Below are positions 1 to 64,000 of a stretch of DNA of 64,000 nt, one piece after another. A program made the translations under genes and the position numbers. Within the stretch, counting starts at the first letter, position 1, and each line of letters begins with the position of its first letter. The notes beneath the pieces are model-generated. The model was not told where the DNA came from. It ran no database searches and saw only the letters and a list, made by a program, of their open reading frames with translations. This stretch comes from Thermoproteota archaeon (lineage in GTDB: Archaea; Korarchaeota; Korarchaeia; Korarchaeales; JAOZGB01): positions 192,001 through 256,000 of the forward strand of contig JAVCBU010000006.1 of the NCBI GenBank assembly GCA_037917685.1. Reading direction: 5' to 3'.

Positions 1-1341
1 CCCACCTAATTCAACCCATACCTCTTTACTTTCGTCAAAGACCTCTATCTCAACAGACATCTCAGTGTAGGGGAAGTAAGCTGGTCTAAATCGGCATTTT
101 CTGATACCTAACTTGTTGTAAAACTCTTTTAGATACCCTAATAAATGTTTAAAGCTAACATCTCCAACTACTATACCATCCGTCTGGTAGAACTCGGCAA
201 GATTTTTCCAGGTTAGAGTCTCATTCCTAAAAACTCTTCCCACTGAGAAGTATTTAGCGGGAAGATTTCCATTCTTGATGTCGTCACGCAGCTTCGCGAG
301 AGTTCTTGCTGAAAGCGATGTTGTATGTGTTCTAAGCACACATTTTCTAGCCTCCTTCTCATCCCACCTGTAACCCCATCCGGTTGATCCAGTAGTCCAT
401 CCATCTTCATGAGTTTTCCTAACGGCATCTACAATTTCTTGGCTTGGAAGCCTTCCATAACGGGGGGTCTCTGCGTAGAATGTATCAGCTAGATCTCTAG
501 CCGGGTGATCTTGAGGCTGATATAGAGCATCGAAGACCCAAAAAGCAATGTCAAGAATAGGGCCTTTCATCTCTTTAAATCCCATCTCAAGCCAGATTCT
601 CCTTATATAGTCAATGACTTGTCTCATGAAATGCTTCTTACCAGGATAAATGGTGGGTGCCTTAACATGGATATCATATGGAGTTAAAACAACATCACGC
701 CATTTCCCGGACGCTATAAGTTCGGGAGTAAGTTTTGAAACCTCTAAAGAGATGCTAACCTTTGTAGCAACCTCTCTACCCTTTTCAGTGAGGCTTAAAA
801 TTTTCTTTTTTTCCTCTCGCAATCGTAAAATCTTTCTTTTAACAAGTTCGTCTATTGCCTGTTTGTTCTGCTTCGTTACAAGCACCGGGCCAGCTGCGGC
901 GCTTTTAATAATCTTTTCCTCAGGGAGTTCAACGCTAATTTCATTTAAACCCTTTTCGGTTAACCGGACAACGTTACCCTCTATCTTAACCCAGCCTCTT
1001 TTTCTAGCCCACCCCATGGCTATATCTAATCTTCCTATATTTTCCTTTAAGTCAGAGATACTCAATGGCCCCTCTTTTAGAATCCGTTGAAGTCTCCTCT
1101 CAGGTAGGCCGTCCCTGAGTGCATCACCGCCTTCCTTGGTGAGTTCAGCCACTATGCGGCTCTCCGTGTAAGTAGTAAGTAAGCCTTTTTCTGCTGCCCA
1201 TAGAGAGGCAACTTCAATTGCATCCTTTTTAACTCCAATATTTTGTGCTATTTCGCTAGTTGTAGAGGTGCCCAACTGTAAGAGCGCTTTAAGTATAAGC
1301 CTTTCTAATCTGTGCAGCCTAATCTCAGTATTATATCCCAA
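1..1341 (-). CDS. pheS: Phenylalanyl-tRNA synthetase alpha subunit (runs off the left edge; absent from the ORF track)
   Basis: Manual minus-strand translation from TTG 1341 gives PQDHPARDLADTFY, YFPYTEMS and WVELGG, the PheRS-alpha motifs. Confidence 0.93.
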   Translation of the reverse strand, partial: MGYNTEIRLHRLERLILKALLQLGTSTTSEIAQNIGVKKDAIEVASLWAAEKGLLTTYTESRIVAELTKEGGDALRDGLPERRLQRILKEGPLSISDLKENIGRLDIAMGWARKRGWVKIEGNVVRLTEKGLNEISVELPEEKIIKSAAAGPVLVTKQNKQAIDELVKRKILRLREEKKKILSLTEKGREVATKVSISLEVSKLTPELIASGKWRDVVLTPYDIHVKAPTIYPGKKHFMRQVIDYIRRIWLEMGFKEMKGPILDIAFWVFDALYQPQDHPARDLADTFYAETPRYGRLPSQEIVDAVRKTHEDGWTTGSTGWGYRWDEKEARKCVLRTHTTSLSARTLAKLRDDIKNGNLPAKYFSVGRVFRNETLTWKNLAEFYQTDGIVVGDVSFKHLLGYLKEFYNKLGIRKCRFRPAYFPYTEMSVEIEVFDESKEVWVELGG

Positions 1342-1461
1342 CTTTAAGTTATCACCACTCTCTCAACTGCTGGAACAGATATACTCCTTTCATATAATTT
1401 TAATTCGTTGCTAGGTGTTAAAGAGTTATTAGTATCTTTACCATAATAATGTAGAGGTTAC

Positions 1462-2505
1462 ATGCTTCAAGATGTTGTATCACGATATTTACCAAAGATA
1501 AACAGGGAGATAGAAAAATATCTAGATGATATAATTGGAAGACAGAGAGATGAGCTGGTAAAAAAGTACTACTCGGTGATGAAGGACTACATCTTGTCTG
1601 GAGGGAAAAGATGGAGACCCATTAGTTTTATAATGGCTTATAGGGGGGTTGGTGGACAGGAGGAGGAAGAAGCAATTAAAACAAGCATATCAATAGAGTT
1701 CCTTCATAACTCGTCCCTTGCCCAGGATGACATTATGGACAAAAGTCTTATGAGAAGAGGTAGGCCAGCGCTGCACGTGAGATACGCTAATGAGATTGGT
1801 GGAGGGAATAGAATCCTAGGTGAAGCTTTAGGAATTCTTGGTGGGGACAGCCTTTTGGAGCTTGGGCTTGAAGTTATAGTGTCGTCTAATTTTCAAATTG
1901 AAGCCAAGATCGATGCTGTTTCGATGTATCTTTACTATTATAGACGACTAATAGAGGGGCAGACACTTGATATGTCTTATCCTACGATCTCTCTTATGAA
2001 TGAAGAGCAAATCGTAAATATGATGAGACTTAAGACTTCTTCACTTTTCGTTTGCTCTCTACTAATGGGCGCAAGGCTAGGAGGTTGTACATCTAGTGTC
2101 CTCGACATTCTCAAAAAATATGGAGAGAATGTTGGTATAGCATTTCAAATAAGAGACGACATATTAGGTGTGTTTGGTAATCCCAAGGTAACAGGGAAAT
2201 CAGTTACAGATGATCTTAAGGAGGGAAAGAAAACCCTGCTTCTTTATAAGACTCTTCAGCTTGCTGATCCATCTGAAAAGAGATTTATTAAGAGTAGAAT
2301 CGGTTTAGGTGATATTTCTATCAATGATGTAAAGAGGATACGTGATATAATGATAAAATCCGGAGCATTAGACTACGTGGAGGCTGAAGCAGAGAGATAC
2401 GTGCAGAAAGGTATTAAGGTCTTAGACTCTGTTTCAGGGTTAACCGCAGAATTTGTAGACTTCCTTAAAGAGCTAGCATTGAAATCGGTTAAGAGAAAGC
2501 TTTAA
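1462..2505 (+). CDS. idsA: Geranylgeranyl diphosphate synthase (polyprenyl synthase family)
   Basis: GGKRWRP, QDDIMD..RRG, FQIRDDIL and GKKT motifs. Confidence 0.9.
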   Translation: MLQDVVSRYLPKINREIEKYLDDIIGRQRDELVKKYYSVMKDYILSGGKRWRPISFIMAYRGVGGQEEEEAIKTSISIEFLHNSSLAQDDIMDKSLMRRGRPALHVRYANEIGGGNRILGEALGILGGDSLLELGLEVIVSSNFQIEAKIDAVSMYLYYYRRLIEGQTLDMSYPTISLMNEEQIVNMMRLKTSSLFVCSLLMGARLGGCTSSVLDILKKYGENVGIAFQIRDDILGVFGNPKVTGKSVTDDLKEGKKTLLLYKTLQLADPSEKRFIKSRIGLGDISINDVKRIRDIMIKSGALDYVEAEAERYVQKGIKVLDSVSGLTAEFVDFLKELALKSVKRKL

Positions 2506-2530
2506 TAATAGCGAGATACCTTAAAATATT

Positions 2531-2639
2531 GGCGTCAGCCTAGTTTATCCTCCTCTGTTATGACCGGAGGGTAGAGAGGATAGCGTGGGCTGATCTATGA
2601 CCCTCTCGGATTAGTCGGGGGAGGTACAGGGCTGACGCC
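2531..2639 (+). ncRNA. Unassigned structured RNA or cis-regulatory leader upstream of dnaG
   Basis: GC-rich island closed by a GGCGTCAGCC/GGCTGACGCC terminal stem with two internal hairpins; TATA-like TTTAATA at 2501-2507. Confidence 0.55.
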
Positions 2640-2659
2640 CAAACATTGGAGGTTGATCG

Positions 2660-3811
2660 ATGATGAATTCTAAGAGGGATGAAACTACGAAGCCAACTGT
2701 GTTGAAGTATGAGTGTGTTTTTGATCTATTCGTTTCCGGGGTTGTTGAGAGGAGCGATGTTATAGGAGCCATATTTGGCCAGTTAGAAGGCCTGCTCGGC
2801 CCAGAATTAGAGCTTAGAGAACTCCAGAAGACCGGCAAGATCGGCAGAATCGAAGTTGACATTAAAAGAGCTAAGAATGGGGTTCAAGGTATCATTAGAT
2901 TTGAAAGTGGATTAAACAAGGCTGAGACAGCATTACTAGCTGCGGCATTTGAAACTGTTATTAAGATAGGACCATACGACGCTGAAGTAAAGTTGAAAGA
3001 CATGCGTGATTTGAGAGAGGAGAGGAGAAAATGGATTGTCCAGAGGGCTATGGATATCTTAAAGCAGTGGCAGGTCAAATCTGAAGTTAGCTTTCAAGAG
3101 ATGGTAAATAGACTTAATGAAATGCTTGCATCATCCGAAGTAACTTATTATGGTCCTGAAAGACTTGTGTGTGGGCCTGATCTCTTAAAGTCAGATGAGA
3201 TTATTATTGTCGAAGGACGAGCAGACGTACTTAACCTACTTAGGTACGGATGGAGAAACGCTATTGCAACAGGAGGGGCTAAGGTTCCTAAAAGTATAAT
3301 TGAGCTTTCGGAAAAGAAAGTAACCATCGCATTCGTAGATGGAGACAGGGGTGGAGAACTTCTACTCAATGCTCTTCTTGATAATGCTGATATCGATTAT
3401 GTAGCTCGGGCCCCTGAAAACAAAGGTGTGGAAGAGTTAACCGCCAAAGAGATTCTATCTAGTCTTAGAAACGCTGTTTCTGCTGACGAGTATAAAAGAA
3501 AGAGTACGGAACAACAGGTAAAAGCCCCATCTCAACAGGACAAGGTAAAACAAGTGTATAATAAAGTTAAGGGGACAGATAAGGTGTTAATTTTAAATAA
3601 GGATATGAAAGTTCTCCTAGAGACAACAATAAAAGATCTTCTTAGCAGTCTACAACAAGTCCAAGATGGATTTTACCTAATATATGACGGAAATATAACC
3701 CAAAGAGTTTTGGATCTAGCAAGTAACAAGGGTATTAAAACAATAGTTGCAAGAGAGATCCATGAAGTTGTCAGATATCCACCAGATGTTAGAATTGTAA
3801 CCATGGAGTGA
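2660..3811 (+). CDS. dnaG: Archaeal DnaG (TOPRIM protein, exosome-associated)
   Basis: DVIGAIFGQLEGLLG, IIVEGRADV and AFVDGDRGG motifs; SD GGAGGT at 2648-2653. Confidence 0.95.
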   Translation: MMNSKRDETTKPTVLKYECVFDLFVSGVVERSDVIGAIFGQLEGLLGPELELRELQKTGKIGRIEVDIKRAKNGVQGIIRFESGLNKAETALLAAAFETVIKIGPYDAEVKLKDMRDLREERRKWIVQRAMDILKQWQVKSEVSFQEMVNRLNEMLASSEVTYYGPERLVCGPDLLKSDEIIIVEGRADVLNLLRYGWRNAIATGGAKVPKSIIELSEKKVTIAFVDGDRGGELLLNALLDNADIDYVARAPENKGVEELTAKEILSSLRNAVSADEYKRKSTEQQVKAPSQQDKVKQVYNKVKGTDKVLILNKDMKVLLETTIKDLLSSLQQVQDGFYLIYDGNITQRVLDLASNKGIKTIVAREIHEVVRYPPDVRIVTME

Positions 3812-3814
3812 GAA

Positions 3815-4870
3815 TTGAAGATAATCGACACTGATGAAAAAACATTTGTAGAACTAATGGTCGATAATGATTTAGATCTCCTATTTGTTCCGCTTATAAT
3901 AAGTAAGGGAGATGTTATTAAAGCAAGAACAACTAGGCGAGTTAGAGGTAAGTCTCTTAAAGCTGAAAGCAGGAGAGTTTCTTTAAACATTAAGGTTGAA
4001 GTACACGAGACGGCATATAATCCAATTACAAGTGTAGCCAGGGTTAAAGGAAAGATAATCGAAGCTCCGGAGCGATATGGAATCCAGGGTAAATTTCACA
4101 CTATTAATCTCAAGGTTGGGGGCAGGTTTAAACTCTATAAGAGGATTAATGAGCTTGATCTAAAAATCCTGGAAATGCTGAAAGGTAGAGAGGAACATCC
4201 ATTGCTGGTTATTCTAATAGATTATGATGAAGCAAACATTTTTGAGCTAACCGGCTCGAGGATAAGGCTCCTGATGTCCCTGGAATCGAATCTTCCCGGT
4301 AAGAATCTTCCAGACCATAGGGCGGCTGCTTTGAGGCGATTTATAGATGATACATGTAGGATTATTCTAAAATACGCAGAGGGGAAATATTCCCACGTTA
4401 TAATAGGTGGTCCAGGGTTTATGAAAGACCATTTAGTTAAGGTGCTTTTATCTAAGAAAGTATTCCCCTCTGAAAAGATATCTGTGTTTCCAGCTTCAAG
4501 TGTAAATGTTTCAGGAGTTTATGAGATTATTAAGCGGGGTTTCCTCTTAAACGTTGAGAAACGGTTAAGTATTGTAGAGCAACAACGGCTTTTAGAGGAA
4601 TTCCTCATTGGGATCTCTAGAGAAAGCCCGCTCTTTACCTATGGCCTTGATGAGATTTTTAAAGCTAAAGATTATGGGGCTTTAGAATGGGTTATAATTA
4701 CAACCAAAAAGCTGAGTGAACTTGATTCGTCAAAATTAGAAGACTTTAAGGATATATGGCTTAGACTCAAAGGGAAACTATATATTGCTAACGTTGATAA
4801 TGAGATAGGAAAGATTATAACGTCTTTTGGGGGTGTTATAGCTAAACTCAGGTTTTCGCTATCTGACTAA
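3815..4870 (+). CDS. pelA: Pelota (aPelota) ribosome rescue factor
   Basis: eRF1-like domains; GKFHT, IIGGPGFMK and FGGVIAKLRF motifs. Confidence 0.9.
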   Translation: MKIIDTDEKTFVELMVDNDLDLLFVPLIISKGDVIKARTTRRVRGKSLKAESRRVSLNIKVEVHETAYNPITSVARVKGKIIEAPERYGIQGKFHTINLKVGGRFKLYKRINELDLKILEMLKGREEHPLLVILIDYDEANIFELTGSRIRLLMSLESNLPGKNLPDHRAAALRRFIDDTCRIILKYAEGKYSHVIIGGPGFMKDHLVKVLLSKKVFPSEKISVFPASSVNVSGVYEIIKRGFLLNVEKRLSIVEQQRLLEEFLIGISRESPLFTYGLDEIFKAKDYGALEWVIITTKKLSELDSSKLEDFKDIWLRLKGKLYIANVDNEIGKIITSFGGVIAKLRFSLSD

Positions 4871-5161
4871 TTGTAAAAAGATCCAGAGAACAAACCCGGA
4901 CATTATAAGCCTTCTACCAAGATATGCAAATAGATGCGTCCCGTACAGTACAAACCCGACGACAATTGACGTTACAGCTAAGACCTCACCTACTTCGATG
5001 GCTTTTTCCATCAGAATATCAAGGAAATTCCTTATCGCATCACTGAACTCCATTATCATATTCTCAATGTTATTTAAACCCCTAGGATCACAGAGTACGA
5101 TTGAAGTACCCTGAATTGTTAAAAAAATCATCAATGCGAATGCAATACTGATTCTTCTCAT
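4859..5161 (-). CDS. Small membrane protein; VirB2/TrbC-like (CedA1/TedC-like) pilin candidate
   Basis: Signal-like N-terminus, amphipathic helix and two hydrophobic segments linked by GRRLIxxG. Confidence 0.5.
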   Translation of the reverse strand: MRRISIAFALMIFLTIQGTSIVLCDPRGLNNIENMIMEFSDAIRNFLDILMEKAIEVGEVLAVTSIVVGFVLYGTHLFAYLGRRLIMSGFVLWIFLQLVR

Positions 5162-5215
5162 TTCAAACTACTTATGGCTGAATTCCAGAGTATTTAATTG
5201 ACTCGCATATTATAC

Positions 5216-5911
5216 TTAAGCCACTCTCTTCCTAAAATAGGGATTTTTCATTAGTTTTTTAACAGCAGATTCTATACTCTCATTTTTCGAAATCTCGTAC
5301 TTTATGAAAACCCCCGTCCTACCATGGAGACTTCTCTTAAGCAATACCCTTTCTCTTTCCCTTACAGTTTCAATGGAAACACCAGTAATTCTAGCTACAT
5401 AGCTCTCAATTCCAAAAACAGGCTTTTCAATATGTCCCCTCCTATTAGGTACTATAAGTAGGAGTTCTTTATTCATACCCGGAACTCTAAGCCCCTTTTT
5501 CAAACCAGGCAGGTCTAACATACCAGCTAACTTGTAAAATTCCTCTTCTCTCGGGCTTGTGCTACCCAGCGGAATGGTAACTGTGAGCAGTGGCTCGATA
5601 TAAAGATGTACCTTAGGAACACTCGTTGGCGTCGCTTGCACAATTAATCTTTCATACAGCCCACCAAAAGACTTTTCTAAGGTAAACTCGACCATAGAAG
5701 GCAAGCTGGAAAGAACTAAAATATCTATATCACTGGTTTCACTAACGTCTCCCCTTGAGATACTGCCGTAGATAAAACATTTAAAACCTGCACCATCAAG
5801 GGTTTCCATAACTTTAAGGGCTTTTCTCCTAAAATCCCCCAAGAGCTTCCAGCGAAATGTATCATAAATGACTTCTCTTTCCATACCAGTCTTTGAGGGT
5901 TTACTAGCCAT
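5216..5911 (-). CDS. Pol-beta superfamily nucleotidyltransferase
   Basis: YGSISRGD...SDIDI motif. Confidence 0.8.
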   Translation of the reverse strand: MASKPSKTGMEREVIYDTFRWKLLGDFRRKALKVMETLDGAGFKCFIYGSISRGDVSETSDIDILVLSSLPSMVEFTLEKSFGGLYERLIVQATPTSVPKVHLYIEPLLTVTIPLGSTSPREEEFYKLAGMLDLPGLKKGLRVPGMNKELLLIVPNRRGHIEKPVFGIESYVARITGVSIETVRERERVLLKRSLHGRTGVFIKYEISKNESIESAVKKLMKNPYFRKRVA

Positions 5912-5953
5912 AACCCTAATCCTAATATGTAACCCAACAGCTGAATAAAAGTA

Positions 5954-6643
5954 ATGAATGAAAAGTGTTCGAAGTGCGGAGCCCCCTCAGTATACGTAAA
6001 TAAACATTCTGGAATAAAACTATGCCTGACTCATCTTAGGCAATATGTGGAATATAAAGTGCGTAGAACAATAGGTAAATATAGGCAGCTAACAGAGACG
6101 GATCATTCGGTTATGTACATATGTAGCGGGCATGATATAGAAAAGCTGTTAACTCTAAACAAGATAGAGAAAGAATTTCCAGCTACAAAACTAGAAGCGA
6201 TTATAAATAGTCCCATAAACAGTTTAGATACGATATGTAGTGAACATAACATAAAACTTTCAAAGGTAAACATAGAGGTAAAGTCAATCATACATGGGGT
6301 AAAAAGCCTCTATAAAATTTCAAGAAGTTTCCACGCTACCAAACTATTGTTGCCTCTAACAGTAACAGACATATCTGATTTGATCTTATGGCATATCTTT
6401 CATCAAATAAATCCAGGGAAACTCCTAAATCTCGTTAACTCCCAGGGGATAGTTTCACCATTTATGGAAACAGATAAAAACATGTGGAAGACGTTATCAC
6501 GTAAGATTAAGAACAATGTGTGTTGCATTTTAAATCCACCTAAATGGTTTGTAGAGGCTACAAATACGTTTAGAAGCGCTTATTTGGGGGCTGACTTCAA
6601 CATTTTAAGAAGTGTTGAAAAACTTGCAGATGGTAAAAGTTAA
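5954..6643 (+). CDS. Degenerate TtuA/NcsA (Ctu1-like) paralog, probably non-catalytic
   Basis: N-terminal CxxC...CxxH finger and KVRRTIGKY retained; PP-loop, central CxxC and GHxxDD eroded. Confidence 0.6.
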   Translation: MNEKCSKCGAPSVYVNKHSGIKLCLTHLRQYVEYKVRRTIGKYRQLTETDHSVMYICSGHDIEKLLTLNKIEKEFPATKLEAIINSPINSLDTICSEHNIKLSKVNIEVKSIIHGVKSLYKISRSFHATKLLLPLTVTDISDLILWHIFHQINPGKLLNLVNSQGIVSPFMETDKNMWKTLSRKIKNNVCCILNPPKWFVEATNTFRSAYLGADFNILRSVEKLADGKS

Positions 6644-6676
6644 GAAAGTAGAGGAACCTATTCCAGACTGAAAGGA

Positions 6677-7006
6677 ATGGTTAAAGATAACCTAAATGTT
6701 CTTTGCACACCTACTTGTCCAAACTTCATATGTCTAAAAAGAGCGTTGAGGCCAGGAAGATCCGATGGCAAACCTTACTGCATATGGTTTAAAGACGTTT
6801 GCATGGGGGCAAATTGTAAATATGCAGCATGTAGGGTTCACGCTCTCCTTGCAGATAAAAGATGTAATCTTAAGATAGAACCGAAGAGACGACCCGTTAA
6901 GAGGAAAGAAGACAGGATAGATAAGGAAGTATCAAGATTAGAGGATAAAGCTAGAAAGCTCCTGAAAAGATATAAAGCAGGTTTGGAAGACGAGTTTATC
7001 GGCTAA
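6677..7006 (+). CDS. Cys-rich (8 Cys) putative metal-binding protein with a charged helical tail
   Basis: CTPTC..C..C..C..C..C..C pattern. Confidence 0.7.
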   Translation: MVKDNLNVLCTPTCPNFICLKRALRPGRSDGKPYCIWFKDVCMGANCKYAACRVHALLADKRCNLKIEPKRRPVKRKEDRIDKEVSRLEDKARKLLKRYKAGLEDEFIG

Positions 7007-7880
7007 TCCTTCTCTTAATGGTGTTCCATGGTCTAAGAGTAAATAATGCGACTGCCACGACCACAACAATCGGGGTAGCTACGTAAAATAGCGACTTTGA
7101 TCCACCTATAACCTTGAACTTAACAGAATATTCTCCAGCATGATCCGTAAAAACGTAGTACCACTCTATCATCCCATATGACTTTAGGCAATTGTTTGGG
7201 GTAACATCTATAGCGTAAAAAGTGTCCGGTGGGTACCATAGCTTCAAACTTCCTATAGTATTCGGAGGCAAAAGATCGATGATCGGTTTCAGGTCTACAA
7301 TAATAGAACTCCCTTCTTTTTTCTCAATCTTCGATAGTTCAGCTTCAATATTATATGTAACCTTAAGGACGGTTTTTGAGAGATAGCCGCTAAAACTCCC
7401 TCTAAGCTCTTTTACGTATACACTCCTAAATCTAAACTCTGCATAACCCAACACATATACTGAGCCATCAACATCCTTGACCTCTTTGTTGATGTTTGAA
7501 ACACTAGCACCTTCAGGCATATAGAGCAATCTCATAAGCTCGAAAAAGGCAACCTCGTCGAAACTGCTCAAAAATGCACGAATCTGGCCAGGTGAAAGAT
7601 TTCCCATGACCTCCGGCGTAACCCTAATCTCGTAAGTACCAGTCAGATAGTCTCCAGATAATGAAAGGTTGAAGCTTCCGTCATAAAAACATTTAGGTAA
7701 CAGACCTTTAGGCATATTCTTCTCAAAGAAAAACATTCCCACCTCTAACTTCATATCTACAGTGGCTGTTAGATCTCTATTAATGTAAATATTGATTACA
7801 GAATTCGCCTGTGCACTGCTATACAGCATAGAAGTTGCAAGGCCTACATAGAACGTGAAAAGTAGAATTTTGCTTATCAC
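6996..7880 (-). CDS. Secreted/cell-surface protein with C-terminal TM anchor
   Basis: N-terminal signal peptide; C-terminal hydrophobic helix followed by KRR. Confidence 0.7.
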   Translation of the reverse strand: MISKILLFTFYVGLATSMLYSSAQANSVINIYINRDLTATVDMKLEVGMFFFEKNMPKGLLPKCFYDGSFNLSLSGDYLTGTYEIRVTPEVMGNLSPGQIRAFLSSFDEVAFFELMRLLYMPEGASVSNINKEVKDVDGSVYVLGYAEFRFRSVYVKELRGSFSGYLSKTVLKVTYNIEAELSKIEKKEGSSIIVDLKPIIDLLPPNTIGSLKLWYPPDTFYAIDVTPNNCLKSYGMIEWYYVFTDHAGEYSVKFKVIGGSKSLFYVATPIVVVVAVALFTLRPWNTIKRRISR

Positions 7881-7994
7881 CTCATATCACCCTCACTTTT
7901 CCATCAGCACAAAGAAATATTAACATCAATATTCGCTATAAAGCTATCCCCTCTTTAACCTTCAACTAATAATTAGTGGCAATAAACTCTGAAG

Positions 7995-8016
7995 AGGTAG
8001 TATTAAAATACTACCT
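7995..8016. promoter_or_regulatory. Perfect 10-bp inverted repeat enclosing a TATA-like core (putative operator)
   Basis: AGGTAGTATT-AA-AATACTACCT. Confidence 0.5.
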
Positions 8017-8067
8017 TCAATTCCAAGACTTTATCAAGCAGGTCAAAGGGGTTTTACTTGGCAAGCT

Positions 8068-8163
8068 ATGAAAGAAAGCAGTATTATAGAACTTGTGGCA
8101 ATAATTTTGACTCTAATTTACCTAGTAGCGAAGATTCTCAAAATCTTAATTGGCCTTCGCTAA
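8068..8163 (+). CDS. 31-aa single-TM peptide (below the ORF-track cutoff)
   Basis: MKESSIIELVAIILTLIYLVAKILKILIGLR*; its stop overlaps the polB stop, like other convergent pairs in this window. Confidence 0.5.
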   Translation: MKESSIIELVAIILTLIYLVAKILKILIGLR

Positions 8164-11100
8164 ACATAGTCAAGAAGACCTGTCTGTTTTCTTTTATCAG
8201 CTAATACCCTGAAATCAACATTTAACACGTCTAAGATCTGCTCAAACGTGGATTTCATTATTTCAAGATATTTTTCAACGTCTATCTCCTCCTTTCTGGC
8301 TTGGGAAAGGGGCTTAACGCCCTCTTTGCTTTTGGTTTTGACGTATTCAACTATATCTCCAGGCATAAGTTTTCTGCCTTCATAAACTTCTATCATTTTC
8401 GCAGCCTTTACGTGTTGCGGAGTTGTCTTAACATACTGTGACAACGGCTTAGATAATACCATACGGAAGGCCATATCTTCTATATTATAATCTCCGTTCC
8501 TGATCCTTGTTATGTATTCATTTAATATCTCTAGGATGGTCTGTTTTGCCCTAACAAAGTCCTCGGAACTGTTTACCTTTCTAAGAACATCTATAACATC
8601 AGTAAATGCGTGTCTAATGAGTTCAGGAACGTTTCTTTTCTTTCCTAACAGGCCTTTTATGTCAACAGTTCCATCGTCCCTAACTCCTAGATAGTTTTTC
8701 TTTAAGCTTGAAAGCAGAACGTATCTATAATGCTTATCAACTTCTATGTCTATTCCAAGCTTTTCTTCAACTATCTTTTCAAATTTTTCAATATCGGAAT
8801 CTTTAGCATTTGCTATAAATAATGAATCTGTGTTGTGAACAAGAATTAACCCCTCTGCGTCGACAAAGTTATGTGCACCTTCAACTTCGATGTCATAAAC
8901 ATATGGATGCGTCGTGTGGACTTGCTTAACATCCTCCACTATTGCTGGTAAATATGGCTTCCTATTTATGCACACTTTCAAACCGATTTTTCCACGTTCC
9001 CAATCAAATTTTACCGAGTACGAGCATTCATTGCCTAAGTTCAAACTTTTAATTAATAGGCTTAACTCTTCCGCCTTTCTAGGCTCGTCAACCTCTATGT
9101 ACGTGCCTTCCTCAATCTTACATCCTATTCCTTCGAGAAACTTGAGCTTCGTTTCATTATCAGTTTTGTAGATCCATGGTGGGACATATTTATCATATCC
9201 ATAGAATCTCTGTATAATCGCGGTTATTTCTGGTACGTTGATCTTCACGGATGTTAACTTCGAGCCTTGCGTGTAGCGGACTGATCCTTGGGGGAAGCCA
9301 TGTAGGAATCTCTGTAAAGAGGCCAATTCTGACTTGGAAATTCCTTTAAGCACTACTTCCCCATTAGAGTTGATCATCCCGCATTTATAGTATAGCCCTA
9401 GAAGCCATGCTACGCCCTTTCTGTCTAATCCTGCGACCTCAGCCGTGAAACGCTTATCTTTTGTACTTATTGGTAACATTGAAATCGACACTAGTGCGTC
9501 CCCTCTTTTGATCAATTCAGCATTAACTAATTTGATCTTACCGTTTACCCACGCGTAAACTGAATGTTGAGGTGTTACTATAGTCCGCCCTCTGTTTGTC
9601 TTAATCTCTAACAAATATCCGGTATACCTGTGCCTTATAACTCTCCTAATAGGTGCGAATACAGGTTTACCATCAATTAGCGCCAGGGCCTTTACTTCAT
9701 TTGGAGTCTTACTGTAAAGTTCATAAAGTTTACCTATTTCTAATAGCCTAATGGTCCCATCTTTCTCGAGGACTACTATTCTTCTATCATAGGGTAGACT
9801 GTCCCCATATATCACCTTTAATCCCAATTCTTTAGCAATTTCTAATGCGGTAAGCATAGCTTTACGTCCTAAGGCTGTTATCATTTCAGCGACAGGGGGA
9901 GAGTATAATGGGAAGTTCTCGTAGCCGAAGACGCCGTAAGAAGCGTTTAACATAACTTTTAAGCTGTTTTGTACTAAGTCGTACCAACGCCTCTTCTCAG
10001 ATGGTACTTTTTTACTCTTGGCCATTTTCTTATACCATTCAACTCTTAGATCTCGTAAGCCGCCGATTAAACGGTGTATAATTCCTTTATCCAAGTATGT
10101 ACATATATGATATGGAAGATCTACTATTGGTCTATTTCTCCTACATTCAGCGTGTGAGCAGTTTATGGTTTCAAAGCTCACGTTCCATCTCTTTATTACT
10201 GATGGATAAAGGCTTGCAAAGTCCATTACCCAAACATTAAAATGTATTCCTGGGGTGGGCTCAAGAACTATAGCTCCTAGATACTTTTTACCCTTTATTA
10301 TGGCTTTTGTATGTGTTTTAGAACCCTTAATTTGCATTATCTCCTTCTTATCTGGAATAAGCCAGTTTCTTCTCCTATATTCGTTGTAGATCATGCTTTG
10401 TATCCAATAAGAAATCCCTCTGCGGCTTACATCCTCAAGAGGTAGTTTACTTAGCCTTGAGAAGAGTATCAAAAGCTTTATTAGGTTTCCTTTCAGGGCC
10501 ATGCCGAGCTTATAAGTAAGATGTGCATCTTGCAAGCAGTATATAGCTAAGATTCTCTTTGAGATCTCATTAAGGTTTGTAGTCGGGAGCTCCAGTTTTC
10601 CCTCCCCCAAAATAGCTTTAGAAACGTCGTCGAGTGTGAACCCTAAATACCGGTTCTTAAATACATATACTTGAATCGAGTGATTGCTGTATAGCTTGTA
10701 AAGATCTATATGGATGCCTGTTTCCACTGTTGTACGGTCTGTCTCAATGTTAATCGGCGAAGGCTCAATCGAAAACTTAACAGCTCTCCTTGCGAGATAT
10801 GGTAGGTCGAAGTTGTCCCCGTTATATGTAAACACCACTGGAAACTTAGATATCTCCTTTAAAACCTCACGGATAAGCTCGGATTCATCGTCGTAAGTTC
10901 TAACTTCAACCCCTTCTAGATCAACATCTCCTCCTAACAGGAAAATTTTCCTTTCCCCATATGTGTTCTCCATGGCAACTGCGACGATAGGTTTACTTGC
11001 CTCTGCAACCCGTGGAATCGTTCCCGGAGCGGCAGCAACTTCTATATCTACGGAAGTTGCTGGTAGTTCAGGGGCTTCAGTGCTAAAAACTGATATGATT

Positions 11101-11675
11101 GACTTGAGAAATCTTTTGGTTTCAGGATCTTTAGATATTCTATCGGCTATCCTAAGCTCTTCGGGTGTAACCGTAACAATGGGTTTTAAACCTTCCGGGC
11201 CTATTTCATATAAGATACCAGGGATTAGGTTTCTATCGTATATGTAACAGTTATAGTATTTTATCCTTGCTTCCCAGACGTGAAATCCAGCTTCAGAGAG
11301 GAGATCCCTGATGTTTTTACCTGTCCCACCGATTGCAAGTGGATCTCTCGTTTCAACCTTAGCAAGGTCTATCTGTTTTTCTCTTAGGACATCCCACTTT
11401 TTAACGTATTCACACCCAGTAATTCTATTGTATAATTCGCTTGGGATAGTTTTAGCGATGTCGAACTTGCTTGCATCAGTAAGCAAATATGGTTTATGAT
11501 CCGTTTCATCAAGTATCGTGAATATTTCCTTTTTTACAGGGTCGTAAAACTTTAGCTTTGCTTTCCTATGTTTTCTATCATAGTAGACAGATAGTAAATA
11601 CCCTTTCCTATGTCCGTTTCTAGAGCTACGTTTGATGTTAACTTGTATATGATTCTTTAAGAATGCATTCGACAT
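8160..11675 (-). CDS. polB1: Family B DNA polymerase (PolB1 type) with one intein
   Basis: DIE and YNGDNFD exonuclease motifs; DFASLYPS, KVMLNASYG, YGD|TDS and KKNY; PolB1-like N-terminus (DPLAIGG, WEARIKY). Confidence 0.93.
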   Translation of the reverse strand: MSNAFLKNHIQVNIKRSSRNGHRKGYLLSVYYDRKHRKAKLKFYDPVKKEIFTILDETDHKPYLLTDASKFDIAKTIPSELYNRITGCEYVKKWDVLREKQIDLAKVETRDPLAIGGTGKNIRDLLSEAGFHVWEARIKYYNCYIYDRNLIPGILYEIGPEGLKPIVTVTPEELRIADRISKDPETKRFLKSIISVFSTEAPELPATSVDIEVAAAPGTIPRVAEASKPIVAVAMENTYGERKIFLLGGDVDLEGVEVRTYDDESELIREVLKEISKFPVVFTYNGDNFDLPYLARRAVKFSIEPSPINIETDRTTVETGIHIDLYKLYSNHSIQVYVFKNRYLGFTLDDVSKAILGEGKLELPTTNLNEISKRILAIYCLQDAHLTYKLGMALKGNLIKLLILFSRLSKLPLEDVSRRGISYWIQSMIYNEYRRRNWLIPDKKEIMQIKGSKTHTKAIIKGKKYLGAIVLEPTPGIHFNVWVMDFASLYPSVIKRWNVSFETINCSHAECRRNRPIVDLPYHICTYLDKGIIHRLIGGLRDLRVEWYKKMAKSKKVPSEKRRWYDLVQNSLKVMLNASYGVFGYENFPLYSPPVAEMITALGRKAMLTALEIAKELGLKVIYGDSLPYDRRIVVLEKDGTIRLLEIGKLYELYSKTPNEVKALALIDGKPVFAPIRRVIRHRYTGYLLEIKTNRGRTIVTPQHSVYAWVNGKIKLVNAELIKRGDALVSISMLPISTKDKRFTAEVAGLDRKGVAWLLGLYYKCGMINSNGEVVLKGISKSELASLQRFLHGFPQGSVRYTQGSKLTSVKINVPEITAIIQRFYGYDKYVPPWIYKTDNETKLKFLEGIGCKIEEGTYIEVDEPRKAEELSLLIKSLNLGNECSYSVKFDWERGKIGLKVCINRKPYLPAIVEDVKQVHTTHPYVYDIEVEGAHNFVDAEGLILVHNTDSLFIANAKDSDIEKFEKIVEEKLGIDIEVDKHYRYVLLSSLKKNYLGVRDDGTVDIKGLLGKKRNVPELIRHAFTDVIDVLRKVNSSEDFVRAKQTILEILNEYITRIRNGDYNIEDMAFRMVLSKPLSQYVKTTPQHVKAAKMIEVYEGRKLMPGDIVEYVKTKSKEGVKPLSQARKEEIDVEKYLEIMKSTFEQILDVLNVDFRVLADKRKQTGLLDYV
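8832..9800 (-). mobile_element. Intein (323 aa) at the YGD/TDS site with a degenerate LAGLIDADG endonuclease
   Basis: Starts SLPYD, block B TPQH, ends YDIEVEGAHNFV..ILVHN followed by Thr+1. Confidence 0.92.
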
Positions 11676-13527
11676 AGTCGTGAACCACCTTTCCGTCTAT
11701 TCTACCTCTTACTTCTTTCATTACTAGCCCCATCAAGGTATTAAACGCTTTCTTAAATTCCATTTGACTTATTTTTTCATAATTTTCTTGTATGATCCTC
11801 CGTATTATATTTTCAAGCTCTTTCTCTGTTATCTTGAGTCGCTCTGCGTATCTTCTAATATTTACTTCAGGAACCTTTACTACAGCTGCAAGCAGATCTG
11901 GAACGGCCTCTTTACCGATGATACCATCAGATACTGCCTTAAATATTTCAATTAAATGAACATCGCTAATATTTTCCACGTTTAATCCTTCTCTTGAAAG
12001 ATACTTCATGGTTTGAACCAACGTTGAACCAACAAGTGTGGGTTTAGCCCCCGTTTCCTCTATAATCTTGAAAAAGATGTGATGTTGTCCATTATCAAAT
12101 ATTTGCTCTGCTATTTCCCTGTTTACTCCTGATTCTACTATTTTCTTTAATATATCTTCAGGGTACTCGAATCTTATTGTTGAGATCTCTTTGATCAGTG
12201 ATTCGATGCTAATTGGTGGTATATCTGTCTCCGGATACATTCTGGCGGCCCCTGATATTGGTCTCATATATTTCGTGTTTCCATTTGGGAGAGCTTGCCT
12301 AGTCTCAGAAGGGATGCCCTTAAAAGCGTGCTCCAGTCTTTCACGGACTATTTCAAAGACCTTATCTACCTTTTCCTCTTCCATAAAGATTAATATGAAT
12401 GCACTATTATCACGTGGTAGCCCAACTCTTTCTTCTATTAGTCTTACCTTGTCATGGCTTATACCATATCCAGGCAACTCGTCAGAATGTATTATTCCCT
12501 TAACACCTACCGTTCTAACTATGTCCGCTATTTCCGTGCCGAATCTCCTGCCAGGTTGCAATTCCCAAGATAAAATTCCTTTAAACCCTGGAGTAGGGAT
12601 ACAGTAGGCCTTAAGTCCTCTTTTTAGGCTTCGACCTACTATCTTGGATTTAGAATCCCTGAATACATCAGTTACATCAGTATAGTAAGTGTGAAATTCT
12701 TCCTTGCTCATTCTCCTGTTAAGCTCATCCTTTATTTCGAGGAGGTTTAACTGTCTCTCTATCTCTCTCTTTACTATTAGAGGCAATAAACTTAGCTCTT
12801 GCACCCCCTTTATCTCTTGTCTCGCTCCTCCCTTAATACTTATGTTAATGTCCTGCCTTATGGTCCCAATTCCTCTTTGAACTTTCCCTGTAGCCCTTAG
12901 TAGTCTGCCGAGTTTAAGTGCGACATCTCGACACTGCTCCGGATGATGTATATCTGGTGCAGTCGCTATCTCTATTAATGGAATCCCTAACCTATCTAAT
13001 TTGTAAACCGCTGTCCCCGTTGTGCTTTCCACTATATACGCAGACTCTTCCTCCAGACATAAGGTGTTAATTCTTACGTTTCCCCATTTTGTCTTTATTA
13101 CTGAATTCTCGTTCCCTACTGCGATAAGAGCGGTCCTCTGAAATCCTGTTGTATTGCTTCCATCTATAACAACCTTACGCATAGTATGTATTTCGTCGAC
13201 TACGCTCATATTAAGCATCATTGCAACCTGTACAGCTACTTTCAGAGCCTCAGTGTTCATATCTAAAGGAGGAGACTCATCTATTTCAACCTCACATGTT
13301 GTGTCGTAATAGCCCTGGTATACAAATACTCTATTTCTAAGCTTTTCAAATTCGGCGGCGGGGTCAATTTCGCCTAGTTCGCTCATGGAAACTCTAAGTC
13401 TTCTTTTCACGGTGTACTGTGGTTCGTCCTTTCTAATAATAGAAGGACACTTACAGAAGAGCTTCCTTGTATTTAATCTTTGATGGATCTCTATTCCGAC
13501 GGTTAGGCCGAGTTCCTCATAATTCAT
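11638..13527 (-). CDS. gatE: Glu-tRNA(Gln) amidotransferase subunit E
   Basis: GIEIHQRL, DGSNTTGFQRT, GIGTIRQD and ARMYPETD motifs; start set at the ATGA overlap with gatD. Confidence 0.95.
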   Translation of the reverse strand: MNYEELGLTVGIEIHQRLNTRKLFCKCPSIIRKDEPQYTVKRRLRVSMSELGEIDPAAEFEKLRNRVFVYQGYYDTTCEVEIDESPPLDMNTEALKVAVQVAMMLNMSVVDEIHTMRKVVIDGSNTTGFQRTALIAVGNENSVIKTKWGNVRINTLCLEEESAYIVESTTGTAVYKLDRLGIPLIEIATAPDIHHPEQCRDVALKLGRLLRATGKVQRGIGTIRQDINISIKGGARQEIKGVQELSLLPLIVKREIERQLNLLEIKDELNRRMSKEEFHTYYTDVTDVFRDSKSKIVGRSLKRGLKAYCIPTPGFKGILSWELQPGRRFGTEIADIVRTVGVKGIIHSDELPGYGISHDKVRLIEERVGLPRDNSAFILIFMEEEKVDKVFEIVRERLEHAFKGIPSETRQALPNGNTKYMRPISGAARMYPETDIPPISIESLIKEISTIRFEYPEDILKKIVESGVNREIAEQIFDNGQHHIFFKIIEETGAKPTLVGSTLVQTMKYLSREGLNVENISDVHLIEIFKAVSDGIIGKEAVPDLLAAVVKVPEVNIRRYAERLKITEKELENIIRRIIQENYEKISQMEFKKAFNTLMGLVMKEVRGRIDGKVVHDYVECILKESYTS

Positions 13528-14852
13528 CTCCGACACCCTGGAGGATAGACCTCCATGCTTGTACACTCTCTTATCTCACCAACCATGTTCTGTGCCATAA
13601 GTAGTCTAATCTCATCTAAGTCTGTTGTGTGCCCCAAAATATACATTAATTTTACGAGAGCAGTTTCAGGGTGCATATCATAGGCCGGTATAGCACCTGC
13701 AGCTAGAAGCTTTCTCCCTGTGCTGTAAACCTTCATGTTTACTCTTCCGAATATGCATTGCGACGCTATAACGACGGCCACCCCTGAAGAGACTGCTTCC
13801 TCAACCTTTGGTATTATCCTGTTTGGAATATGTCCCAGCCCGGTGCCGGCTATTACTATGCCTTTATAGCCTATATTCATATAAGCATCGATAACATCAG
13901 GTTCCATCGAGGGCCATGAATATATAAGTCCAACTCTTGGCTCTAACCTCGTATCTAATTCTATTTTCCCGTCTTTTCTTTTGTTATAGTCATTTGTGAG
14001 GTATTTGATTTCCTTCTTTGTAACTACTGCTATTGGCTTATCGTTCACCGACAGAAAGGCGTCTCTTCTAGAAGTATGCATCTTTCTCGCTCTCACTCCC
14101 CGAATTACATGGCAGTACTCATCTTCTGGGGTTGCATGCATGACAATAACCGTTTCAGCGATGTTTGATTTTGCTGCGACCATTGCTGATGCTATTAAGT
14201 TTAAAACAGCGTCGCTTGACCCCCTGTCAATAGATCTTTGCGCTCCAACTAGAACTACAGGGGCCGTCTGATTTCTCAACATAAAAGATAGGGCAGCAGC
14301 AGTATAATGCATAGTATCTGTTCCATGTCCTATTATAACCCCTTTAGACCCGGAATTTATAAGTTTAGCCGTAATCTCTGCGATTTTGATCCAGTTCACT
14401 GGTGTCATATCCTCACTAAAAATACTCATTGCAGTGTAATATTCGATATCTGATATCTCCCTTAGTTCCGGTATTAAAGATTCGAGTTCATCAGGAGACT
14501 CGTAAGGTCTAACAGCTCCGGTTTCATAGTCAACCTTAGACGCTATAGTCCCCCCGGTAAACACAATAGAAATTCTCTCTTTTGAAGTAGCTCTTTTCTC
14601 AAGTTTTCTAGGCCTGGCAGGTGGAACTCCTCGGCTTAGTATTTCAATAGTAGTTTTGTCGTCTATTTTTACTCCTACATTATAACCATTGTTAAGTTTC
14701 AAAATGATGTGTCTGTCATCGAGAAGTTTAGGCCTAGGGACTAGTAGACCTTCGAAGACCGCGTTATCCTTTACAACCCTGATCCAATCGTAGTCTTTTA
14801 TCCCTAAAGCTTCCAGCCGGCTCTTAGTGTAGCCTTTATAGGATAGCATCAA
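13524..14852 (-). CDS. gatD: Glu-tRNA(Gln) amidotransferase subunit D
   Basis: TGGTIASKVDY, HGTDTM and RKMHTSRRDAF motifs. Confidence 0.95.
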   Translation of the reverse strand: MMLSYKGYTKSRLEALGIKDYDWIRVVKDNAVFEGLLVPRPKLLDDRHIILKLNNGYNVGVKIDDKTTIEILSRGVPPARPRKLEKRATSKERISIVFTGGTIASKVDYETGAVRPYESPDELESLIPELREISDIEYYTAMSIFSEDMTPVNWIKIAEITAKLINSGSKGVIIGHGTDTMHYTAAALSFMLRNQTAPVVLVGAQRSIDRGSSDAVLNLIASAMVAAKSNIAETVIVMHATPEDEYCHVIRGVRARKMHTSRRDAFLSVNDKPIAVVTKKEIKYLTNDYNKRKDGKIELDTRLEPRVGLIYSWPSMEPDVIDAYMNIGYKGIVIAGTGLGHIPNRIIPKVEEAVSSGVAVVIASQCIFGRVNMKVYSTGRKLLAAGAIPAYDMHPETALVKLMYILGHTTDLDEIRLLMAQNMVGEIRECTSMEVYPPGCRR

Positions 14853-14922
14853 GATAATATTCTATCCCTCTAAAATAAAACAATAAAACTTCAAGATGGA
14901 CGTGATAGAGAATTGAAGACTC

Positions 14923-15315
14923 TCAGTGTGCTGGCTTAAACTTATAGCCATATTGAATTATACCACTTTTTCCATCTACTGAGATTCTTCTAAACGTCAT
15001 TCTGACTTTTAGTCCTATTTTTACCTCGTCAGGGTCTATGTCGACTATCTGCCCTATAATTTTTGTTCCGTCTTTCAGCTTAATTAAACCAATTATGTAG
15101 GGGTTATGCCTCTCAAATCCCTTCGGTGGCGAATAGACTACGGTGTAACTATACACTTCACCTTCTCTAGGAAGTCTAACACGTTCAACATCGTTTGAAC
15201 CACAATTTGGACATCTTCTCCTAATAAGGGGAGTCTTATAACCACAGTTTTTGCAGATGGTCCCTTCCAACCTGTAATAATGGGGTGTGATCCTCCAATA
15301 TTTTGGAACACTCAT
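14923..15315 (-). CDS. DUF35 Zn-ribbon/OB scaffold of the thiolase-HMG-CoA synthase complex
   Basis: CxxC...CPxC plus OB fold; adjacent to thiolase and HMGS. Confidence 0.9.
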   Translation of the reverse strand: MSVPKYWRITPHYYRLEGTICKNCGYKTPLIRRRCPNCGSNDVERVRLPREGEVYSYTVVYSPPKGFERHNPYIIGLIKLKDGTKIIGQIVDIDPDEVKIGLKVRMTFRRISVDGKSGIIQYGYKFKPAH

Positions 15316-15316
15316 C

Positions 15317-16462
15317 CTAACTCACCTTTAACACGGTTACATAACAATTCGAAGCTAGTCCCCCAAGATTTAATGCTACACCAATTTTGGGATTATCGAG
15401 TTTAACACTGACTGGTGTACCTCGTAACTGTAGTGCTAACTCTGCAACTTGATACACCCCAGTAGCTCCAACAGGATGCCCTCTAGCTTTTAAACCACCC
15501 CCAAGGTTTGTGGGAATGGCTCCGTCGGGTTCGATGTCGCCATTTTCTAAGAGTTCTATACCTTTACCCCTCTCAGCAAGTCCTAACGCTTCCAGAGAGA
15601 GTATCCCCATTATTGTGAACGCATCATGAGCCTCCACCGTGTCTATGTCTTCTGGTCTAATATTTGCCATGTCGTATGCTCTCTTTGCTGCCAGTTTAGC
15701 GCCGGTTAGTGTCAACAAGTCTTCTCTGAGAAAGCTTTGAAATTTATCCGTGGCCATCCCTATCCCTGCTACTTCTACTGGATGACTCTCCGATTCTTCA
15801 CCGCTAAGAATGAGCGCTGCGGCTCCATCGCCCACGGGGGAACAGTCCATGAACCTTATAGGCTTTGAAATCCACTGGGATGACAGATATTTCTCCATGG
15901 TTATCTCGAATCTTAATTGTGCATAAGGGTTCTTAGTAGCATTCTTATGCATCTGGATGCTCCAAAGCCCGTAGTCTTCAGGTTTGACGTTGAATTCATA
16001 ACTATACCTTTCCATAATTAAAGCGTTCAAAGCTGTAAACGAGACTCCGTGGTAAAGCTCATATTCGGAGTCTGCAGCTGTGGCCAAAGCTCTTGTAATT
16101 CCTTCAACTGATGTTTCATCACTCATTTTTTCAACTCCGACAACGGCGACGTTTTTGAACATTCCAGATTTTATAGATATGAAGGCTGATGCTATAGCTG
16201 CGGCTCCTGAAGCGCAGGCTGCTTCAACCTTAAAGGCGGGTGTACCATAAAGGCCCGCGTAGCTTACTACCAGTGAAGCAAGATTTTCCTGGTTATTCAC
16301 TATTCCTGATAACATGTTTCCAACAAAAACAGCGTCAACGTTCTCTATTCTTGCATCGTTGAGTGCTATCCTTAACGCTTCTGATGCAAGTTCAGATATA
16401 GTTGTATCCCAGTGTTCATCTATTTTTGTCATCCCGATCCCTGTTATGTAAACATTAACCAT
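15317..16462 (-). CDS. acaB: Acetoacetyl-CoA thiolase
   Basis: EAACASG, HDAF and GHPVGATG motifs. Confidence 0.92.
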   Translation of the reverse strand: MVNVYITGIGMTKIDEHWDTTISELASEALRIALNDARIENVDAVFVGNMLSGIVNNQENLASLVVSYAGLYGTPAFKVEAACASGAAAIASAFISIKSGMFKNVAVVGVEKMSDETSVEGITRALATAADSEYELYHGVSFTALNALIMERYSYEFNVKPEDYGLWSIQMHKNATKNPYAQLRFEITMEKYLSSQWISKPIRFMDCSPVGDGAAALILSGEESESHPVEVAGIGMATDKFQSFLREDLLTLTGAKLAAKRAYDMANIRPEDIDTVEAHDAFTIMGILSLEALGLAERGKGIELLENGDIEPDGAIPTNLGGGLKARGHPVGATGVYQVAELALQLRGTPVSVKLDNPKIGVALNLGGLASNCYVTVLKVS

Positions 16463-16468
16463 AAGGTA

Positions 16469-17536
16469 TCACCTTTCATTGAATCTAATCATACCCCTAT
16501 ATTTCAGGTATGTTGCATAATCGACTGTAACAAAGTAGTCAATGTACTCGTCTACCCTTGGAGCTAAATTCTTCTTCTCCTCTACCCCATCTTTTACTTC
16601 GATATGTAATGCGTCACTACCAGCTCCGGATCCGAAAGAGCAGAATAATATTTTATCTCCTGGTTTAGCGTTGTCAAGTACTCTAGCCAGGCCTAGTAGA
16701 GCTGACCCGCTATATGTGTTTCCAATTCTATCCACGACAATAGACTCCTTAACCTGTGCTACACTGAATCCTAATTTACATGCAACTTTAACAGGGAACT
16801 TACCGTTTGGTTGATGAAAAACAGCATAATCATAATCTTCGGGTCGGGTGCCCATCTCTTTCATTAAACGGCTGCTTGCTTCAATTATATGCTTCATGTA
16901 TGCGGGTTCTTTAGTAAACGTGCGCCCATGGGATGGATATGGTTGCTCTGCTCTTCTCCAAAAGTCTATAGTATCTGTAACATAAGAATAAGTTGCTACG
17001 ATCTCAGCGGCAAATTCGCTCTTATTTGAACCAACGATATACGCCGCTCCTCCAGCAGAGGCGGTATAATCCAAGTCATCCCCAGGCTCCCCCTGTGCGG
17101 TATCAGAGCCTATGGCCATGCCATATTCAACCATCCCTGACGATACTAGCCCTATTGTTGTTTGTAAAGCTTCAGTTCCAGCCTTACATGCGAACTCATA
17201 ATCCGCAGCTAAGACCTGTGGTGTCGCTCCAACAACTTCGGCAACTATGGTACTTCCGGGTTTTACCGCGTAAGGTTTTGATTCACTACCTACAAAGACG
17301 CAGCCTATCTTGTCAGGGGAAAGTTTGGACCTCTTTATGGCGTTTGTAGCTGCTTCGACAGCGATTGTGATCATATCCTCATCATAGGACGGCACGGATT
17401 TCATCTCAACCTGTAAGGCCTTGGCCATATTGTTCATTCCTCCATTCCAGACTCTAGCTATTTCTTCAGCTTTGAGTCTATACCGTGGTATGTACACTCC
17501 CCAACCTACTATTCCTACAGGCTTTGATGGTTTCAT
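16469..17536 (-). CDS. mvaS: Hydroxymethylglutaryl-CoA synthase
   Basis: GSES, EFACKAGT, FHQPN, GNTYSG and SFGSGAGS motifs. Confidence 0.93.
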   Translation of the reverse strand: MKPSKPVGIVGWGVYIPRYRLKAEEIARVWNGGMNNMAKALQVEMKSVPSYDEDMITIAVEAATNAIKRSKLSPDKIGCVFVGSESKPYAVKPGSTIVAEVVGATPQVLAADYEFACKAGTEALQTTIGLVSSGMVEYGMAIGSDTAQGEPGDDLDYTASAGGAAYIVGSNKSEFAAEIVATYSYVTDTIDFWRRAEQPYPSHGRTFTKEPAYMKHIIEASSRLMKEMGTRPEDYDYAVFHQPNGKFPVKVACKLGFSVAQVKESIVVDRIGNTYSGSALLGLARVLDNAKPGDKILFCSFGSGAGSDALHIEVKDGVEEKKNLAPRVDEYIDYFVTVDYATYLKYRGMIRFNER

Positions 17537-17672
17537 ACTATCACCATGCTTTCTGATAATAGGTGTAATAGTCTATATCGATGGGAATATTGGTGGGATC
17601 ATGACATGGTTTATGTCCGATTCAGGGTCACTAATACTCTAGCCTTTTAAATAAAAATATTTCGCTGTTCGT

Positions 17673-18407
17673 CTATCCAGCTAAACCCCTCATCCTATTA
17701 ATTATCTCCTCGACGCTTTCTGCTTTTGAAAGTATGAACGGAATTTTCATAATCTTAGCAAGCTCTATGGCTAGCTCATCAGCGTTCTCTGTCCCATGGA
17801 TGACTACTGCGCAAGGTTTGATGTTCACAACCTTTAGTGCAATCATCGGAGATCTACCAGTTGTGACTCTTGTAAATATCAAAGCCCTTTCTGTTGTCAT
17901 ACCGAAAAGCTGCATGAAATCATTAAAACCAGCAAGCCTCTTTATCGCCTCTATACTGTCTATTATCGTGTATCCGTACATAAATTCGTTCAAATATTCA
18001 TTTCCGTATAATACTTCACCCTTAACCCTATCAACAAGTTCCTCTACTGACATAGGAGTTGCAAATTCTTTAATATCTACTATTCCTATAAGGGTTGAGC
18101 TCAAGCCTGTCGTCTTTGATAGAAGCGCTATTGTATTTCCCCCTCTATCCTCGTCCACCTTTATAAGAGTCTCGATGAACCTTCTTAACACTAGAGAACC
18201 CGGGCTCTTCCTCCGTCCGGATTCATAGTCAGAAATTACCGAAGGTGAGACATTTAATAGAGAAGCTAGTTGACTTTGCTTTATCCCAAAAAACTCCCTC
18301 CACTTCCGCATGGCTAGACCTATATTTTGTGAGAAAAGTATATCTCCTGCTATCTTTTTAGCAACCATCTCACGGATTATCCGACCATGTTGCTCCTTAA
18401 TTTCCAT
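17673..18407 (-). CDS. XRE-family HTH regulator with a DRTGG-like C-terminal domain
   Basis: SPSVISDYESGRRKSPG and TTGRSPMIA motifs. Confidence 0.85.
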   Translation of the reverse strand: MEIKEQHGRIIREMVAKKIAGDILFSQNIGLAMRKWREFFGIKQSQLASLLNVSPSVISDYESGRRKSPGSLVLRRFIETLIKVDEDRGGNTIALLSKTTGLSSTLIGIVDIKEFATPMSVEELVDRVKGEVLYGNEYLNEFMYGYTIIDSIEAIKRLAGFNDFMQLFGMTTERALIFTRVTTGRSPMIALKVVNIKPCAVVIHGTENADELAIELAKIMKIPFILSKAESVEEIINRMRGLAG

Positions 18408-18462
18408 ACCGCTCTTAAATTAGCTGTCGAATATCCTTTATAAAATTTATTAGTAATAGTCG

Positions 18463-19122
18463 ATGGCATTAAGAAAAATTTTTCATAAGAACCCTCTGAA
18501 TGATAGTAGAGAGCGTATGAAAAAACAAGTAATCACAGAGGGTAAGATATACTTCCCACTCAGTGAAACACTTAAAATAGTAATAGAAAACATCATGAAA
18601 AGGTTAACAAGGGCTCTCTTAACAATGAGCGGGATTGTTCTTTCAATAGCATTTTATACAACCTTGATGATAACTGCTTCTGCATTGAAATATACGCTAG
18701 GCGCCCAGCAAGTTATCTCAGAGTACTATTGGTGGATGCTATTTCTAGCCTTTCTTGTTTCGGCAACCGGCATAACAAACTCAGTGTTAATGGCAGTTGC
18801 TGAAAGGGTTCGTGAAATAGGCACTCTAAAATGTTTGGGGGCAATGGATAAACATATCCTAGAAATGTTCATACTTGAGAACGCGTTCATTGGCGCTATA
18901 GGGGGAATAGTTGGGTTCATAGTAGGTATAATAGCGGCAATCGTGTTAAATGCATCCACAATAGGGATATCTAGCTTCTTTGCGATACCAGGCATACAAT
19001 TTCTAAAAGCCCTCTTAAGTTCAGTCTTAATTTCAACGATACTCTCAGTGGTAATGTCATCGTATCCTGCGTACCGGGCGGCTAAACTCCAGCCAGCTGA
19101 AGCCCTAAGATCTGTAGCATAG
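18463..19122 (+). CDS. FtsX/MacB-like ABC permease lacking a large extracellular domain
   Basis: ERVREIGTLKCLGA and YPAYRAAKLQPAEALR motifs. Confidence 0.85.
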   Translation: MALRKIFHKNPLNDSRERMKKQVITEGKIYFPLSETLKIVIENIMKRLTRALLTMSGIVLSIAFYTTLMITASALKYTLGAQQVISEYYWWMLFLAFLVSATGITNSVLMAVAERVREIGTLKCLGAMDKHILEMFILENAFIGAIGGIVGFIVGIIAAIVLNASTIGISSFFAIPGIQFLKALLSSVLISTILSVVMSSYPAYRAAKLQPAEALRSVA

Positions 19123-19872
19123 GTGATCCGGATGGGAGAGGAAACGAGTTATGCGTATACAGTTGAGGTTGAAGGATTAAAGAAATATTACAGGATGGGA
19201 AACACCATTGTTAAAGCCTTAGATGGAATTGACATGAAGATATACCGTGGAGAGTATCTTAGCATCATGGGGCCAAGTGGCTCAGGGAAAACAACCTTGT
19301 TTAATATGATAGGAGGACTTGATAGGCCTACGGCCGGCAAAGTGTTTATAGACGAGGTTGATATAGCCCAGTTAGATGCCTATGAACTTGCCTGGCTTCG
19401 GGCTAGGAAAATAGGGTACATCTTCCAAACATTTAACCTCATACCAGTGATGACAGCATATGAGAACGTAGTACTCCCAATGATTTTCGCTGGAGTTGAA
19501 GCTGAGGAAAGAAGGAGAAGAGCACTCGAACTCCTAGATAGGGTCGGCCTCCTTAAATTCAAGGATCACAAACCATATGAGCTTTCCGGGGGGCAGCAGC
19601 AGAGAGTGGCTATAGCTAGGGCTCTAGCCAATAATCCCGCTATAGTTCTAGCCGACGAGCCGACAGGAAACCTAGACCTAGAAACGGGAAAGGAGATAAT
19701 AAAACTTCTAAAAGAACTTAACGAGGAAAGAGAGGTGACGATAATTACAGCAACTCACGATATAAAAATGCTCGCTGTCAGCGATAGAATAGCCTGGCTT
19801 AGGGACGGCAAGATTCAAAGGATAGAGAAGAGAAGTGAGGTTAGATTTAAAGTATACAAGGTGGAGGGCTAG
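19123..19872 (+). CDS. ABC transporter ATP-binding protein (LolD/MacB type)
   Basis: [16 protein letters not shown] and DEPTGNLD motifs. Confidence 0.93.
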
Positions 19873-20180
19873 GGCAGTAGGTATTCAATAATCCTCCTCA
19901 GCTCTTCCCTGTCCAAATTATACGTATCATATTTTTCATTTTTTTCAGCAATCCTCTGGGCCAATAAATGGATGCAGTACTTCTTTTCCATCCGCGAGAC
20001 CACTCTCACATAAAAGTCTTCACAACTGCAATAAATATCTGGGAGAACCAAGTAATCTCTTTCTTTTCCTACGACAACCCATAAAGCAATTCCATTAAAG
20101 ACATACTTTTTAACCCTGCCATCTCTCACAAGATTCAAGGCTTCAGCATTGTCAGACCCAAAAGTACCGGTACATCCCAT
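19869..20180 (-). CDS. SWIM zinc-finger protein
   Basis: CSCEDF...CIH motif. Confidence 0.8.
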   Translation of the reverse strand: MGCTGTFGSDNAEALNLVRDGRVKKYVFNGIALWVVVGKERDYLVLPDIYCSCEDFYVRVVSRMEKKYCIHLLAQRIAEKNEKYDTYNLDREELRRIIEYLLP

Positions 20181-20211
20181 TGATTGTTTATATTCTTATG
20201 CTGGACTTATA

Positions 20212-20979
20212 ATGATAGTGCAGCCTATCTGGGGGGAACCAGCATTTGTATCACGATATAATAAGCGCAGAACTCTAGTCATCGCCGACGTCCACCTCGG
20301 TGTATCAATGAACTATCCCGGTAATCCTTACAGTAATCTCGTTACGGAAGCACAGAGACTATACAATGAAATACTTCTACTCATCGAAAGAGAGAAGTGT
20401 AGAAAACTGTTAATATTAGGCGACGTAAAACATGACATCCTCCCACTAAAGGGTAGGTATAAAGACGTGTTACAGGATTTTGTAAAGGAGCTATCTGAAT
20501 TCACGGATATTGTGATTATAAAAGGTAACCATGACGCTGGAATAGAGAAGATAGCAAGCCGATACGCCTCTGTTATAGAAAGCAGTGGCATGCTAATGGG
20601 TAATTACGCACTATTACACGGCCATGCAAATCCTTCGCCCATACTAAACAAAGCAAATATTTTCATAATAGGGCATATTCACCCGGCTTACCGTCTGTCA
20701 ATAGTAATAGATCGCACAGTAAAAGTTTGGGTTAAAATGAAAATAGATAAAAACATGATATTCAACCGTAGACCTTTTTACGATGTAAATGAAGCTAAAC
20801 TAATCGTTACGCCCGCGTTTAATCCATATATTATAGGTTTCCCGATCAATGAGAAATGCATTAGAGAACATTTGCCCGTCTGCCCTCTTGTTAGACGTGG
20901 CGTAATAAAGGGGTCTCCAATCCATTTATACTCGCTAGATGGCACCTTACTCGCGAAGGTGGAGGCTATAAGTTTGTAA
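20212..20979 (+). CDS. Calcineurin-like metallophosphoesterase
   Basis: DVHLG, GDVKH, GNHD, HGH and GHIHP motifs; start moved to ATG 20212. Confidence 0.88.
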   Translation: MIVQPIWGEPAFVSRYNKRRTLVIADVHLGVSMNYPGNPYSNLVTEAQRLYNEILLLIEREKCRKLLILGDVKHDILPLKGRYKDVLQDFVKELSEFTDIVIIKGNHDAGIEKIASRYASVIESSGMLMGNYALLHGHANPSPILNKANIFIIGHIHPAYRLSIVIDRTVKVWVKMKIDKNMIFNRRPFYDVNEAKLIVTPAFNPYIIGFPINEKCIREHLPVCPLVRRGVIKGSPIHLYSLDGTLLAKVEAISL

Positions 20980-21080
20980 TGGGGGCACTGGGATTTGAAT
21001 TCCTGCTATGCCCCAGGTCTCAAGGTTTCTCTGCTGTGCACCCGAACCTTGAAGGCTAGACCAGGCTACCCCATGCCCCC
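20980..21080 (-). tRNA. tRNA-Pro(CGG) with two introns: 37/38 (21027-21040, 14 nt) and 53/54 (21000-21011, 12 nt)
   Basis: Acceptor GGGGGCA/TGCCCCC, anticodon stem CAAGG/CCTTG, T stem CTGGG/CCCAG; the cloverleaf forms only after removing both inserts. Confidence 0.9.
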
Positions 21081-21117
21081 ACTTATGAGAACATGAATCT
21101 AATAATTAAGCTTATCC

Positions 21118-21600
21118 CTATCTCTTCATTTTCTCGGATAGCAATTTATATATACTTGCCAAACTTGCAGATATAACTTTGACATCAGCAATAACGGGCA
21201 TGAAGTTAGTGTCCCCATTCCATCTTGGTACAATATGTAGATGTATATGACCTATCACTCCTGCACCAGCTGCCCTGCCAATGTTAAATCCTATGTTAAA
21301 ACCATCCGGTTTTAATGTGGAACTTAGAGAATCAATACACCTTATTAACATCATCCTGATTTCTCCCCAAGTTTCAGGGTCTATCTCGTTAAAGCTGTCG
21401 GTATGTTTATATGGGGCTATTAGCAAGTGACCAGGGTTGTAGGGGTATCTATTCATTACTGTAAAACATTTCTCCCCCTTCATCAGTATCAATGTGTCTA
21501 AGCCTTCCTCTTTTCCAGCTAGTACGCAGAAGAGACAGCCCTCTTGCTTGCTGGTCTTCTTAACGTATTCATGTCTCCAAGGAGCCCATAGAAGCTTCAT
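21118..21600 (-). CDS. HIT family hydrolase
   Basis: HIHLHIVPRW motif. Confidence 0.92.
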   Translation of the reverse strand: MKLLWAPWRHEYVKKTSKQEGCLFCVLAGKEEGLDTLILMKGEKCFTVMNRYPYNPGHLLIAPYKHTDSFNEIDPETWGEIRMMLIRCIDSLSSTLKPDGFNIGFNIGRAAGAGVIGHIHLHIVPRWNGDTNFMPVIADVKVISASLASIYKLLSEKMKR

Positions 21601-21956
21601 TTCTTTTCAGCCCTCAGTCTTATTATAGCCTCTGCTATATCGCCTTTACTTTCCATGAGCGCCTTTTCCGCCTCTTCTAGACTACATCCAACCTGCTCTG
21701 CTACAAGTTTTATATCTTCTTCGGGAATCTCAACCTTTTCCTCTACCAATAGAGGCTTCCTACTGGTTTTACCTGTTATTTGAAATATTTTCTCCCCCTG
21801 CATCTTCATAACTTGTATTTTAGGTTCATCTATGACAATAATCTCTGTGTTTGTCTTGATGGTAACTTCAATGGCATCTGGTATTTCCTCTACTGTTATA
21901 CCCATTCTCTTCAGGGTTCTAGCGAGAGCCCTAGGACTCATCTTTCTACCTATCAT
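21597..21956 (-). CDS. nac: Nascent polypeptide-associated complex protein
   Basis: NAC domain plus C-terminal UBA (DIKLVAEQ...GDIAEAII). Confidence 0.9.
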   Translation of the reverse strand: MIGRKMSPRALARTLKRMGITVEEIPDAIEVTIKTNTEIIVIDEPKIQVMKMQGEKIFQITGKTSRKPLLVEEKVEIPEEDIKLVAEQVGCSLEEAEKALMESKGDIAEAIIRLRAEKK

Positions 21957-22021
21957 TCACTATGGGATTAGACTGAAAGTGTTATAAAATTTAGGAACAC
22001 ACATCAAAGTGGTGCATTAAA

Positions 22022-22504
22022 TTAGTCCTCAGATGCGAGATTTGCGGGAGGATCATAGATAATCCAATCTGGATTACTATGGGGGGGAGGACAGTACCTG
22101 TATGTAAAAGGTGCTCCCCTCGGAGATTTCAAAGAAAGCCCCATGTAAAAGAAAAAGGGTATAAGCCGAAACCTACAGTTAAGAGACGCACGCTTGCAGA
22201 AGAGCCAGAATATACACTTATTGATGGATATGGGAGACTCATTAAAACTGCAAGAGAAAAGCTTCATCTGAAAAGAGAGGATCTGGCGGCGAAGCTTGGA
22301 ATTAAAAGATCGCATTTGGAAAACATAGAACTTGAAAGAATAAAACCAAGCATAAACCTTGCTAAAAAGTTTGAGAGACTTCTAAACATTCAAATCCTCG
22401 AGAAAATAGAGGAGGAACCAGTTGTTCTAACGTCTTCTAGCGTGTCAGGTACGAGTCTAACCCTCGGTGAGGTTTTAAAACTGAAAAAACGGGGGAAGAA
22501 GTGA
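22022..22504 (+). CDS. mbf1: Archaeal multiprotein bridging factor 1 (Zn ribbon plus HTH); start uncertain
   Basis: In-frame CEICG at 22034, upstream of ATG 22079, pairs with CKRC; Cro-like HTH; TLGE tail. Confidence 0.85.
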   Translation, partial: LVLRCEICGRIIDNPIWITMGGRTVPVCKRCSPRRFQRKPHVKEKGYKPKPTVKRRTLAEEPEYTLIDGYGRLIKTAREKLHLKREDLAAKLGIKRSHLENIELERIKPSINLAKKFERLLNIQILEKIEEEPVVLTSSSVSGTSLTLGEVLKLKKRGKK

Positions 22505-22549
22505 TAGTCAAAAATTAAAAGGAAGGAAAAACCTATCTATAATGAGTTC

Positions 22550-23077
22550 ATGAGGAAGATAGCTGAACTTCTCGTACTTGCGCTAATCAGTATTGGTATC
22601 GACGAAAATGTTGCTGATAAATTCGAAAAAGTATTCTCTGAAAACAATGAGGTTCTTGAGGGTGAGATAATAGAGGAGTTAGGAGTTGAACCTGCATCTG
22701 CCAGGAGAATTCTATTCAAACTTCAGTACGAGAACATAATGCGCTATAGGAAAGTATCTAACATTGAATCTGATAGAAACTCCGAAGTTTACTGGACACT
22801 AAACAAGGAAGGAATATTAAAACTTGTCAAGAGACGGGTGAAAATGATGAAGAAAAACCTAGAGAAAAGGCTAGAATACGAAACTTCAGAGATCATTTAT
22901 GAGTGTGCTAATGAGCCAACACATGCTAGAATGCCCATTTCAGATGCTATGGCTCAAAACTTTGTATGTCCGGAATGCGGGGCGAGTCTGGTACAGACGG
23001 CAAAGGAAAATATTGTAGAAAACTTAAATAAACTGATCGAGTTCCTGGATCACATGATATCTGATTTGGAAAGATAG
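22550..23077 (+). CDS. tfe: Transcription factor E alpha
   Basis: Winged helix (RRILFKL...YW) plus FVCPECG Zn ribbon. Confidence 0.85.
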   Translation: MRKIAELLVLALISIGIDENVADKFEKVFSENNEVLEGEIIEELGVEPASARRILFKLQYENIMRYRKVSNIESDRNSEVYWTLNKEGILKLVKRRVKMMKKNLEKRLEYETSEIIYECANEPTHARMPISDAMAQNFVCPECGASLVQTAKENIVENLNKLIEFLDHMISDLER

Positions 23078-23164
23078 ACTAAGCCTGCTACTCCAAACTC
23101 CAAGTATGATATCGACGAGATTATAGTATAAAGCTTAAATTAGTCTACAACACTTTACCTTATT

Positions 23165-23278
23165 GCCGGGGTACTCTAGAGGCAGTCGCCGGAGAATCCG
23201 GTAGGAGGCAGAGATAAGCCTAAGCCTGCTAAGCCTGTGCCCCATCGGGGCTCGTGGGTTCGAATCCCACCCCCGGCG
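23165..23278 (+). tRNA. tRNA-Ser(GCT) with two introns: D-loop 15/16 (23180-23196, 17 nt) and 29/30 (23212-23223, 12 nt)
   Basis: Acceptor GCCGGGG/CCCCGGC; anticodon stem CAG|GC/GCCTG; long variable arm GCCCC-ATC-GGGGC; BHB central helices CTCT/GGAG and AGGC/GCCT. Confidence 0.88.
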
Positions 23279-23282
23279 CTAT

Positions 23283-23366
23283 GGGCCGGTAGTCTAGCGG
23301 TATGACACGTGGCATAAGGCTGCCCTTACGAGGCAGAGGTCGAGGGTTCGACTCCCTCCCGGCCCA
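23283..23366 (+). tRNA. tRNA-Val(TAC) with a 25/26 intron (23307-23318, 12 nt)
   Basis: GGGCCGG/CCGGCCC acceptor; CTGCC-CT-TAC-GA-GGCAG arm; BHB with TATG/CATA centre and ACA/AGG bulges. Confidence 0.92.
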
Positions 23367-23443
23367 TTTCATAATAGACCATTCAGCTGCTTGCCCAGGA
23401 ATCCATTAGATAGAATCTATCGTAACTAAATATGATAGAAATG

Positions 23444-23761
23444 GGCGGCTGGGCTTCCCCGAGGTGGATGCCCCTAGGCATGCCCGTAGGTAGGGGGACT
23501 CCTCAGCCTCGTTGCTCAGGAGCACCTAGCGTCCAGCTTACGGCTGCTCTCTTCCGAGCCTGGCCGGTTTCGCTGGCAAGGGGGTCGGGGTCCCTTCTCC
23601 AAGGGAACGCCCCCTCCGCCGGCCCCCTGAGGCGAAGCTTCATCAGATTCCACTCCAACCCCGTGACATGCTTCGGAGCACCGCCCTCGGGGATTACTGG
23701 CCCCGGCTTTAGCCTTCCGGAAGTAGGAGGCGGCTACCCTCCCAGCCCTACCCCAGCCGCC
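23444..23761 (-). ncRNA. ffs: Signal recognition particle (7S) RNA
   Basis: Helix 1 GGCGGCTGGG/CCCAGCCGCC; helix 8 GCCAGGCTCGGAAGAGAGCAGC; Alu loop-loop TAGCC/GGCTA; about 318 nt. Confidence 0.93.
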
Positions 23762-23859
23762 ATATTTTAAACACACCTCATCTTATATAATGGTTGCCTT
23801 AGTCAAAGATTTTAATAGTGGCTGAGGTATTATTTTGCTAAATAAGGAGGGAAAGAGCT

Positions 23860-24330
23860 TTGCCGCCAAACTTTGGATATTCATACAATGAAGTTAAAGA
23901 GAACCAAGTGAGAGTTAGCCTTAGAGATGTGAGAGTTTCATTTAAGGACTCAGTAGAAGTCTGTAGAGTTATCAGGGGAATGAAGATAGATGATGCAAGG
24001 ACCTTTTTGAAAAACGTGATAGACGGGAAAAGAGCGGTCCCATTCAAACGTTATAAGAAACACGTCGGTCACAGAAAGGGTTTACAGGGGTGGCCCGCTG
24101 GTAGATACCCGAAAAAGATCGCCAGTAAAATCCTGGAACTCCTCGACCATGGAGAAGCCATGGCTGAAGATAAAGGGTTAGACATAGAATCCCTGTATAT
24201 AGTTCACCTTGCTGCACAACAGGGTCCTAAGCTTAGAAGGTATTTCCCACGTGCTTACGGAAGGGCCACACCAAAAATAGAGCAGCTAGTCCACTTTGAA
24301 CTAGTTTTGGAGGAGAGGGTACATGAGTGA
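23860..24330 (+). CDS. rpl22: Ribosomal protein uL22
   Basis: GRYPKK and PRAYGRA motifs. Confidence 0.95.
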   Translation: MPPNFGYSYNEVKENQVRVSLRDVRVSFKDSVEVCRVIRGMKIDDARTFLKNVIDGKRAVPFKRYKKHVGHRKGLQGWPAGRYPKKIASKILELLDHGEAMAEDKGLDIESLYIVHLAAQQGPKLRRYFPRAYGRATPKIEQLVHFELVLEERVHE

Positions 24331-24982
24331 AAAGAGGCAACCCATACATAGACAGATCGTGGCTGAACAGCTTAAAAAAGCAGAGTTAGACGAGTTTCTA
24401 AAGAGGGAGTTAGAAGACTCAGGATTTGATCATGTCGAAGTAATATCGTCCGCCGTCAAAGAAAGAATACTAGTGTTTGCAGAAAGACCGGGAGTTGTCA
24501 TCGGGCGTCATGGGAGAACCTCTAAAAGGCTTGCTGAACTTATCTCAAAAAGATTTTCAATGGAAAACCCATATGTAGAAGCCATCTCTGTTAAGAACTC
24601 ATATTTAAGTTCAAGAATCGTGGCTAACAAGATAAAAAGGAGAATACTCTTGGGTTATAATCCAAGACGGGTTGGTTATTTCACCATGCGAAATGTTATG
24701 GACGCAGGGGCTCTAGGTGTGGAAATAATTATAAGCGGAAAATTTGGTGGAGAAAGAGCTAGAAGCCTTAGGTTCAGAGACGGAGTAATGATGAAAACAG
24801 GAACTACAACGACTCAGTATGTAAGTGAAGCTGTGGAACATGTTCTTCTAAAACAAGGTATGATGGGCGTGAAAGTTAGAATATTACTTCCGGAAATAAG
24901 AAAGCCGGATGAGCTAAGAATTAGAGAAAATAAAGCCAAAGAATTGTTAAAGGAACAGGTGAGAGAACTTGCCGCTAGTTAG
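24323..24982 (+). CDS. rps3: Ribosomal protein uS3
   Basis: RPGVVIG KH motif; GALGVEIIISGK. Confidence 0.95.
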   Translation: MSEKRQPIHRQIVAEQLKKAELDEFLKRELEDSGFDHVEVISSAVKERILVFAERPGVVIGRHGRTSKRLAELISKRFSMENPYVEAISVKNSYLSSRIVANKIKRRILLGYNPRRVGYFTMRNVMDAGALGVEIIISGKFGGERARSLRFRDGVMMKTGTTTTQYVSEAVEHVLLKQGMMGVKVRILLPEIRKPDELRIRENKAKELLKEQVRELAAS

Positions 24983-25193
24983 ACTGTCAGAATTAAGGGA
25001 AATGGATAGGAAATCGCTTGAGGATAAACTGTTGGAGCTTAAAAGGGAACTGTTTAGGGTAAGAGTCCAGAAAGCTGTTTCTGGACAACTAGACAATCCT
25101 TCTGTCGAAAGAGAGCTCAGAAAATCCATAGCGAGAGTTCTAACAGTAATGAGGGAAAGGGGATACATAAAACCTAGAGGAAGGTTAAGATGA
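24969..25193 (+). CDS. rpl29: Ribosomal protein uL29
   Basis: RKSIARVLT motif; operon position. Confidence 0.92.
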   Translation: MPLVRLSELREMDRKSLEDKLLELKRELFRVRVQKAVSGQLDNPSVERELRKSIARVLTVMRERGYIKPRGRLR

Positions 25194-25462
25194 AAATAAC
25201 GAGGAGGAATATATTGAAGCACGAGCTGATAGGATTACATGTTAAAGTGGTTAACTCTCCTGACCCATCCCAAACAGGTATAAAGGGGGCCGTTATAGAC
25301 GAGACCAAAAATCTTTTAGTGATTAGAACGGAAAAAGGTTTGAAGAAAATAGAAAAGAAGTATAGAACTTTTGAATTTAAGCTACCGAGCGGTGAGCGAG
25401 TTCAAGTTGATGGTAATAAAATAGTTCTGAGACCCGAAGACAGGGTGAAAACATGGCCGTGA
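25190..25462 (+). CDS. rnp1: RNase P protein Rpp29/POP4
   Basis: HELIGL, GAVIDETKN and RPEDR motifs. Confidence 0.92.
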   Translation: MKITRRNILKHELIGLHVKVVNSPDPSQTGIKGAVIDETKNLLVIRTEKGLKKIEKKYRTFEFKLPSGERVQVDGNKIVLRPEDRVKTWP

Positions 25463-25788
25463 AAGATATGTTTAAGGATGTAGAAAAGCCTGGAGGCACC
25501 TGTACAGATAAAAACTGTCCGTATCACGGTAGCATTAAAGTGAGAGGTAGGGTAAGAGTAGGAAAAGTAGTTTCAGCAAAGATGACTGGTACTTGTACTG
25601 TTCAAATAGACTACCTAAAGTATATTCCTAAGTATAGGAGGTACATGAGAGCAAGATCTAAAATTCATGCGCACATACCTGCTTGTATAAATATAAAGGA
25701 GGGTGATATTGTTAAAATAGGAGAGTGTAGGAGGCTTGCAAAGACTGTCAGCCACGTAGTTTTAGGAAAGGTGATCAGGTATGGCTAG
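25453..25788 (+). CDS. rps17: Ribosomal protein uS17
   Basis: CTDKNCPYHG and GECRRLAKT motifs. Confidence 0.95.
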   Translation: MAVKDMFKDVEKPGGTCTDKNCPYHGSIKVRGRVRVGKVVSAKMTGTCTVQIDYLKYIPKYRRYMRARSKIHAHIPACINIKEGDIVKIGECRRLAKTVSHVVLGKVIRYG

Positions 25789-26206
25789 AGCTTTAAGGAA
25801 AAGGAAAAAGATAGGGCCTCGGAGAAGAATAGCACGGGGACTACCGGTAGGGGCTAAAATAAAGTGCAGTGATAATTCCGGAGCGAAAGTCCTTCAAATA
25901 ATCGGTGTTAAAGGATATAGGGGGCCTAAAAACAGGCTACCTTCAGCTAGCGTTGGGGATCTAGTTATTGTAGCCGTTAAAGAAGGTAAACCAGATCTTG
26001 TACACACAGTTCAACGGGCTGTCATAATAAGGCAGAGGGCGCCATTTAGGAGAAAGAACGGTGAGGTAATAATGTTCGAAGATAACGCAGCTGTCTTAAT
26101 AAAACCTGATAACTCTCCTAGAGGCACGGAGATCAAGGGTCCTGTAGCAAGGGAGGCTATCGAAAGGTTTCCAGCTCTTTCAGGTGTAGCTTCAATGGTG
26201 GTTTAG
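25781..26206 (+). CDS. rpl14: Ribosomal protein uL14
   Basis: DNSGAK and FEDNAAV motifs. Confidence 0.95.
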   Translation: MARALRKRKKIGPRRRIARGLPVGAKIKCSDNSGAKVLQIIGVKGYRGPKNRLPSASVGDLVIVAVKEGKPDLVHTVQRAVIIRQRAPFRRKNGEVIMFEDNAAVLIKPDNSPRGTEIKGPVAREAIERFPALSGVASMVV

Positions 26207-26207
26207 A

Positions 26208-26576
26208 ATGGCGAGACCTCGCTCCTCGAAGCCTGGAAAACAGAGGAAATACGAAGCCACAGCCCCCCTTCACGAGAGAAGGAAATTTTTAACCGCCCCC
26301 CTGTCCCCTGGCCTTCAGGAAAAATATGGTGTTAAAAGGCTGCCGGTGAGGAAAGGAGACAAGGTGTTGATTGTTAGGGGAGACTATATGGCGAGCGAAG
26401 GGAAAATAGTTAGAGTAGACTATAAGAAAATAAGAATCTATATAGAAAATGTTACAAGGAAGAAAGCTGATGGAACAGAAATCCACGTGCCGATACACCC
26501 CTCTAAAGTTATGATAACAGAACTCAAACTAGGGGATTCCCCAAGAGAGAAGATAATAGAAAGGAGGAGAGGTTAA
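26208..26576 (+). CDS. rpl24: Ribosomal protein uL24
   Basis: SSKPGKQRK, KOW motif and PIHPSKV. Confidence 0.95.
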   Translation: MARPRSSKPGKQRKYEATAPLHERRKFLTAPLSPGLQEKYGVKRLPVRKGDKVLIVRGDYMASEGKIVRVDYKKIRIYIENVTRKKADGTEIHVPIHPSKVMITELKLGDSPREKIIERRRG

Positions 26577-26577
26577 T

Positions 26578-27282
26578 ATGGTCCATATGGGTGGATCTAA
26601 GCATCTCAAAAGATTTGCAGCCCCGGGGGTATGGCCAATACCGGTAAAAAGATACACATGGGCAATAAAACCTTTACCGGGACCTCACCAGACTGGCCTG
26701 TGTATACCTTTAGGGATGGTTTTGAGAGACATACTTAAATTTGGGGAGACCTTAAGAGAGGTTAAATTCATCCTAAATAGTGGATATATAAGAGTAGACG
26801 GGATCGTTAGAAGAGAATACAAGTTTCCAGTAGGGATGATGGATGTTATCTCTGTACTGAAGTTGAACAAACATTACAGGATTGTTCCCTCAAGCGGAGG
26901 GATGAAGCTTATCGAGATCCCAGTCGAGGACGCAGATAAGAAAATAGTGAAGGTAACCCGCAAAAAAACTACTAAAGGAGGGAAAATCCAGTTAGGGACG
27001 AATGATGGAAGATCTATCCTCTTAGATGAGACTCAAGAGATAAAAAGAGGAGATTCCCTCTTAATAAGGATTCCGGAACAGGAGATACTGGAACATCTTC
27101 CCTTAGCCGAAGGCAATGTTGCAGTATTTTATAGGGGGAAAAACGCTGGGACAGTAGGAGAAATAGTCGAAGTATCAGATCTGGTAAAGATCTCATGCGA
27201 TGGTCAGATTTATAGTGGATTGAGAGACTATATTATGGTAGTGGGAAGAGATAAACCTCTAATTAAAGTTGACGGTGCCTGA
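26578..27282 (+). CDS. rps4e: Ribosomal protein eS4
   Basis: HLKRFAAP, PGPH and FPVGMMDVI motifs. Confidence 0.95.
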   Translation: MVHMGGSKHLKRFAAPGVWPIPVKRYTWAIKPLPGPHQTGLCIPLGMVLRDILKFGETLREVKFILNSGYIRVDGIVRREYKFPVGMMDVISVLKLNKHYRIVPSSGGMKLIEIPVEDADKKIVKVTRKKTTKGGKIQLGTNDGRSILLDETQEIKRGDSLLIRIPEQEILEHLPLAEGNVAVFYRGKNAGTVGEIVEVSDLVKISCDGQIYSGLRDYIMVVGRDKPLIKVDGA

Positions 27283-27284
27283 AC

Positions 27285-27827
27285 ATGAGCTACAGAGATG
27301 AAGTGATTAAAGACTGGAAGAATAATCCGATGAGAAAGCCTAGAATAGCATCGGTATGCCTTAATATCTGTGTCGGGACAAGTGGGGAGCCTCTAGAAAA
27401 AGCCGTGCGGATACTAGAGACTCTAACTGGTCAGAAACCATCGAGAAGGAAAGCTAAAAGGACTATTAGAAGCTTCGGGATACATAAGGGAGAGGCAATA
27501 GCATGTATAGTTACCGTAAGGGGTAAAAAAGCCTATGAAATTCTAGATAGGGTATCCCAGGCTGTTAACAAGGAAATTCGCAAGAGTTCATTTGACAAAA
27601 ACGGAAACTTCGGTTTTGGCATTGAAGAACACATAGATATACCTGGGATGAAATATGACCCTGACATTGGGATTTATGGCATGAACGTCTACGTTACGCT
27701 CGAAAGGCCCGGGTATAGAGTTAAAAAAAGGAGAATAAAAAGGCACAAGATCGGTTCTAAACATAGAATTACCAGAGAGGAGGCTATTATATTCGCAGAG
27801 GAGATTCTCGGGTTTAAAGTTAGATAG
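27285..27827 (+). CDS. rpl5: Ribosomal protein uL5
   Basis: NPMRKP and [12 protein letters not shown] motifs. Confidence 0.95.
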
Positions 27828-27837
27828 GTGTAGAGAT

Positions 27838-27984
27838 ATGGAGAGGAAAAAGGGGAAAGGGGCATACCGTTGCAGAAGATGCGGAAGAGTAGGATATGGC
27901 ATCATTAGAAAGTACGACCTGTACCTATGCAGATCATGCTTCAGAGAAATCGCGGAAAAAATGGGATGGAAAAAGTACTATTAG
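27838..27984 (+). CDS. rps14: Ribosomal protein uS14 (48 aa; missing from the ORF track)
   Basis: Manual translation [48 protein letters not shown]. Confidence 0.95.
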
Positions 27985-28386
27985 GTGGATGAAATGACAA
28001 AACCTGATGTTTTAGCACATGGGCTGATGACTATAGAAATGAACTCCAAACTTAGGAAAAGAAAGTGTGTCATAAACATGACCTCAAAACTTCTCGGAAA
28101 TGTACTCAGCATACTCCAAAGAGAAGGATATATCGGCCAATTTGAATACATTGACGATGGAAGATTTGGAAAATATGTAGTAGAACTGTTAGGAAAGATC
28201 ACTAGATGTAGGGCAATAAAGCCCAGATTCAACATAAAACATACCGAAATAGAGGAATACGAACAGCACTATTTACCTGGTAAGGACATAGGGGTACTCG
28301 TCCTAACTACTAGCAAAGGCTTGCTAACCAGTAAAGAAGCTAAAAAAATGAGAATCGGGGGTGCACTAATAGCATATTGTTACTAG
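27985..28386 (+). CDS. rps8: Ribosomal protein uS8
   Basis: GYIGQFEYIDDGR and TTSKGL motifs. Confidence 0.95.
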   Translation: MDEMTKPDVLAHGLMTIEMNSKLRKRKCVINMTSKLLGNVLSILQREGYIGQFEYIDDGRFGKYVVELLGKITRCRAIKPRFNIKHTEIEEYEQHYLPGKDIGVLVLTTSKGLLTSKEAKKMRIGGALIAYCY

Positions 28387-28944
28387 GTGGTACATGTGCC
28401 TGTTGAAAGTCTGCCTCCGTTAACAGTTTCCATCCCGGAAGGGGTTGAAGTTCGTGTCGAAAAAGATGTTGTGAAAGTAAAAGGACCGCTTGGAGAACTT
28501 TCTAGGTCGTTTAATGGAGGGATCCTCAAAGTGAAGAAGAAAGATAACATGATAGAAATAATACCTAAGGGAGCAAGGAAATTCCATAAAGCTTATCGCG
28601 GAACAATCGCTGCCCATATAAGAAACATGATCACAGGCGTTACTCAAGGCTTTAAGAGAAAAATGATCATAGTATACTCTCACTTCCCCATGAAAATAGA
28701 GATTGATAAGGATAGAGGTCTAATTCTTATAAATAACTTCCTTGGCGAGAGAGCACCGAGGGTAGCAAAGATCGTGGGAAATGTCAAAGTATACATGGAA
28801 GGAGACGATAAAATTGTAATTGAAGGTATCAACATAGAGGAAGTTGGACAAACAGCTGCGAATATAAGGCAGGCAACCAAGATTAAAAAGAAAGATCCAA
28901 GAGTTTTCCAAGACGGAATATATCACTATAAAGAGGAGGTGTAA
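28387..28944 (+). CDS. rpl6: Ribosomal protein uL6
   Basis: YSHFP, NFLGE and DPRVFQDGIY motifs. Confidence 0.95.
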   Translation: MVHVPVESLPPLTVSIPEGVEVRVEKDVVKVKGPLGELSRSFNGGILKVKKKDNMIEIIPKGARKFHKAYRGTIAAHIRNMITGVTQGFKRKMIIVYSHFPMKIEIDKDRGLILINNFLGERAPRVAKIVGNVKVYMEGDDKIVIEGINIEEVGQTAANIRQATKIKKKDPRVFQDGIYHYKEEV

Positions 28945-28946
28945 GT

Positions 28947-29315
28947 TTGAAGAAGAAAAAATTCATCAGGATCGGGGTAAAACCCAATAAAATGTACAGG
29001 TGGAGAAGACCTAGAGGAATCGACAACAAACAGAGGTTAAAGCTAAAGTCTAGGCCACCCATGCCTGAAATAGGTTATGGGAAACAAAAGTCTATTAAAG
29101 GACTACACCCTTCAGGCTTAAAACCTGTTTTGGTATACAATGCTAAAATGCTTGAAAATATAGATAGGGATAAAGTTATAGCGATTGTAGGGAGAACAGT
29201 CGGAAAAAGAAAAAGACTCGAAATAGCAAAGAAAGCAGCTGAGTTAGGAGTCAAGATAGCTAATCTGGGTGAGTTAATTGACCAATCTAAGTTATCAGAG
29301 GAGGCTAGCAGCTAA
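28947..29315 (+). CDS. rpl32e: Ribosomal protein eL32
   Basis: WRRPRGIDNK and GLHPSG motifs. Confidence 0.93.
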   Translation: MKKKKFIRIGVKPNKMYRWRRPRGIDNKQRLKLKSRPPMPEIGYGKQKSIKGLHPSGLKPVLVYNAKMLENIDRDKVIAIVGRTVGKRKRLEIAKKAAELGVKIANLGELIDQSKLSEEASS

Positions 29316-29721
29316 AGTCCTAAAATGTGGGAAAGACAGGGTATACTTCGACCCGGAAAACCTCGAGAGAATCGAGATGGCGGTGACAAGAGAGGATATT
29401 AAAAGGCTCGTTCATGATGGCATTATTAAGAGAAAACCAGTTAAAGGCGTAAGTAGGGCGAGAGTCCGGGCAAAATCGAAAAAACGTCGGGGGCCAGGTA
29501 GCTTTAAAGGAACATTCAATGCCAGATATCCCAAGAAGAGGAGGTGGATAAACAGAATTCGGCCGCTTAGAAAGCTACTAAGGCATCTTAGAGACTCTAA
29601 GAGGATAGACAGACATACATACAGATTCCTCTATAATAGGCTACACCTGTTTAGGAGCAGGTCTCATCTGCTAAAACATCTTAAACATGAAAAACTACTT
29701 AAAGGTGAAGAACTTGTCTAA
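29278..29721 (+). CDS. rpl19e: Ribosomal protein eL19
   Basis: QRRLAA and RRGPGSFKG motifs. Confidence 0.95.
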   Translation: MTNLSYQRRLAAKVLKCGKDRVYFDPENLERIEMAVTREDIKRLVHDGIIKRKPVKGVSRARVRAKSKKRRGPGSFKGTFNARYPKKRRWINRIRPLRKLLRHLRDSKRIDRHTYRFLYNRLHLFRSRSHLLKHLKHEKLLKGEELV

Positions 29722-30307
29722 GCAAAGCAGGTACAAAGTCAGATTTCGCAGGAGAAGAGAAGGTAAAACAGACTATAGAAGGAGACTAAGGCTGCTTCTT
29801 AGCGGGAAAACCAGATTCGTGGCGAGGAAAACTAACAGGTATATTACTGTTCAGTTTATTGACTACTCCGAGAAAGGGGACATAACCAGGGTATGCGTAA
29901 GTTCACATGTTTTAAGGAAGAAGTATAACTGGTACTACTCTTTGAAGAACTTGCCAGCCGCTTATATCACGGGTTACATAGCGGGTAAAAAAGCCCTTAA
30001 GAAAGGAATATCGGAAGCCATAGTAGATATTGGTCTTCAAGCGTCTACAAGGGGAAATAGAATCTATGCGGCTGTTAAAGGCGCCATTGATGCTGGTGTA
30101 AAGATTAAATGTGGAGAAGAAGTTCTTCCACCCATGGAGAGGATTTCAGGGGCCCATATAGCCAGTTATGCTAAACTCCTTAAAGAGAAGAATCCTGACC
30201 TATATAATGAAAGGTTTTCTAATGTAATATCTCAAGGTAAAGATCCAGCAGATATAGTTTCTGAATTTAATAAGCTTATTGAAAAAGTTAAATCGGATTA
30301 CGGGTGA
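29714..30307 (+). CDS. rpl18: Ribosomal protein uL18
   Basis: RRRREGKTDY motif; probable TTG start at 29714. Confidence 0.95.
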   Translation: MSKQSRYKVRFRRRREGKTDYRRRLRLLLSGKTRFVARKTNRYITVQFIDYSEKGDITRVCVSSHVLRKKYNWYYSLKNLPAAYITGYIAGKKALKKGISEAIVDIGLQASTRGNRIYAAVKGAIDAGVKIKCGEEVLPPMERISGAHIASYAKLLKEKNPDLYNERFSNVISQGKDPADIVSEFNKLIEKVKSDYG

Positions 30308-30918
30308 AAATCTTGGAGGAATGGTCACCGAGGACGAGAATAGGGAAGATGGTAAGCGAGGGAGTAATAAAAGATATAGACGAGCTACTATCTCTTGGTG
30401 TTCCGATTAAAGAGGTTGAAATAATAGATGTCTTACTACCAAATTTGGAGGAAGAACTTGTATGCGTTAATACGGTGCAAAAACAAACTGATGCAGGAGA
30501 AGTTAGTAGTTTAAGAGTTGTTGTGGCAGTGGGAGACAGAAATGGACATTTAGGTGTGGCTAAGGGTAAGGGCAAAACCTTTAGAGTGGCGATTCGAAAT
30601 GCCATAAAACAGGCGAAGCTAAATATAGTAAAGGTAGTGAGGGGTTGTGGCTCATGGCAGTGTGGGTGTGGAAGAAACCATTCTATACCATATAAGACGA
30701 GTGGATCCTCCGGTTCTGTTAGAGTAACGATTTACCCTGCTCCCAGAGGCACGGGTCTAGTGGCTAATGAAACTGGAAGGATATTACTCTCCCTTGCCGG
30801 AATCGAAGATGTATGGGTTTTCTCCAAGGGTAACACTGGCAATAGAATGAACTATGCATACGCCATTTACAAGGCTTTAGCTAACCTCACAACAAAACCT
30901 ATCTACACTCGTGGGTGA
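30304..30918 (+). CDS. rps5: Ribosomal protein uS5
   Basis: QKQTDAG, RGCGSW and PAPRGTGL motifs. Confidence 0.95.
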   Translation: MKILEEWSPRTRIGKMVSEGVIKDIDELLSLGVPIKEVEIIDVLLPNLEEELVCVNTVQKQTDAGEVSSLRVVVAVGDRNGHLGVAKGKGKTFRVAIRNAIKQAKLNIVKVVRGCGSWQCGCGRNHSIPYKTSGSSGSVRVTIYPAPRGTGLVANETGRILLSLAGIEDVWVFSKGNTGNRMNYAYAIYKALANLTTKPIYTRG

Positions 30919-31412
30919 TGAAGTTGTCTCTAGATCCTGATGGAAGGCTTATGGCTGTAATTAGAATTAAAGGTAGGATAGGTCTAAAGCCTAAAGTAAG
31001 AAAAACATTAGAACTCCTCAGGCTTAAGAGAAAGTTTTATGCCACAGTAGTACCATATATGCCTGAAATTAGGGGAATGTTACAAGTAGCTAAAGATGCT
31101 ATAACGTTTGGCGAGATAGATAAAGAAACATTAAAACTTCTCTTAGGAAAGCGTGGGAGGACGTATGGAGATAAGAAAGTAGACTGGGAGGAAATGATTA
31201 AAAACTTAAACATGCAGTCTATGGACGAGCTATGTGAGGCACTTCTATCAGGGAAGATCAGGATAAAGGATATACCCGGGCTTAAACCCTATTTTAGGCT
31301 TACACCACCTTCTGGAGGATTTAAGGGGAGCACCAAGAAATCTTTTAAAGAAGGAGGGGAAACCGGATATAGAGGCCAAGAAATAAACAAGCTGCTAAGG
31401 AGGATGGTCTAA
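30915..31412 (+). CDS. rpl30: Ribosomal protein uL30
   Basis: FRLTPPSGGF and INKLLRRM motifs. Confidence 0.95.
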   Translation: MMKLSLDPDGRLMAVIRIKGRIGLKPKVRKTLELLRLKRKFYATVVPYMPEIRGMLQVAKDAITFGEIDKETLKLLLGKRGRTYGDKKVDWEEMIKNLNMQSMDELCEALLSGKIRIKDIPGLKPYFRLTPPSGGFKGSTKKSFKEGGETGYRGQEINKLLRRMV

Positions 31413-31862
31413 TTGACTTTGATGAAAAGGAAGGAGAAAAAATCCAGAAAGCTTAGAGGCAGCCGGACGTGTGGCTATGGAAGAGAAAGACAACATAGGA
31501 AAAAAGGTAGAAGAGGGGGCTTCGGAAAGGCTGGTGGGCACAAACATAAATGGAGCTTTTATGTTAAATATGACCCCGAATACTTCGGCAGAGGAGCCCG
31601 AGGATTCAAAAGGCCGGCTATTGTCAGCAAAAGACCTCTTACAATAAATATCGGTGACATTGAGGAGAATCTAGACGAATTGATCGCTAAAGGCTTGGTA
31701 AAGAATGTAGATGGCAAGATACTTCTATCTAGAGAACTTCTAGGGAATGTGAAGATAATAGGACGTGGTAGGGTTACCCATGCCTATCATGTTAAAGGTC
31801 TTGAAATATCGAGAATAGCCCGTGAGAAAATAATTCAAGCAGGGGGGATGATCGAAGAGTGA
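31413..31862 (+). CDS. rpl15: Ribosomal protein uL15
   Basis: RGSRTCGYG and GGFGKAG motifs. Confidence 0.95.
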   Translation: MTLMKRKEKKSRKLRGSRTCGYGRERQHRKKGRRGGFGKAGGHKHKWSFYVKYDPEYFGRGARGFKRPAIVSKRPLTINIGDIEENLDELIAKGLVKNVDGKILLSRELLGNVKIIGRGRVTHAYHVKGLEISRIAREKIIQAGGMIEE

Positions 31863-31872
31863 GGGGGAGATT

Positions 31873-33267
31873 ATGGGGCTATTTAGAGATATTGTGAGGG
31901 GTATTGTATCCTTTATTCCAGAAGTGGAAACTCCTAAAATGAAAGTTCCTCTGAGAAGCAAATTGCTATGGAGTGGCATTGTACTCATACTTTACTTCAT
32001 TTTGACAGAGATACCTCTTTACGGTGTTGCCCCCTCAAGGTATGACCGTCTTGCGACATTTAGGATAATATTCGCTGGGTCCCAAGGTTCAATCGTAGAG
32101 CTTGGGATAGGGCCTATTGTAACTGCTGGAATAATACTCGAGCTTCTTGTAGGGAGTAAAATAATACCTCTAGACCTTACAGACCCAGATGATCGATCAT
32201 TTTTCCAAGCGTCTCAGAAACTAGCCTCGATACTATTCATAGTCGTTACAGCAGCGCTTTACGTTGCAGGCGGCCAATATGGGGTTTTAGATAGGAGGAC
32301 ATCGTTCCTAGTTTGGCTTCAACTAGCCGCGGGCTGTTTTATACTGATGTATCTCGATGAAGTAAGCTCCAAATGGGGTATAGCAAGCGGGATAAGTCTC
32401 TTCATTCTTGCCGGTATCGCTCAGACTGTTTTTTGGGCTGCCTTCTCACCGTTTACTGCTCCTGACGTTGATAGAGTAGTTGGCGCGATACCAGCTCTTC
32501 TCACAGAGGGGGCCATGGCTATTACCCGGGGTGGGCTACCAGACATAGCAAAACTTACAGCAACTTTCATCGTTTTCGTCGCTGTAGCAGTGGCGTACGA
32601 CGTTAAAATAGTGTTTCCGCTTTCATTCGCCAGAATAGGTGGGTATAAGGCAAGCTACCCCTTAAGACTGTTATATGTTTCAAATATCCCTATTATATTC
32701 ACATCAGCACTTTTCGGGGACATAGCTATCGTTAGTCAAACGTTATGGAGCAGATTTGGATACTCCGACAATGATTATCTAAGAACAATTGTCAGAATTA
32801 TAGGTGAATATCAATACGTAGAAGGAAACCTCGTGCCTAAAGGAGGCTTAGCATACTATACCGAACCTCCATCAGGGATGCTCTCATTTTCTGCGGATCC
32901 ACTACGTGCAGCCATATATGGAATTATACTAATAACTCTCTGCGTGGTTTTCTCGGTGATCTGGGTCCTTACATCAGGGATGGATGCCGACTCAGTAGCA
33001 GATCAGCTCGTTTCTCAAGAGCTAGTGATGCCCGGTATGAGGGTTTCAAGGAAGATTATAGCCAACAGGCTACGGAGATATATAAATTCGGTAACATTAC
33101 TCGGCGGATTATTTATAGGTGTGATAGCATTACTAGCAGATTTGACAGGAGCCCTTGGATCCGGCTCGGGGATTCTCCTAGGCGTAACTATCACATACTC
33201 CATTTACGAATCCCTGATGAAGGAGCGGCTCCTAGAAATATACCCAATAGCTAAAAGATTCCTATAG
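31873..33267 (+). CDS. secY: Preprotein translocase SecY
   Basis: ELGIGPIVTA, SGISLFI and YVSNIPIIF motifs. Confidence 0.96.
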   Translation: MGLFRDIVRGIVSFIPEVETPKMKVPLRSKLLWSGIVLILYFILTEIPLYGVAPSRYDRLATFRIIFAGSQGSIVELGIGPIVTAGIILELLVGSKIIPLDLTDPDDRSFFQASQKLASILFIVVTAALYVAGGQYGVLDRRTSFLVWLQLAAGCFILMYLDEVSSKWGIASGISLFILAGIAQTVFWAAFSPFTAPDVDRVVGAIPALLTEGAMAITRGGLPDIAKLTATFIVFVAVAVAYDVKIVFPLSFARIGGYKASYPLRLLYVSNIPIIFTSALFGDIAIVSQTLWSRFGYSDNDYLRTIVRIIGEYQYVEGNLVPKGGLAYYTEPPSGMLSFSADPLRAAIYGIILITLCVVFSVIWVLTSGMDADSVADQLVSQELVMPGMRVSRKIIANRLRRYINSVTLLGGLFIGVIALLADLTGALGSGSGILLGVTITYSIYESLMKERLLEIYPIAKRFL

Positions 33268-33277
33268 GTGTAACACG

Positions 33278-33778
33278 ATGCCGCCTAATCTGGTAAACCT
33301 AATTTCCTACCCCCCAAATTCAATAATCTTCCTAACAGTGCTCGCCATCATACTTAACTTCGTAATGGCTCTTGTAACCAAGCTTACTGTAGATATCGAA
33401 AAATTGAAAAAATACAGTGAACAGAGAAAAGAGTTCATAAGGCTGAAATATGAGCTGAAACTCAAAGGGAAAAAGGGAGAACTCAAAATCAAAAAACTCG
33501 AGTCAAAAATGAAACCTGTAGAGCAAGAGTTAATGATGATGCAGCTTAAACAATCAATCATAACACCTCTCCCAATGCTTCTTGTGTTTATACTTCTACG
33601 CAAGTTTTACGGGTCAATACCGGTAGCTTCACTACCATTTAAATTACCATTTTCAAGCTTCCTCCACAGAGGCAGCCCTTTAAGCGAATATGAAGTTGGA
33701 TTCATAGGTTTCTACTTCATAGTATCCATCGCTTTCTCCCCAATAATACAAAAAGCCCTGGGTACCTCACCTACCTAA
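33278..33778 (+). CDS. DUF106 (EMC3/TMCO1, Oxa1 superfamily) membrane protein
   Basis: TM, coiled coil, then further TMs; conserved position after secY. Confidence 0.8.
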   Translation: MPPNLVNLISYPPNSIIFLTVLAIILNFVMALVTKLTVDIEKLKKYSEQRKEFIRLKYELKLKGKKGELKIKKLESKMKPVEQELMMMQLKQSIITPLPMLLVFILLRKFYGSIPVASLPFKLPFSSFLHRGSPLSEYEVGFIGFYFIVSIAFSPIIQKALGTSPT

Positions 33779-33827
33779 AGTTAAAATTTAAAACACTTCT
33801 CCAGTATTGCATATAACCGGTGTCAAG

Positions 33828-34106
33828 ATGTCACTGTTCGTAGTTGGGAGGGTCTGCACAAAGACTAAAGGTAGAGAGAAAGACAGAAAATGCGTGATTG
33901 TCGATGTAATAGACAAAAACTATGTGTTAATCACCGGACCCAAAAAACTAACAGGGGTAAGGAGGAGACGGTGCAACATAAACCACCTAGATCCGCTTCC
34001 AGTAGTGATAGACATAGATAAGAATGCATCGGACGAAGACGTTATTAAAGCCCTGTCTCAGACCGAGATATATAAAGAATTCACAGGTAAAGGGGGCAAA
34101 TCTTGA
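33828..34106 (+). CDS. rpl14e: Ribosomal protein eL14
   Basis: GRVCTKTKGRE...VIVDVIDKN...TGP; start moved to ATG 33828. Confidence 0.92.
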   Translation: MSLFVVGRVCTKTKGREKDRKCVIVDVIDKNYVLITGPKKLTGVRRRRCNINHLDPLPVVIDIDKNASDEDVIKALSQTEIYKEFTGKGGKS

Positions 34107-35082
34107 ACCAATTAATAGTAAGGGAAGAGGCAGCAACAAATCCTTCATACGGCTCTTACCCTGAGGAGCGAGCTATAAAAGACTTGCTAAACTCGTCTAT
34201 CATCGTACTCGACAAGCCTCGAGGCCCCTCGTCTCATACTGTTACAAAATGGGTTAGAAGTATCCTAGGAATCAAAAAGATAGGACACTGCGGGACTCTT
34301 GAGGGCAAATAGCCCGGAGAAATCCCAAAGTAAGCGGAGTTCTACCTCTTGTAATCGGTAAATCAACCAGAATAGCTAAGATTATCTCAGGCTTTGATAA
34401 AGAATACGTGGCCCTAATGTACCTTCATGGTGATGTGGGATATGAAAGATTAAATGAGGTAATAGCGAAGTTTCATGGTGACATATTCCAAAGACCTCCC
34501 GTAAGATCATCGGTGAAGAGAAAGTTACGGGTAAGAAAAATCCATAAGATAGATCTCCTTGAGTACGAAGATCGTTACGCCTTAATACGAGTAAAATGTC
34601 AAGCCGGAACCTACATTAGAAAACTGATACATGATATCGGTCAGGTGTTACTTGTTGGGGCAAGCATGTCTGAACTAAGAAGAATAGCCGCTGGGTCTTT
34701 CACTGAGAATGAAGCTGTAACTCTCCAACAATTACTTCAAGCTTATAATACCTGGCGTGAATCAGGAGACGAAGCCCCTCTTAGAAGAATATTTAGGCCC
34801 ATGGAATATGTACTGAGAAAGCTTCCAATGATAATTATTAAGGATACAGCTGTTGACGCAATCTGTCACGGGGCACCTCTCACTGTAAGAGGAATCTCTA
34901 AACTATCACCGAATATTCAGCCCAAAGATATAGTAGTTATAATGACCTTAAAGTCTGAAGCAGTGGCTATAGCTGAAGCATCTATGTCATCTGAGGAGAT
35001 GTTATCTTCATCCCGGGGTATAGCTGCGAAGCCTATGAGAGTTCTAATGGACAGAGGAGTTTATCCTCCTGCTTGGCGTTAA
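34103..35082 (+). CDS. cbf5: H/ACA pseudouridine synthase Cbf5, spliced: join(34103..34301,34322..35082)
   Basis: LDKPRGPSSH; GHCGTL|DPKVSGVL after intron removal; GTYIR; PUA domain; reading frames join exactly. Confidence 0.95.
34302..34321 (+). other. 20-nt BHB mRNA intron in the catalytic Asp codon of cbf5
   Basis: GGGA-CTCT-TG|A-GGGC-AAATA-GCCC-GGAG-AA|A-TCCC is a strict helix-bulge-helix-bulge-helix. Confidence 0.93.
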
Positions 35083-35115
35083 ACTTTAAATCCGAGCTAA
35101 GTCTTTTAAATTAAC

Positions 35116-35225
35116 GCCGGGGTACCCTAGCCCGGTCAAGGGGCGGGCCTGGAGTTCATGCCCGCGAGCCCGTGGCCCCCTGAGCTTTGGGGACGGCCGC
35201 GTGGGTTCGAATCCCACCCCCGGCG
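35116..35225 (+). tRNA. tRNA-Ser(GGA) with two introns: 37/38 (35155-35166, 12 nt) and variable arm (35183-35194, 12 nt)
   Basis: GCCGGGG/CCCCGGC acceptor; CGGGC/GCCCG anticodon stem; variable arm becomes GGCCC-CCT-GGGCC after splicing. Confidence 0.88.
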
Positions 35226-35243
35226 TGTTAACAGGGGATAAAT

Positions 35244-35693
35244 ATGCCAGAAATGGAGAGAAGAGTTATAAGAATAGCTGGTACAACATTGGATGCGGAG
35301 AAGAAAGCACTTGTAAGCCTTACAAAGATACCGGGGATAGGTTTCACTTTATCCAACGCCATACTTAGGAGACTAAACCTCGATCCACAAAAGAAACTTT
35401 CCGAATACACCAACGAAGAAATAGAAAGGCTAGAGGAATTCTTCAAAGACCCCTATAAATACGAGCTGCCTTCGTGGCTTTATAATAGACAGAGAGACCC
35501 TATAACAGGTAAAAATTTGCTTATTCTAGGATCTGATATTAAACTGTACCAGAAGATAGATATAGACCGGCTTAAAAAGATGGGTTCATACAGGGGACTA
35601 AGACATTCCCTAGGTCTCAAGGTTAGAGGGCAAAGGACACGGACAACTGGCAGGAGAGGGCCAACAATAGGATATGTTAGGAAGAAGAAGTAG
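35244..35693 (+). CDS. rps13: Ribosomal protein uS13
   Basis: [21 protein letters not shown] motif. Confidence 0.96.
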
Positions 35694-35695
35694 GT

Positions 35696-36205
35696 GTGAA
35701 AATGGGAGACCCGAAGCAACCGAGGAAGAAATATCGAAGACCAAGAAAGCCCTGGGACAAACAGTACTTAGAATGGTCTATAAAACTGGTTGGAGAGTAT
35801 GGTCTAAGAAATAAAAGAGAACTATTAAGGGCACACCATGAAGCCAGCAGGGTTCGAAGGCTGGCGAGAATTCTACTCTCCCACACCGAGAGTAGGAACA
35901 TCAAGTTGGAAGAGCAGTTGCTGTCAAGGCTTAAAAGATTTGGAATAGTACCTGACGACGCTGTACTTGACGATGTACTCGACGTTACAGCTGAAAACTT
36001 TCTGAGAAGAAGACTCCAAACAGTAGTTTATCTCAAAGGATATGCTAAAACACCCTACCAAGCGAGGCAGCTTGTAGTACACGGACATGTCCGTGTAAAT
36101 GGGAGAATAGTCAAGATTCCTTCGTATCTTGTTAGTGTTGAGGAGGAAAATACCATAGAAGTTGATAAAGAGATACTGAACAAAATAATGGGTGAACAGT
36201 CATGA
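35696..36205 (+). CDS. rps4: Ribosomal protein uS4
   Basis: [18 protein letters not shown] and ARQLVVHGH motifs. Confidence 0.96.
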
Positions 36206-36603
36206 GTTCAAGTAAAAAGAAGGAGCACATTGGTATAGCACACATTTATTCGTCATTCAACGATACCATCGTCCATATCACAGATCAAACCGGAGCTGAG
36301 ACAATAGCAATATCGTCAGGGGGAAGATTTGTAAAAGCCGACAGGATGGAGGGCAGCCCGTATGCCGCTTTTAAAGCAGCAACTGAAGCTGCAAATATAG
36401 CGAAGAAGAAGGGGATAACATCTTTAATAGTCAAAGTCAGAGCCCCAGGAGGTTTAGGTCCTAGAATTCCAGGTCCTGGAGCCGCCGGCGCTGTAAGGGG
36501 ACTTGCAAGGGCTGGAATGAAGCTTATAAGAATAGAAGATGTGACGCCAATACCTCACGATGGAACTAGAAGGCCACATGGAAGGAGAGGTAGAAGAGTT
36601 TAA
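36202..36603 (+). CDS. rps11: Ribosomal protein uS11
   Basis: [13 protein letters not shown] motif. Confidence 0.96.
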
Positions 36604-37393
36604 AATCTCATGCTTCTATTTCTCTATAGGAACTTTGGAAAGTATATCCTCAAAGATCAAAGAATACTACATATCAAGAGGATTTAAGATTGTAGGCGTT
36701 TCAAAATTTAGAGGTTTTTACTTAGAAAACCCCAAGGGGAGACTAATACTAGCTCTAATATTTGACCCACTCATAGATAACATAGAAGAGTTAGTCTCTT
36801 CAATAAAACGAAACATTAGTGATGTAAATATTATTCAGATATGGTTACCTGAGGGCGCAGAGGATTATGTCTCTACGTCGGTCTCACGCAATATTGAAAA
36901 AGGGCTTTTAATGAGAAAGGTCTCTCTGGTACCCTTTACACAGGCTGAAATTGAGTGGAAACCATACCCTTTGGAATTAAATGTAGAAATCCATAAGAAT
37001 GATGTTCAATCCGAAAAAGAGGTGATAGCCAAACAGACATATGCCGAATCTCCCATCCAAGAGTCCTCCATTAACTTGTTATTGCAGAAGTACTCTGAAA
37101 CGATCCAAGAACTAATATCCAGATTTGAATCTCTAGAAAAAACCCTAAAAAGACTAGAGGAGACATTAAAACAATCACAACCGCAACAAGTTATAAGCCA
37201 TACAACTGCTCGTGTTCAATACAATCCACCAGCGAAAGACGCGTCTAAAGAGGTAATAATAGAAAAAATCAGCACATCTGATTTACCAAAGGCCAGTCCT
37301 CACAAGGTTGGAAACATAAACGCGCTTGATGAAGCTGTCAAAAACAACCCGTGGTTCTCGATACTGAAAGAGAAAAAGAAAAGACAAAACTAA
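36560..37393 (+). CDS. Uncharacterised coiled-coil protein with an arcadin-2-like C-terminal tail; start uncertain (overlaps rps11)
   Basis: Alpha/beta N-domain, central coiled coil, low-complexity linker and C-terminal [16 protein letters not shown]. Confidence 0.55.
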
Positions 37394-37428
37394 AATCATA
37401 GCTCGGTACTATCTATAGAGGTGTCCGA

Positions 37429-38226
37429 GTGGAGATCAAAATTATTGATGCCTCAGAGCATCGGATAATATTTGAACTTTCAGATGCTAACCCGGCAATA
37501 GCCAACGCATTAAGGAGGACAATCATTTCTGAAGTTCCAACGATGGCTATCGACTACATAGTTGTGATAGAAAACAACACAATGTACTTTGACGAGCATA
37601 TAGCACATACACTTGGAATGATCCCCCTTACCACCGATCTTGAAAAGTATAATTTACCTGAGGAATGTGAATGCGGAGGATCCGGCTGCCCCCTCTGTAC
37701 TACTAGGCTTATTTTAGAGGTAGAAGCTAGAGAAGACAATACAATTGTATATTCGGGGGATCTTAAGCCCCAAGACCCGATGATAAAGCCAGTAAGATCC
37801 GATATCCCTCTATTCAAACTGAATAAACAAGACCGCATAGTTCTAGAAGCAATAGCGAGACTCGGTAGAGGAAAACAACATAGCAAATGGCAGCCAGTGG
37901 GGCCAATTGGCTATAAATACTACCCTATTGTTGAGATTGACAACTCCAAATGTAACTTATGCGGAGAGTGCATTAAGGTATGCAATAGGAGAGCCCTAAT
38001 CTTGAAAGATACAGAAATTGTTTTAGATCCATTAAAATGTTCCCTATGCAAGCTATGCGTTGAAGCATGCGACAGGAAAGCGATTTCATTAAAGATGGAC
38101 GATACAAGATTTATATTTCAATTTGAAACTACCGGTGCACTTAATCCTCAACAAATACTTCTAAAAGCCATAGAAATATTAGTCGATAAGCTTGAAAGCT
38201 TTAAAAAACAGGTAGCCGCAACGTAG
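37429..38226 (+). CDS. rpo3: RNA polymerase subunit Rpo3 (D) with ferredoxin-like domain
   Basis: ANALRR..SEVPTMAID and HSKWQP motifs; two CxxCxxCxxxC motifs. Confidence 0.95.
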   Translation: MEIKIIDASEHRIIFELSDANPAIANALRRTIISEVPTMAIDYIVVIENNTMYFDEHIAHTLGMIPLTTDLEKYNLPEECECGGSGCPLCTTRLILEVEAREDNTIVYSGDLKPQDPMIKPVRSDIPLFKLNKQDRIVLEAIARLGRGKQHSKWQPVGPIGYKYYPIVEIDNSKCNLCGECIKVCNRRALILKDTEIVLDPLKCSLCKLCVEACDRKAISLKMDDTRFIFQFETTGALNPQQILLKAIEILVDKLESFKKQVAAT

Positions 38227-38262
38227 CAAAATTTATAATACCCCCAGAGTATAAAATACCAT

Positions 38263-38359
38263 GCGGAGGTAGCCAAGCCTGGTCAAAGGCGCGGGAATGA
38301 GGAGAAACTTGTAGATCCCGTCCCTGAGGGGTTCGTGGGTTCGAATCCCACCCTCCGCA
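38263..38359 (+). tRNA. tRNA-Leu(GAG) with a 37/38 intron (38303-38314, 12 nt)
   Basis: GCGGAGG/CCTCCGC acceptor; CGGGA/TCCCG anticodon stem; long variable arm; TATA TTTATAA at about 38232. Confidence 0.9.
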
Positions 38360-38379
38360 CTTAATAAGGTGTCCACAAC

Positions 38380-38739
38380 ATGGCTCGAAAGAAGATAACG
38401 AAGACGAATCCTCTTCTAATAGAGATCGCTGAGAAACTCGCAGGGAGAAGAAAAGCCGGATTATGGAGGAAAGTTAGAGAAAGGATACTAAAACCCAGAA
38501 GGAAAAGAGCTGAGGTGAACTTGTGGAAGCTAAACAAGCTAACACAGCCCCGAGAAACAGTTGTTGTACCAGGAGTAGTCCTAGGGCACGGAACTCTAGA
38601 TCATCCCATAACAGTTGCTGCACTTAAATTCACAAGGAAAGCAAGAGAGAAAATACTAAAAAGCGGCGGTGAACCTCTTGAAATTCTAGAACTCTATGAT
38701 AAAAATCCTAAAGGTTCAAACATAAAAATAATCGTATAG
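38380..38739 (+). CDS. rpl18e: Ribosomal protein eL18
   Basis: TNP, EVNLWK, VVPGVVLG and NPKG motifs. Confidence 0.94.
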   Translation: MARKKITKTNPLLIEIAEKLAGRRKAGLWRKVRERILKPRRKRAEVNLWKLNKLTQPRETVVVPGVVLGHGTLDHPITVAALKFTRKAREKILKSGGEPLEILELYDKNPKGSNIKIIV

Positions 38740-38751
38740 AGTTGAGAAAAT

Positions 38752-39219
38752 ATGGCAACACCACAATTTGATATTATTATAGATGCCTCCGGACTAAAGC
38801 TCGGTAGAATGGCAAGCTATGTAGCCAAAAACCTTCTCTTAGGAAGAAGAATAGCTATAATAAACTGTGAAAAAGCCGTAATTTCCGGTTCGAAACATGA
38901 CATTCTTAAAAAATACCTAAAGAGACTAGAGATAAGAGGACAAAGCCGGCCGGAGAAAGGCCCAAGACACGTTAGAAGACCGGATAGAATAGTGTGGTAC
39001 GCCATTAGAGGCATGCTCCCGATAAAAAAAACTAAGGGGAAGGAAGCGCTTAAAAGACTAAGAGTATATATTGGAACCCCGAGCTGGGTGGATAACGCTA
39101 AAAAAGTCAGTCTCCCCGAATTCCATGTGGACAGACTTAAAGGTAAGTATATACCAAGATATGTAACAGTGGAGTGGATAAGCTACCAACTAGGATATAG
39201 GGGGTTAAAGAATGAGTGA
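38752..39219 (+). CDS. rpl13: Ribosomal protein uL13
   Basis: LGRMAS and IRGMLP motifs. Confidence 0.95.
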   Translation: MATPQFDIIIDASGLKLGRMASYVAKNLLLGRRIAIINCEKAVISGSKHDILKKYLKRLEIRGQSRPEKGPRHVRRPDRIVWYAIRGMLPIKKTKGKEALKRLRVYIGTPSWVDNAKKVSLPEFHVDRLKGKYIPRYVTVEWISYQLGYRGLKNE

Positions 39220-39634
39220 TAACGAGCAGATCAAGACAGCTTTTGCATCTGCTAAAAGAAAAACGTCTAAAGCATTTGTCACAATAACTCCAGGAAGTGG
39301 AAGACTTCTCATAAACAGTATGCCATTAAATGTTTTCTGCACTAACAGGATATCCGTTATGAGAATACAGGAGCCGCTTCTTCTCATAGACGATAAACTG
39401 AGGAACAGCATAGATATCAAGGTTAAAGTGAAAGGGGGGGGATTCATGAGCCAGGCTGATGCAATTAGAACCGCCATAGCTAAAGCTATAGTGAGATACA
39501 CGGGGTCCGAAGAATTAAAGAAAACATTTATAGAGTACGACAGACACCTACTTGTCGAAGACCCGAGGAGGACCGAACCAAAGAAATACGGCGGTCCTTC
39601 AGCTAGGGCTCGTGTTCAAAAATCATACAGGTAG
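39212..39634 (+). CDS. rps9: Ribosomal protein uS9
   Basis: DPRRTEPKKYGGPSARARVQKSYR motif. Confidence 0.96.
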   Translation: MSDNEQIKTAFASAKRKTSKAFVTITPGSGRLLINSMPLNVFCTNRISVMRIQEPLLLIDDKLRNSIDIKVKVKGGGFMSQADAIRTAIAKAIVRYTGSEELKKTFIEYDRHLLVEDPRRTEPKKYGGPSARARVQKSYR

Positions 39635-40033
39635 ATGTACATGTCAATGTATAAGGATGTTGGTTCCCTGAAAAAGGGTGGTTACGTCATTATTGATGGC
39701 GAGCCATGTGAAGTTGTCTCAGTAGAAAAGTCAAAGCCAGGGAAGCACGGGTCAGCTAAGGTTAGACTAGTGGCAGTAGGCCTATTTGACGATGTCAAAA
39801 GAGATATGGTTGCACCAGCCGACAAAAAGGTTGAAGTTCCCATCGTTGAGAAGAAGAAAGCGCAGGTAATATCAACCGCCCCTGATTCCATACAAATAAT
39901 GGATCTAGAAACATACAATACATTTGAAGTTAAACCTCCAACAGATCAGGATCTTCTTTCTAAACTTAAACCAGGAGTTGAAGTAGAATACTGGGAGAGT
40001 ATGGGGAAAGTAAAGATAGTCAGACTGTTATAA
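39635..40033 (+). CDS. eif5a: Translation factor aIF5A
   Basis: Hypusine motif KPGKHGSAK. Confidence 0.96.
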   Translation: MYMSMYKDVGSLKKGGYVIIDGEPCEVVSVEKSKPGKHGSAKVRLVAVGLFDDVKRDMVAPADKKVEVPIVEKKKAQVISTAPDSIQIMDLETYNTFEVKPPTDQDLLSKLKPGVEVEYWESMGKVKIVRLL

Positions 40034-40044
40034 GGGAAGCATAA

Positions 40045-41376
40045 GTGGTACTTAAGGAAGTAGGGATATCTCTGAATAAAGCTGTAAGGCGGTTCCTAGG
40101 GCTCCCTCTGCCCGATGAGAAAGCAGTCAATGAATTTATTAAAGATGTCCAAAGAATTCTAATCAAAGCAGATGTAAACGTAGAGCTAGTTTACAAGCTA
40201 ACGTCGAAGATAAAAGAAAAATCACTTAAGGCGGAAGTGCCAATTGGATTTAGCCGTAGGGACGTAGCTGTTAAGACATTATATGAGGAATTAATCAATC
40301 TGCTAGGAGAAAGGCAGAGAAAACTACCAATAAAACCCGGAAAAATAAATACCCTCCTATTTGTGGGTATAGAAGGCTCCGGCAAGACCACTGTTGTAGC
40401 CAAACTAGCTAGACTTCTAGATAAACAGTACGGTAGGGTCGGGGTAATCTCTACTGATACGATAAGACCAGCAGCCAACATACAGCTTGAACAAATGCTA
40501 CCTGAAAGTATTCCTGTATATTTTAATCCTAACAAAAAACCTGTAGAGATAGCGATTGATGGTATAAAAAGGTATAAGTCAAAGGGATACAATATCATTC
40601 TCATCGACACCGCCGGCCGACACAGAAATGAGAAAGACCTGATAAATGAAATGGTTGAACTCGAAAAAAAGATTAAACCAGATATAGTTATCCTGGTAGT
40701 CGATGCTACCATAGGCCAAGCAGCATACGCTCAAGCTAAAGCTTTCTCTGGAGCAACGAATGTGGGCGCAGTAATTGTAACAAAACTTGATAGTACAGCT
40801 AAAGGTGGAGGAGCCCTTTCAGCAGTTGCGGCAACAGGAGCTCCAATAGTATATGTTACTTCTGGAGAATCTCTTGATGATATAGAAGAATTTAACCCTC
40901 AGAGGTTTGTGTCAAGACTTCTAGGAATGGGAGACATTGAAGAGCTTGTAAAAAGAATGGAAGAAGCAAGCGTTGAAATAACACCCGAGGATATAAGAAA
41001 AATAGCCTCAGGAAAATTCACACTGCTTGACTTTAAAAACCAGATAGATCAGCTTGGTAAGTTAGGCCCTCTTAGCAAACTCATCGACCTTATCCCAGGA
41101 TTTAGCTTTAATCTACCATCCGAATTTGGATATCAAGCTCAGGACAAGATGAAAAAATGGGGGGTGATACTAAAATCAATGACTAAAGAGGAGTTGGAGA
41201 ATCCGGAGCTTATCAAAAGAACAAGAATCATCCGAATTGCAAGAGGCTCAGGAGTCACTGTAAGAGATGTTAAAGAACTGTTAAAGGCTTATCATACAAT
41301 GAAGAAAACTCTAAGCTCTATGGGACGGCGAGACATGAGAAAACTTATGAAAAAACTTGGGATGAAGGGGATGTAA
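40045..41376 (+). CDS. srp54: SRP54
   Basis: GSGKTT, DTAGR and TKLD motifs; Met-rich M domain with RIARGSG. Confidence 0.96.
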   Translation: MVLKEVGISLNKAVRRFLGLPLPDEKAVNEFIKDVQRILIKADVNVELVYKLTSKIKEKSLKAEVPIGFSRRDVAVKTLYEELINLLGERQRKLPIKPGKINTLLFVGIEGSGKTTVVAKLARLLDKQYGRVGVISTDTIRPAANIQLEQMLPESIPVYFNPNKKPVEIAIDGIKRYKSKGYNIILIDTAGRHRNEKDLINEMVELEKKIKPDIVILVVDATIGQAAYAQAKAFSGATNVGAVIVTKLDSTAKGGGALSAVAATGAPIVYVTSGESLDDIEEFNPQRFVSRLLGMGDIEELVKRMEEASVEITPEDIRKIASGKFTLLDFKNQIDQLGKLGPLSKLIDLIPGFSFNLPSEFGYQAQDKMKKWGVILKSMTKEELENPELIKRTRIIRIARGSGVTVRDVKELLKAYHTMKKTLSSMGRRDMRKLMKKLGMKGM

Positions 41377-41380
41377 GTAC

Positions 41381-42586
41381 TTGCCTACGATAGAGGATCT
41401 AAAATCACTATTGGCTACATACAAACTTTGTAACAGGTGTCTTGGGAGGCAGTTTTACTACGCATGCCTATGGATTCCAACAGAAATCAAGGGGAAAATC
41501 GTGAAGGAGATAGCTGATTTCACCACGGTTGAGGAGGAGAAAGACTGCTATATCTGTGGGGGGCTTATATACCAGTTGGAAAGCATTGGAGAGAGAATCC
41601 TCGACAAGTTAGGAGAATACGAGTTTGAGAGCTTTAAGATTGGCACCATCTTCCCAGCGGATGTGCTTGAAAGGGAGGACGAGATTAGAAGTTTAATTTA
41701 TCCGATAGATGCTGCCAGTATCAAAGTTGAATTTAACCAGTACCTAGACAGCTTTGTACATAGTAAAACTAAGGCCGTAATAAATAATCGAGATCCGGAC
41801 GTAAAGATAACAGTGAACATACCTTACGATGCAATATATGTCGAAGTTAAACCCATAGTCATTGCTGGCCGCTACCTTAAATATGAAAGAAACATTCCTC
41901 AAACATCATGGGCGTGTAGACACTGCAAGGGAATAGGCTGTGAGGCGTGTAACTGGACTGGTAAAGAGTATGGAACATCAATTGAGGATTTACTAATTAA
42001 CATCATCCTCCCATACTTTGAGGGCGAGAGGGCTATTCTTCATGCGGGAGGAAGGGAAGACGTAGATGTAAGAGTTTTAGGGTCCGGTAGGCCCTTTGCA
42101 TTAGAGATAATTACACCTAAGAAAAGGAATGTCGATCTTGAAAAGGTGGAAAAGGACCTCAATGAAAAATATGAGGGTGTAATAGAGGTTAAAGGGTTAA
42201 GGTACGTCGATAAAAGCTATATTGGCAAAGTTAAGAGTGAAATGGAGAAAGCCGTCAAGACTTATCTTGCTCTAGTAAAATCTGACGATCCAATAGACGA
42301 TGTAGCCATAGGAAAGGTTGTCAAAAGACTTAAAGGGGCGCTGATCCATCAGAGAACACCAAGAAGAGTTGCACATAGAAGGGTTGACAGAGTTAGGCTT
42401 AAAAGGATCTACGATATAAGTATTCAGAGGGTATCGGAAAACATGTTTAAGATGACAGTAAAGTGTGAGGGAGGAACATACGTGAAGGAGCTGATAACAG
42501 GTGATGATGGTAGAACAAAACCAAGTGTCAGTGGCATACTGGGTTTAAAGGTGGAATGCATTCAGCTGGATGTGATAGATATATAG
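41381..42586 (+). CDS. pus10: tRNA pseudouridine(54/55) synthase Pus10
   Basis: LCxxCLGRQF, THUMP domain, GREDVD and GTYVKELI motifs. Confidence 0.93.
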   Translation: MPTIEDLKSLLATYKLCNRCLGRQFYYACLWIPTEIKGKIVKEIADFTTVEEEKDCYICGGLIYQLESIGERILDKLGEYEFESFKIGTIFPADVLEREDEIRSLIYPIDAASIKVEFNQYLDSFVHSKTKAVINNRDPDVKITVNIPYDAIYVEVKPIVIAGRYLKYERNIPQTSWACRHCKGIGCEACNWTGKEYGTSIEDLLINIILPYFEGERAILHAGGREDVDVRVLGSGRPFALEIITPKKRNVDLEKVEKDLNEKYEGVIEVKGLRYVDKSYIGKVKSEMEKAVKTYLALVKSDDPIDDVAIGKVVKRLKGALIHQRTPRRVAHRRVDRVRLKRIYDISIQRVSENMFKMTVKCEGGTYVKELITGDDGRTKPSVSGILGLKVECIQLDVIDI

Positions 42587-42889
42587 GTGAGCCTAATGGT
42601 GAAAAGGAGTAAAGGTTTTTTGTCGAGATCTAGAAAATTCCTAACGAAAAAGCCAAGGGAAAGAGGGCTTCCCGGAGTCTCGAGATTCCTACAAGAATTC
42701 AAAATCGGTGAGAAAGTGTATATCGACGTAGAACCAGCAGTTAGGAATGCAATGCCGCACAGGAGATACCAGGGTAAAACCGGGATAGTTACAGGCAAAA
42801 GGGGAAGAGCATACCTAGTTGATGTTAAAGTGGGCTCAAAGGTAAAACATCTTATAATTCACCCTGTTCACTTGAAGCCGGTGAGGTAA
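42587..42889 (+). CDS. rpl21e: Ribosomal protein eL21
   Basis: MPHRRYQGKTG motif. Confidence 0.95.
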   Translation: MSLMVKRSKGFLSRSRKFLTKKPRERGLPGVSRFLQEFKIGEKVYIDVEPAVRNAMPHRRYQGKTGIVTGKRGRAYLVDVKVGSKVKHLIIHPVHLKPVR

Positions 42890-43228
42890 ATGGAAATAGT
42901 AGAGAAGACATCGGTTCTATCAGCTCCGGAGGTCAGGTCGATACTCCTAAAGTTATGGGAAAATAAGGGTGTAGAGAATCTGACAAAAACACAAAGGATG
43001 ACAATGGAATATCTAAACCAGTTTTCAGATATTAACCCGGATAAGGCACGGGCGGCAGTAAAAAAACTCATGGATCTTGGTTTAAAAGAGGAAGATGCTG
43101 CCATGCTTGTAGGTTTGAAAATTAAAAAGCGAGAGGAAGTTAGGACAGCCCTATTCGTAGCCTATCCCTTGTTGACAGGTAAAACATATGATGAAATTAT
43201 AAAAATACTCTCAGAGATTCGGGATTAG
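42890..43228 (+). CDS. rpo4: RNA polymerase subunit Rpo4 (F)
   Basis: Helical HRDC-like protein in the conserved rpl21e-rpo4-DUF655 order. Confidence 0.8.
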   Translation: MEIVEKTSVLSAPEVRSILLKLWENKGVENLTKTQRMTMEYLNQFSDINPDKARAAVKKLMDLGLKEEDAAMLVGLKIKKREEVRTALFVAYPLLTGKTYDEIIKILSEIRD

Positions 43229-43238
43229 GGGGCTTAAA

Positions 43239-43826
43239 GTGGGTAGCAGAACGCCCAAACTTCTTGAAGAGCATGGTATAATACTTAATATTTATAGAAG
43301 GAGGGTTGAGAAACGCATGAGGACTGTTGCTGAAGCGATAGGGACAAAATACTTTACGCTTCTGGAACTTTTGATCCTAGAAGGCGTTAATATTGAAGTT
43401 GGTGAAAAAGTCTACATAGGAAGAGGCTTCCGGCTCAAAGTTGAAGCAGTCCTGAGAGTGTTGAGATACGAAGAATTATCCTCTCTTGCTCGAATGGAAC
43501 TTGAGAATGCCGTTAGAAAAATTGTAGAGGAGAACGAAGAGAGATTTTTGTCATTTTTCAATAAAAGTAAACCTATAAACATACGTATTCATGAACTGAA
43601 TCTTCTTCCAGGTATTGGAAGGAAGACTATGTGGAAGATACTTGATGAACGTTCTAAAAAGCCATTCACCAGTTTTGATGACCTAGAAGAAAGAACGGAC
43701 GTTCGCAACCCAAAGGGGGCGATAATACAGAGGATATTGGAGGAACTTCAAACGAAATGTAGACATTCCCTTTTTGTTGCTAAGCCGCTCGAAAGACAAT
43801 ATCCAAGGTTTATTTATAACTCGTAA
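43239..43826 (+). CDS. DUF655 putative RNA-binding protein
   Basis: FTLLEL, HELNLLPGIG (HhH) and PFTSFDD motifs. Confidence 0.88.
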   Translation: MGSRTPKLLEEHGIILNIYRRRVEKRMRTVAEAIGTKYFTLLELLILEGVNIEVGEKVYIGRGFRLKVEAVLRVLRYEELSSLARMELENAVRKIVEENEERFLSFFNKSKPINIRIHELNLLPGIGRKTMWKILDERSKKPFTSFDDLEERTDVRNPKGAIIQRILEELQTKCRHSLFVAKPLERQYPRFIYNS

Positions 43827-44062
43827 GCTCTTCTTTTCTTAGATCTTGGAAATTCGATCATCATATCTTCTAGTAGCTTCATAACTGCGTCCTCACGATG
43901 TGTAGGTTTAACCTCCCCCTCCTTCGGATTACTTGGATTCCTGACAACATTAAAAAGCCCGGATCCGCAGTTTGGGCATCTGAGCTTACCATCCTTTGTC
44001 CTCAGCTCTTCATCAGTAAAGAGTTTCCCGCATACTCTGCATCTTCTTAAGATGCTTGACAA
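43814..44062 (-). CDS. Small Zn-ribbon protein
   Basis: CRVCG...CPNCG motifs. Confidence 0.7.
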   Translation of the reverse strand: MSSILRRCRVCGKLFTDEELRTKDGKLRCPNCGSGLFNVVRNPSNPKEGEVKPTHREDAVMKLLEDMMIEFPRSKKRRAYEL

Positions 44063-44130
44063 TGTTATCCACTATATGGAATCTTTACTTTCTTTAAAAG
44101 ATATGTGAACTATCAATTAGGTGAACTACG

Positions 44131-45699
44131 TTGACAGACACCAAACCTATAATTCCAGACTTAAATTCAATATTGTACTCCCTGATACTGAAAGAAGAAG
44201 GGTTAGACCGTATTAGAAATAGAAAAATCATAATTCCCTCATCCTATGTAAGATTGTTTGTCAAAAGGTCAGAGGAAGGAGACAAATGGGCTTTAGATGG
44301 GCTTAAAACCATCCAGAAACTTAGAATCATGTTCAAAAAGGGTATAATAGCCGGTTTAGACATAGTAGACTCCCCTATAATGCCCCAAGACCGTCTTTTA
44401 CCATTGCTTGCATCTAAATATAATGCGGTCATTATCACTGGAGACTACATACTATATCAGATGCTTGTGACACTGGACATAAACACAATCTACATCGGTC
44501 CACCAATAGGTCAGATAGAAGCGTTAAAGTATTTTGATGCTCAGACTTTGAGCATTCATCTAAAAGAAGGCGCGAAGCCCCTGGCAAAGAAGGGTAAGCC
44601 AGGAAGCTTTAACCTAGTGGAGTTATCTAATAAGGTTTTAACAAGAGAAGACATGCTTAGAATGGCGTATGAAGTCATAGAGAGTTCAAATATAGACCCG
44701 AATACAACAATTGAAATTAAAAGACGGGGAGCCTATGTAATACAGAAGGGGGAATACAGGATCTCAGTATCATTCCCACCCTTCTCTGACGGAATCGAAA
44801 TAACTGCTGTTCGACCACTTGTAAGAGTTCTACTGGAGGACTACGACCTCAGCGACAAGTTAAAAAAGAGGATTAGGGAGAGAGCAGCTGGCATAATAAT
44901 AGCCGGTCCGCCAGGATCTGGTAAGACAACCTTTGCAAGTGCTCTCATAGAATTCTACAGAAGAAACAGGAAAATAGTGAAAACCCTTGAATCACCCAGA
45001 GATTTACAGGTAGATCCAGAAGTGACGCAGTATACAAGGCTGGAGGGAAGCTTCGAGAAGACAGCCGATCTACTACTCCTTGTTAGGCCGGATTACGTCT
45101 GCTTTGATGAAATGCGTAAAACTGGAGACTTCAAAATCTATACAGACATGCGTCTTGCAGGTATAGGAATGATAGGTGTAGTTCACTGCGGGTCCCCTAT
45201 CGAAGCAATTCAGAGATTTATAGGTAGAGTCGACCTTGGACTACTCCCTCACATAGTAGACACAATAATATTCATAGAAAATGGGAGGATAAAAGAAGTT
45301 TTGAGCCTTGAGATAACAGTTAAGCTCCCTGAAGGAATGAAGGATAGAGCCTTAGCTAGGCCTGTTATAGTTGTAAGAGATTTTGAATCTGGCAATCCAA
45401 TATATGAAATATACTCGTTTGCAGATGAGGTTATAATATTCCCTGTTGGGAGGAGAAAGCAGCCTATAAAGGGTGAAGTCGTTCCATACCAGTATAGACG
45501 TAGAAAGAAAACGCTTCAGTTGATGTTTCCACCATCATATGCAGGAAAACATATTTCATTGTACTCGAATAAGGTGAGGCTAGGAAGCAGATTAGCTGAC
45601 GACAAAGCTACTATAGTTATACCACTCAGATCTAAGCTTGGAAAAGTATTGCTTAAAGCACTTAGGGAGGGTATTCTCGAAGTTAGGTCTGAGGAGTAA
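44131..45699 (+). CDS. PINA (PIN domain plus VirB11/PilT-like ATPase)
   Basis: GPPGSGKT, ESPRDL, RPD...DEMR and GMIGVVH motifs. Confidence 0.88.
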   Translation: MTDTKPIIPDLNSILYSLILKEEGLDRIRNRKIIIPSSYVRLFVKRSEEGDKWALDGLKTIQKLRIMFKKGIIAGLDIVDSPIMPQDRLLPLLASKYNAVIITGDYILYQMLVTLDINTIYIGPPIGQIEALKYFDAQTLSIHLKEGAKPLAKKGKPGSFNLVELSNKVLTREDMLRMAYEVIESSNIDPNTTIEIKRRGAYVIQKGEYRISVSFPPFSDGIEITAVRPLVRVLLEDYDLSDKLKKRIRERAAGIIIAGPPGSGKTTFASALIEFYRRNRKIVKTLESPRDLQVDPEVTQYTRLEGSFEKTADLLLLVRPDYVCFDEMRKTGDFKIYTDMRLAGIGMIGVVHCGSPIEAIQRFIGRVDLGLLPHIVDTIIFIENGRIKEVLSLEITVKLPEGMKDRALARPVIVVRDFESGNPIYEIYSFADEVIIFPVGRRKQPIKGEVVPYQYRRRKKTLQLMFPPSYAGKHISLYSNKVRLGSRLADDKATIVIPLRSKLGKVLLKALREGILEVRSEE

Positions 45700-46207
45700 G
45701 TGAATAAATAGTCCTGAGCCTCTCAGCAGCGTTTATCTCATTTAAAAACTCTGCTACAGAGGCTGGGACAAGAGGTTCCCACCTCTCGCCGTTTAAAATT
45801 TTCATTCTTATTTTCGTTGCTTCATAAATTTCTCTTTTGTAAAAAGGTATAGGCTCGACTTTTACATTCAAATCCGCAATCTCACGTTTAGTCCATGGGT
45901 CATTAGTAAATACAACATCAAAGCTTGGACACCTAGATTTAACTATCTCAGACCATTTTTCACCTGGTCTCGAATCAGGGATAGCAGTAATACACAACCT
46001 TCCAAAATCAACATTCACCTCTTTTAACGCTAAAACAACCATTGTAAATCTCTCACTGATAGAAAAGGGATTCTTAACCGTATCTTTAAACTGTGAACTA
46101 CCGATCCCTATGATCAAGAAGTTAACTTTTGAAAGGCAATACTCTACAGCCCTAAGATGACCGTAGTGGAAAGGTTGGAATCGGCCGATATACAAGCCTC
46201 TAATCAA
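45683..46207 (-). CDS. nadM: Nicotinamide-nucleotide adenylyltransferase
   Basis: GRFQPFHYGH and NPF motifs. Confidence 0.92.
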   Translation of the reverse strand: MIRGLYIGRFQPFHYGHLRAVEYCLSKVNFLIIGIGSSQFKDTVKNPFSISERFTMVVLALKEVNVDFGRLCITAIPDSRPGEKWSEIVKSRCPSFDVVFTNDPWTKREIADLNVKVEPIPFYKREIYEATKIRMKILNGERWEPLVPASVAEFLNEINAAERLRTIYSLTPQT

Positions 46208-46859
46208 ATCCTAACACCCTCAACCTGTGAAAAATGGTTACCTTTATTATAAGACTTAGAGGGGTAATCACCCCCACAGGCATAGTTAAGCCCTGGCTAA
46301 TACTTTTAAGAATATTATCAAGCTCAAAATCAGCTTCGACTATGGTATAAGCATTTCCAACCTCCCATACTGAGTGGGCGTCGCTACCTCCTACACAGCT
46401 TAATCCAAGAGCCTTACACTTTTTCTCGGCTTTTCGATTCTCAAATCCTCTAGCTCGAGCATTTAAAGTCTCAATACCGTTGAAATCTAACCTTAACATA
46501 TAATCTCCTAAGCTCCCTCTCGAAAGTATAGAATACGGATGGGCGGCGATGGCTAACCCACCTCGTTCATGTATCTCATCCACGACTTCTTCTGGTTCTA
46601 CGTCAGGCCGAATTTCATCGTACACCCCCAGAGCAAGGATGTCTCCTCTTTTGCTTCTGACTTCAATGCCTGGGATAACAATGAAGTTATCAATCTTTTT
46701 GGCTATTTTAATCGCTTCTAAGCTTCCAGCGATAGTGTTATGATCTGTAATAGCAATTCCATCCAGCCCTTTGGATTTTGCAACCTTAATTAAGCTATAT
46801 ACGTCATGTATTCCATCGGAAAAGGTACTATGAACGTGAAGGTCTATTTTAACTTTCAA
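46200..46859 (-). CDS. PHP-domain phosphoesterase
   Basis: DLHVHS..SDG, ITDH, AHP and GSDAH motifs. Confidence 0.9.
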   Translation of the reverse strand: MKVKIDLHVHSTFSDGIHDVYSLIKVAKSKGLDGIAITDHNTIAGSLEAIKIAKKIDNFIVIPGIEVRSKRGDILALGVYDEIRPDVEPEEVVDEIHERGGLAIAAHPYSILSRGSLGDYMLRLDFNGIETLNARARGFENRKAEKKCKALGLSCVGGSDAHSVWEVGNAYTIVEADFELDNILKSISQGLTMPVGVITPLSLIIKVTIFHRLRVLGFD

Positions 46860-47067
46860 ACCTACATCCCCCGTGTAGATAGTTTTAGTTCAGTTGCCTG
46901 CATAATTTTAAACTTAACAAGCTAAATTCAATCATACACCAATCAGTCTGTGCATGAAAGACAACTCCATGTTGATTTAAAACTCACATAGCGGTTTCCT
47001 AACACAGCTTGATATCGTTCATCCATAACATTAAGATTTTAAGATCGTCCGGCTTAGATGTGTTAAC

Positions 47068-48333
47068 ATGGCAAGAACTTCAAGACTCCCTGGTTTTTAC
47101 AATCTTGCAGTTGATGAAAGACTTAGAATAGTGGCAGACTTCGCGGGTCTCTCGGATGAGGAGGTTGCTCTACTTAAGAATACAGGTTCCTTAGATGTTG
47201 ATTTAGCGAATAGGATGATTGAAAATGTAATTGGTGTAATGCCCGTAACACTTGGTATAGCTACTAACTTCCTGATAAATGGTAAAGACTACTTAATCCC
47301 AATGGCCATAGAAGAACCTTCAGTAGTAGCCGCTGCGAGTCACGCAGCTAAACTTGCTAGGGTGAAAGGTGGATTTTCAACAAGTAGCACAGAACCTGTG
47401 ATGATAGGTCAAATACAAGTTGTAGGTCTCAGCGATCCGTACCGTGCAAAGTTTGATGTGCTTAACGCGAAAAATGAAATCATAGAAAGAGCTAACGAAA
47501 AAGACCCAATCCTAGTCAAGCTTGGTGGTGGGGTCAAAGACGTTCAAGCTAAAGTTATTGAGACATTTATGGGTTCAATGTTAATTGTAGAGTTGCTTGT
47601 TGATGTAAGAGATGCCATGGGGGCTAACGCTGTAAACACTATGTGCGAAGCGGTGGCCCCCCTTGTAGAAGATATTACAGGAGGGCGGGTTAGACTCAGG
47701 ATAATCTCAAATTTAGCCACGCATAGAATTGCAAGGGCTAAGGCTGTTTTTGATAAGGACGCTATAGGGGGGGAAGATGTCGTCGAGGGAATAATGGAAG
47801 CCTACGCATTTGCATGTGAAGACCCATATAGGGCGGCCACCCACAACAAGGGGATAATGAATGGGATTACAGCAGTCGTCTTAGCAACAGGAAATGACAC
47901 AAGGGCTATAGAGGCTGGATGTCACGCTTACGCGTCAAGATTTGGGTGGTATACCTCGCTTTCAACATGGGAAGTGAATGATGATGGAGATCTCGTTGGA
48001 TACCTTGAAATTCCAGCGGCTGTTGGCATCATCGGAGGAGCAACAAAAGTTCACCCAATAGCCAAGATAAACCTTAAAATACTAGGTGTAAAGACTGCAA
48101 GAGAGTTGTCTGAGATTCTTGCAGCTGTAGGGCTTGCTCAAAACTTTGCCGCTCTCAGAGCTCTCGCAACTGAAGGAATTCAAAGGGGTCACATGGAACT
48201 CCACGCTAGAAACGTTGCTATAATGGCTGGAGCAAAGGGAAAGTTAGTTGACCTGGTAGCTGAGAGAATGGTTAAAGAAGGTGTTATACGTATTGACAAA
48301 GCTAAAGAAATATTAAGAGAGCTTAAATCCTAG
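47068..48333 (+). CDS. mvaA: HMG-CoA reductase, class II
   Basis: ENVIG, EEPSVVAA, DAMGAN, HNKGIMNG and GHMELH motifs. Confidence 0.93.
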   Translation: MARTSRLPGFYNLAVDERLRIVADFAGLSDEEVALLKNTGSLDVDLANRMIENVIGVMPVTLGIATNFLINGKDYLIPMAIEEPSVVAAASHAAKLARVKGGFSTSSTEPVMIGQIQVVGLSDPYRAKFDVLNAKNEIIERANEKDPILVKLGGGVKDVQAKVIETFMGSMLIVELLVDVRDAMGANAVNTMCEAVAPLVEDITGGRVRLRIISNLATHRIARAKAVFDKDAIGGEDVVEGIMEAYAFACEDPYRAATHNKGIMNGITAVVLATGNDTRAIEAGCHAYASRFGWYTSLSTWEVNDDGDLVGYLEIPAAVGIIGGATKVHPIAKINLKILGVKTARELSEILAAVGLAQNFAALRALATEGIQRGHMELHARNVAIMAGAKGKLVDLVAERMVKEGVIRIDKAKEILRELKS

Positions 48334-49195
48334 CCTTCAGCCAATATGCAAGCTTAAGGAGGCCGGCGTGGACAAGGTCGAAATTAGACCCCACATAATC
48401 TAAGCCATCTCCCTCTATAGTTGCATTTATTTCCCCGACGCCTGAAAGCCATGCTTTCCTAATATGGGCTACTAGGAGAGGGTTAAAACCCAAAATTCTG
48501 GCGCATACCGAGTCAACAGCGACAATGTCTTTCCCAGCGATAATTAAACCAGTTCTCTTAGGGTACCCATATGTGGGTCCTTTTTCTCCTTCCATCGATA
48601 TTATCCCATCAACTATGGAGAAATCTACCTTCATTGCAATATTTGCATCCACAATAGCATCATCGAGATACTTGTGATATACTATCTTCCTCTTATTTGG
48701 GATTGCTCCGAACATATTTTTCAAGCCACATGTAACCTTTGTCAGAAGATGCGTCTTCAGCTTGGAAAGCGATATTATATAATCTGCTTTACCAATCGTT
48801 CTAGCAATTTTGATCTTTCTCAGCTTCCTCCCATTCAACGTTACTTCATCAGTGACGTCCTTAGTCAAGTTTACAAGTTTAAAACCAAGCTCTTTGGCCA
48901 TATCTTCAAATCCCAGCCATTTAAAGAGAATGTCAGCATTCATGGAGGTAGCATCACTTTCAACAACATACACCTCTCCAGGAGAGTACTTGGCTCTTAT
49001 GTGATTTACGAGGGCTTTTAGGACTCTCGGGTCAGTTGTAGCGCCTGAAGTATAATCTCTAAAATTGCAAAGGTTAATCTTAATAACAACCCTGCCTCCT
49101 TTCTTTATCCCCATACCTCCAGCTATTTCGATGGCACGGCTTACCGCACTATATATATTCTTTGAAACCCTAACTACCGATACTTTAGGTTTCAA
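48323..49195 (-). CDS. DUF362 family protein
   Basis: IKIN, TTDP, KLKTH..T..LKNMFG, DGI.MEG and D.VAVD motifs. Confidence 0.85.
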   Translation of the reverse strand: MKPKVSVVRVSKNIYSAVSRAIEIAGGMGIKKGGRVVIKINLCNFRDYTSGATTDPRVLKALVNHIRAKYSPGEVYVVESDATSMNADILFKWLGFEDMAKELGFKLVNLTKDVTDEVTLNGRKLRKIKIARTIGKADYIISLSKLKTHLLTKVTCGLKNMFGAIPNKRKIVYHKYLDDAIVDANIAMKVDFSIVDGIISMEGEKGPTYGYPKRTGLIIAGKDIVAVDSVCARILGFNPLLVAHIRKAWLSGVGEINATIEGDGLDYVGSNFDLVHAGLLKLAYWLKARI

Positions 49196-49254
49196 TTGCT
49201 AGCTCATTCCCTCGTGAAACATATAATAATAGTTAGACGTTATATCAAAGAAAT

Positions 49255-50295
49255 GTGAGAAAACTAAAAATTGGAATCATCGGATGCGGGTCGGTAGCTT
49301 TAAAGGGGCATATTCCAGCATGGAACTTGTTTAACAATGTTATCCTAGCAGCGGCAGCGGACCCAGATCCAGTTGCAAGGAAAAAATGTAAGAAATATGT
49401 AGATAACCTTTACGATGACTACAGGGAAATGTTAATGAAGGAGGAGCTTGATATCGTTGACATATGCACTCCTCCTCATTTGCATCATGATGTGTGCTTA
49501 CATGCGGTTGAGCGTGGTGTTAATATCCTTGTGGAGAAGCCGATGGCTATATCTAAAAATCAAGCAATCGAAATGGTTGATAAGGCTCATAAATATGGTG
49601 TAAAACTTTGTGTGATGCAAAATCATCGTTATATACCCGTAGTCATGGTTGCTAAGAAGATTGTTGATAGTGGGGGGCTGGGCTCTATTGTTGGAGTTTC
49701 AGGTCAATTGTTTCTTCCTCCCCCGTTTGGCTGGACCTATTCTACGTGGCCCTTTGAAAGAAGTAAGGGGGGAGGTGTTGTCTTTAACGTAGCTATACAT
49801 GTTATTGATCTTGCTTTATGGTTTGCAGGGGACGTTGAAAGTGTTTTTGCTTATGGAGGGGATTTTCTTGGTAGAATGGACATCGAAGGATACTTTTCAG
49901 CTCTGTTAAAGTTTAATAACAAGGCAATCGGTGTAATTGAGTCGTCATGGTACAATGGAGGACTTAGGAGCACCTTCGAGCTCAGGGGAACTGGCGGCGA
50001 AATCAAAATCGACCTAAGAAATAATCATATGTTAAGGTACTCTAGCTATCTAACCCCCTATGAAGAGGTTAAATCGTTGCTGTCCAAATTTTTAAAGGTC
50101 GGATTAGAGGTTGTTAAAAAGAAATATTTTAAAGGGTTCTTAGCATACCAAGCTAGGCTTATAGGCGACTTCATAAATTCGATAGTTAACGATACCCAGC
50201 CCCCTGTGCCCGGTGAGGATGGGTTAAAATCGGTATCTGTTGCTGAGTCTATCTCACTATCTATAATAAAAAATGCTCCGGTCCGGGTTACTTAA
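49255..50295 (+). CDS. Gfo/Idh/MocA family oxidoreductase
   Basis: GIIGCG, EKP and GGG...IH.ID motifs. Confidence 0.9.
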   Translation: MRKLKIGIIGCGSVALKGHIPAWNLFNNVILAAAADPDPVARKKCKKYVDNLYDDYREMLMKEELDIVDICTPPHLHHDVCLHAVERGVNILVEKPMAISKNQAIEMVDKAHKYGVKLCVMQNHRYIPVVMVAKKIVDSGGLGSIVGVSGQLFLPPPFGWTYSTWPFERSKGGGVVFNVAIHVIDLALWFAGDVESVFAYGGDFLGRMDIEGYFSALLKFNNKAIGVIESSWYNGGLRSTFELRGTGGEIKIDLRNNHMLRYSSYLTPYEEVKSLLSKFLKVGLEVVKKKYFKGFLAYQARLIGDFINSIVNDTQPPVPGEDGLKSVSVAESISLSIIKNAPVRVT

Positions 50296-51565
50296 AAAAG
50301 ATCCACCCCTCCATCACGTTCCAGTCCCATCCATAGCTGTCTGGAACGGCAGCGCCATATACGATGGTTCCTCTCCATACTGAATACTTTGGATCTTTAA
50401 CCATTCTTACATTAACATTCTCCAGCCCTAGTTCTTTCATCATTAACTTAACCTTTGTTGGGGCATCTACAGCTATATCCGAAAGCTTCCTGGGAACCTT
50501 CCAGCTGAAACTCCCGCCGGAGAGGATAATCTGCTTATAAAGTTCAGCCTGTATTTCAACCGCGCACAGTTCAACTGCCGTTCTAATCGCTTCAGACAGT
50601 TTTGCCTTACCAGGTACGACCCTATTACCTATAACTGTGTCGTTTGGAGGTGGGAAACCTCTAGTATAATAGCTTTCAAATATCTCATGTGAAGGATTGA
50701 ACATATATTCCCCTATTAGAAATCTCTGCCATGCCTTATCGCCCATGTCTATTTCAACCATTGTTCCAGGAATCCTAAATTTTCCACTTATCCTCTCTGG
50801 GTACATTCTACACCAATCTATGGCTTTATCCAGTGCTACAGGTATTAGGCCGGCTTGTTCTTTGAAGAGAGTGACAAGCTTCTCCTCCCTAGCTAGGTCT
50901 GAATAGCCCAGATCTCTAAGAATCTGTCTTGTAATAGCGTTCGAATCACTTCCTCCACGGTTTAGAGGTATCAGAGCCGTCCTAATTATATCCCTGCTAA
51001 TAGGGGCTATTTGCGTGTTGCCGTGGCCGCCCTCAATTACAATACAAGTTGTAGCCCCCTCAGCTATAGCAACAGATAGAGGCTGAGGGATTATAGTGAA
51101 GGCTTTTATTAGTCCCGTTTCTGCCTCGACTTCCCTATGGATTTCTATAAGCCTTTCATACATATATCGTGGAGCCTGAGCTGCAAGTGCCGCAACTACA
51201 TAGTACCCGTTAAAATCTCTAAATTTTTCATCCTCCATGGGGGGTTTAAACTTCTGTATCCCGTATCTAGTAAGTTCTTTAACAACGAGCCATCCCCTCT
51301 CATCTTTTCTTTCAACTACGCCGTTCCGCATCGGATAATAAAGCCTCACAAGCTCATCTCTAGACTCTATATACTTCGGTACTTCTGGTCCTACGATGAC
51401 CTCCTTTTCCTCGTAGCCTCTTATCTCAGAAATAACACGGGACATCCTCGGGAAATACCCCCTGTTTTCTACAATTTCGGGTTTGTCACCAAGCCAGCCA
51501 GGCCCATACTTATACAACGAAGTGCCGTAGTCTTCTCCGAATACTTGAGCTACACTCCTCCCCAC
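50288..51565 (-). CDS. Crenactin (archaeal actin homolog)
   Basis: GEDYGTS, YPMRNG, EGGHGNTQ, RGG and ILSGG actin-fold motifs; W-rich C-terminus typical of crenactin. Confidence 0.9.
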   Translation of the reverse strand: MGRSVAQVFGEDYGTSLYKYGPGWLGDKPEIVENRGYFPRMSRVISEIRGYEEKEVIVGPEVPKYIESRDELVRLYYPMRNGVVERKDERGWLVVKELTRYGIQKFKPPMEDEKFRDFNGYYVVAALAAQAPRYMYERLIEIHREVEAETGLIKAFTIIPQPLSVAIAEGATTCIVIEGGHGNTQIAPISRDIIRTALIPLNRGGSDSNAITRQILRDLGYSDLAREEKLVTLFKEQAGLIPVALDKAIDWCRMYPERISGKFRIPGTMVEIDMGDKAWQRFLIGEYMFNPSHEIFESYYTRGFPPPNDTVIGNRVVPGKAKLSEAIRTAVELCAVEIQAELYKQIILSGGSFSWKVPRKLSDIAVDAPTKVKLMMKELGLENVNVRMVKDPKYSVWRGTIVYGAAVPDSYGWDWNVMEGWIFFK

Positions 51566-51585
51566 CTAAACCTACCCCCAACTAT

Positions 51586-52122
51586 CTATAAATTCTGGTT
51601 AATAAAGTACTCTCCGCACACCTTTAAACCTTTAAATAGAACACCCTCTCTCTTCAGGATCGCCTTCTTAACCCTTATGCCGTAACTGTACCCTCCAATG
51701 TCACCATTCTTCCTAACCACCCTATGACATGGGTACAATAAGGGGAAGGGGTTTTTTGCTAGGAGTTTCCCTGCAAGTCTCGGTTTTACTCCTATATTCA
51801 ATCCAAGCCAACTGTAGGAAGCCACTTTCCCTCTTGGTATTCTTTTTAGCACTTCTAAAGCCTTTCCTAAAATCCCCTTGGGAATCATTAAGTTTTCTTT
51901 TTCTATTCTTGCATGCCTTCCATAGTAAAGTCGTATTATTTTCGAAGCATATCTTTTCGCGAAATCGTCATCTGTGTGGACCTCTAGTTCACCCCTATAT
52001 TTCGAGGTATGTTTTATAATCAGTTTCAAACTCTTCAAAGGGATAGTATTCCATGTAATAAAGCCTTCTTCGAGGCCTATTCCCACCCATAGGTTATTCA
52101 TCCTTACTGCGAGTTTTCTCAT
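51586..52122 (-). CDS. ogt: O6-alkylguanine-DNA alkyltransferase
   Basis: NP..YPCHRVV active site. Confidence 0.9.
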   Translation of the reverse strand: MRKLAVRMNNLWVGIGLEEGFITWNTIPLKSLKLIIKHTSKYRGELEVHTDDDFAKRYASKIIRLYYGRHARIEKENLMIPKGILGKALEVLKRIPRGKVASYSWLGLNIGVKPRLAGKLLAKNPFPLLYPCHRVVRKNGDIGGYSYGIRVKKAILKREGVLFKGLKVCGEYFINQNL

Positions 52123-52155
52123 CTGGTTTTAAAGGCATGTCTTATCAATTTATAC

Positions 52156-53217
52156 TTGATGATCGAGATAGATGGTAGTTACGGGGAAGGCGGCGGGGCC
52201 ATATTTAGGAATGCACTTGCGCTTTCTTCTGTTACACTTGAACCAGTAAAGATTTTTAATATTAGAGCTAAAAGACCGACACCCGGCCTTAAACCTCAAC
52301 ATCTTACAGTAGCTAAAGCTCTCGCCCGAATAACTGATGCTGACGTTTCTGGTCTAGAGATAGGCTCGACTTCAGTAACATTTATACCTCGAATGAGAAG
52401 GGCTGGAAACTACTTTTTCGACATAGGAACAGCCGGAAGTGTAACCCTATTCTTGCAAGCCCTGGTTCCAGTTGCAGTATTCTCCAAATCCCCTGTTACA
52501 CTTAAAGTGAAGGGGGGCACAGATGTCAAATGGTCTCCAACAATAGACTACTATAAAAACGTTTTTTTAGCCACTCTTAAAAAGATGGGGGTAAATGCAA
52601 ATATAGAGGTTAGCAGAAGAGGGCACTATCCAAAGGGAGGGGGAATTTGTATTTTTGAGTCGAAGCCTGTCGGTAGACTCAAACCTATACGAATAGTTAA
52701 GCTTGGAGAAATATTAGAGATAAAAGGCGTTGCTCATTCCATAAAACTACCTAAACACGTTGCTGAAAGGATGGCTAAATCTGCAGAACATTACATTAGA
52801 AGGACAGGGTTTAACGTGCCCATCGACATAGAACTTGATGTTAAAGAAAACTCTGAGCACCTCGGACCTGGTGCAGGGATGTCCTTATGGGCTATCTCCA
52901 GCACGGGAGCTATCGTCGGATCAGACTCGCTAGGCGAGCGAGGGAAACCCAGCGAAAAAGTTGGTTTCGAGGCTGCTAAAAAACTTCTTAAAGTGATAGA
53001 AGCAAAATGTCCCGTTGATCCCCACCTCTCCGACATGCTTATATTGTACATGGCTTTAGCGGGAGGCACATCCACCATCGTTACATCCAAACTTACTATG
53101 CACACAAAGTCAAACATATGGGTAGCCGAAAAGATGTTAAATGTTAACTTCAGTATTGAGAAAGATAAAGGCAAATGTATAATATCAGTACAGGGTATTG
53201 GATTATTAACTCAATAA
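52156..53217 (+). CDS. rtcA: RNA 3'-terminal phosphate cyclase
   Basis: DGSYGEGGG, RGHYPKGGG and DPHLSD motifs. Confidence 0.93.
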   Translation: MMIEIDGSYGEGGGAIFRNALALSSVTLEPVKIFNIRAKRPTPGLKPQHLTVAKALARITDADVSGLEIGSTSVTFIPRMRRAGNYFFDIGTAGSVTLFLQALVPVAVFSKSPVTLKVKGGTDVKWSPTIDYYKNVFLATLKKMGVNANIEVSRRGHYPKGGGICIFESKPVGRLKPIRIVKLGEILEIKGVAHSIKLPKHVAERMAKSAEHYIRRTGFNVPIDIELDVKENSEHLGPGAGMSLWAISSTGAIVGSDSLGERGKPSEKVGFEAAKKLLKVIEAKCPVDPHLSDMLILYMALAGGTSTIVTSKLTMHTKSNIWVAEKMLNVNFSIEKDKGKCIISVQGIGLLTQ

Positions 53218-53232
53218 AGGTGTTTCTCACAA

Positions 53233-54966
53233 TTGGACTTTGAGAAAATCGTATCCTATATAGTTGAGAAGTCTAACCTAACCAGGGAAGAAGTTTATAG
53301 AAGAATAAAGGAGTACCAAGAGGAGTTCAGGGGTTTCCTTAACCCTGAAGGGGCGGCTTACGTGCTCGCATCGGAGCTGGGAATAGAACTTCCCAAACCC
53401 TCAACTTCTGAAGTCATATTGTCAATTAACAAGCTAATTCCAGGAATGAGAAGAATAAGGGTGGCGGGGAGAGTTGTAAGGATTTACCCTGTGACTAGCT
53501 TTACAAGAAAGGACGGTTCAACAGGATTTAGAAGAGAGATTAAAATTGCGGACGAAACAGGCCAGGCATACATCGTAATATGGGCCCCTAAGGAAGCTCT
53601 TGAAAATATAGAGTTTGAGGAGGGAGACGTAATTAAAGTCATCGGTGGAAGGGTAAGAGTTAACAGTAGAAACGAGAAAGCAATCCATATAGACCCTTCT
53701 TCAGGTCGAATAGTTCCCTATGAGGGTGACACCTCTAAATTTCCCAATGTACAGATACCAATGCTAAAAATAAGTGAAATCTCATCAGAGACCGCCGAGG
53801 TAGACGTTACTGGTACCGTCGTATTCGCATCAGGTGTCAAAAACTTTGAAAGACCGGACGGCAGGGAAGGTCGTATGCTATATGCAATCTTAGAAGATAA
53901 TACCCAGCAAGTGAGGGCTGTTTTCTGGAGGAAAGCCGTTGATGAAGCTGTAAACCTCAAAATTGGAGATAGAATAATAATTCGATCTGCCAGGATCAGA
54001 AGATCCGTAGATGGAAACTTTGAAGTCCACGCAGGATCCAGATCAAGCATTAAAGTCATCTCTTATGGTGAAAAAGAAGAATTAGAGTTTAGAAAGCTTT
54101 CCGAGATTAAGGGAGACATGCAATATGTTAATGTAAAAGCCGTCTTACTTAGGAAATTCGAGGTAATACCCTACACTAGGCGGGATGGAAGTACATCAGA
54201 AATGCTGGAAATATTGTTAGGAGACGACACAGCAGTTGTCAGAGGATACGCATGGGGCGAAGCAGCGAAACACATCAAAGAGATGGCCACCCCAACCCTC
54301 CTGGAAATTAAAGGGGCGAAGGCAAGGATCGAAGGAGAAAACATATCGATCCACATAGGAAAGAATGTTAGTATTACAGAGCTTCCATTAGATAAAGATT
54401 ACAAAATAGTAACGGTTAACGAGGATAATTTGTACCCGCGAAAATGGCTTGGCGAACTGTCCGAAGGATTCTACGAAGTTAGAGGTACTGTGGTATACGT
54501 CAGCGACAGCCTCTCTATTACAAGATTCTGTAAAAAATGTGGCGCTCACACAAGTTATGAGTACGGGAGACACATATGCCCAAAATGTGGGGAGGTCGAA
54601 GATGTTGAATTCTTACCCTCATTTTTCATATTCATTGACGACGGCACAGGCTCAATCCAAATTTCATTCTTTAGAGAGGTAGCGGAGGAGATAGTAGGGA
54701 AAACAGTTGAACAGATGCTTACAGAGATTGACCAGCTGGGTTTCCAACCATTCAAGTATCCACTAGACGCTCTAAGAGAGAAACTTTTAGGGAAGGAGGT
54801 AACAGTAAGAGGTAAAATAAGGTTTAAAGGGGATATGCAAGCATTCACCATGAGAGGCAAAGACTTGAAATTCGCATCTCCAATCACCGAAGCTAAAATG
54901 TTAATCTCAGAAATAGAGGAAAAACTCTTACCAGAAATCACAAAGCGGTTTGAGGAAAATGAGTAG
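53233..54966 (+). CDS. rpa: Replication protein A large subunit (four OB folds, the last with a Zn finger)
   Basis: Repeated F/Y-x-R-x-DG...D-x-T...W OB units; C-terminal CKKC...CPKC. Confidence 0.85.
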   Translation: MDFEKIVSYIVEKSNLTREEVYRRIKEYQEEFRGFLNPEGAAYVLASELGIELPKPSTSEVILSINKLIPGMRRIRVAGRVVRIYPVTSFTRKDGSTGFRREIKIADETGQAYIVIWAPKEALENIEFEEGDVIKVIGGRVRVNSRNEKAIHIDPSSGRIVPYEGDTSKFPNVQIPMLKISEISSETAEVDVTGTVVFASGVKNFERPDGREGRMLYAILEDNTQQVRAVFWRKAVDEAVNLKIGDRIIIRSARIRRSVDGNFEVHAGSRSSIKVISYGEKEELEFRKLSEIKGDMQYVNVKAVLLRKFEVIPYTRRDGSTSEMLEILLGDDTAVVRGYAWGEAAKHIKEMATPTLLEIKGAKARIEGENISIHIGKNVSITELPLDKDYKIVTVNEDNLYPRKWLGELSEGFYEVRGTVVYVSDSLSITRFCKKCGAHTSYEYGRHICPKCGEVEDVEFLPSFFIFIDDGTGSIQISFFREVAEEIVGKTVEQMLTEIDQLGFQPFKYPLDALREKLLGKEVTVRGKIRFKGDMQAFTMRGKDLKFASPITEAKMLISEIEEKLLPEITKRFEENE

Positions 54967-55840
54967 CCTCCCACCCTACACCCTATTTGGCATCCAGTCT
55001 AAACTGCAAGAGTCAAAATATGTGGTATTACCAGTCCCTTACGATTCCACTTCATCATACATTCCTGGAAGCCGATTCGGCCCTCATAAGGTAATAGAAG
55101 CATCACGGGAAGTAGAACTCTACGATTTCGAAACAAGATTTCATCTTTCAGACGCTAAAATTCATACTTTACACGAGTTGAAACCTTATAGAGGGAATTC
55201 TGAAGAAATGTTGAGGAGAATAGCAGAGTCGGTGGCTAGAATATTCACCGATAGGAAATTCCCAATTGTATTGGGAGGAGAACACACTATAACTATCGGG
55301 GCTGTGGAAGCCGCACTCACACTATTCCCTGATCTGTGGGTAATAATACTCGATGCTCATGCAGACCTAAGGGATAGCTTTGAAGGTACAATGTACAGCC
55401 ACGCCTGTGTAGCTAGAAGGATATTAGATTTAACAGAAAATGTCATGTTATTAGGAGTGAGAAGTCTAAGCTTAGAGGAAGCTGAGCTGATAGAAAAAAC
55501 TAAAATAAGGGTGTTATATTCGGATAGTCTAAAACAGGACCTTGCATCCCAAGCTTTAGCTATAAGTTCAGAAATAGGGCAAAACCCTGTCTATCTATCT
55601 ATAGATATAGATGTCTTCGATCCAGCAGAGGTACCATGCGTTTCAACGCCGGAACCAGGAGGTTTAAATTGGGATATCACGATCCGGCTATTAAAAAGTC
55701 TATGCAAGCTTGACGTGATAGGCTTTGACATCGTGGAGTTTACACCCTGCATAGACGGAGGAAGATCTGCCATCCTAATATCTACTCTTATTAAGAAATT
55801 GATTTCATATATAGAATCAGGTAGTAGTAACCAAATTTAA
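54950..55840 (+). CDS. speB: Agmatinase
   Basis: GGEH, DAHAD and SIDIDVFDP motifs. Confidence 0.9.
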   Translation: MRKMSSLPPYTLFGIQSKLQESKYVVLPVPYDSTSSYIPGSRFGPHKVIEASREVELYDFETRFHLSDAKIHTLHELKPYRGNSEEMLRRIAESVARIFTDRKFPIVLGGEHTITIGAVEAALTLFPDLWVIILDAHADLRDSFEGTMYSHACVARRILDLTENVMLLGVRSLSLEEAELIEKTKIRVLYSDSLKQDLASQALAISSEIGQNPVYLSIDIDVFDPAEVPCVSTPEPGGLNWDITIRLLKSLCKLDVIGFDIVEFTPCIDGGRSAILISTLIKKLISYIESGSSNQI

Positions 55841-56341
55841 CCGGCGGCTTAAAAACTCCATTATAATGCTAAGAACCCCAATCTCAAACCAGGCCTTCGC
55901 TAGGATTCCAGCAATCACGGCAAGTGAAAAAACTTCAGCTGCTTCAGGAGGCACAAACAATCTGACTAGGTACCGGAGAGACAAGAATGTAAAGATAAAT
56001 TCAGGAACGTAACCAATAACTACTGAAATCAACGGTCTGAATCTCCTTTTTAAGAATCCAACCATTAAACCAGTTAGCATTTTCCCAGGGAAGAAGAGTA
56101 GGCCGGCAACCGGCCCTAAAAAACCTCGTATTCCAAACCTGAAATAGGGCACGATAGATATCAATACACCTTCTATTCCACCCATGAGTGACCCGTATCT
56201 CAAAGCTATTAGTAAAGTAGCGAAGTGGGATAGGTCAAGGGCTATCTGAGGATGGAAAGATCCCAATTCTGTGGAAAGGAGAGCCAACCCATTCCCTACT
56301 GCACCCCAAATACATAGATCGGTGAGCTTCCTTGAATCCAT
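55817..56341 (-). CDS. ECF transporter S-component-like membrane protein
   Basis: About 5-6 hydrophobic helices; LDLSH...G...GG pattern. Confidence 0.55.
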   Translation of the reverse strand: MDSRKLTDLCIWGAVGNGLALLSTELGSFHPQIALDLSHFATLLIALRYGSLMGGIEGVLISIVPYFRFGIRGFLGPVAGLLFFPGKMLTGLMVGFLKRRFRPLISVVIGYVPEFIFTFLSLRYLVRLFVPPEAAEVFSLAVIAGILAKAWFEIGVLSIIMEFLSRRLNLVTTT

Positions 56342-56372
56342 ACCTGGTTTTTGACCAGCCTTTATTTTAATA

Positions 56373-56389
56373 TTTGAGACAGTCTCAAA
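56373..56389. promoter_or_regulatory. Perfect 8-bp inverted repeat next to the promoter of the S-component-like gene
   Basis: TTTGAGAC-A-GTCTCAAA directly upstream of a minus-strand TATTAAAA. Confidence 0.45.
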
Positions 56390-56390
56390 A

Positions 56391-57464
56391 TTAGGACAAA
56401 TCTTTTAGGTGCTTAACAAGCTCACCAAGATTCTTGTTCTCCTTAACAGAAATGTAAAACACTGGTTTATCCCCGATTAAGGCCTCTATTTCCTTGAGTT
56501 CCTTAATTCTCCTTTCTTTAATCTTATCAATCTTGTTGAAGACGAAGGTTATCTTATCATCCGCACCGATTTCTCTATACATCTTTAGAAGCGTGCAGAC
56601 TTTTAATTTTAAAACCTCGCTCCTATCCGAGGCGTCAAACATAACTAAAAGCCTATTTGCGGAACGTATATCCATAAGGTTTAATTCAAATGACTGGATA
56701 AGCCTAGGGTCCTGGTCCAATACGAAGCCTATTGTATCTACAAGGTATAGGTTTCCATTGAAAATCGATGAATACTTGCTTGATAGAGTTGTAAAGGGCA
56801 TATCGCTAACGGGTTTCTTGCAACCGGTAAGTTCGTTGAATAGCGACGTCTTACCAGCATTATAGTAGCCCGAGATACATACTATAGGAGCCCCAAATTC
56901 TCTGATCTTATCGATCTGCATCTTCTTTCTCTTCTTAATCTTTTCTATTTCACCCCTGATTCTCTTAATCCTTTTGTGGAGCGCTGATATAGTCTTATGG
57001 TAGGCATACTCGCCGGGTCCTCTGAACCCGGCTTTATGTCTCAGATATTTCATGGATGCTCTCAGCTTCACATAGGGAAACTCTTTCTCAATTGAGGCCA
57101 ACTCTATCTGCAGTTTTGATAATTTGTCAGTTGCAGCCTCCTTAAATATTTCCAAAACCACATCATATCTATCGTACACAGGCACTTGAAACAATTTTTC
57201 AAGATTATATCTCTGCTTGCTTGTTAGAATGTTATAGAATACAACTATATCTGGTTTGTTCTTATAGACTAAATCCTTGATTTCGTAAGCTTTACCCTTA
57301 CCGACACAGTAGTTCACGGTAGGTTTCAATCTACTCTGTATAACCTTTTTGATCGTACTATATCTAAGGGTTAATAGAAGCTTCTCTAATTCTCTAATCT
57401 TTATCAAGTATGCTAGGTGATCATGTATGTCTGTTTTCACCATACATAGAACGGCTTTCCTCAT
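56391..57464 (-). CDS. hflX: GTPase HflX
   Basis: KLQIELA, GPGE, GYYNAGKT, FTTL, DTIGF and NKID motifs. Confidence 0.9.
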   Translation of the reverse strand: MRKAVLCMVKTDIHDHLAYLIKIRELEKLLLTLRYSTIKKVIQSRLKPTVNYCVGKGKAYEIKDLVYKNKPDIVVFYNILTSKQRYNLEKLFQVPVYDRYDVVLEIFKEAATDKLSKLQIELASIEKEFPYVKLRASMKYLRHKAGFRGPGEYAYHKTISALHKRIKRIRGEIEKIKKRKKMQIDKIREFGAPIVCISGYYNAGKTSLFNELTGCKKPVSDMPFTTLSSKYSSIFNGNLYLVDTIGFVLDQDPRLIQSFELNLMDIRSANRLLVMFDASDRSEVLKLKVCTLLKMYREIGADDKITFVFNKIDKIKERRIKELKEIEALIGDKPVFYISVKENKNLGELVKHLKDLS

Positions 57465-58803
57465 GCATTGCACCTATGGGAATGGTGGGTTTCTTGAAGA
57501 GTTTCGGGTCACCCTTTATCGTAGCATCTATAATAACCTTACTCCGAGGTGTTTCTATAAACTTTCCCCCCATTCTCCTCATATTGCTGTGATCCAAACT
57601 CGATCCTCTAACGTTTCTTATTATCAAGTAATCTTCAGAGGGATTGGCTCTTTGTATAACAGCGCTCATTACTTCCAAGTAGTTAGTAACATCCACATCA
57701 GGATCCACAATTATCACACTCTTAAGGCTTTTATGCGCGTATATCGCAGATAGCCCTACCAGAAAAGGCTGATCGTCGGTCTCCTTTTCTATGCTTATCG
57801 CAACTTCAAGCCAGCCTTTACCAGCTGGAGTGGTGGCTACAGCCTTAACATTAGCATGCTTCCTCGCCGCCTGAATTACCGCAGCTTCAACAGGGATACC
57901 CATTAGAAGAGAATGTTCCATTCCACCTGGTAGTATAGCTTGGTATACAGGGTTCCGTTTCATGGAGATCGCTTCAACCTTTAAAACAGGCTGCCTTCTA
58001 ACAATATCAACACCAAGAATCTCGTAGAAAGGCCCTTCATCAGCCCTTTCACCAGCTATTAGCCTTCCCTCCAGAACAACCTGACTACACGATGGAACAT
58101 ACGCGTTGACAGATCTAACCCTTGACATTTCAATAGGCTCCCCTGCAATGCCCCCCGCTACCCTAACTTTGTCTTCCATGGTAGGTATCGCTGAGGCGAG
58201 AAGTAAGGGCATAGGCAATCCTATTGCGGTAGCCACCTCCAAATCCTCTCCCTCCATTTCAGCTCTTTTGAACTCTCTGAGAAGTCTCCTTCCAGCGACA
58301 ATTCTCACAGCCAGTTTATTCCTAGCTACGACCATCATCCTGTGAAAAGAAGCTGAAAAAAGCCCTGTGTCCCGTTCCTTAACAAATATGACTCCTGAAG
58401 TTATGTATGGAGAAGGTTCGCAATCGTAATGATGCAGAATAGGGAGTTTTCTTAAGTCTGGGTCTTCCAAGTAGATATCCCAGGCGTAATCTCTTAAAAG
58501 ATAATCTCGCTTCTCCTTAAGCCCTCCTTCAACCTTAGCTGTCAGGCCATTTATACTTGTGTTAAGTAATGTTGCTATATTAAGTCTTGAGGTTGCAATG
58601 TTCGCTGCAACATTCCACAATTCACCAGTCAAACTACGAACATTCTTAAGATAAACAGCGTACCTCCCATCATATCTTGCAATTATACTTGCAGCCTCAA
58701 ATTCGCAGCTAACTTCATCCCTGAAAGTTTTAATTAGTCCTTTGCTCTCGAGTTTATCGAGATCTTTCCTTAGATCCACATCTATTTGACGCCTAGCACA
58801 CAT
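57421..58803 (-). CDS. UbiD-family prFMN decarboxylase (possibly anhydromevalonate phosphate decarboxylase)
   Basis: SFHRM, EGPFYE and VDPDVD motifs. Confidence 0.85.
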   Translation of the reverse strand: MCARRQIDVDLRKDLDKLESKGLIKTFRDEVSCEFEAASIIARYDGRYAVYLKNVRSLTGELWNVAANIATSRLNIATLLNTSINGLTAKVEGGLKEKRDYLLRDYAWDIYLEDPDLRKLPILHHYDCEPSPYITSGVIFVKERDTGLFSASFHRMMVVARNKLAVRIVAGRRLLREFKRAEMEGEDLEVATAIGLPMPLLLASAIPTMEDKVRVAGGIAGEPIEMSRVRSVNAYVPSCSQVVLEGRLIAGERADEGPFYEILGVDIVRRQPVLKVEAISMKRNPVYQAILPGGMEHSLLMGIPVEAAVIQAARKHANVKAVATTPAGKGWLEVAISIEKETDDQPFLVGLSAIYAHKSLKSVIIVDPDVDVTNYLEVMSAVIQRANPSEDYLIIRNVRGSSLDHSNMRRMGGKFIETPRSKVIIDATIKGDPKLFKKPTIPIGAMHEESRSMYGENRHT

Positions 58804-58877
58804 TAAATTTTTTCCTGATAAAGTTTCTTCCTTCGATAGTTTAATTAATTGCTTACTGTGTAATTCATAAGGTTGAA

Positions 58878-60167
58878 TTGGACGCCGAAGAAAGAATCGA
58901 AATTCAGAAGATATGGGATTTACCTCAGGGTTCAGAGGTTAAAATAAGAGGATGGATATACACAAAGAGCCACGTTGGGGGAATGTTATTTATAAATGTG
59001 AGAGATTCCACAGGTATAGTGCAATCAGTATTTAAAGAAGATACGCTAGGCCCTAAGTTACAAGAAATCCTGACGGTAGGAAGAGAATCATCAATTACTA
59101 TAACAGGGACGGTAAACATAGATGAAAGAGCACCATTAGGCAGGGAAATTATCGTAAAAGACTTTAAAATCGTAGGTGAAAGCAAAGACTATCCTATTAG
59201 GCCAGGAATGTCTGTTGAAACCCTATTAGACCTTAGGCACCTCTACCTACGAGGTAGAAAACCATCAGCTGTCATGAAAATAAGGTCTGAGGTTTTAAAA
59301 GCATTGAGAGAATGGTTCAACGCAAACGGATACGTGGAAACAACAGCTCCAACATTTGTAAGTTCAGCGGTTGAAGGTGGGGCAACCCTGTTTCCAGTAA
59401 ACTATTTCGGCAGAGAAGTATATCTAACCCAGAGCTCACAGTTCTATCTAGAAGCCATGATATTCTCTTTGGAGAAAGTTTATACCATTCAACCTAGCTT
59501 TAGAGCCGAAAAATCAAGAACAAGGAGACATCTATGTGAGTACACTCACGCCGAGGCAGAGATAGCATACGCAGACCTAAACGACATAATGGATATATGT
59601 GAGAAACTCGTTAAGCATGTCTGCAAAGTAGTAGTTGAGAGGTGCGAGAGAGAGCTAAGAATACTTAACAGAGAATTTAAGCCCCTAAATGACCGCTTCC
59701 CAAGGATAACATACGATGAAGCCCTCCAAATCTGCGGTGAGGAAGGAGTAAACATTGCATGGGGAGAAGACTTATCCACCGAAGCCGAAAGAGCTATTTG
59801 CAGACATTATGGCAAGCCTGTTTTTGTTTATAAGTTTCCAAAGCAGACAAGAGCTTTCTACCACATGCCAGATCCCAAAAACGAACAAGTAGTGCTATCG
59901 ACAGATCTTTTAGCACCTGAAGACACGGGAGAGCTGATAGGTGGCGGCCAGAGGATATCAGATTACGACCTTCTCAAAACAAGGATACTTGAGGAAATAG
60001 GAACAACAGAGGGATACGAGTGGTACTTAGATCTAAGAAGGTACGGTAGCGTGCCGCATGCTGGTTTCGGTCTAGGTGTAGAAAGACTTGTAAAATGGAT
60101 AGCAGGGCTCTCACACATAAGAGACGCGATACCATTCCCTAGAACTCCGGCAAGGGTATATCCATAA
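58878..60167 (+). CDS. asnS: Asparaginyl-tRNA synthetase
   Basis: YLTQSSQFYLEA, FRAEKSRTRRHL and GFGLGVER motifs. Confidence 0.88.
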   Translation: MDAEERIEIQKIWDLPQGSEVKIRGWIYTKSHVGGMLFINVRDSTGIVQSVFKEDTLGPKLQEILTVGRESSITITGTVNIDERAPLGREIIVKDFKIVGESKDYPIRPGMSVETLLDLRHLYLRGRKPSAVMKIRSEVLKALREWFNANGYVETTAPTFVSSAVEGGATLFPVNYFGREVYLTQSSQFYLEAMIFSLEKVYTIQPSFRAEKSRTRRHLCEYTHAEAEIAYADLNDIMDICEKLVKHVCKVVVERCERELRILNREFKPLNDRFPRITYDEALQICGEEGVNIAWGEDLSTEAERAICRHYGKPVFVYKFPKQTRAFYHMPDPKNEQVVLSTDLLAPEDTGELIGGGQRISDYDLLKTRILEEIGTTEGYEWYLDLRRYGSVPHAGFGLGVERLVKWIAGLSHIRDAIPFPRTPARVYP

Positions 60168-60200
60168 ACTTTAAATGTAGACGCTGGCTCAACCGGTAGG

Positions 60201-60446
60201 GTGACAAGGATGGGAATGCGTGTAGGTGTACCAATGACCGATGTTATCCTTGAAGAACTCAAAAAGAGAGCTGTAGATGCAGTGGTTTGGAGAATATACT
60301 ATCCCATGAGAAAAGAAGACCCGATAGAGGTGACCGTAGAACCCGGCACAGCCACGCTACCACTTGAGTTCACGGTCAACAATAGAAAAGTTGTGGTGAA
60401 AGAGGGAACAAGGCCTCCAAGGGCTGCCGCGAGAAGAACAGAGTAA
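60201..60446 (+). CDS. Small hypothetical protein
   Basis: TATA-like TTTAAA at about 60170; compact alpha/beta pattern; convergent stop next to the neighbouring gene. Confidence 0.65.
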   Translation: MTRMGMRVGVPMTDVILEELKKRAVDAVVWRIYYPMRKEDPIEVTVEPGTATLPLEFTVNNRKVVVKEGTRPPRAAARRTE

Positions 60447-60447
60447 G

Positions 60448-61479
60448 TCATATCCGCACACTATATATAGCATCCGGGAGGGGAAATTCATACTTGACCT
60501 TCCTCCCTCTTCTATACACCCTTAGTGAACACCTCCCACTTTTTAAAACTCTCCCGATAACTGAATATTCTACACCGACTTTTTCAAATTCGTATTTTAG
60601 AGCTTGAAACTTATCAATTGGAATCGAAATAAGTAGGGCCCCTGATCCCAACAGCCTATATGGGTCGATTCCCACAGCCTTGCATATTATAACTGTCTCC
60701 TCTCTTAGAGGAATCTTTTCAAGCTCAACTTCTATCTCTACGTTTGAGGCTACACAAAGCTCGTAAAGACCCGTGATTACCCCTCCCTCTGTAGGATCAT
60801 GCATGGCTGAGGCGCCGTACTTATAGGCAGCAATAGCCTCCCTTACAACACTAATCTCATCCATAAGGCTCATAGCTCTCAAAAGCACCCACTCCTCTAC
60901 TATCTTACGAAGTTTATCAGAATATTCGTGGGCTATGACAGCAGTTCCCTCAAGACCAGCATACTTTGTCATAACTATAATATCACCCTCCTGGCATCCG
61001 GAGGAAAGTACAGGTTTACTTCCAAGCCCCAAACCTACCATTGCCCCAGCAATCATAGGTTGGCGGACTGACGGAGTAACTTCCGTGTGGCCGGCCACAA
61101 TAGAAACTTCAAGCTCCCTCGCAGCGAGATCCATATCATTCATGATCTTCTTAAGTTCTACCTGTCTACTTCCTTCCGGGAGCAGTATCGTAGGCATGAA
61201 ATACTTGGGTTTTGCCCCTACACATGCAATATCATTAGCATTGATGTGGACCGAAAGCCATCCAGCCTTTTTCACCGCCGCAGTGATGGGATCACAAGCT
61301 AAGGCTATAAAACCATCTTTCCATCTGATTACAGATGCATCTATGCCGATTCCAGGCTTTACGATTACATCCTCATTTTGAAAACCAAGTCGGCTGTAAA
61401 CGATTTTCTCAAGTACATCGTACGGGACTTTTCCTATGCTAAACGAGTTATTCAAGGATCTCTCACCAGAACGTACCAC
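60448..61479 (-). CDS. PurM/AIR-synthase-like (HypE-related) protein
   Basis: GIDA, DPIT, NANDIA, GHTE and MHDPTEGG motifs. Confidence 0.85.
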   Translation of the reverse strand: MVRSGERSLNNSFSIGKVPYDVLEKIVYSRLGFQNEDVIVKPGIGIDASVIRWKDGFIALACDPITAAVKKAGWLSVHINANDIACVGAKPKYFMPTILLPEGSRQVELKKIMNDMDLAARELEVSIVAGHTEVTPSVRQPMIAGAMVGLGLGSKPVLSSGCQEGDIIVMTKYAGLEGTAVIAHEYSDKLRKIVEEWVLLRAMSLMDEISVVREAIAAYKYGASAMHDPTEGGVITGLYELCVASNVEIEVELEKIPLREETVIICKAVGIDPYRLLGSGALLISIPIDKFQALKYEFEKVGVEYSVIGRVLKSGRCSLRVYRRGRKVKYEFPLPDAIYSVRI

Positions 61480-61509
61480 TTTAATAATACCCTCAAACTT
61501 CTATTACCG

Positions 61510-62109
61510 TTGACTATAGAAATCGAAGTTAAACTTAAAATGTCCCATAGAGCCTTTCTCGAAAAACTAAGAGAAGCAGAAATAGAATTTAGAATCACCC
61601 ACACGACAGAGATGATGGATGAGTATTATGACACCGCCGATATGAAACTTTACAAAGACGATAAGGCCCTAAGGATAAGGAAAATAGACGATAAAGTTTT
61701 TCTAACTTTCAAAGGACGTAGATTTACACGCAAACCTAAGTATAGGGTTGAAAGGGAGGCCGAGTTATCAGATAAGAACGAGATAGCCAAAATATTAAAG
61801 GAAGTCGGCATAAAAGTACCCAGCCAAGAGCTAACGATAGGCCGACTAAGGAGAATACTCATTCAAAATGGGTTTACAAAGATCCTTAAAATATCCAAGA
61901 AAAGGTCAATAGTTCAAATTCCAAGATCCAGCAACCTTAAAATATACCTAGATAGTGTAAGACGTCTTGGAGAATACGTAGAAGTCGAAGGTAAATCCTC
62001 ACTTGAATTTATCTCAAGTCTTAACCTCACTGATAAGATAGAACATAGAACTTACCCTGAGATTATGATGGAAACTGTTAAAACGAAGGAAGCAGATATT
62101 AATAAATGA
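61510..62109 (+). CDS. CYTH domain protein (class IV adenylate cyclase/triphosphatase family)
   Basis: EIEVK, DEYY, LRIR, LTFKG and YVEVE motifs; probable TTG start at 61510. Confidence 0.85.
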   Translation: MTIEIEVKLKMSHRAFLEKLREAEIEFRITHTTEMMDEYYDTADMKLYKDDKALRIRKIDDKVFLTFKGRRFTRKPKYRVEREAELSDKNEIAKILKEVGIKVPSQELTIGRLRRILIQNGFTKILKISKKRSIVQIPRSSNLKIYLDSVRRLGEYVEVEGKSSLEFISSLNLTDKIEHRTYPEIMMETVKTKEADINK

Positions 62110-62110
62110 A

Positions 62111-63517
62111 ATGAAAAGAAGCACTACCCTGCTTATACTCCTAATCCTTCTTCCTTTTACAAGCGTTAAATGCGCATCTGGAAAGCCGACTTATCAGTAC
62201 ACCTATTTCGTCTCCAGAGAAGGCTACATAAATGTTTCAATAACTTTTACGGCGGAAAATGAAGGATATTCATGGCTTCTTGTGCCAAGATATGAGCCGT
62301 GGAATCTTATCATTTCACAGGGGGAAATCAGGAAGGTTGAAAATGAGCCTATCACTATATTCTACAACAACTACAGCTTCTACTACTCTGGCAACCCCGT
62401 AACATTCGAACTATCCTTTTCGTACAGGTTTGGTGCATTAATTGTAGAGCCCAACGGTGCATTCTTTTCTACGTGGATCGCTGTATCCCCAAGCTCTTCC
62501 GGAAGTGTCATTGTGATTATGCCAGAAGATTTCAAGGCTAAGGGAAGCGAACCTAGGTGGGAAAAGAAATGGGCTGAGGCTGGATATATATACTACAAGT
62601 ATGGACTGCCTCCAAACGGGAGAATCCTAATTTCTTTTGAAGTAGAAGGAAGAGGAGATTTTATAGAGATAAATGGCGATGGAATTACAATACATACCCC
62701 AAAGCGATATACCGACGTAGCAAGTAACCTCACGCAGATATATGATAGAGTTAGGTCACAAATAATAAAAACCACTGCTACAAGCATAGAACACATCCAC
62801 GTATATTTTTACGTGCCTAAAGACATGAATGAGATACTTGAACTCGGATACACCCCCTTTTCAAATGTAAACAATAAGCTAGGAAACGTCTATATAAACC
62901 TAATAACAGTAAGAATGATAAGTGGCGCCTCAGAACAGGCAATGCTTCATGAAATAATTCACCACTACCTGTGGAAGGCAGGTATAGACGTAAACCTGCT
63001 ATGGGTTCACGAAGGATTGGCAAACTATCTTAGTACTGAATTCCTAAAGAACAGGGGATACCCTGTTGAAAACCTGACATATGAAGACTTAGAGAAAGTC
63101 CCTCAAACTACAGGAGGGAAGTACGGCTTCCTCCAGGACTGGAGGCCGGGGGATCGCGTCCTAAACATTGGATTATACTATGCTGCGAGCCTATACATTA
63201 TAAAGACTATAGGAGACCAATATGGAGGCCTTCAGCTTTATTCGAAACTGTTTAAACTGATAGTAGACAGCAAGACAACTATATCCAGCACTGGACAATT
63301 TGTGGACTATCTTAGCAAAGCAGCAGGTAGAGATCTATCGCCAATGTTCGAAAGCTGGGGTTTCACAATGGAAAAGCCCGGGGTTCAAATAGAGAAGGAG
63401 AAGAACTACCTCCTATACGTTATAGCTGGCTTAATCATAATCCTCCTAATAGTCCTCGCTAAAGAAGTTCTTAAACCATCCTACTATGCAAGTGAAGAAT
63501 ACTACTATATAGTCTGA
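62111..63517 (+). CDS. Membrane-anchored gluzincin (peptidase MA-like) metallopeptidase
   Basis: Signal peptide, HEIIH...WVHEGLA and C-terminal TM helix. Confidence 0.8.
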   Translation: MKRSTTLLILLILLPFTSVKCASGKPTYQYTYFVSREGYINVSITFTAENEGYSWLLVPRYEPWNLIISQGEIRKVENEPITIFYNNYSFYYSGNPVTFELSFSYRFGALIVEPNGAFFSTWIAVSPSSSGSVIVIMPEDFKAKGSEPRWEKKWAEAGYIYYKYGLPPNGRILISFEVEGRGDFIEINGDGITIHTPKRYTDVASNLTQIYDRVRSQIIKTTATSIEHIHVYFYVPKDMNEILELGYTPFSNVNNKLGNVYINLITVRMISGASEQAMLHEIIHHYLWKAGIDVNLLWVHEGLANYLSTEFLKNRGYPVENLTYEDLEKVPQTTGGKYGFLQDWRPGDRVLNIGLYYAASLYIIKTIGDQYGGLQLYSKLFKLIVDSKTTISSTGQFVDYLSKAAGRDLSPMFESWGFTMEKPGVQIEKEKNYLLYVIAGLIIILLIVLAKEVLKPSYYASEEYYYIV

Positions 63518-64000
63518 CTAGAATACTATTCCAGACTCCTCCATTTTCAATAACATTTCAAACCTCCTAACAACCTCATCTTCCATGAGCTTAATTTCTT
63601 CATCAGTCAAACGTTTAAACCTTCCCTGTAATGAGATATACTCCTTAAGAGGCTTTCTTCTAGGCTTAACTGTCACTCTAACCTTTCCATTTTCAACTTC
63701 GTATAGGGGCCATACCCATGTATCTACTGCAAGCTTGGCTATCCTTACAGTGTGCGCTGAGTCGTGCCTCCACCCAACCGGGCATGGTGAGAATAGATGT
63801 ATATACCGGGGACCTCTGGCTTCTTTTGCCTTCCTCAGCTTTCCTATCATGTCCGCAAGGTAGCCCATTGAGGCAGTGGCCACATAGGGTATCCTGTGCG
63901 CTGCCATTATTAATGGTAAATCTTTTGGAAACTGCTTCTTTCCTACAATAGGAGTAGTAGTTGTCCATGCACCATAGGGGGTGCTTCCAGACCTCTGAAT
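63518..64000 (-). CDS. porB: Pyruvate/2-oxoacid:ferredoxin oxidoreductase beta subunit (5' end outside the window)
   Basis: Frame extends to the edge: [33 protein letters not shown] and WPLYE. Confidence 0.9.

Follow-up and report, generated by a model that had tools for sequence, protein, structure and literature searches.

In front of the dnaG-like gene of a korarchaeotal genome lies a GC-rich island, which raises the question of whether the island encodes a structured RNA of its own, how such an RNA folds, and what it could do in the leader of this gene. Here, we present a comparative analysis of this locus in a 64,000-nt stretch of DNA (the window), to which all coordinates refer unless a genome position is given. 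An initial annotation had described the island as an unassigned structured RNA with mutually exclusive pairings and had proposed a riboswitch-like or autoregulatory leader or a new sRNA. The sequence facts behind that description hold: the GC content is 0.57 at 2550-2649 and 0.34-0.44 in the flanks, and the strings GGCGTCAGCC (2531-2540), GGCTGACGCC (2630-2639), TCAGCCTA (2535-2542), TGGGCTGA (2586-2593), CCTCC (2549-2553), and GGAGG (2648-2652) are all present. The following elements frame the island:

1462-2505: ORF for a polyprenyl synthetase, the upstream neighbor
2501-2509, plus strand: TATA-like element TTTAATAAT, which contains the polyprenyl synthetase stop codon; candidate promoter of the RNA-dnaG unit
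2521-2530: second candidate promoter element TTAAAATATT, proposed from its sequence
2648-2652, plus strand: Shine-Dalgarno (SD) sequence GGAGG of dnaG; relatives likewise have an SD 3' of the RNA
2660-3811, plus strand: dnaG-like gene (383 aa, Toprim domain), with its start codon 31 nt past the ACA trinucleotide of the RNA
3815-4870, plus strand: eRF1-family (pelota-like) ORF with eRF1 domains 1-3, directly 3' of dnaG

A conserved structured RNA precedes dnaG in Korarchaeota

The central claim of the initial annotation, that a structured RNA lies in front of dnaG, is supported, and the RNA is conserved in relatives, with covariation. Among the 19 sequences from genus g2, 99.8% of cells are paired and 10 of the 24 pairs have compensatory changes, a level of covariation that was reached by 0/500 shuffles, and slid controls gave at most 2 such pairs. 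In the alignment of 38 sequences, which was fitted to the model, 98.2% of cells are paired and 18/24 pairs are compensatory (0/500 shuffles). Compensatory changes are found in eight of the 10 pairs of helix 1 (the lower stem), in which 98.6% of cells are paired, and in eight of the nine pairs of helix 2 (the upper stem). Individual pairs of the covariance model alignment A3 illustrate this pattern: pair 36-55 is A-U in 16 sequences, G-C in 15, G-U in five, and unpaired in none, and pair 43-52 is A-U in 23 and G-C in 11. When 13 representatives were aligned with MAFFT, unfitted to the model, RNAalifold recovered the lower, upper, and apical helices, with compensatory changes in 13 of 22 pairs.

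The covariance model R1 matched 36/38 genomes of the order and 38/40 genomes of the class (Korarchaeota), including all 23 high-quality genomes of the class, with one locus per genome; it matched 0/3 genomes from other classes of the phylum. When 80 dnaG loci from across the archaea were searched with R1, the four matches were all in Korarchaeota, and the 76 dnaG loci from elsewhere gave no match; a z-score scan of the regions upstream from dnaG outside Korarchaeota returned mostly terminator-like hairpins. As far as searched, the RNA family is restricted to one class of Korarchaeota. Its tie to dnaG is close: a dnaG orthologue, identified by tblastn, lies downstream of the RNA in 15/15 loci checked, and the adjacency is kept in genus g2 and family f3 despite a different upstream gene. 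Based on flanks read by eye, the distance from the ACA to the dnaG start codon is ~21-31 nt in four lineages, including the source genome, ~40-50 nt in three lineages, and ~120 nt in genus g4, and the SD starts ~10-20 nt 3' of the ACA in four lineages. Because the start codon follows so closely, there is no room for a second promoter between the ACA and dnaG in the four lineages with a distance of ~21-31 nt. A T-run follows the RNA in one genus only among the loci checked.

The TTTAATA sequence at 2501-2507, from which a transcription start site (TSS) near 2531 had been proposed, overlaps the TAA stop codon (2503-2505) of the polyprenyl synthetase ORF. A TSS near 2531 would be compatible with the TATA-like element at 2501-2509, by analogy with relatives in which this upstream gene likewise ends within the TATA; a TATA-like box is found ~20-40 nt 5' of the RNA in relatives. 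Because the gap between dnaG and the pelota-like ORF is 3 nt, the two genes are probably part of the same operon.

The element has no Rfam match at the gathering score, in agreement with its earlier description as unassigned, and elsewhere in the window the same search identified an SRP RNA and three tRNAs. At E≤10, five matches were obtained over 2450-2720, with 9-17 bits compared with gathering scores of 40-107. We probably face a new RNA family, and we found nothing on guide or kink-turn RNAs of Korarchaeota in the literature naming Korarchaeum. Several other identities were rejected. For a tRNA with introns, ARAGORN found no tRNA in 1-8000, and the Rfam tRNA model has no match at the locus. 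A stretch with the sequence GAGGAAAG invited comparison with RNase P RNA; a full-length RNase P RNA (RF00373, 144 bits) is located elsewhere, at G000:C1:431435-431693, and the reading as RNase P RNA or a remnant of it was rejected; RF02357 gave no match, but neither did its control. The sequence is present in a single copy in the genome, which argues against a repeat or mobile element. The motif order or spacing does not fit a hammerhead, SECIS-like, sarcin-ricin-like, or C/D-box RNA, as judged by eye.

Fold of the leader RNA

The 109 nt at 2531-2639 fold with a minimum free energy (MFE) of -60.2 kcal/mol compared with a mean of -38.3 kcal/mol for shuffled sequences (z = -6.63), and 0/200 shuffles were as stable. 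Based on the comparative analysis, the conserved core comprises 86-89 nt (2545-2630 in the window) and by itself folds at -38.7 kcal/mol. It forms a rod that consists of a lower stem of 9-10 bp, a conserved internal loop, an upper stem of 7-9 bp, and an apical module, with the following parts in the source genome:

2531-2541, plus strand: 5' strand of an outer stem, pairing with 2629-2639 in the MFE structure
2549-2557, plus strand: 5' strand of the lower stem, CCTCCTCTG, pairing with 2616-2624 in A3
2558-2563, plus strand: 5' strand of the internal loop, TTATGA
2564-2571, plus strand: 5' strand of the upper stem, pairing with 2601-2609 with C2607 bulged
2572-2600, plus strand: apical 29-nt module, near-invariant in sequence
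2572-2573 (UA) facing 2599-2600 (GA), with a 3-nt bulge at 2596-2598: putative kink-turn A, assigned by consensus
2574-2575 with 2594-2595: 2-bp helix common to both kink-turns
2576-2578 (bulge GAG), 2579-2580 (GA), and 2592-2593 (GA): putative kink-turn B, assigned by consensus
2582-2591: mini-hairpin AGC-GUGG-GCU, which caps the apical module
2601-2609, plus strand: 3' strand of the upper stem
2610-2615, plus strand: 3' strand of the internal loop, ATTAGT (class consensus AYUAGU)
2616-2624, plus strand: 3' strand of the lower stem, CGGGGGAGG, as aligned in A3
2626-2628, plus strand: ACA trinucleotide, one nucleotide past the lower stem
2629-2639, plus strand: 3' strand of the outer stem, a genus-specific extension

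In the 5' strand of the internal loop, the last two nucleotides, GA, are the same throughout the class, AUGA is found in most genera, and the first four nucleotides vary freely. The ACA is present in 34/38 aligned sequences and is replaced by UCA in the other four, i.e., in four of the five genomes of genus g4. Using published kink-turn definitions (PMC5499556; excerpts of PMC5061560), the apical module reads as two kink-turns on one 2-bp helix. As judged from the consensus, all 38 sequences contain one or more kink-turns with canonical G.A/A.G pairs. In the kink-turn proximal to the upper stem, a bulge NRU, a G.A pair, and an A.(G/U/A) pair would be stacked on this stem; at 2n, 12 of the 38 sequences have G, 24 have U, and two have A. 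The outer stem is found in the source genome (G000) and in G001, which differ by two one-sided changes that keep the pairing, and is absent from 19/19 genomes of genus g2. If this stem forms, the ACA of the source genus lies within an internal loop rather than in a free 3' tail.

These data do not support the switch that the initial annotation had proposed; its other suggestions, an autoregulatory leader and a new sRNA, stay among the readings considered below. The two hairpins named there (hairpins A and B) are not the conserved fold: enforcing them gives -48.5 kcal/mol versus -53.3 kcal/mol for the comparative rod, and the unconstrained MFE structure (-60.2 kcal/mol) is a variant of this rod. 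An analogue of hairpin B across the 38 sequences has 72% of cells paired, a level that 289/500 shuffles reach. The 5' segment of the supposedly mutually exclusive pairings belongs to the outer stem, which is confined to the two genomes of the source genus, and has a second potential partner only because GGGCTGA occurs twice (2587-2593 and 2629-2635). The CCTCC described as complementary to the SD forms part of the lower stem, on its 5' side, in the source genome; the counterpart of this strand in the sister family, CCGCCCGCCA, is not complementary to the SD, and the match is thus genus-specific.

An H/ACA-like reading and its alternatives

We tentatively favor the reading that the RNA is an H/ACA-like RNP scaffold that is bound by L7Ae and probably by Cbf5-Nop10 and is transcribed as the 5' leader of dnaG; its chances, as we see them, fall a little short of even. 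Among the closest known RNAs are the archaeal single-hairpin H/ACA sRNAs (Pab/Pf RNAs of Pyrococcus; sR115 and sR435 of Sulfolobus). They share with the leader RNA the single hairpin, the lower stem of ~9-10 bp with an ACA 3' of it (UCA in four sequences of the leader RNA), the large internal loop, an upper stem that is capped by a kink-turn with its G.A pairs facing this loop, and genes for Cbf5, Nop10, and L7Ae in the same genome. The source genome encodes a Cbf5/TruB_N protein, Nop10 (46.9 bits), and two L7Ae-family proteins. Nop10, a small protein that was possibly missed, was undetected in 14/40 genomes, mostly carriers of the RNA and including 4/4 genomes of genus g5; all Gar1 matches were below the Pfam cut-off, and the Sulfolobus control genome also gave no Gar1 match. 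The dimensions of the RNA fit the RNAMOT descriptor for H/ACA RNAs, for which the part of PMC2377435 that defines it gives an H1 of at least 7 bp, a loop of 5-11 nt per strand, and an H2 of at least 5 bp; here, H1 is 9-10 bp, the loop has 6-10 nt in the 5' strand and 5-6 nt in the 3' strand, and H2 is 7-9 bp.

The leader RNA also departs from these sRNAs in several respects: its upper helix is 7-9 bp rather than 5-6 bp, four genomes have UCA, a second kink-turn and an invariant mini-hairpin lie above the first kink-turn, the RNA is embedded in an mRNA leader, and an extra helix encloses the ACA in the source genus. According to passages in PMC2377435 and PMC7991803, the kink-turn of functional archaeal H/ACA RNAs is located 5-6 bp above the pocket, and a 7-bp upper helix is nonfunctional in Pyrococcus. 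This spacing is exceeded in the leader RNA, in which loop and kink-turn are separated by 9 bp in g2. In g1, g4, and g5 (source genome included), the helix between them has 8 bp and a bulged nucleotide, and in g3 and g6, it has 7 bp and a single non-Watson-Crick pair; in family f3, it may have 4-5 bp, then with a larger loop. Counted from the upper end of the loop, the ACA is 15-16 nt away in members of the order and 17-19 nt away in family f3 if the short H2 is assumed. In archaeal H/ACA RNAs, the target U lies 14-15 nt from ANA, and PMC11077068 gives 14-16 nt as a general distance.

The search for targets gave no convincing site. For a bipartite target with at least four contiguous pairs on each side, no site was found in 23S rRNA (five genomes), 16S rRNA (two complete, two partial), or the 41 ARAGORN tRNA predictions of the source genome. 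Genome-wide, bipartite matches were at background level, and the 11 that we inspected all lie in open frames, eight of which exceed 190 codons. A hairpin of 23S rRNA, GCCGG-UUAAUAUU-CCGGC, is the only lead, a weak one within chance expectation. The 23S sites ...GAACUAAGUACCGUGAGG, around helix 69/70, and GCCGGUUAAUAUUCCGG were dropped as targets because of mismatches beside the target U, no covariation with the guide, or a chance-level score. A strict H/ACA descriptor gave four rows at two loci in the whole genome, both random-looking; it missed the leader RNA because the 2n position of the latter is U and is, therefore, uninformative about other H/ACA RNAs. A GC-island scan for small RNAs returned 200 candidates and is too unspecific in a genome of 44.8% GC. 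The element is not a canonical guide of the H/ACA type: its upper helix is too long, UCA replaces ACA in four genomes, and the searches of rRNA and tRNA yielded no target.

A Cbf5-associated RNA without guide strands and with no evident guide function is known from Sulfolobus islandicus: sR666 is described in sections of PMC11077068 as a kink-turn hairpin that binds L7Ae and Cbf5-Nop10 in vitro. By this description, on which our comparison is based, sR666 has no single-stranded regions, whereas the leader RNA has a conserved internal loop of 6-10/5-6 nt. If the H/ACA-like scaffold reading is correct, then L7Ae would bind the kink-turn(s), and the working surface would be exposed in the conserved loop strands, ..AUGA and AYUAGU, which would serve either as a putative pseudouridylation pocket or for contacts unrelated to guiding. 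Transcription would start from a TATA box belonging to the RNA, and the RNA would make up the first 90-110 nt of the dnaG(-pelota-like) message; the dnaG mRNA would thus be born carrying the particle, and the release of a free sRNA would require excision from the leader. The fold, its conservation, the single copy, the position before dnaG, and the presence of the protein genes are established here, whereas protein binding, co-transcription, processing, and any guide activity are inferred. In archaea, guide sRNAs that are transcribed together with an ORF, at its 5' end, have been described (PMC6009581, in part).

The main alternative, possible if rather doubtful, is that the RNA acts in cis, with the kink-turn in the dnaG 5' UTR binding free L7Ae, as in the l7ae leader of Sulfolobus. 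A rigid rod bound upstream of the SD would then lower translation or alter the stability of the dnaG(-pelota-like) mRNA, which would couple the capacity for RNA surveillance to free L7Ae, and the H/ACA look would be incidental or vestigial. The physical arrangement fits this idea: the RNA is the 5' leader of dnaG in all 15 loci, with an SD ~10-20 nt past the ACA in four lineages; every one of the 38 sequences has at least one canonical kink-turn; and the RNA stays with dnaG when the upstream neighbor changes. Moreover, as reported in parts of PMC5539422, L7Ae represses its own and other mRNAs via kink-turns in 5' UTRs, and the l7ae mRNA is likewise an SD-led archaeal message with a kink-turn upstream (PMC5539422 and PMC6298567, in excerpts). 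However, the l7ae leaders in these excerpts are short and said to be unfolded without L7Ae, and a leader regulated in this way should be unstructured without the protein (PMC6298567, same excerpt), whereas the dnaG leader is a very stable rod of 86-109 nt (-60.2 kcal/mol). The dnaG leader also has extra conserved parts: a plain L7Ae operator would need neither a lower stem of constant length nor an ACA nor an invariant distant internal loop, and the conserved internal loop here lies 8-9 bp away from the kink-turn. In addition, the distance to the start codon is variable (~21-31, ~40-50, or ~120 nt in g4), and dnaG has 0 occurrences in the portion of the text of the L7Ae RIP-seq paper (PMC5539422) that was covered.

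We consider it quite improbable that the RNA is a sensor of another kind, i.e., a small-ligand riboswitch or an operator for DnaG (autoregulation) or another protein encoded nearby, with the internal and apical loops as the binding site. In favor of such a sensor are the conserved unpaired nucleotides between covarying helices, the constant location in front of a single gene throughout the class, and a proposed guide pocket without a detectable target; but the RNA matches no Rfam riboswitch class, has no conserved alternative fold or expression platform (the alternative hairpin is at chance level), and outside the source genus has no terminator or SD-sequestering helix, and the kink-turn consensus explains the apical sequence well. 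The riboswitch interpretation of the initial annotation is not upheld by these observations. Finally, it is very improbable that the element belongs to the polyprenyl synthetase gene, as its terminator or a structure at its 3' end, or that it is a palindrome at the DNA level, for although it lies 26 nt past the upstream stop codon in the source genome and its minus strand folds well too (z = -5.3), it is single copy, stays with dnaG where the upstream gene differs (g2 and f3), lacks a T-run 3' of it in most lineages, and has G-U pairs and R1 scores (61-115 bits on the plus strand versus 25-32 bits on the minus strand) that favor the plus strand.

A possible cis-acting particle and a putative double kink-turn

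The H/ACA-like scaffold reading and action in cis could also be combined. In this form, which we regard as unlikely as it stands, the RNA would be a new type of archaeal mRNA leader, acting in cis and not as a guide in trans. During transcription, a complete H/ACA-derived particle would assemble at the 5' end of the dnaG-pelota message, with two L7Ae on the pseudo-symmetric double kink-turn and with Cbf5-Nop10 on the lower stem and ACA. If so, then free RNP protein could set the levels of an exosome cap protein and a ribosome-rescue factor, with the effect being on message stability or on translation; alternatively, the particle could need the exosome for its release, creating a feedback loop. 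The strict linkage to dnaG makes the co-regulation of RNA-modification RNPs and genes for RNA decay or surveillance testable in archaea.

The RNA would add a well-supported family to a deep archaeal lineage that encodes H/ACA proteins. It departs from the rule of 5-6 bp by which L7Ae comes to lie beside Nop10 in known H/ACA particles, and its second kink-turn is arranged in a way that is absent from the description of the RNase P double kink-turn (PMC5499556); together, these two features make it a natural test case for the flexibility of H/ACA assembly. The double kink-turn of RNase P RNA binds two L7Ae (PMC5499556). In P12 of euryarchaeal RNase P, as proposed for the leader RNA, two overlapping kink-turns are joined by a helix of only 2-3 bp, and one of the two accepts a nonstandard 2b.2n pair (PMC5499556). 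The host RNA differs, with the RNase P RNA of the source genome being encoded elsewhere. The geometry differs as well: in P12, a single helix serves one kink-turn as NC helix and its neighbor as C helix (PMC5499556), whereas the two putative kink-turns of the dnaG leader have one C helix in common and are pseudo-symmetric, with each strand reading GA-NN-NNN-GA. If this assignment is correct, then the double kink-turn with a shared C helix would be a new architectural module of RNA.

Conserved structure of the RNA in front of dnaG

The RNA element (2531-2639 with its outer stem, plus strand) folds far above chance, with a minimum free energy of −60.2 kcal/mol (z −6.63) that none of 200 shuffles reached. 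All sequence strings described in the initial annotation are present at their coordinates, and the GC-rich island stands out as reported (GC 0.57 at 2550-2649 versus 0.34-0.44 in the surroundings). The element is single copy in its own genome (1.81 Mb, 95% complete). Its placement outside known families also held: across the whole window, Rfam 15 at gathering score gave only an SRP RNA and three tRNAs, all away from the element, and no match at four homologous loci; a permissive scan of 2450-2720 gave five matches of 9-17 bits versus gathering scores of 40-107; and ARAGORN found no tRNA over 1-8000.

Rfam matches in the window
23447-23758, minus strand: SRP RNA
23283-23366: tRNA match, 84 nt to a 71-position model
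35116-35225: tRNA match, 110 nt to the 71-position model
38263-38359: tRNA match, 97 nt to the 71-position model

The three tRNAs are probably intron-bearing.

Using blastn against 41 related genomes, we found a copy with 94% identity in the same genus and an ~80% identical core in 19 of the 21 genomes of one genus (g2) in the neighboring family; a dnaG-like reading frame lies downstream of each copy. MAFFT alignment revealed a conserved fold that differs from the two inner hairpins proposed initially.

Conserved fold of the RNA element (window position, plus strand; alignment consensus)
2549-2557 with 2616-2624: lower stem; 10 bp
2558-2563 and 2610-2615: internal loop; 8/6 nt, CYNNAUGA / AYUAGU
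2564-2571 with 2601-2609: upper stem, C2607 bulged; 9 bp
2572-2600: apical module; 29 nt, nearly invariant
2626-2628: ACA; directly 3' of the lower stem

Among the 19 g2 sequences, 99.8% of cells are paired and 10 of 24 pairs show two-sided changes, which none of 500 shuffles matched; sliding the partner by 1-3 columns left at most two such pairs. A covariance model built from this alignment (R1; with approximate E-values owing to a shortened calibration) matched in 36 of the order's 38 genomes and in 38 of the 40 in the class, missing none of the 23 with a completeness of 90% or higher, at one locus per genome; weak second matches lie on the opposite strand at the same place. The anticipated covariation upstream of relatives' dnaG genes is present: in a 38-sequence alignment fitted to R1, 98.2% of cells are paired, with compensatory changes at 18 of 24 pairs (0/500 shuffles). 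From a MAFFT alignment not fitted to the model, with 13 representatives covering all seven genera, RNAalifold recovered three helices (lower, upper, and terminal), and 13 of 22 pairs carry compensatory changes. We regard it as virtually certain that this locus encodes a conserved structured RNA.

The initial annotation had further proposed mutually exclusive pairings. When enforced, its hairpins A and B reach −48.5 kcal/mol versus −53.3 for the comparative rod, a variant of which is the free minimum (−60.2); the hairpin B analogue is paired in 72% of cells of the 38 sequences, a value reached by 289 of 500 shuffles, and reflects C-rich strands lying opposite G-rich strands. The closing stem (2531-2541 with 2629-2639) does pair in both genomes of the window's genus, where two one-sided changes preserve pairing; it exists only there and has no equivalent in the sister family. 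The 5' segment owes its second partner to the double occurrence of GGGCTGA (2587-2593 and 2629-2635), and CCTCC, taken for an anti-Shine-Dalgarno sequence to GGAGG (2648-2652), is merely the 5' strand of the lower stem in this genus, being replaced elsewhere by CCGCCCGCCA or another sequence. Because the outer stem and CCTCC are genus-specific, GGGCTGA is duplicated, and hairpin B pairs at chance level, the comparative data do not support a conserved switch or Shine-Dalgarno-masking mechanism.

Two proposed kink-turns with a shared helix

Across the class, each strand of the apical module reads GA-NN-NNN-GA with minor variants. The distal kink-turn B (2576-2580, 2592-2593) has all standard kink-turn features as defined in PMC5499556 and PMC5061560. 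A GAG bulge is followed by G.A and A.G pairs and then by a 3-bp helix, which opens with A-U (23 sequences) or G-C (11) and carries a GUGG cap; it is canonical in 36 of the 38 sequences, with U.U at the second position in the two sequences of the second order. The proximal kink-turn A (2572-2573, 2596-2600) uses as its C helix the same 2-bp helix as kink-turn B, consisting of an invariant G-C and an R-Y pair (A-U in 16 sequences, G-C in 15, G-U in 5, unpaired in none). Its 3-nt bulge has U as its last nucleotide in every sequence, and the G.A pair stacked on the upper stem is invariant; the second pair is A.U in 24 sequences (window included), A.G in 12, and A.A in 2. RNAalifold instead paired YC with the two G's that follow the GAG bulge. 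Because that pairing does not account for the A-U/G-C covariation seen at the R-Y pair, we retain the kink-turn reading.

RNase P RNA contains a double kink-turn that binds two L7Ae and tolerates a non-standard 2b.2n pair; however, there the NC helix of one kink-turn is the C helix of the next (PMC5499556), whereas in the RNA element the C helix would be shared, an unusual trait. Based on the kink-turn sequence consensus, L7Ae likely binds the element.

Probable position at the start of the dnaG transcript

At all 15 loci checked, which span seven genera, the element is closely followed by a dnaG orthologue (tblastn, 43-49% identity; 2660-3811, plus strand, in the window). This adjacency is retained despite a changed upstream neighbor in g2, which has a divergent gene and an ~390-nt spacer. 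A TATA-like box lies 20-40 nt 5' of the element in all loci, overlapping the polyprenyl synthetase stop codon in the window and several genera; a T-run 3' of the element occurs in one genus only. As read by eye from the flanks, the start codon lies ~21-31 nt past the ACA in four lineages (31 nt in the window), ~40-50 nt in three, and ~120 nt in one genus (g4). There is thus no room for a separate dnaG promoter in most lineages, and there the element would form the 5' end of the dnaG transcript. Co-transcription of archaeal guide sRNAs with 5' ends of ORFs is documented (PMC6009581); the fixed position before dnaG is an unusual trait of the element.

Within the genomes covered, the element is confined to one group of Korarchaeota. 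Neither it nor an R1 match was found in three genomes of other Korarchaeota classes, in which a different ORF abuts dnaG. Among 80 dnaG loci across archaea, R1 matched four, all from Korarchaeota, and a z-score scan upstream of the same loci gave nothing comparable.

Several neighboring features deserve mention. An eRF1-family, pelota-like ORF (3815-4870) begins 3 nt downstream of dnaG, suggesting that a single operon encodes an exosome-associated protein together with a ribosome-rescue factor. In g2 (loci L026-L046), GAAGAGATTATATTTGCGGCAAGTGTCGTAT, ~35 nt 5' of the element, is almost invariant beyond BRE/TATA needs; its portion from the TATA box to the predicted start may bind a factor or be part of the transcript. 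The ~120-nt g4 spacer between the element and dnaG (locus L047, 1589-1710, oriented) contains a TGATGA string and could harbor another promoter or an additional small RNA. In two Methanosarcinales loci (L123 and L132), a conserved, well-folding stretch ~90 nt upstream of dnaG (z ~−4; no R1 match) may be a separate leader structure.

Relation to H/ACA RNAs

Like archaeal single-hairpin H/ACA RNAs, the element combines a 9-10 bp lower stem and an ACA with a large internal loop; its upper stem is capped by a putative kink-turn with G.A pairs toward the loop. It looks like a variant of kink-turn, H/ACA-type RNAs and has no Rfam match; our search of article texts on Korarchaeum with H/ACA or kink-turn RNAs found nothing on it. 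Protein partners of such RNAs are encoded: a Cbf5 (TruB_N) gene lies in the window (34324-34617), and its genome encodes Nop10 and two L7Ae-family proteins; Gar1 gave sub-threshold matches only.

By the H/ACA rules in PMC2377435, PMC7991803, and PMC11077068, three defining features fail or are doubtful. The kink-turn sits 7-9 bp above the loop versus 5-6 bp in the rule, and 7 bp was already non-functional in Pyrococcus (PMC2377435). UCA replaces ACA in four of the five g4 genomes. Using each genome's own loop strands, we found no pseudouridylation target with solid pairing on both sides in five 23S, two complete and two partial 16S rRNAs, and 41 predicted tRNAs; three rRNA leads were inspected and dropped, and genome-wide bipartite matches occurred at background frequency, the eleven inspected all lying inside open frames. 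From the ACA to the loop top the distance is 15-16 nt, borderline for the permitted 14-15 (or 14-16) nt. On these grounds, we class the element not as a canonical H/ACA guide but as H/ACA-like. Atypical H/ACA RNAs are known in Sulfolobus, and so is sR666, which lacks guide strands yet, as a kink-turn hairpin, binds L7Ae and Cbf5-Nop10 (PMC11077068); by analogy, a non-canonical H/ACA member is plausible.

We tentatively favor a model in which an H/ACA-like particle (L7Ae with Cbf5-Nop10) would assemble on the dnaG leader and might be freed as an sRNA of orphan or non-guide type; its weak points are the geometry, which fails the H/ACA rule, and the lack of a target in our scans. A purely cis-acting, L7Ae-responsive leader is somewhat unlikely: a simple L7Ae operator would hardly call for a lower stem of constant length, an ACA, and an invariant loop, the start-codon distance varies, and the element is intrinsically highly stable, whereas such leaders are expected to be unfolded without protein (PMC6298567). 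Recognition by another ligand or protein, DnaG autoregulation included, seems distinctly improbable, and that the locus specifies no functional plus-strand RNA is scarcely credible. We assign a small share of the probability to none of these readings.

Other RNA genes showed features of their own. In the window's genome, the RNase P RNA gene (RF00373, 144 bits; C1:431435-431693) lies outside the window; it shares a strand with the 23S rRNA gene (C1:431739-434800), 46 nt upstream of it, and may be part of the rRNA transcript. The 16S rRNA gene (C6:27-1088), at the start of the contig whose position 192001 begins the window, matched its model in four pieces separated by gaps, which may reflect incomplete assembly or insertions in the gene. 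In a complete relative, the 23S match (locus L064, G004:C1:1328189-1331736) exceeds that of four other genomes by ~500 nt; its sequence diverges immediately past ...GACTCTCTTAA near helix 69/70, a pattern that resembles an rRNA intron.

What the first reader, a model, noticed from the sequence alone, without database searches (positions are those of the whole stretch)
36560..37393. Arcadin-2-like gene inserted between rps11 and rpo3
Seen: a 277-aa ORF interrupts the usually contiguous rps13-rps4-rps11-rpo3 run, and its start overlaps rps11. It has a coiled coil, a flexible linker and a terminal amphipathic helix, [14 protein letters not shown]. Known (recalled, not checked): Pyrobaculum arcadin-2 inhibits crenactin polymerisation through a similar C-terminal N-x-W-x-x-IL-basic helix. 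Crenactin lies 13 kb away without arcade neighbours. Inference: an actin regulator co-transcribed with ribosome and RNA polymerase genes, linking cytoskeleton dynamics to growth rate.
Basis: inference. Interest (0 to 1): 0.7.

Follow-up and report, generated by a model that had tools for sequence, protein, structure and literature searches.

The report
Korarchaeal arcadin-2-like actin partner gene
This gene, wedged between a ribosomal-protein gene and an RNA-polymerase gene, most likely encodes the local version of arcadin-2, a protein whose short tail plugs into the archaeal actin (crenactin), and the same tail turns up on several kinds of DNA-binding proteins.

Summary
The 277-aa ORF (36560-37393, +) is real and sits rps13-rps4-rps11-ORF-rpoD. 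It is not a local insertion. A positional orthologue with the same C-terminal motif (..E-h-h-x-[DN]-N-P-W-h-x-[IV]-L-x-x-K) is present in 41 of 43 Korarchaeota genomes. The other two lack a detectable rpoD, so the region is probably unassembled. No Pfam, NCBIfam or PDB sequence match reaches significance. AlphaFold2 gives a restriction-endonuclease-like N-domain, a linker, a coiled-coil helix, a linker and a terminal helix. A profile search linked the coiled coil and tail (hhalign 97.5%, E 8e-12) to a family that lies directly downstream of crenactin in 71 of 80 metagenome loci. In that family, 33 of 40 members weakly hit NCBIfam NF053561 (arcadin-2). A controlled complex prediction puts the tail (W265, L269) in crenactin's hydrophobic groove: ipSAE 0.89, best control 0.02. 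This pass may reflect the solved crenactin:arcadin-2 peptide complex 5LY3. The "growth-rate link" and co-transcription remain untested, and I could not obtain the Pyrobaculum arcadin-2 sequence. The same tail also ends RHH, HTH and zinc-finger proteins, some next to integrase or replication genes, which suggests ParR-like DNA-to-actin adaptors.

The parts
36560..37393 (+). 277-aa ORF 'X': korarchaeal arcadin-2-like protein. The start is uncertain (ATG 36560, ATG 36578 or TTG 36635); the stop is TAA 37391-37393.
   Evidence: orthologues in 41 of 43 Korarchaeota genomes
36617..36949 (+). N-terminal alpha/beta domain (residues 20-130; H-E-E-E-H-E-H-E) with a restriction-endonuclease-like (PD-(D/E)xK-type) fold. 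No conserved catalytic triad is seen in the alignments.
   Evidence: AlphaFold2 block pLDDT mostly 80-91. Foldseek PDB hits: Rpb5 N-domain 8q3k_E (E 5.9e-4), XisH 2inb, CdiA-CT, EcoT38I, NucS. Alignment.
36965..37060 (+). Variable, low-confidence linker 1 (residues 136-167)
   Evidence: pLDDT <50; not alignable between genera
37061..37177 (+). Long helix (residues 168-206), presumed coiled coil, with the conserved core E-L-E-x-R-h-x-L-L-E
   Evidence: (L192, L199 invariant; E200 in at least 90%). Aligned to the crenactin-adjacent family by hhalign.
37178..37312 (+). Variable, low-confidence linker 2 (residues 207-251)
37316..37387 (+). C-terminal helices (residues 253-276) carrying the conserved tail [20 protein letters not shown]263-P264-W265 lie at 37346-37354. 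This is the predicted crenactin-groove-binding helix.
   Evidence: E258, N263, P264, W265 and L269 are invariant in 22 sequences. Complex prediction contacts W265, L269, F266, N263.
36202..36603 (+). rps11 (S11), upstream neighbour, overlapped by the longest reading of X
37429..38226 (+). rpoD/rpo3 (RNA polymerase subunit D with a 2x[4Fe-4S] insert), downstream neighbour, 35 nt after X
35244..36205 (+). rps13 and rps4, the start of the same gene run
50288..51565 (-). Crenactin, the predicted binding partner, 13 kb away with no arcadin genes beside it
   Evidence: Predicted groove contacts: residues 166-172 and 401-408.

Best explanation
X is the Korarchaeota counterpart (a divergent orthologue or close analogue) of arcadin-2, the crenactin partner of Thermoproteales. 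It has the same three-part build: a degenerate endonuclease-fold N-domain, a coiled coil that probably makes it dimeric, and a disordered linker ending in a short amphipathic helix (..NNPWFSIL..). I infer that W265, F266 and L269 of this helix insert into the hydrophobic groove between crenactin subdomains IA and IIA. That is the site the D-loop of the next subunit uses in the filament. X would then compete with polymerisation (capping, sequestering or depolymerising), or tether whatever its N-domain holds to crenactin. In Korarchaeota the gene has left the actin locus and is fixed inside ribosomal-protein/RNA-polymerase operons, so it is probably made constitutively with the growth machinery. 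Shown: gene, position, conservation, architecture, homology of the coiled coil and tail to the crenactin-adjacent family. Predicted: groove docking. Inferred: effect on filaments, dimerisation, co-transcription.
For: (1) Conservation. S11-X-RpoD was found in 28 of 32 loci fetched with the first profile, giving 23 distinct genomes, and 22 of 23 copies end in the NPW tail. With the 22-sequence profile, 36 of 38 genomes of the window's order carry X. Both genomes of the sister family also have S11-X-RpoD. Three of three genomes of the other classes carry an NPW-tail gene next to S25e. (2) Link to arcadin-2. A profile search of 1.84 billion proteins (48 hits at E<=1e-3) found 213-271-aa proteins with an N-domain, a coiled coil and 'LPSF[LI][KR]DNPWVEILSRRG'. 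hhalign of the X family against them gives 97.5% probability, E 8.2e-12, over coiled coil plus tail. In 71 of 80 metagenome loci this family starts right after crenactin on the same strand. Eight of the other nine begin within 130 nt of a contig end, so upstream DNA cannot be judged. 33 of 40 members hit NCBIfam NF053561 'arcadin-2' (best E 3.5e-11). In P. calidifontis, crenactin and arcadin-2 have consecutive accessions. Arcadin-2 there is described as core, non-conserved linker and conserved C-terminal helix whose Trp sits in the groove, with Kd 31 nM (PMC5173319, passages read). (3) Same fold. AlphaFold2 models of X and of a crenactin-adjacent member share Foldseek hits: 2inb, 2okf, 8q3k_E, 2ph7, 2zyz, EcoT38I, YaeQ, 2vld. 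(4) Docking. ESMFold2 complex of crenactin with X residues 236-277 scored ipSAE 0.89, 0.89 and 0.90, best of 3 controls 0.02. Contacts agreed at 70% or more between runs and partner pLDDT was 69. In the tool's calibration this mark was reached by 58 of 80 solved complexes and 2 of 110 mismatched pairs. The tightest contacts join W265 and L269 to crenactin 166-172 and 402-407. By the alignment and the paper's Q164 = actin Q137, these map to actin 142-148 and 345-350, the hydrophobic cleft (cleft residue list recalled, not from a call). These crenactin positions are invariant or nearly so in 24 korarchaeal crenactins. (5) Co-occurrence. Crenactin is in 41 of 43 and X in 41 of 43 Korarchaeota genomes.
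Against: The window protein has no hit to the curated arcadin-2 model. Only 1 of 22 family members hits it, at E 0.26, and a six-frame search of 43 genomes gave one E 0.05 match on the family gene. The N-domains compared alone give only P 0.024, probability 2%, so orthology of the whole protein is not proven. The shared part could be a transferred or convergent module. X is not next to crenactin (13 kb away). A crenactin:arcadin-2 peptide complex is in the PDB (5LY3), so the high complex score may come partly from memory and shows likeness, not binding. My own alignments were used, so the calibration counts hold only roughly. Within Korarchaeota both genes are near-universal, so co-occurrence there carries little information. 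I never saw a bona fide Thermoproteales arcadin-2 sequence.
Confidence: 0.78

Rival explanations
1. X is an adaptor rather than an inhibitor. Like ParR with ParM, it would use its N-domain (a dead nuclease fold that still binds DNA) and coiled coil to hold DNA, and its tail to couple that DNA to crenactin filament ends. It would then serve chromosome or nucleoid positioning rather than monomer sequestration.
For: The same coiled coil plus tail is attached to known DNA-binding domains. These are RHH (PF01402), wHTH/HTH and C2H2 zinc fingers. Some sit next to an integrase, a Cdc6_C winged-helix protein or a primase-large-subunit-like gene. The N-domain fold of X and of the crenactin-adjacent family is that of nucleases and DNA-binding proteins. 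ParR binds the equivalent groove of ParM (stated in PMC5173319). [quoted passage not shown]
Against: DNA binding was not tested for any of these N-domains. No repeat arrays that could serve as centromeres were found near four RHH/HTH-tail genes. In vitro, Pyrobaculum arcadin-2 depolymerises filaments at nanomolar affinity, which fits a sequesterer. There were no hits in viral contigs.
Confidence: 0.3
2. X is a transcription- or translation-associated factor, for example an Rpb5-N-like 'jaw' accessory of RNA polymerase. Its tail would bind RNA polymerase or the ribosome, not crenactin. Its operon position would reflect that function.
For: X always lies in ribosomal-protein or RNAP operons, in two different arrangements: S11-X-RpoD and (S19)-X-S25e. 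The best Foldseek hits of the N-domain are Rpb5 chains: 8q3k_E at E 5.9e-4, plus several Pol II chain E entries.
Against: TM-scores are low (0.29-0.37). The same PDB hits, led by XisH, appear for the crenactin-adjacent homologue, so the match reflects the generic endonuclease-like fold. The tail is shared with genes that sit beside crenactin, not beside RNAP. The complex prediction gives a specific groove pose on crenactin.
Confidence: 0.06
3. The tail is a docking peptide for some other hub protein common to these archaea, and its resemblance to arcadin-2 is only architectural.
For: Short linear motifs recur by convergence. The curated arcadin-2 model does not recognise X. I could not compare X with the crystallised peptide.
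Against: The motif is near-identical in the family encoded directly after crenactin in 71 of 80 loci. That family hits NF053561 through to the end of the profile (positions 62-196 of 196 for the first member). The prediction is specific for crenactin: with crenactin replaced by an unrelated protein, the control scored 0.00.
Confidence: 0.08

Closest known systems
Arcadin-2 (Rkd2; NCBIfam NF053561; P. calidifontis WP_011850311.1; Izore et al. 2016, PMC5173319)
   Same: Both have an N-terminal core, a non-conserved linker and a short conserved C-terminal helix with a tryptophan. The tail is predicted to sit in crenactin's hydrophobic groove. X shares coiled-coil and tail homology with the crenactin-adjacent family that hits NF053561. 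Both occur in genomes that encode crenactin.
   Different: X is not encoded beside crenactin but inside the rps11-rpoD operon. It is not detected by the curated model. Its N-domain is only marginally similar in sequence (P 0.024). It is longer (277 aa against 203 aa). Binding and depolymerisation are untested.
ParR of type II (ParMRC) plasmid partition systems
   Same: A C-terminal helix of an adaptor protein binds the hydrophobic groove of an actin-like protein (stated in PMC5173319). Relatives of X that carry the same tail have an RHH DNA-binding domain, like ParR.
   Different: X itself has an endonuclease-like N-domain, not RHH. No ParM-type actin and no centromere repeats were found. The partner would be the host's own crenactin.
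Thymosin beta-4 / WH2-domain actin binders of eukaryotes
   Same: A short helix occupies the cleft between actin subdomains 1 and 3 and blocks the longitudinal contact. The authors of PMC5173319 draw this functional analogy.
   Different: There is no sequence relationship. Helix orientation is reported as reversed for thymosin. X also has folded and coiled-coil domains.
XisH / Rpb5 N-terminal domain / restriction-endonuclease-like fold proteins
   Same: The N-domain has the same fold class: Foldseek E 5.9e-4 to 8e-3 for X and 5.9e-5 for the crenactin-adjacent homologue.
   Different: Sequence identity is low (6-19%). No conserved catalytic D...(D/E)xK is seen in the alignments. This is fold resemblance only.

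Membership tests
Arcadin-2 (Rkd2, NF053561) | Scores on the curated NCBIfam equivalog model (cut-off 290 bits) | tested here: not met
   The window protein has no hit at E<=1. 1 of 22 family members hits at E 0.26. The six-frame search of 43 genomes gave one E 0.05 match on the family gene. The crenactin-adjacent family also stays far under the cut-off: 33 of 40 at E<=0.01, best 3.5e-11.
Arcadin-2 (Rkd2, NF053561) | [quoted passage not shown] | tested here: met
   E258, N263, P264, W265 and L269 are invariant in 22 sequences while the linkers are unalignable. AlphaFold2 gives helices 253-276 after a low-confidence stretch 207-251.
Arcadin-2 (Rkd2, NF053561) | Sequence homology to the gene encoded directly downstream of crenactin | tested here: met
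   hhalign 97.5%, E 8.2e-12, over coiled coil plus tail. That family follows crenactin in 71 of 80 loci. Homology of the N-domain alone is inconclusive (P 0.024), though both models share the same Foldseek hits.
Arcadin-2 (Rkd2, NF053561) | Encoded in the arcade cluster next to crenactin | tested here: not met
   X is 13 kb from crenactin. Crenactin's neighbours are Ogt, an oxidoreductase, RtcA, RPA and HMG-CoA reductase. There is no Rkd3 hit, and Rkd4 gives only N-terminal ATPase-level hits in the genome.
Arcadin-2 (Rkd2, NF053561) | C-terminal helix docks in the hydrophobic groove of crenactin (prediction level) | tested here: met
   ipSAE 0.89 against best control 0.02. Contacts are W265 and L269 with crenactin 166-172 and 402-407. 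This is prediction only, and the solved complex 5LY3 may have been memorised.
Arcadin-2 (Rkd2, NF053561) | Binds crenactin at nanomolar affinity and depolymerises filaments | not testable with these tools
   Needs SPR, light scattering or pelleting with purified proteins.
Arcadin-2 (Rkd2, NF053561) | Identity of the tail with the crystallised peptide R187-R203 of WP_011850311.1 | not tested
   The sequence was not obtainable. It is not printed in the paper's text. The peptide chain is under 20 residues, so it is not in the PDB sequence search. Genome searches reached only Korarchaeota.
ParR (type II partition adaptor) | N-terminal ribbon-helix-helix DNA-binding domain | tested here: not met
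   X has no RHH_1 hit and its fold is endonuclease-like. Other tail-bearing proteins do have PF01402.
Rpb5 N-terminal (jaw) domain | Significant sequence or structure match and fusion to, or association with, RpoH/Rpb5 C-domain | tested here: inconclusive
   Foldseek E 5.9e-4, TM 0.29/0.37, 8% identity. There is no Pfam hit. The same hit appears for the crenactin-adjacent homologue, so it is most likely a generic fold match.

The most novel reading that the evidence does not exclude
The DNPW helix is a portable crenactin-docking module. Proteins built as 'DNA-binding domain, coiled coil, linker, DNPW tail' would form a family of ParR-like adaptors that hook DNA to the host's actin filaments. 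The DNA-binding domain can be a degenerate nuclease fold (arcadin-2 and X), RHH, HTH or C2H2 zinc finger. This would amount to an actin-based DNA positioning or segregation system in TACK archaea. Integrated elements or plasmids, which have tail genes beside integrase, Cdc6-like and primase-like genes, would exploit it. In Korarchaeota the chromosomal adaptor is hard-wired into ribosomal-protein/RNAP operons.
Probability: 0.3. Interest if true: 0.85.

Novelty: new variant of a known kind. Interest (0 to 1): 0.58.

Why it matters
Crenactin is one of the closest prokaryotic relatives of eukaryotic actin, yet only one regulator, arcadin-2, has a known mechanism, and it was studied in one genus. 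This result does three things. First, it assigns a partner to the 'orphan' crenactin of Korarchaeota, the phylum of the filamentous Ca. Korarchaeum. Second, it shows the partner gene can leave the actin locus and become fixed in housekeeping operons, so synteny-based surveys miss it. The curated model also misses it. Third, it defines a short, searchable tail motif that marks candidate actin-binding proteins in archaea. These include DNA-binding proteins of possible mobile elements, which makes an actin-based DNA-segregation hypothesis directly testable.

Tried and rejected
- Single-sequence searches (Pfam, NCBIfam, PDB sequences) gave only coiled-coil noise.
- Obtaining Pyrobaculum arcadin-2 failed by every route. 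The search for related loci with crenactin in genome contigs returned only Korarchaeota records (24 loci). 'Phylum' in the genome search holds only 43 genomes. A tail-only protein search scored 9 candidates and gave 4 hits, none named. Ettema et al. 2011 is not held. The eLife text gives residue numbers but no letters.
- My guess that NF053559 was arcadin-1 was wrong; it is LolB1_Flavo. Arcadin-1 was therefore not searched.
- Expression: no RNA holder was listed, and read laying was not used.
- Viral contigs: 5 pattern matches, none confirmed.
- Centromere-like direct repeats near four RHH/HTH-tail genes: only short two-copy matches, which I treat as chance.
- ESM Atlas: the nearest clusters are unnamed archaeal proteins of 224-249 aa at 0.83-0.84. 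This is under the 0.9 level and is a lead only.
- The N-domain-only profile comparison was weak.
- The 'recent insertion' reading is rejected because of phylum-wide conservation.
- The Rpb5-jaw reading is rejected as a generic fold match.
- Earlier scan notes: no note on this sequence and none on Korarchaeota arcadins.
- Literature searches found no paper that places an arcadin-2-like gene in a korarchaeal ribosomal operon or that describes the tail on RHH/HTH/ZnF proteins. Subscription papers and supplements were not seen, including Supplementary File 2 of PMC9723716 with arCOG surveys, and they may bear on this.
Full report
**Observation.** The window carries the archaeal run rps13 (35244-35693), rps4 (35696-36205), rps11 (36202-36603), then a 277-codon frame (36560-37393). 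After it come rpoD/rpo3 (37429-38226), rpl18e, rpl13 and rps9, all on the + strand.
- The frame's first ATG overlaps rps11 by 44 nt. A second ATG (36578) and a TTG (36635) are alternative starts.
- The stop lies 35 nt before the rpoD GTG, which has a GAGGTG box in front.
- No terminator-like site lies on the + strand between rps11 and rpoD.
- Crenactin at 50288-51565 (-) is genuine: PDB 4cj7/5ly3/5mw1 E 1.5e-103, and NF053560 at 579 bits, a little under its 630-bit cut-off.
- Crenactin is flanked by Ogt, a Gfo/Idh/MocA oxidoreductase, RtcA, RPA and HMG-CoA reductase. None of these is an arcadin.

**Where the window comes from.** The genome belongs to a phylum with only 43 species genomes in the collection. 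One of them is a 1.6-Mb single-contig genome. Named relatives of its crenactin are 'Candidatus Korarchaeum sp.' and 'Candidatus Methanodesulfokora'. I therefore read it as Korarchaeota. Crenactin was found in 41 of the 43 genomes.

**The gene is old and fixed, not an insertion.**
- The protein alone finds only same-genus relatives: 3 proteins and 4 of 41 genomes.
- One weak hit lay between S11 and RpoD of another family and ended in ...DNPWAEVLKE.
- A four-sequence profile found 24 of 40 genomes of the class.
- 28 of the 32 loci held had S11 and RpoD flanking the match. Extraction gave 23 distinct proteins of 277-369 aa from 23 genomes.
- 22 of those 23 end in (L/I)x(E)(F/I/V)xx(D/N)NPW(A/V/F)x(I/V)L(K/R/S)xK. 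The 23rd (G021) has its tail in another frame, so it is frameshifted.
- With the 22-sequence profile (A3), 36 of the 38 genomes of the window's order match. This count includes one partial copy at a contig end.
- The two genomes without it, G005 and G032, also lack a detectable RpoD, so the region is probably unassembled.
- Both genomes of the sister family have S11-X-RpoD with tail FEDNPWAEVLL.
- The three genomes of the other classes carry an NPW-tail gene elsewhere, but again among ribosomal genes. The arrangements are L2-S19-X-S25e, S19-(HIT)-X-S25e and X-S25e.
- In all, X is present in 41 of 43 genomes.
- In the window's own genome, X is the only one of 16,971 frames with this tail.

**Anatomy.** AlphaFold2 with A3 (mean pLDDT 66, pTM 0.41) gives five parts:
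- a confident alpha/beta domain at 20-130 (H-E-E-E-H-E-H-E);
- a low-confidence stretch at 136-167;
- a helix at 168-206 holding the conserved E-L-E-x-R-h-x-L-L-E;
- a low-confidence stretch at 207-251;
- helices at 253-261 and 264-276.

Foldseek against the PDB places the N-domain in the restriction-endonuclease-like fold. Hits include the Rpb5 N-domain 8q3k_E (E 5.9e-4), CdiA-CT, XisH 2inb/2okf, Can2, EcoT38I, a splicing endonuclease, YaeQ, NucS and BglII, with TM-scores of 0.2-0.5. The alignments show no conserved D...(D/E)xK, so I take the fold to be non-catalytic. That last step is inference.

**Link to arcadin-2.** The A3 profile, scored against 1.84 billion representative proteins, gave 48 hits at E<=1e-3 and 26 at E<=1e-10.
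- Besides the X family, these include 213-271-aa proteins with an N-domain, a coiled coil and 'LPSF(L/I)(K/R)DNPWVEILS(R/K)RG'. They come from MAGs labelled Methanomethylicota, Thermoprotei, Thaumarchaeota, Bathyarchaeota and Nitrososphaerota.
- hhalign of A3 against seven of them gives 97.5% probability, E 8.2e-12, over coiled coil plus tail.
- A metagenome scan with that alignment kept 80 loci. In 71 of them a crenactin gene (50-57% identical to the window's where full length) ends just before the tail gene on the same strand.
- Of the nine others, eight start within 130 nt of a contig end. Only one, a 98-aa fragment, has upstream DNA without crenactin.
- This is the arcadin-2 position. In P. 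calidifontis, crenactin and arcadin-2 are WP_011850310.1 and WP_011850311.1 (PMC5173319, Table 1).
- 33 of 40 of these crenactin-adjacent proteins hit NCBIfam NF053561 'arcadin-2'. The best is E 3.5e-11, and the first member is matched to the last profile position.
- Their AlphaFold2 model (pLDDT 89) has the same order of parts as X. It shares Foldseek hits with X: 2inb, 2okf, 8q3k_E, 2ph7, 2zyz, EcoT38I, YaeQ and 2vld.

Against full orthology:
- X itself does not hit NF053561. Only 1 of 22 relatives does, at E 0.26, and nothing significant appears in six frames of 43 genomes.
- The N-domains alone align in register but only at P 0.024.

**What the paper says.** These points come from passages read.
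- Arcadin-2 is 203 aa. [quoted passage not shown]
- The last 17 residues (R187-R203) depolymerise crenactin as well as the full protein does.
- Kd is 31 nM.
- The peptide lies in the hydrophobic groove between subdomains IA and IIA, where the D-loop binds. [quoted passage not shown]

**Docking test.** I sent crenactin (a 24-row alignment) with X residues 236-277 (from A3).
- Scores were ipSAE 0.89, 0.89 and 0.90. The three controls scored 0.00, 0.02 and 0.00.
- The runs agree in at least 70% of their contacts. Partner pLDDT was 69.
- In the tool's calibration the mark was reached by 58 of 80 solved complexes and 2 of 110 mismatched pairs. These counts hold only roughly, because my own alignments were used.
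- The best-defined pairs join W265, L269, F266 and N263 to crenactin 166-172 and 402-407.
- From the alignment, our Q161 equals P. calidifontis Q164, which the paper equates with actin Q137. So 166-172 correspond to actin 142-148.
- 'SVWRG' 395-399 corresponds to actin 338-342, which places 402-407 at actin 345-350.
- These are the walls of actin's hydrophobic cleft. The actin 'SVWIG' 338-342 numbering used for that correspondence and the list of cleft residues are both recalled, not from a call.
- The crenactin positions are invariant or nearly so among 24 korarchaeal crenactins.
- Because 5LY3 is a solved like complex, the pass shows likeness and supports binding, but it does not demonstrate binding.

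**Mechanism, with the status of each step.**
- Shown: a conserved protein with an endonuclease-fold domain, a coiled coil and a Trp helix that is homologous to the tail of crenactin-adjacent arcadin-2-like proteins.
- Predicted: the helix occupies the crenactin groove.
- Inferred: it competes with the D-loop and so limits or remodels filaments. The coiled coil dimerises the protein. The gene is co-transcribed with rps11 and rpoD.
Embedding in ribosomal operons in two independent arrangements is at least compatible with selection for co-expression with the growth machinery.

**Unexpected extra.** The same coiled coil plus tail ends proteins whose N-terminal part is a known DNA-binding domain.
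- The domains are RHH (PF01402; many), winged or LuxR-type HTH and C2H2 zinc fingers.
- In Korarchaeota such genes lie beside a phage-type integrase, radical-SAM genes, a Cdc6_C winged-helix protein, a TFIIB-like gene or a primase-large-subunit-like gene.
- 'DNA-binding domain plus C-terminal helix that enters an actin groove' is the ParR-ParM design.
- This raises the possibility that arcadin-2 and X are DNA-to-actin adaptors and that mobile elements borrow the host actin.
- I found no repeat arrays and no viral-contig copies, so this remains a hypothesis.

**Comparison and novelty.** X works like arcadin-2 and shares its tail module, but it fails two family criteria: the curated model and the arcade location. 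I file it as a new variant of a known kind.
- Searches of the held literature and passages read in PMC9723716, PMC7613921 and PMC10936438 mention arcadin-2 in Thermoproteales, marine Culexarchaeia and Caldarchaeales.
- None describes a korarchaeal homologue, its ribosomal-operon position, or the tail on other DNA-binding proteins.
- Ettema et al. 2011 and supplementary tables were not seen.
- Earlier notes of this scan had already called the gene downstream of crenactin 'arcadin-2' in Bathyarchaeia and Caldarchaeales. None concerned Korarchaeota or this sequence.

Noticed in passing
L028 1474-1899 (-), L124 1160-1609 (+), L022 1042-1602 (+); proteins P0032-P0035, P0038, P0041, P0043, P0111, P0119, P0127: Ribbon-helix-helix (PF01402) proteins carry a coiled coil and the same C-terminal DNPW tail as X and the crenactin-adjacent family. 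In Korarchaeota they sit beside radical-SAM, Cdc6_C winged-helix, TFIIB-like and phage-integrase genes. This is a ParR-like design that could couple mobile DNA to host crenactin.
   Followed up: partly
L027 1264-1752 (+); proteins P0037, P0049, P0146, P0142, P0145, P0150: Winged-helix or LuxR-type HTH proteins and C2H2 zinc-finger proteins also end in the coiled coil plus 'LPSF(L)(K/R)DNPWVEILSRR' tail. The tail therefore behaves as a portable module on several DNA-binding scaffolds.
   Followed up: partly
L121 1801-2361 (-), L122 2023-2685 (-), with neighbours L121 2724-3821 and L122 3162-4001: Tail-bearing proteins of 187-221 aa with no known domain lie next to a gene with a DNA-primase-large-subunit domain (PF04104) in two Korarchaeota genomes. 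This may be a replication module of an integrated element.
   Followed up: no
L117 2231-3181 (-), L118 2-382 (+), L119 1645-2379 (+): In the three non-Korarchaeia genomes of the phylum, the NPW-tail gene sits immediately upstream of ribosomal protein S25e (after S19), not between S11 and RpoD. This is a second, independent embedding in a ribosomal-protein cluster.
   Followed up: yes
L024 1378-2208 (G021) and G021:C33:17016-17132: The G021 copy of X loses its tail through a frameshift near the 3' end, and the tail is readable in another frame. This is either an assembly error or a decaying copy.
   Followed up: no
window 37429-38226: RpoD/Rpo3 carries an insert with two 4Fe-4S ferredoxin-type motifs (Fer4, E 6e-10). 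The sister-family RpoD (L116, L205) has the same.
   Followed up: no
window 34103-35082: The gene upstream of rps13 appears split into two frames (34103-34312 and 34408-35082). Both read like parts of one pseudouridine-synthase/Cbf5-type protein by eye. This could be a frameshift, an intron or an assembly issue; I did not check it.
   Followed up: no
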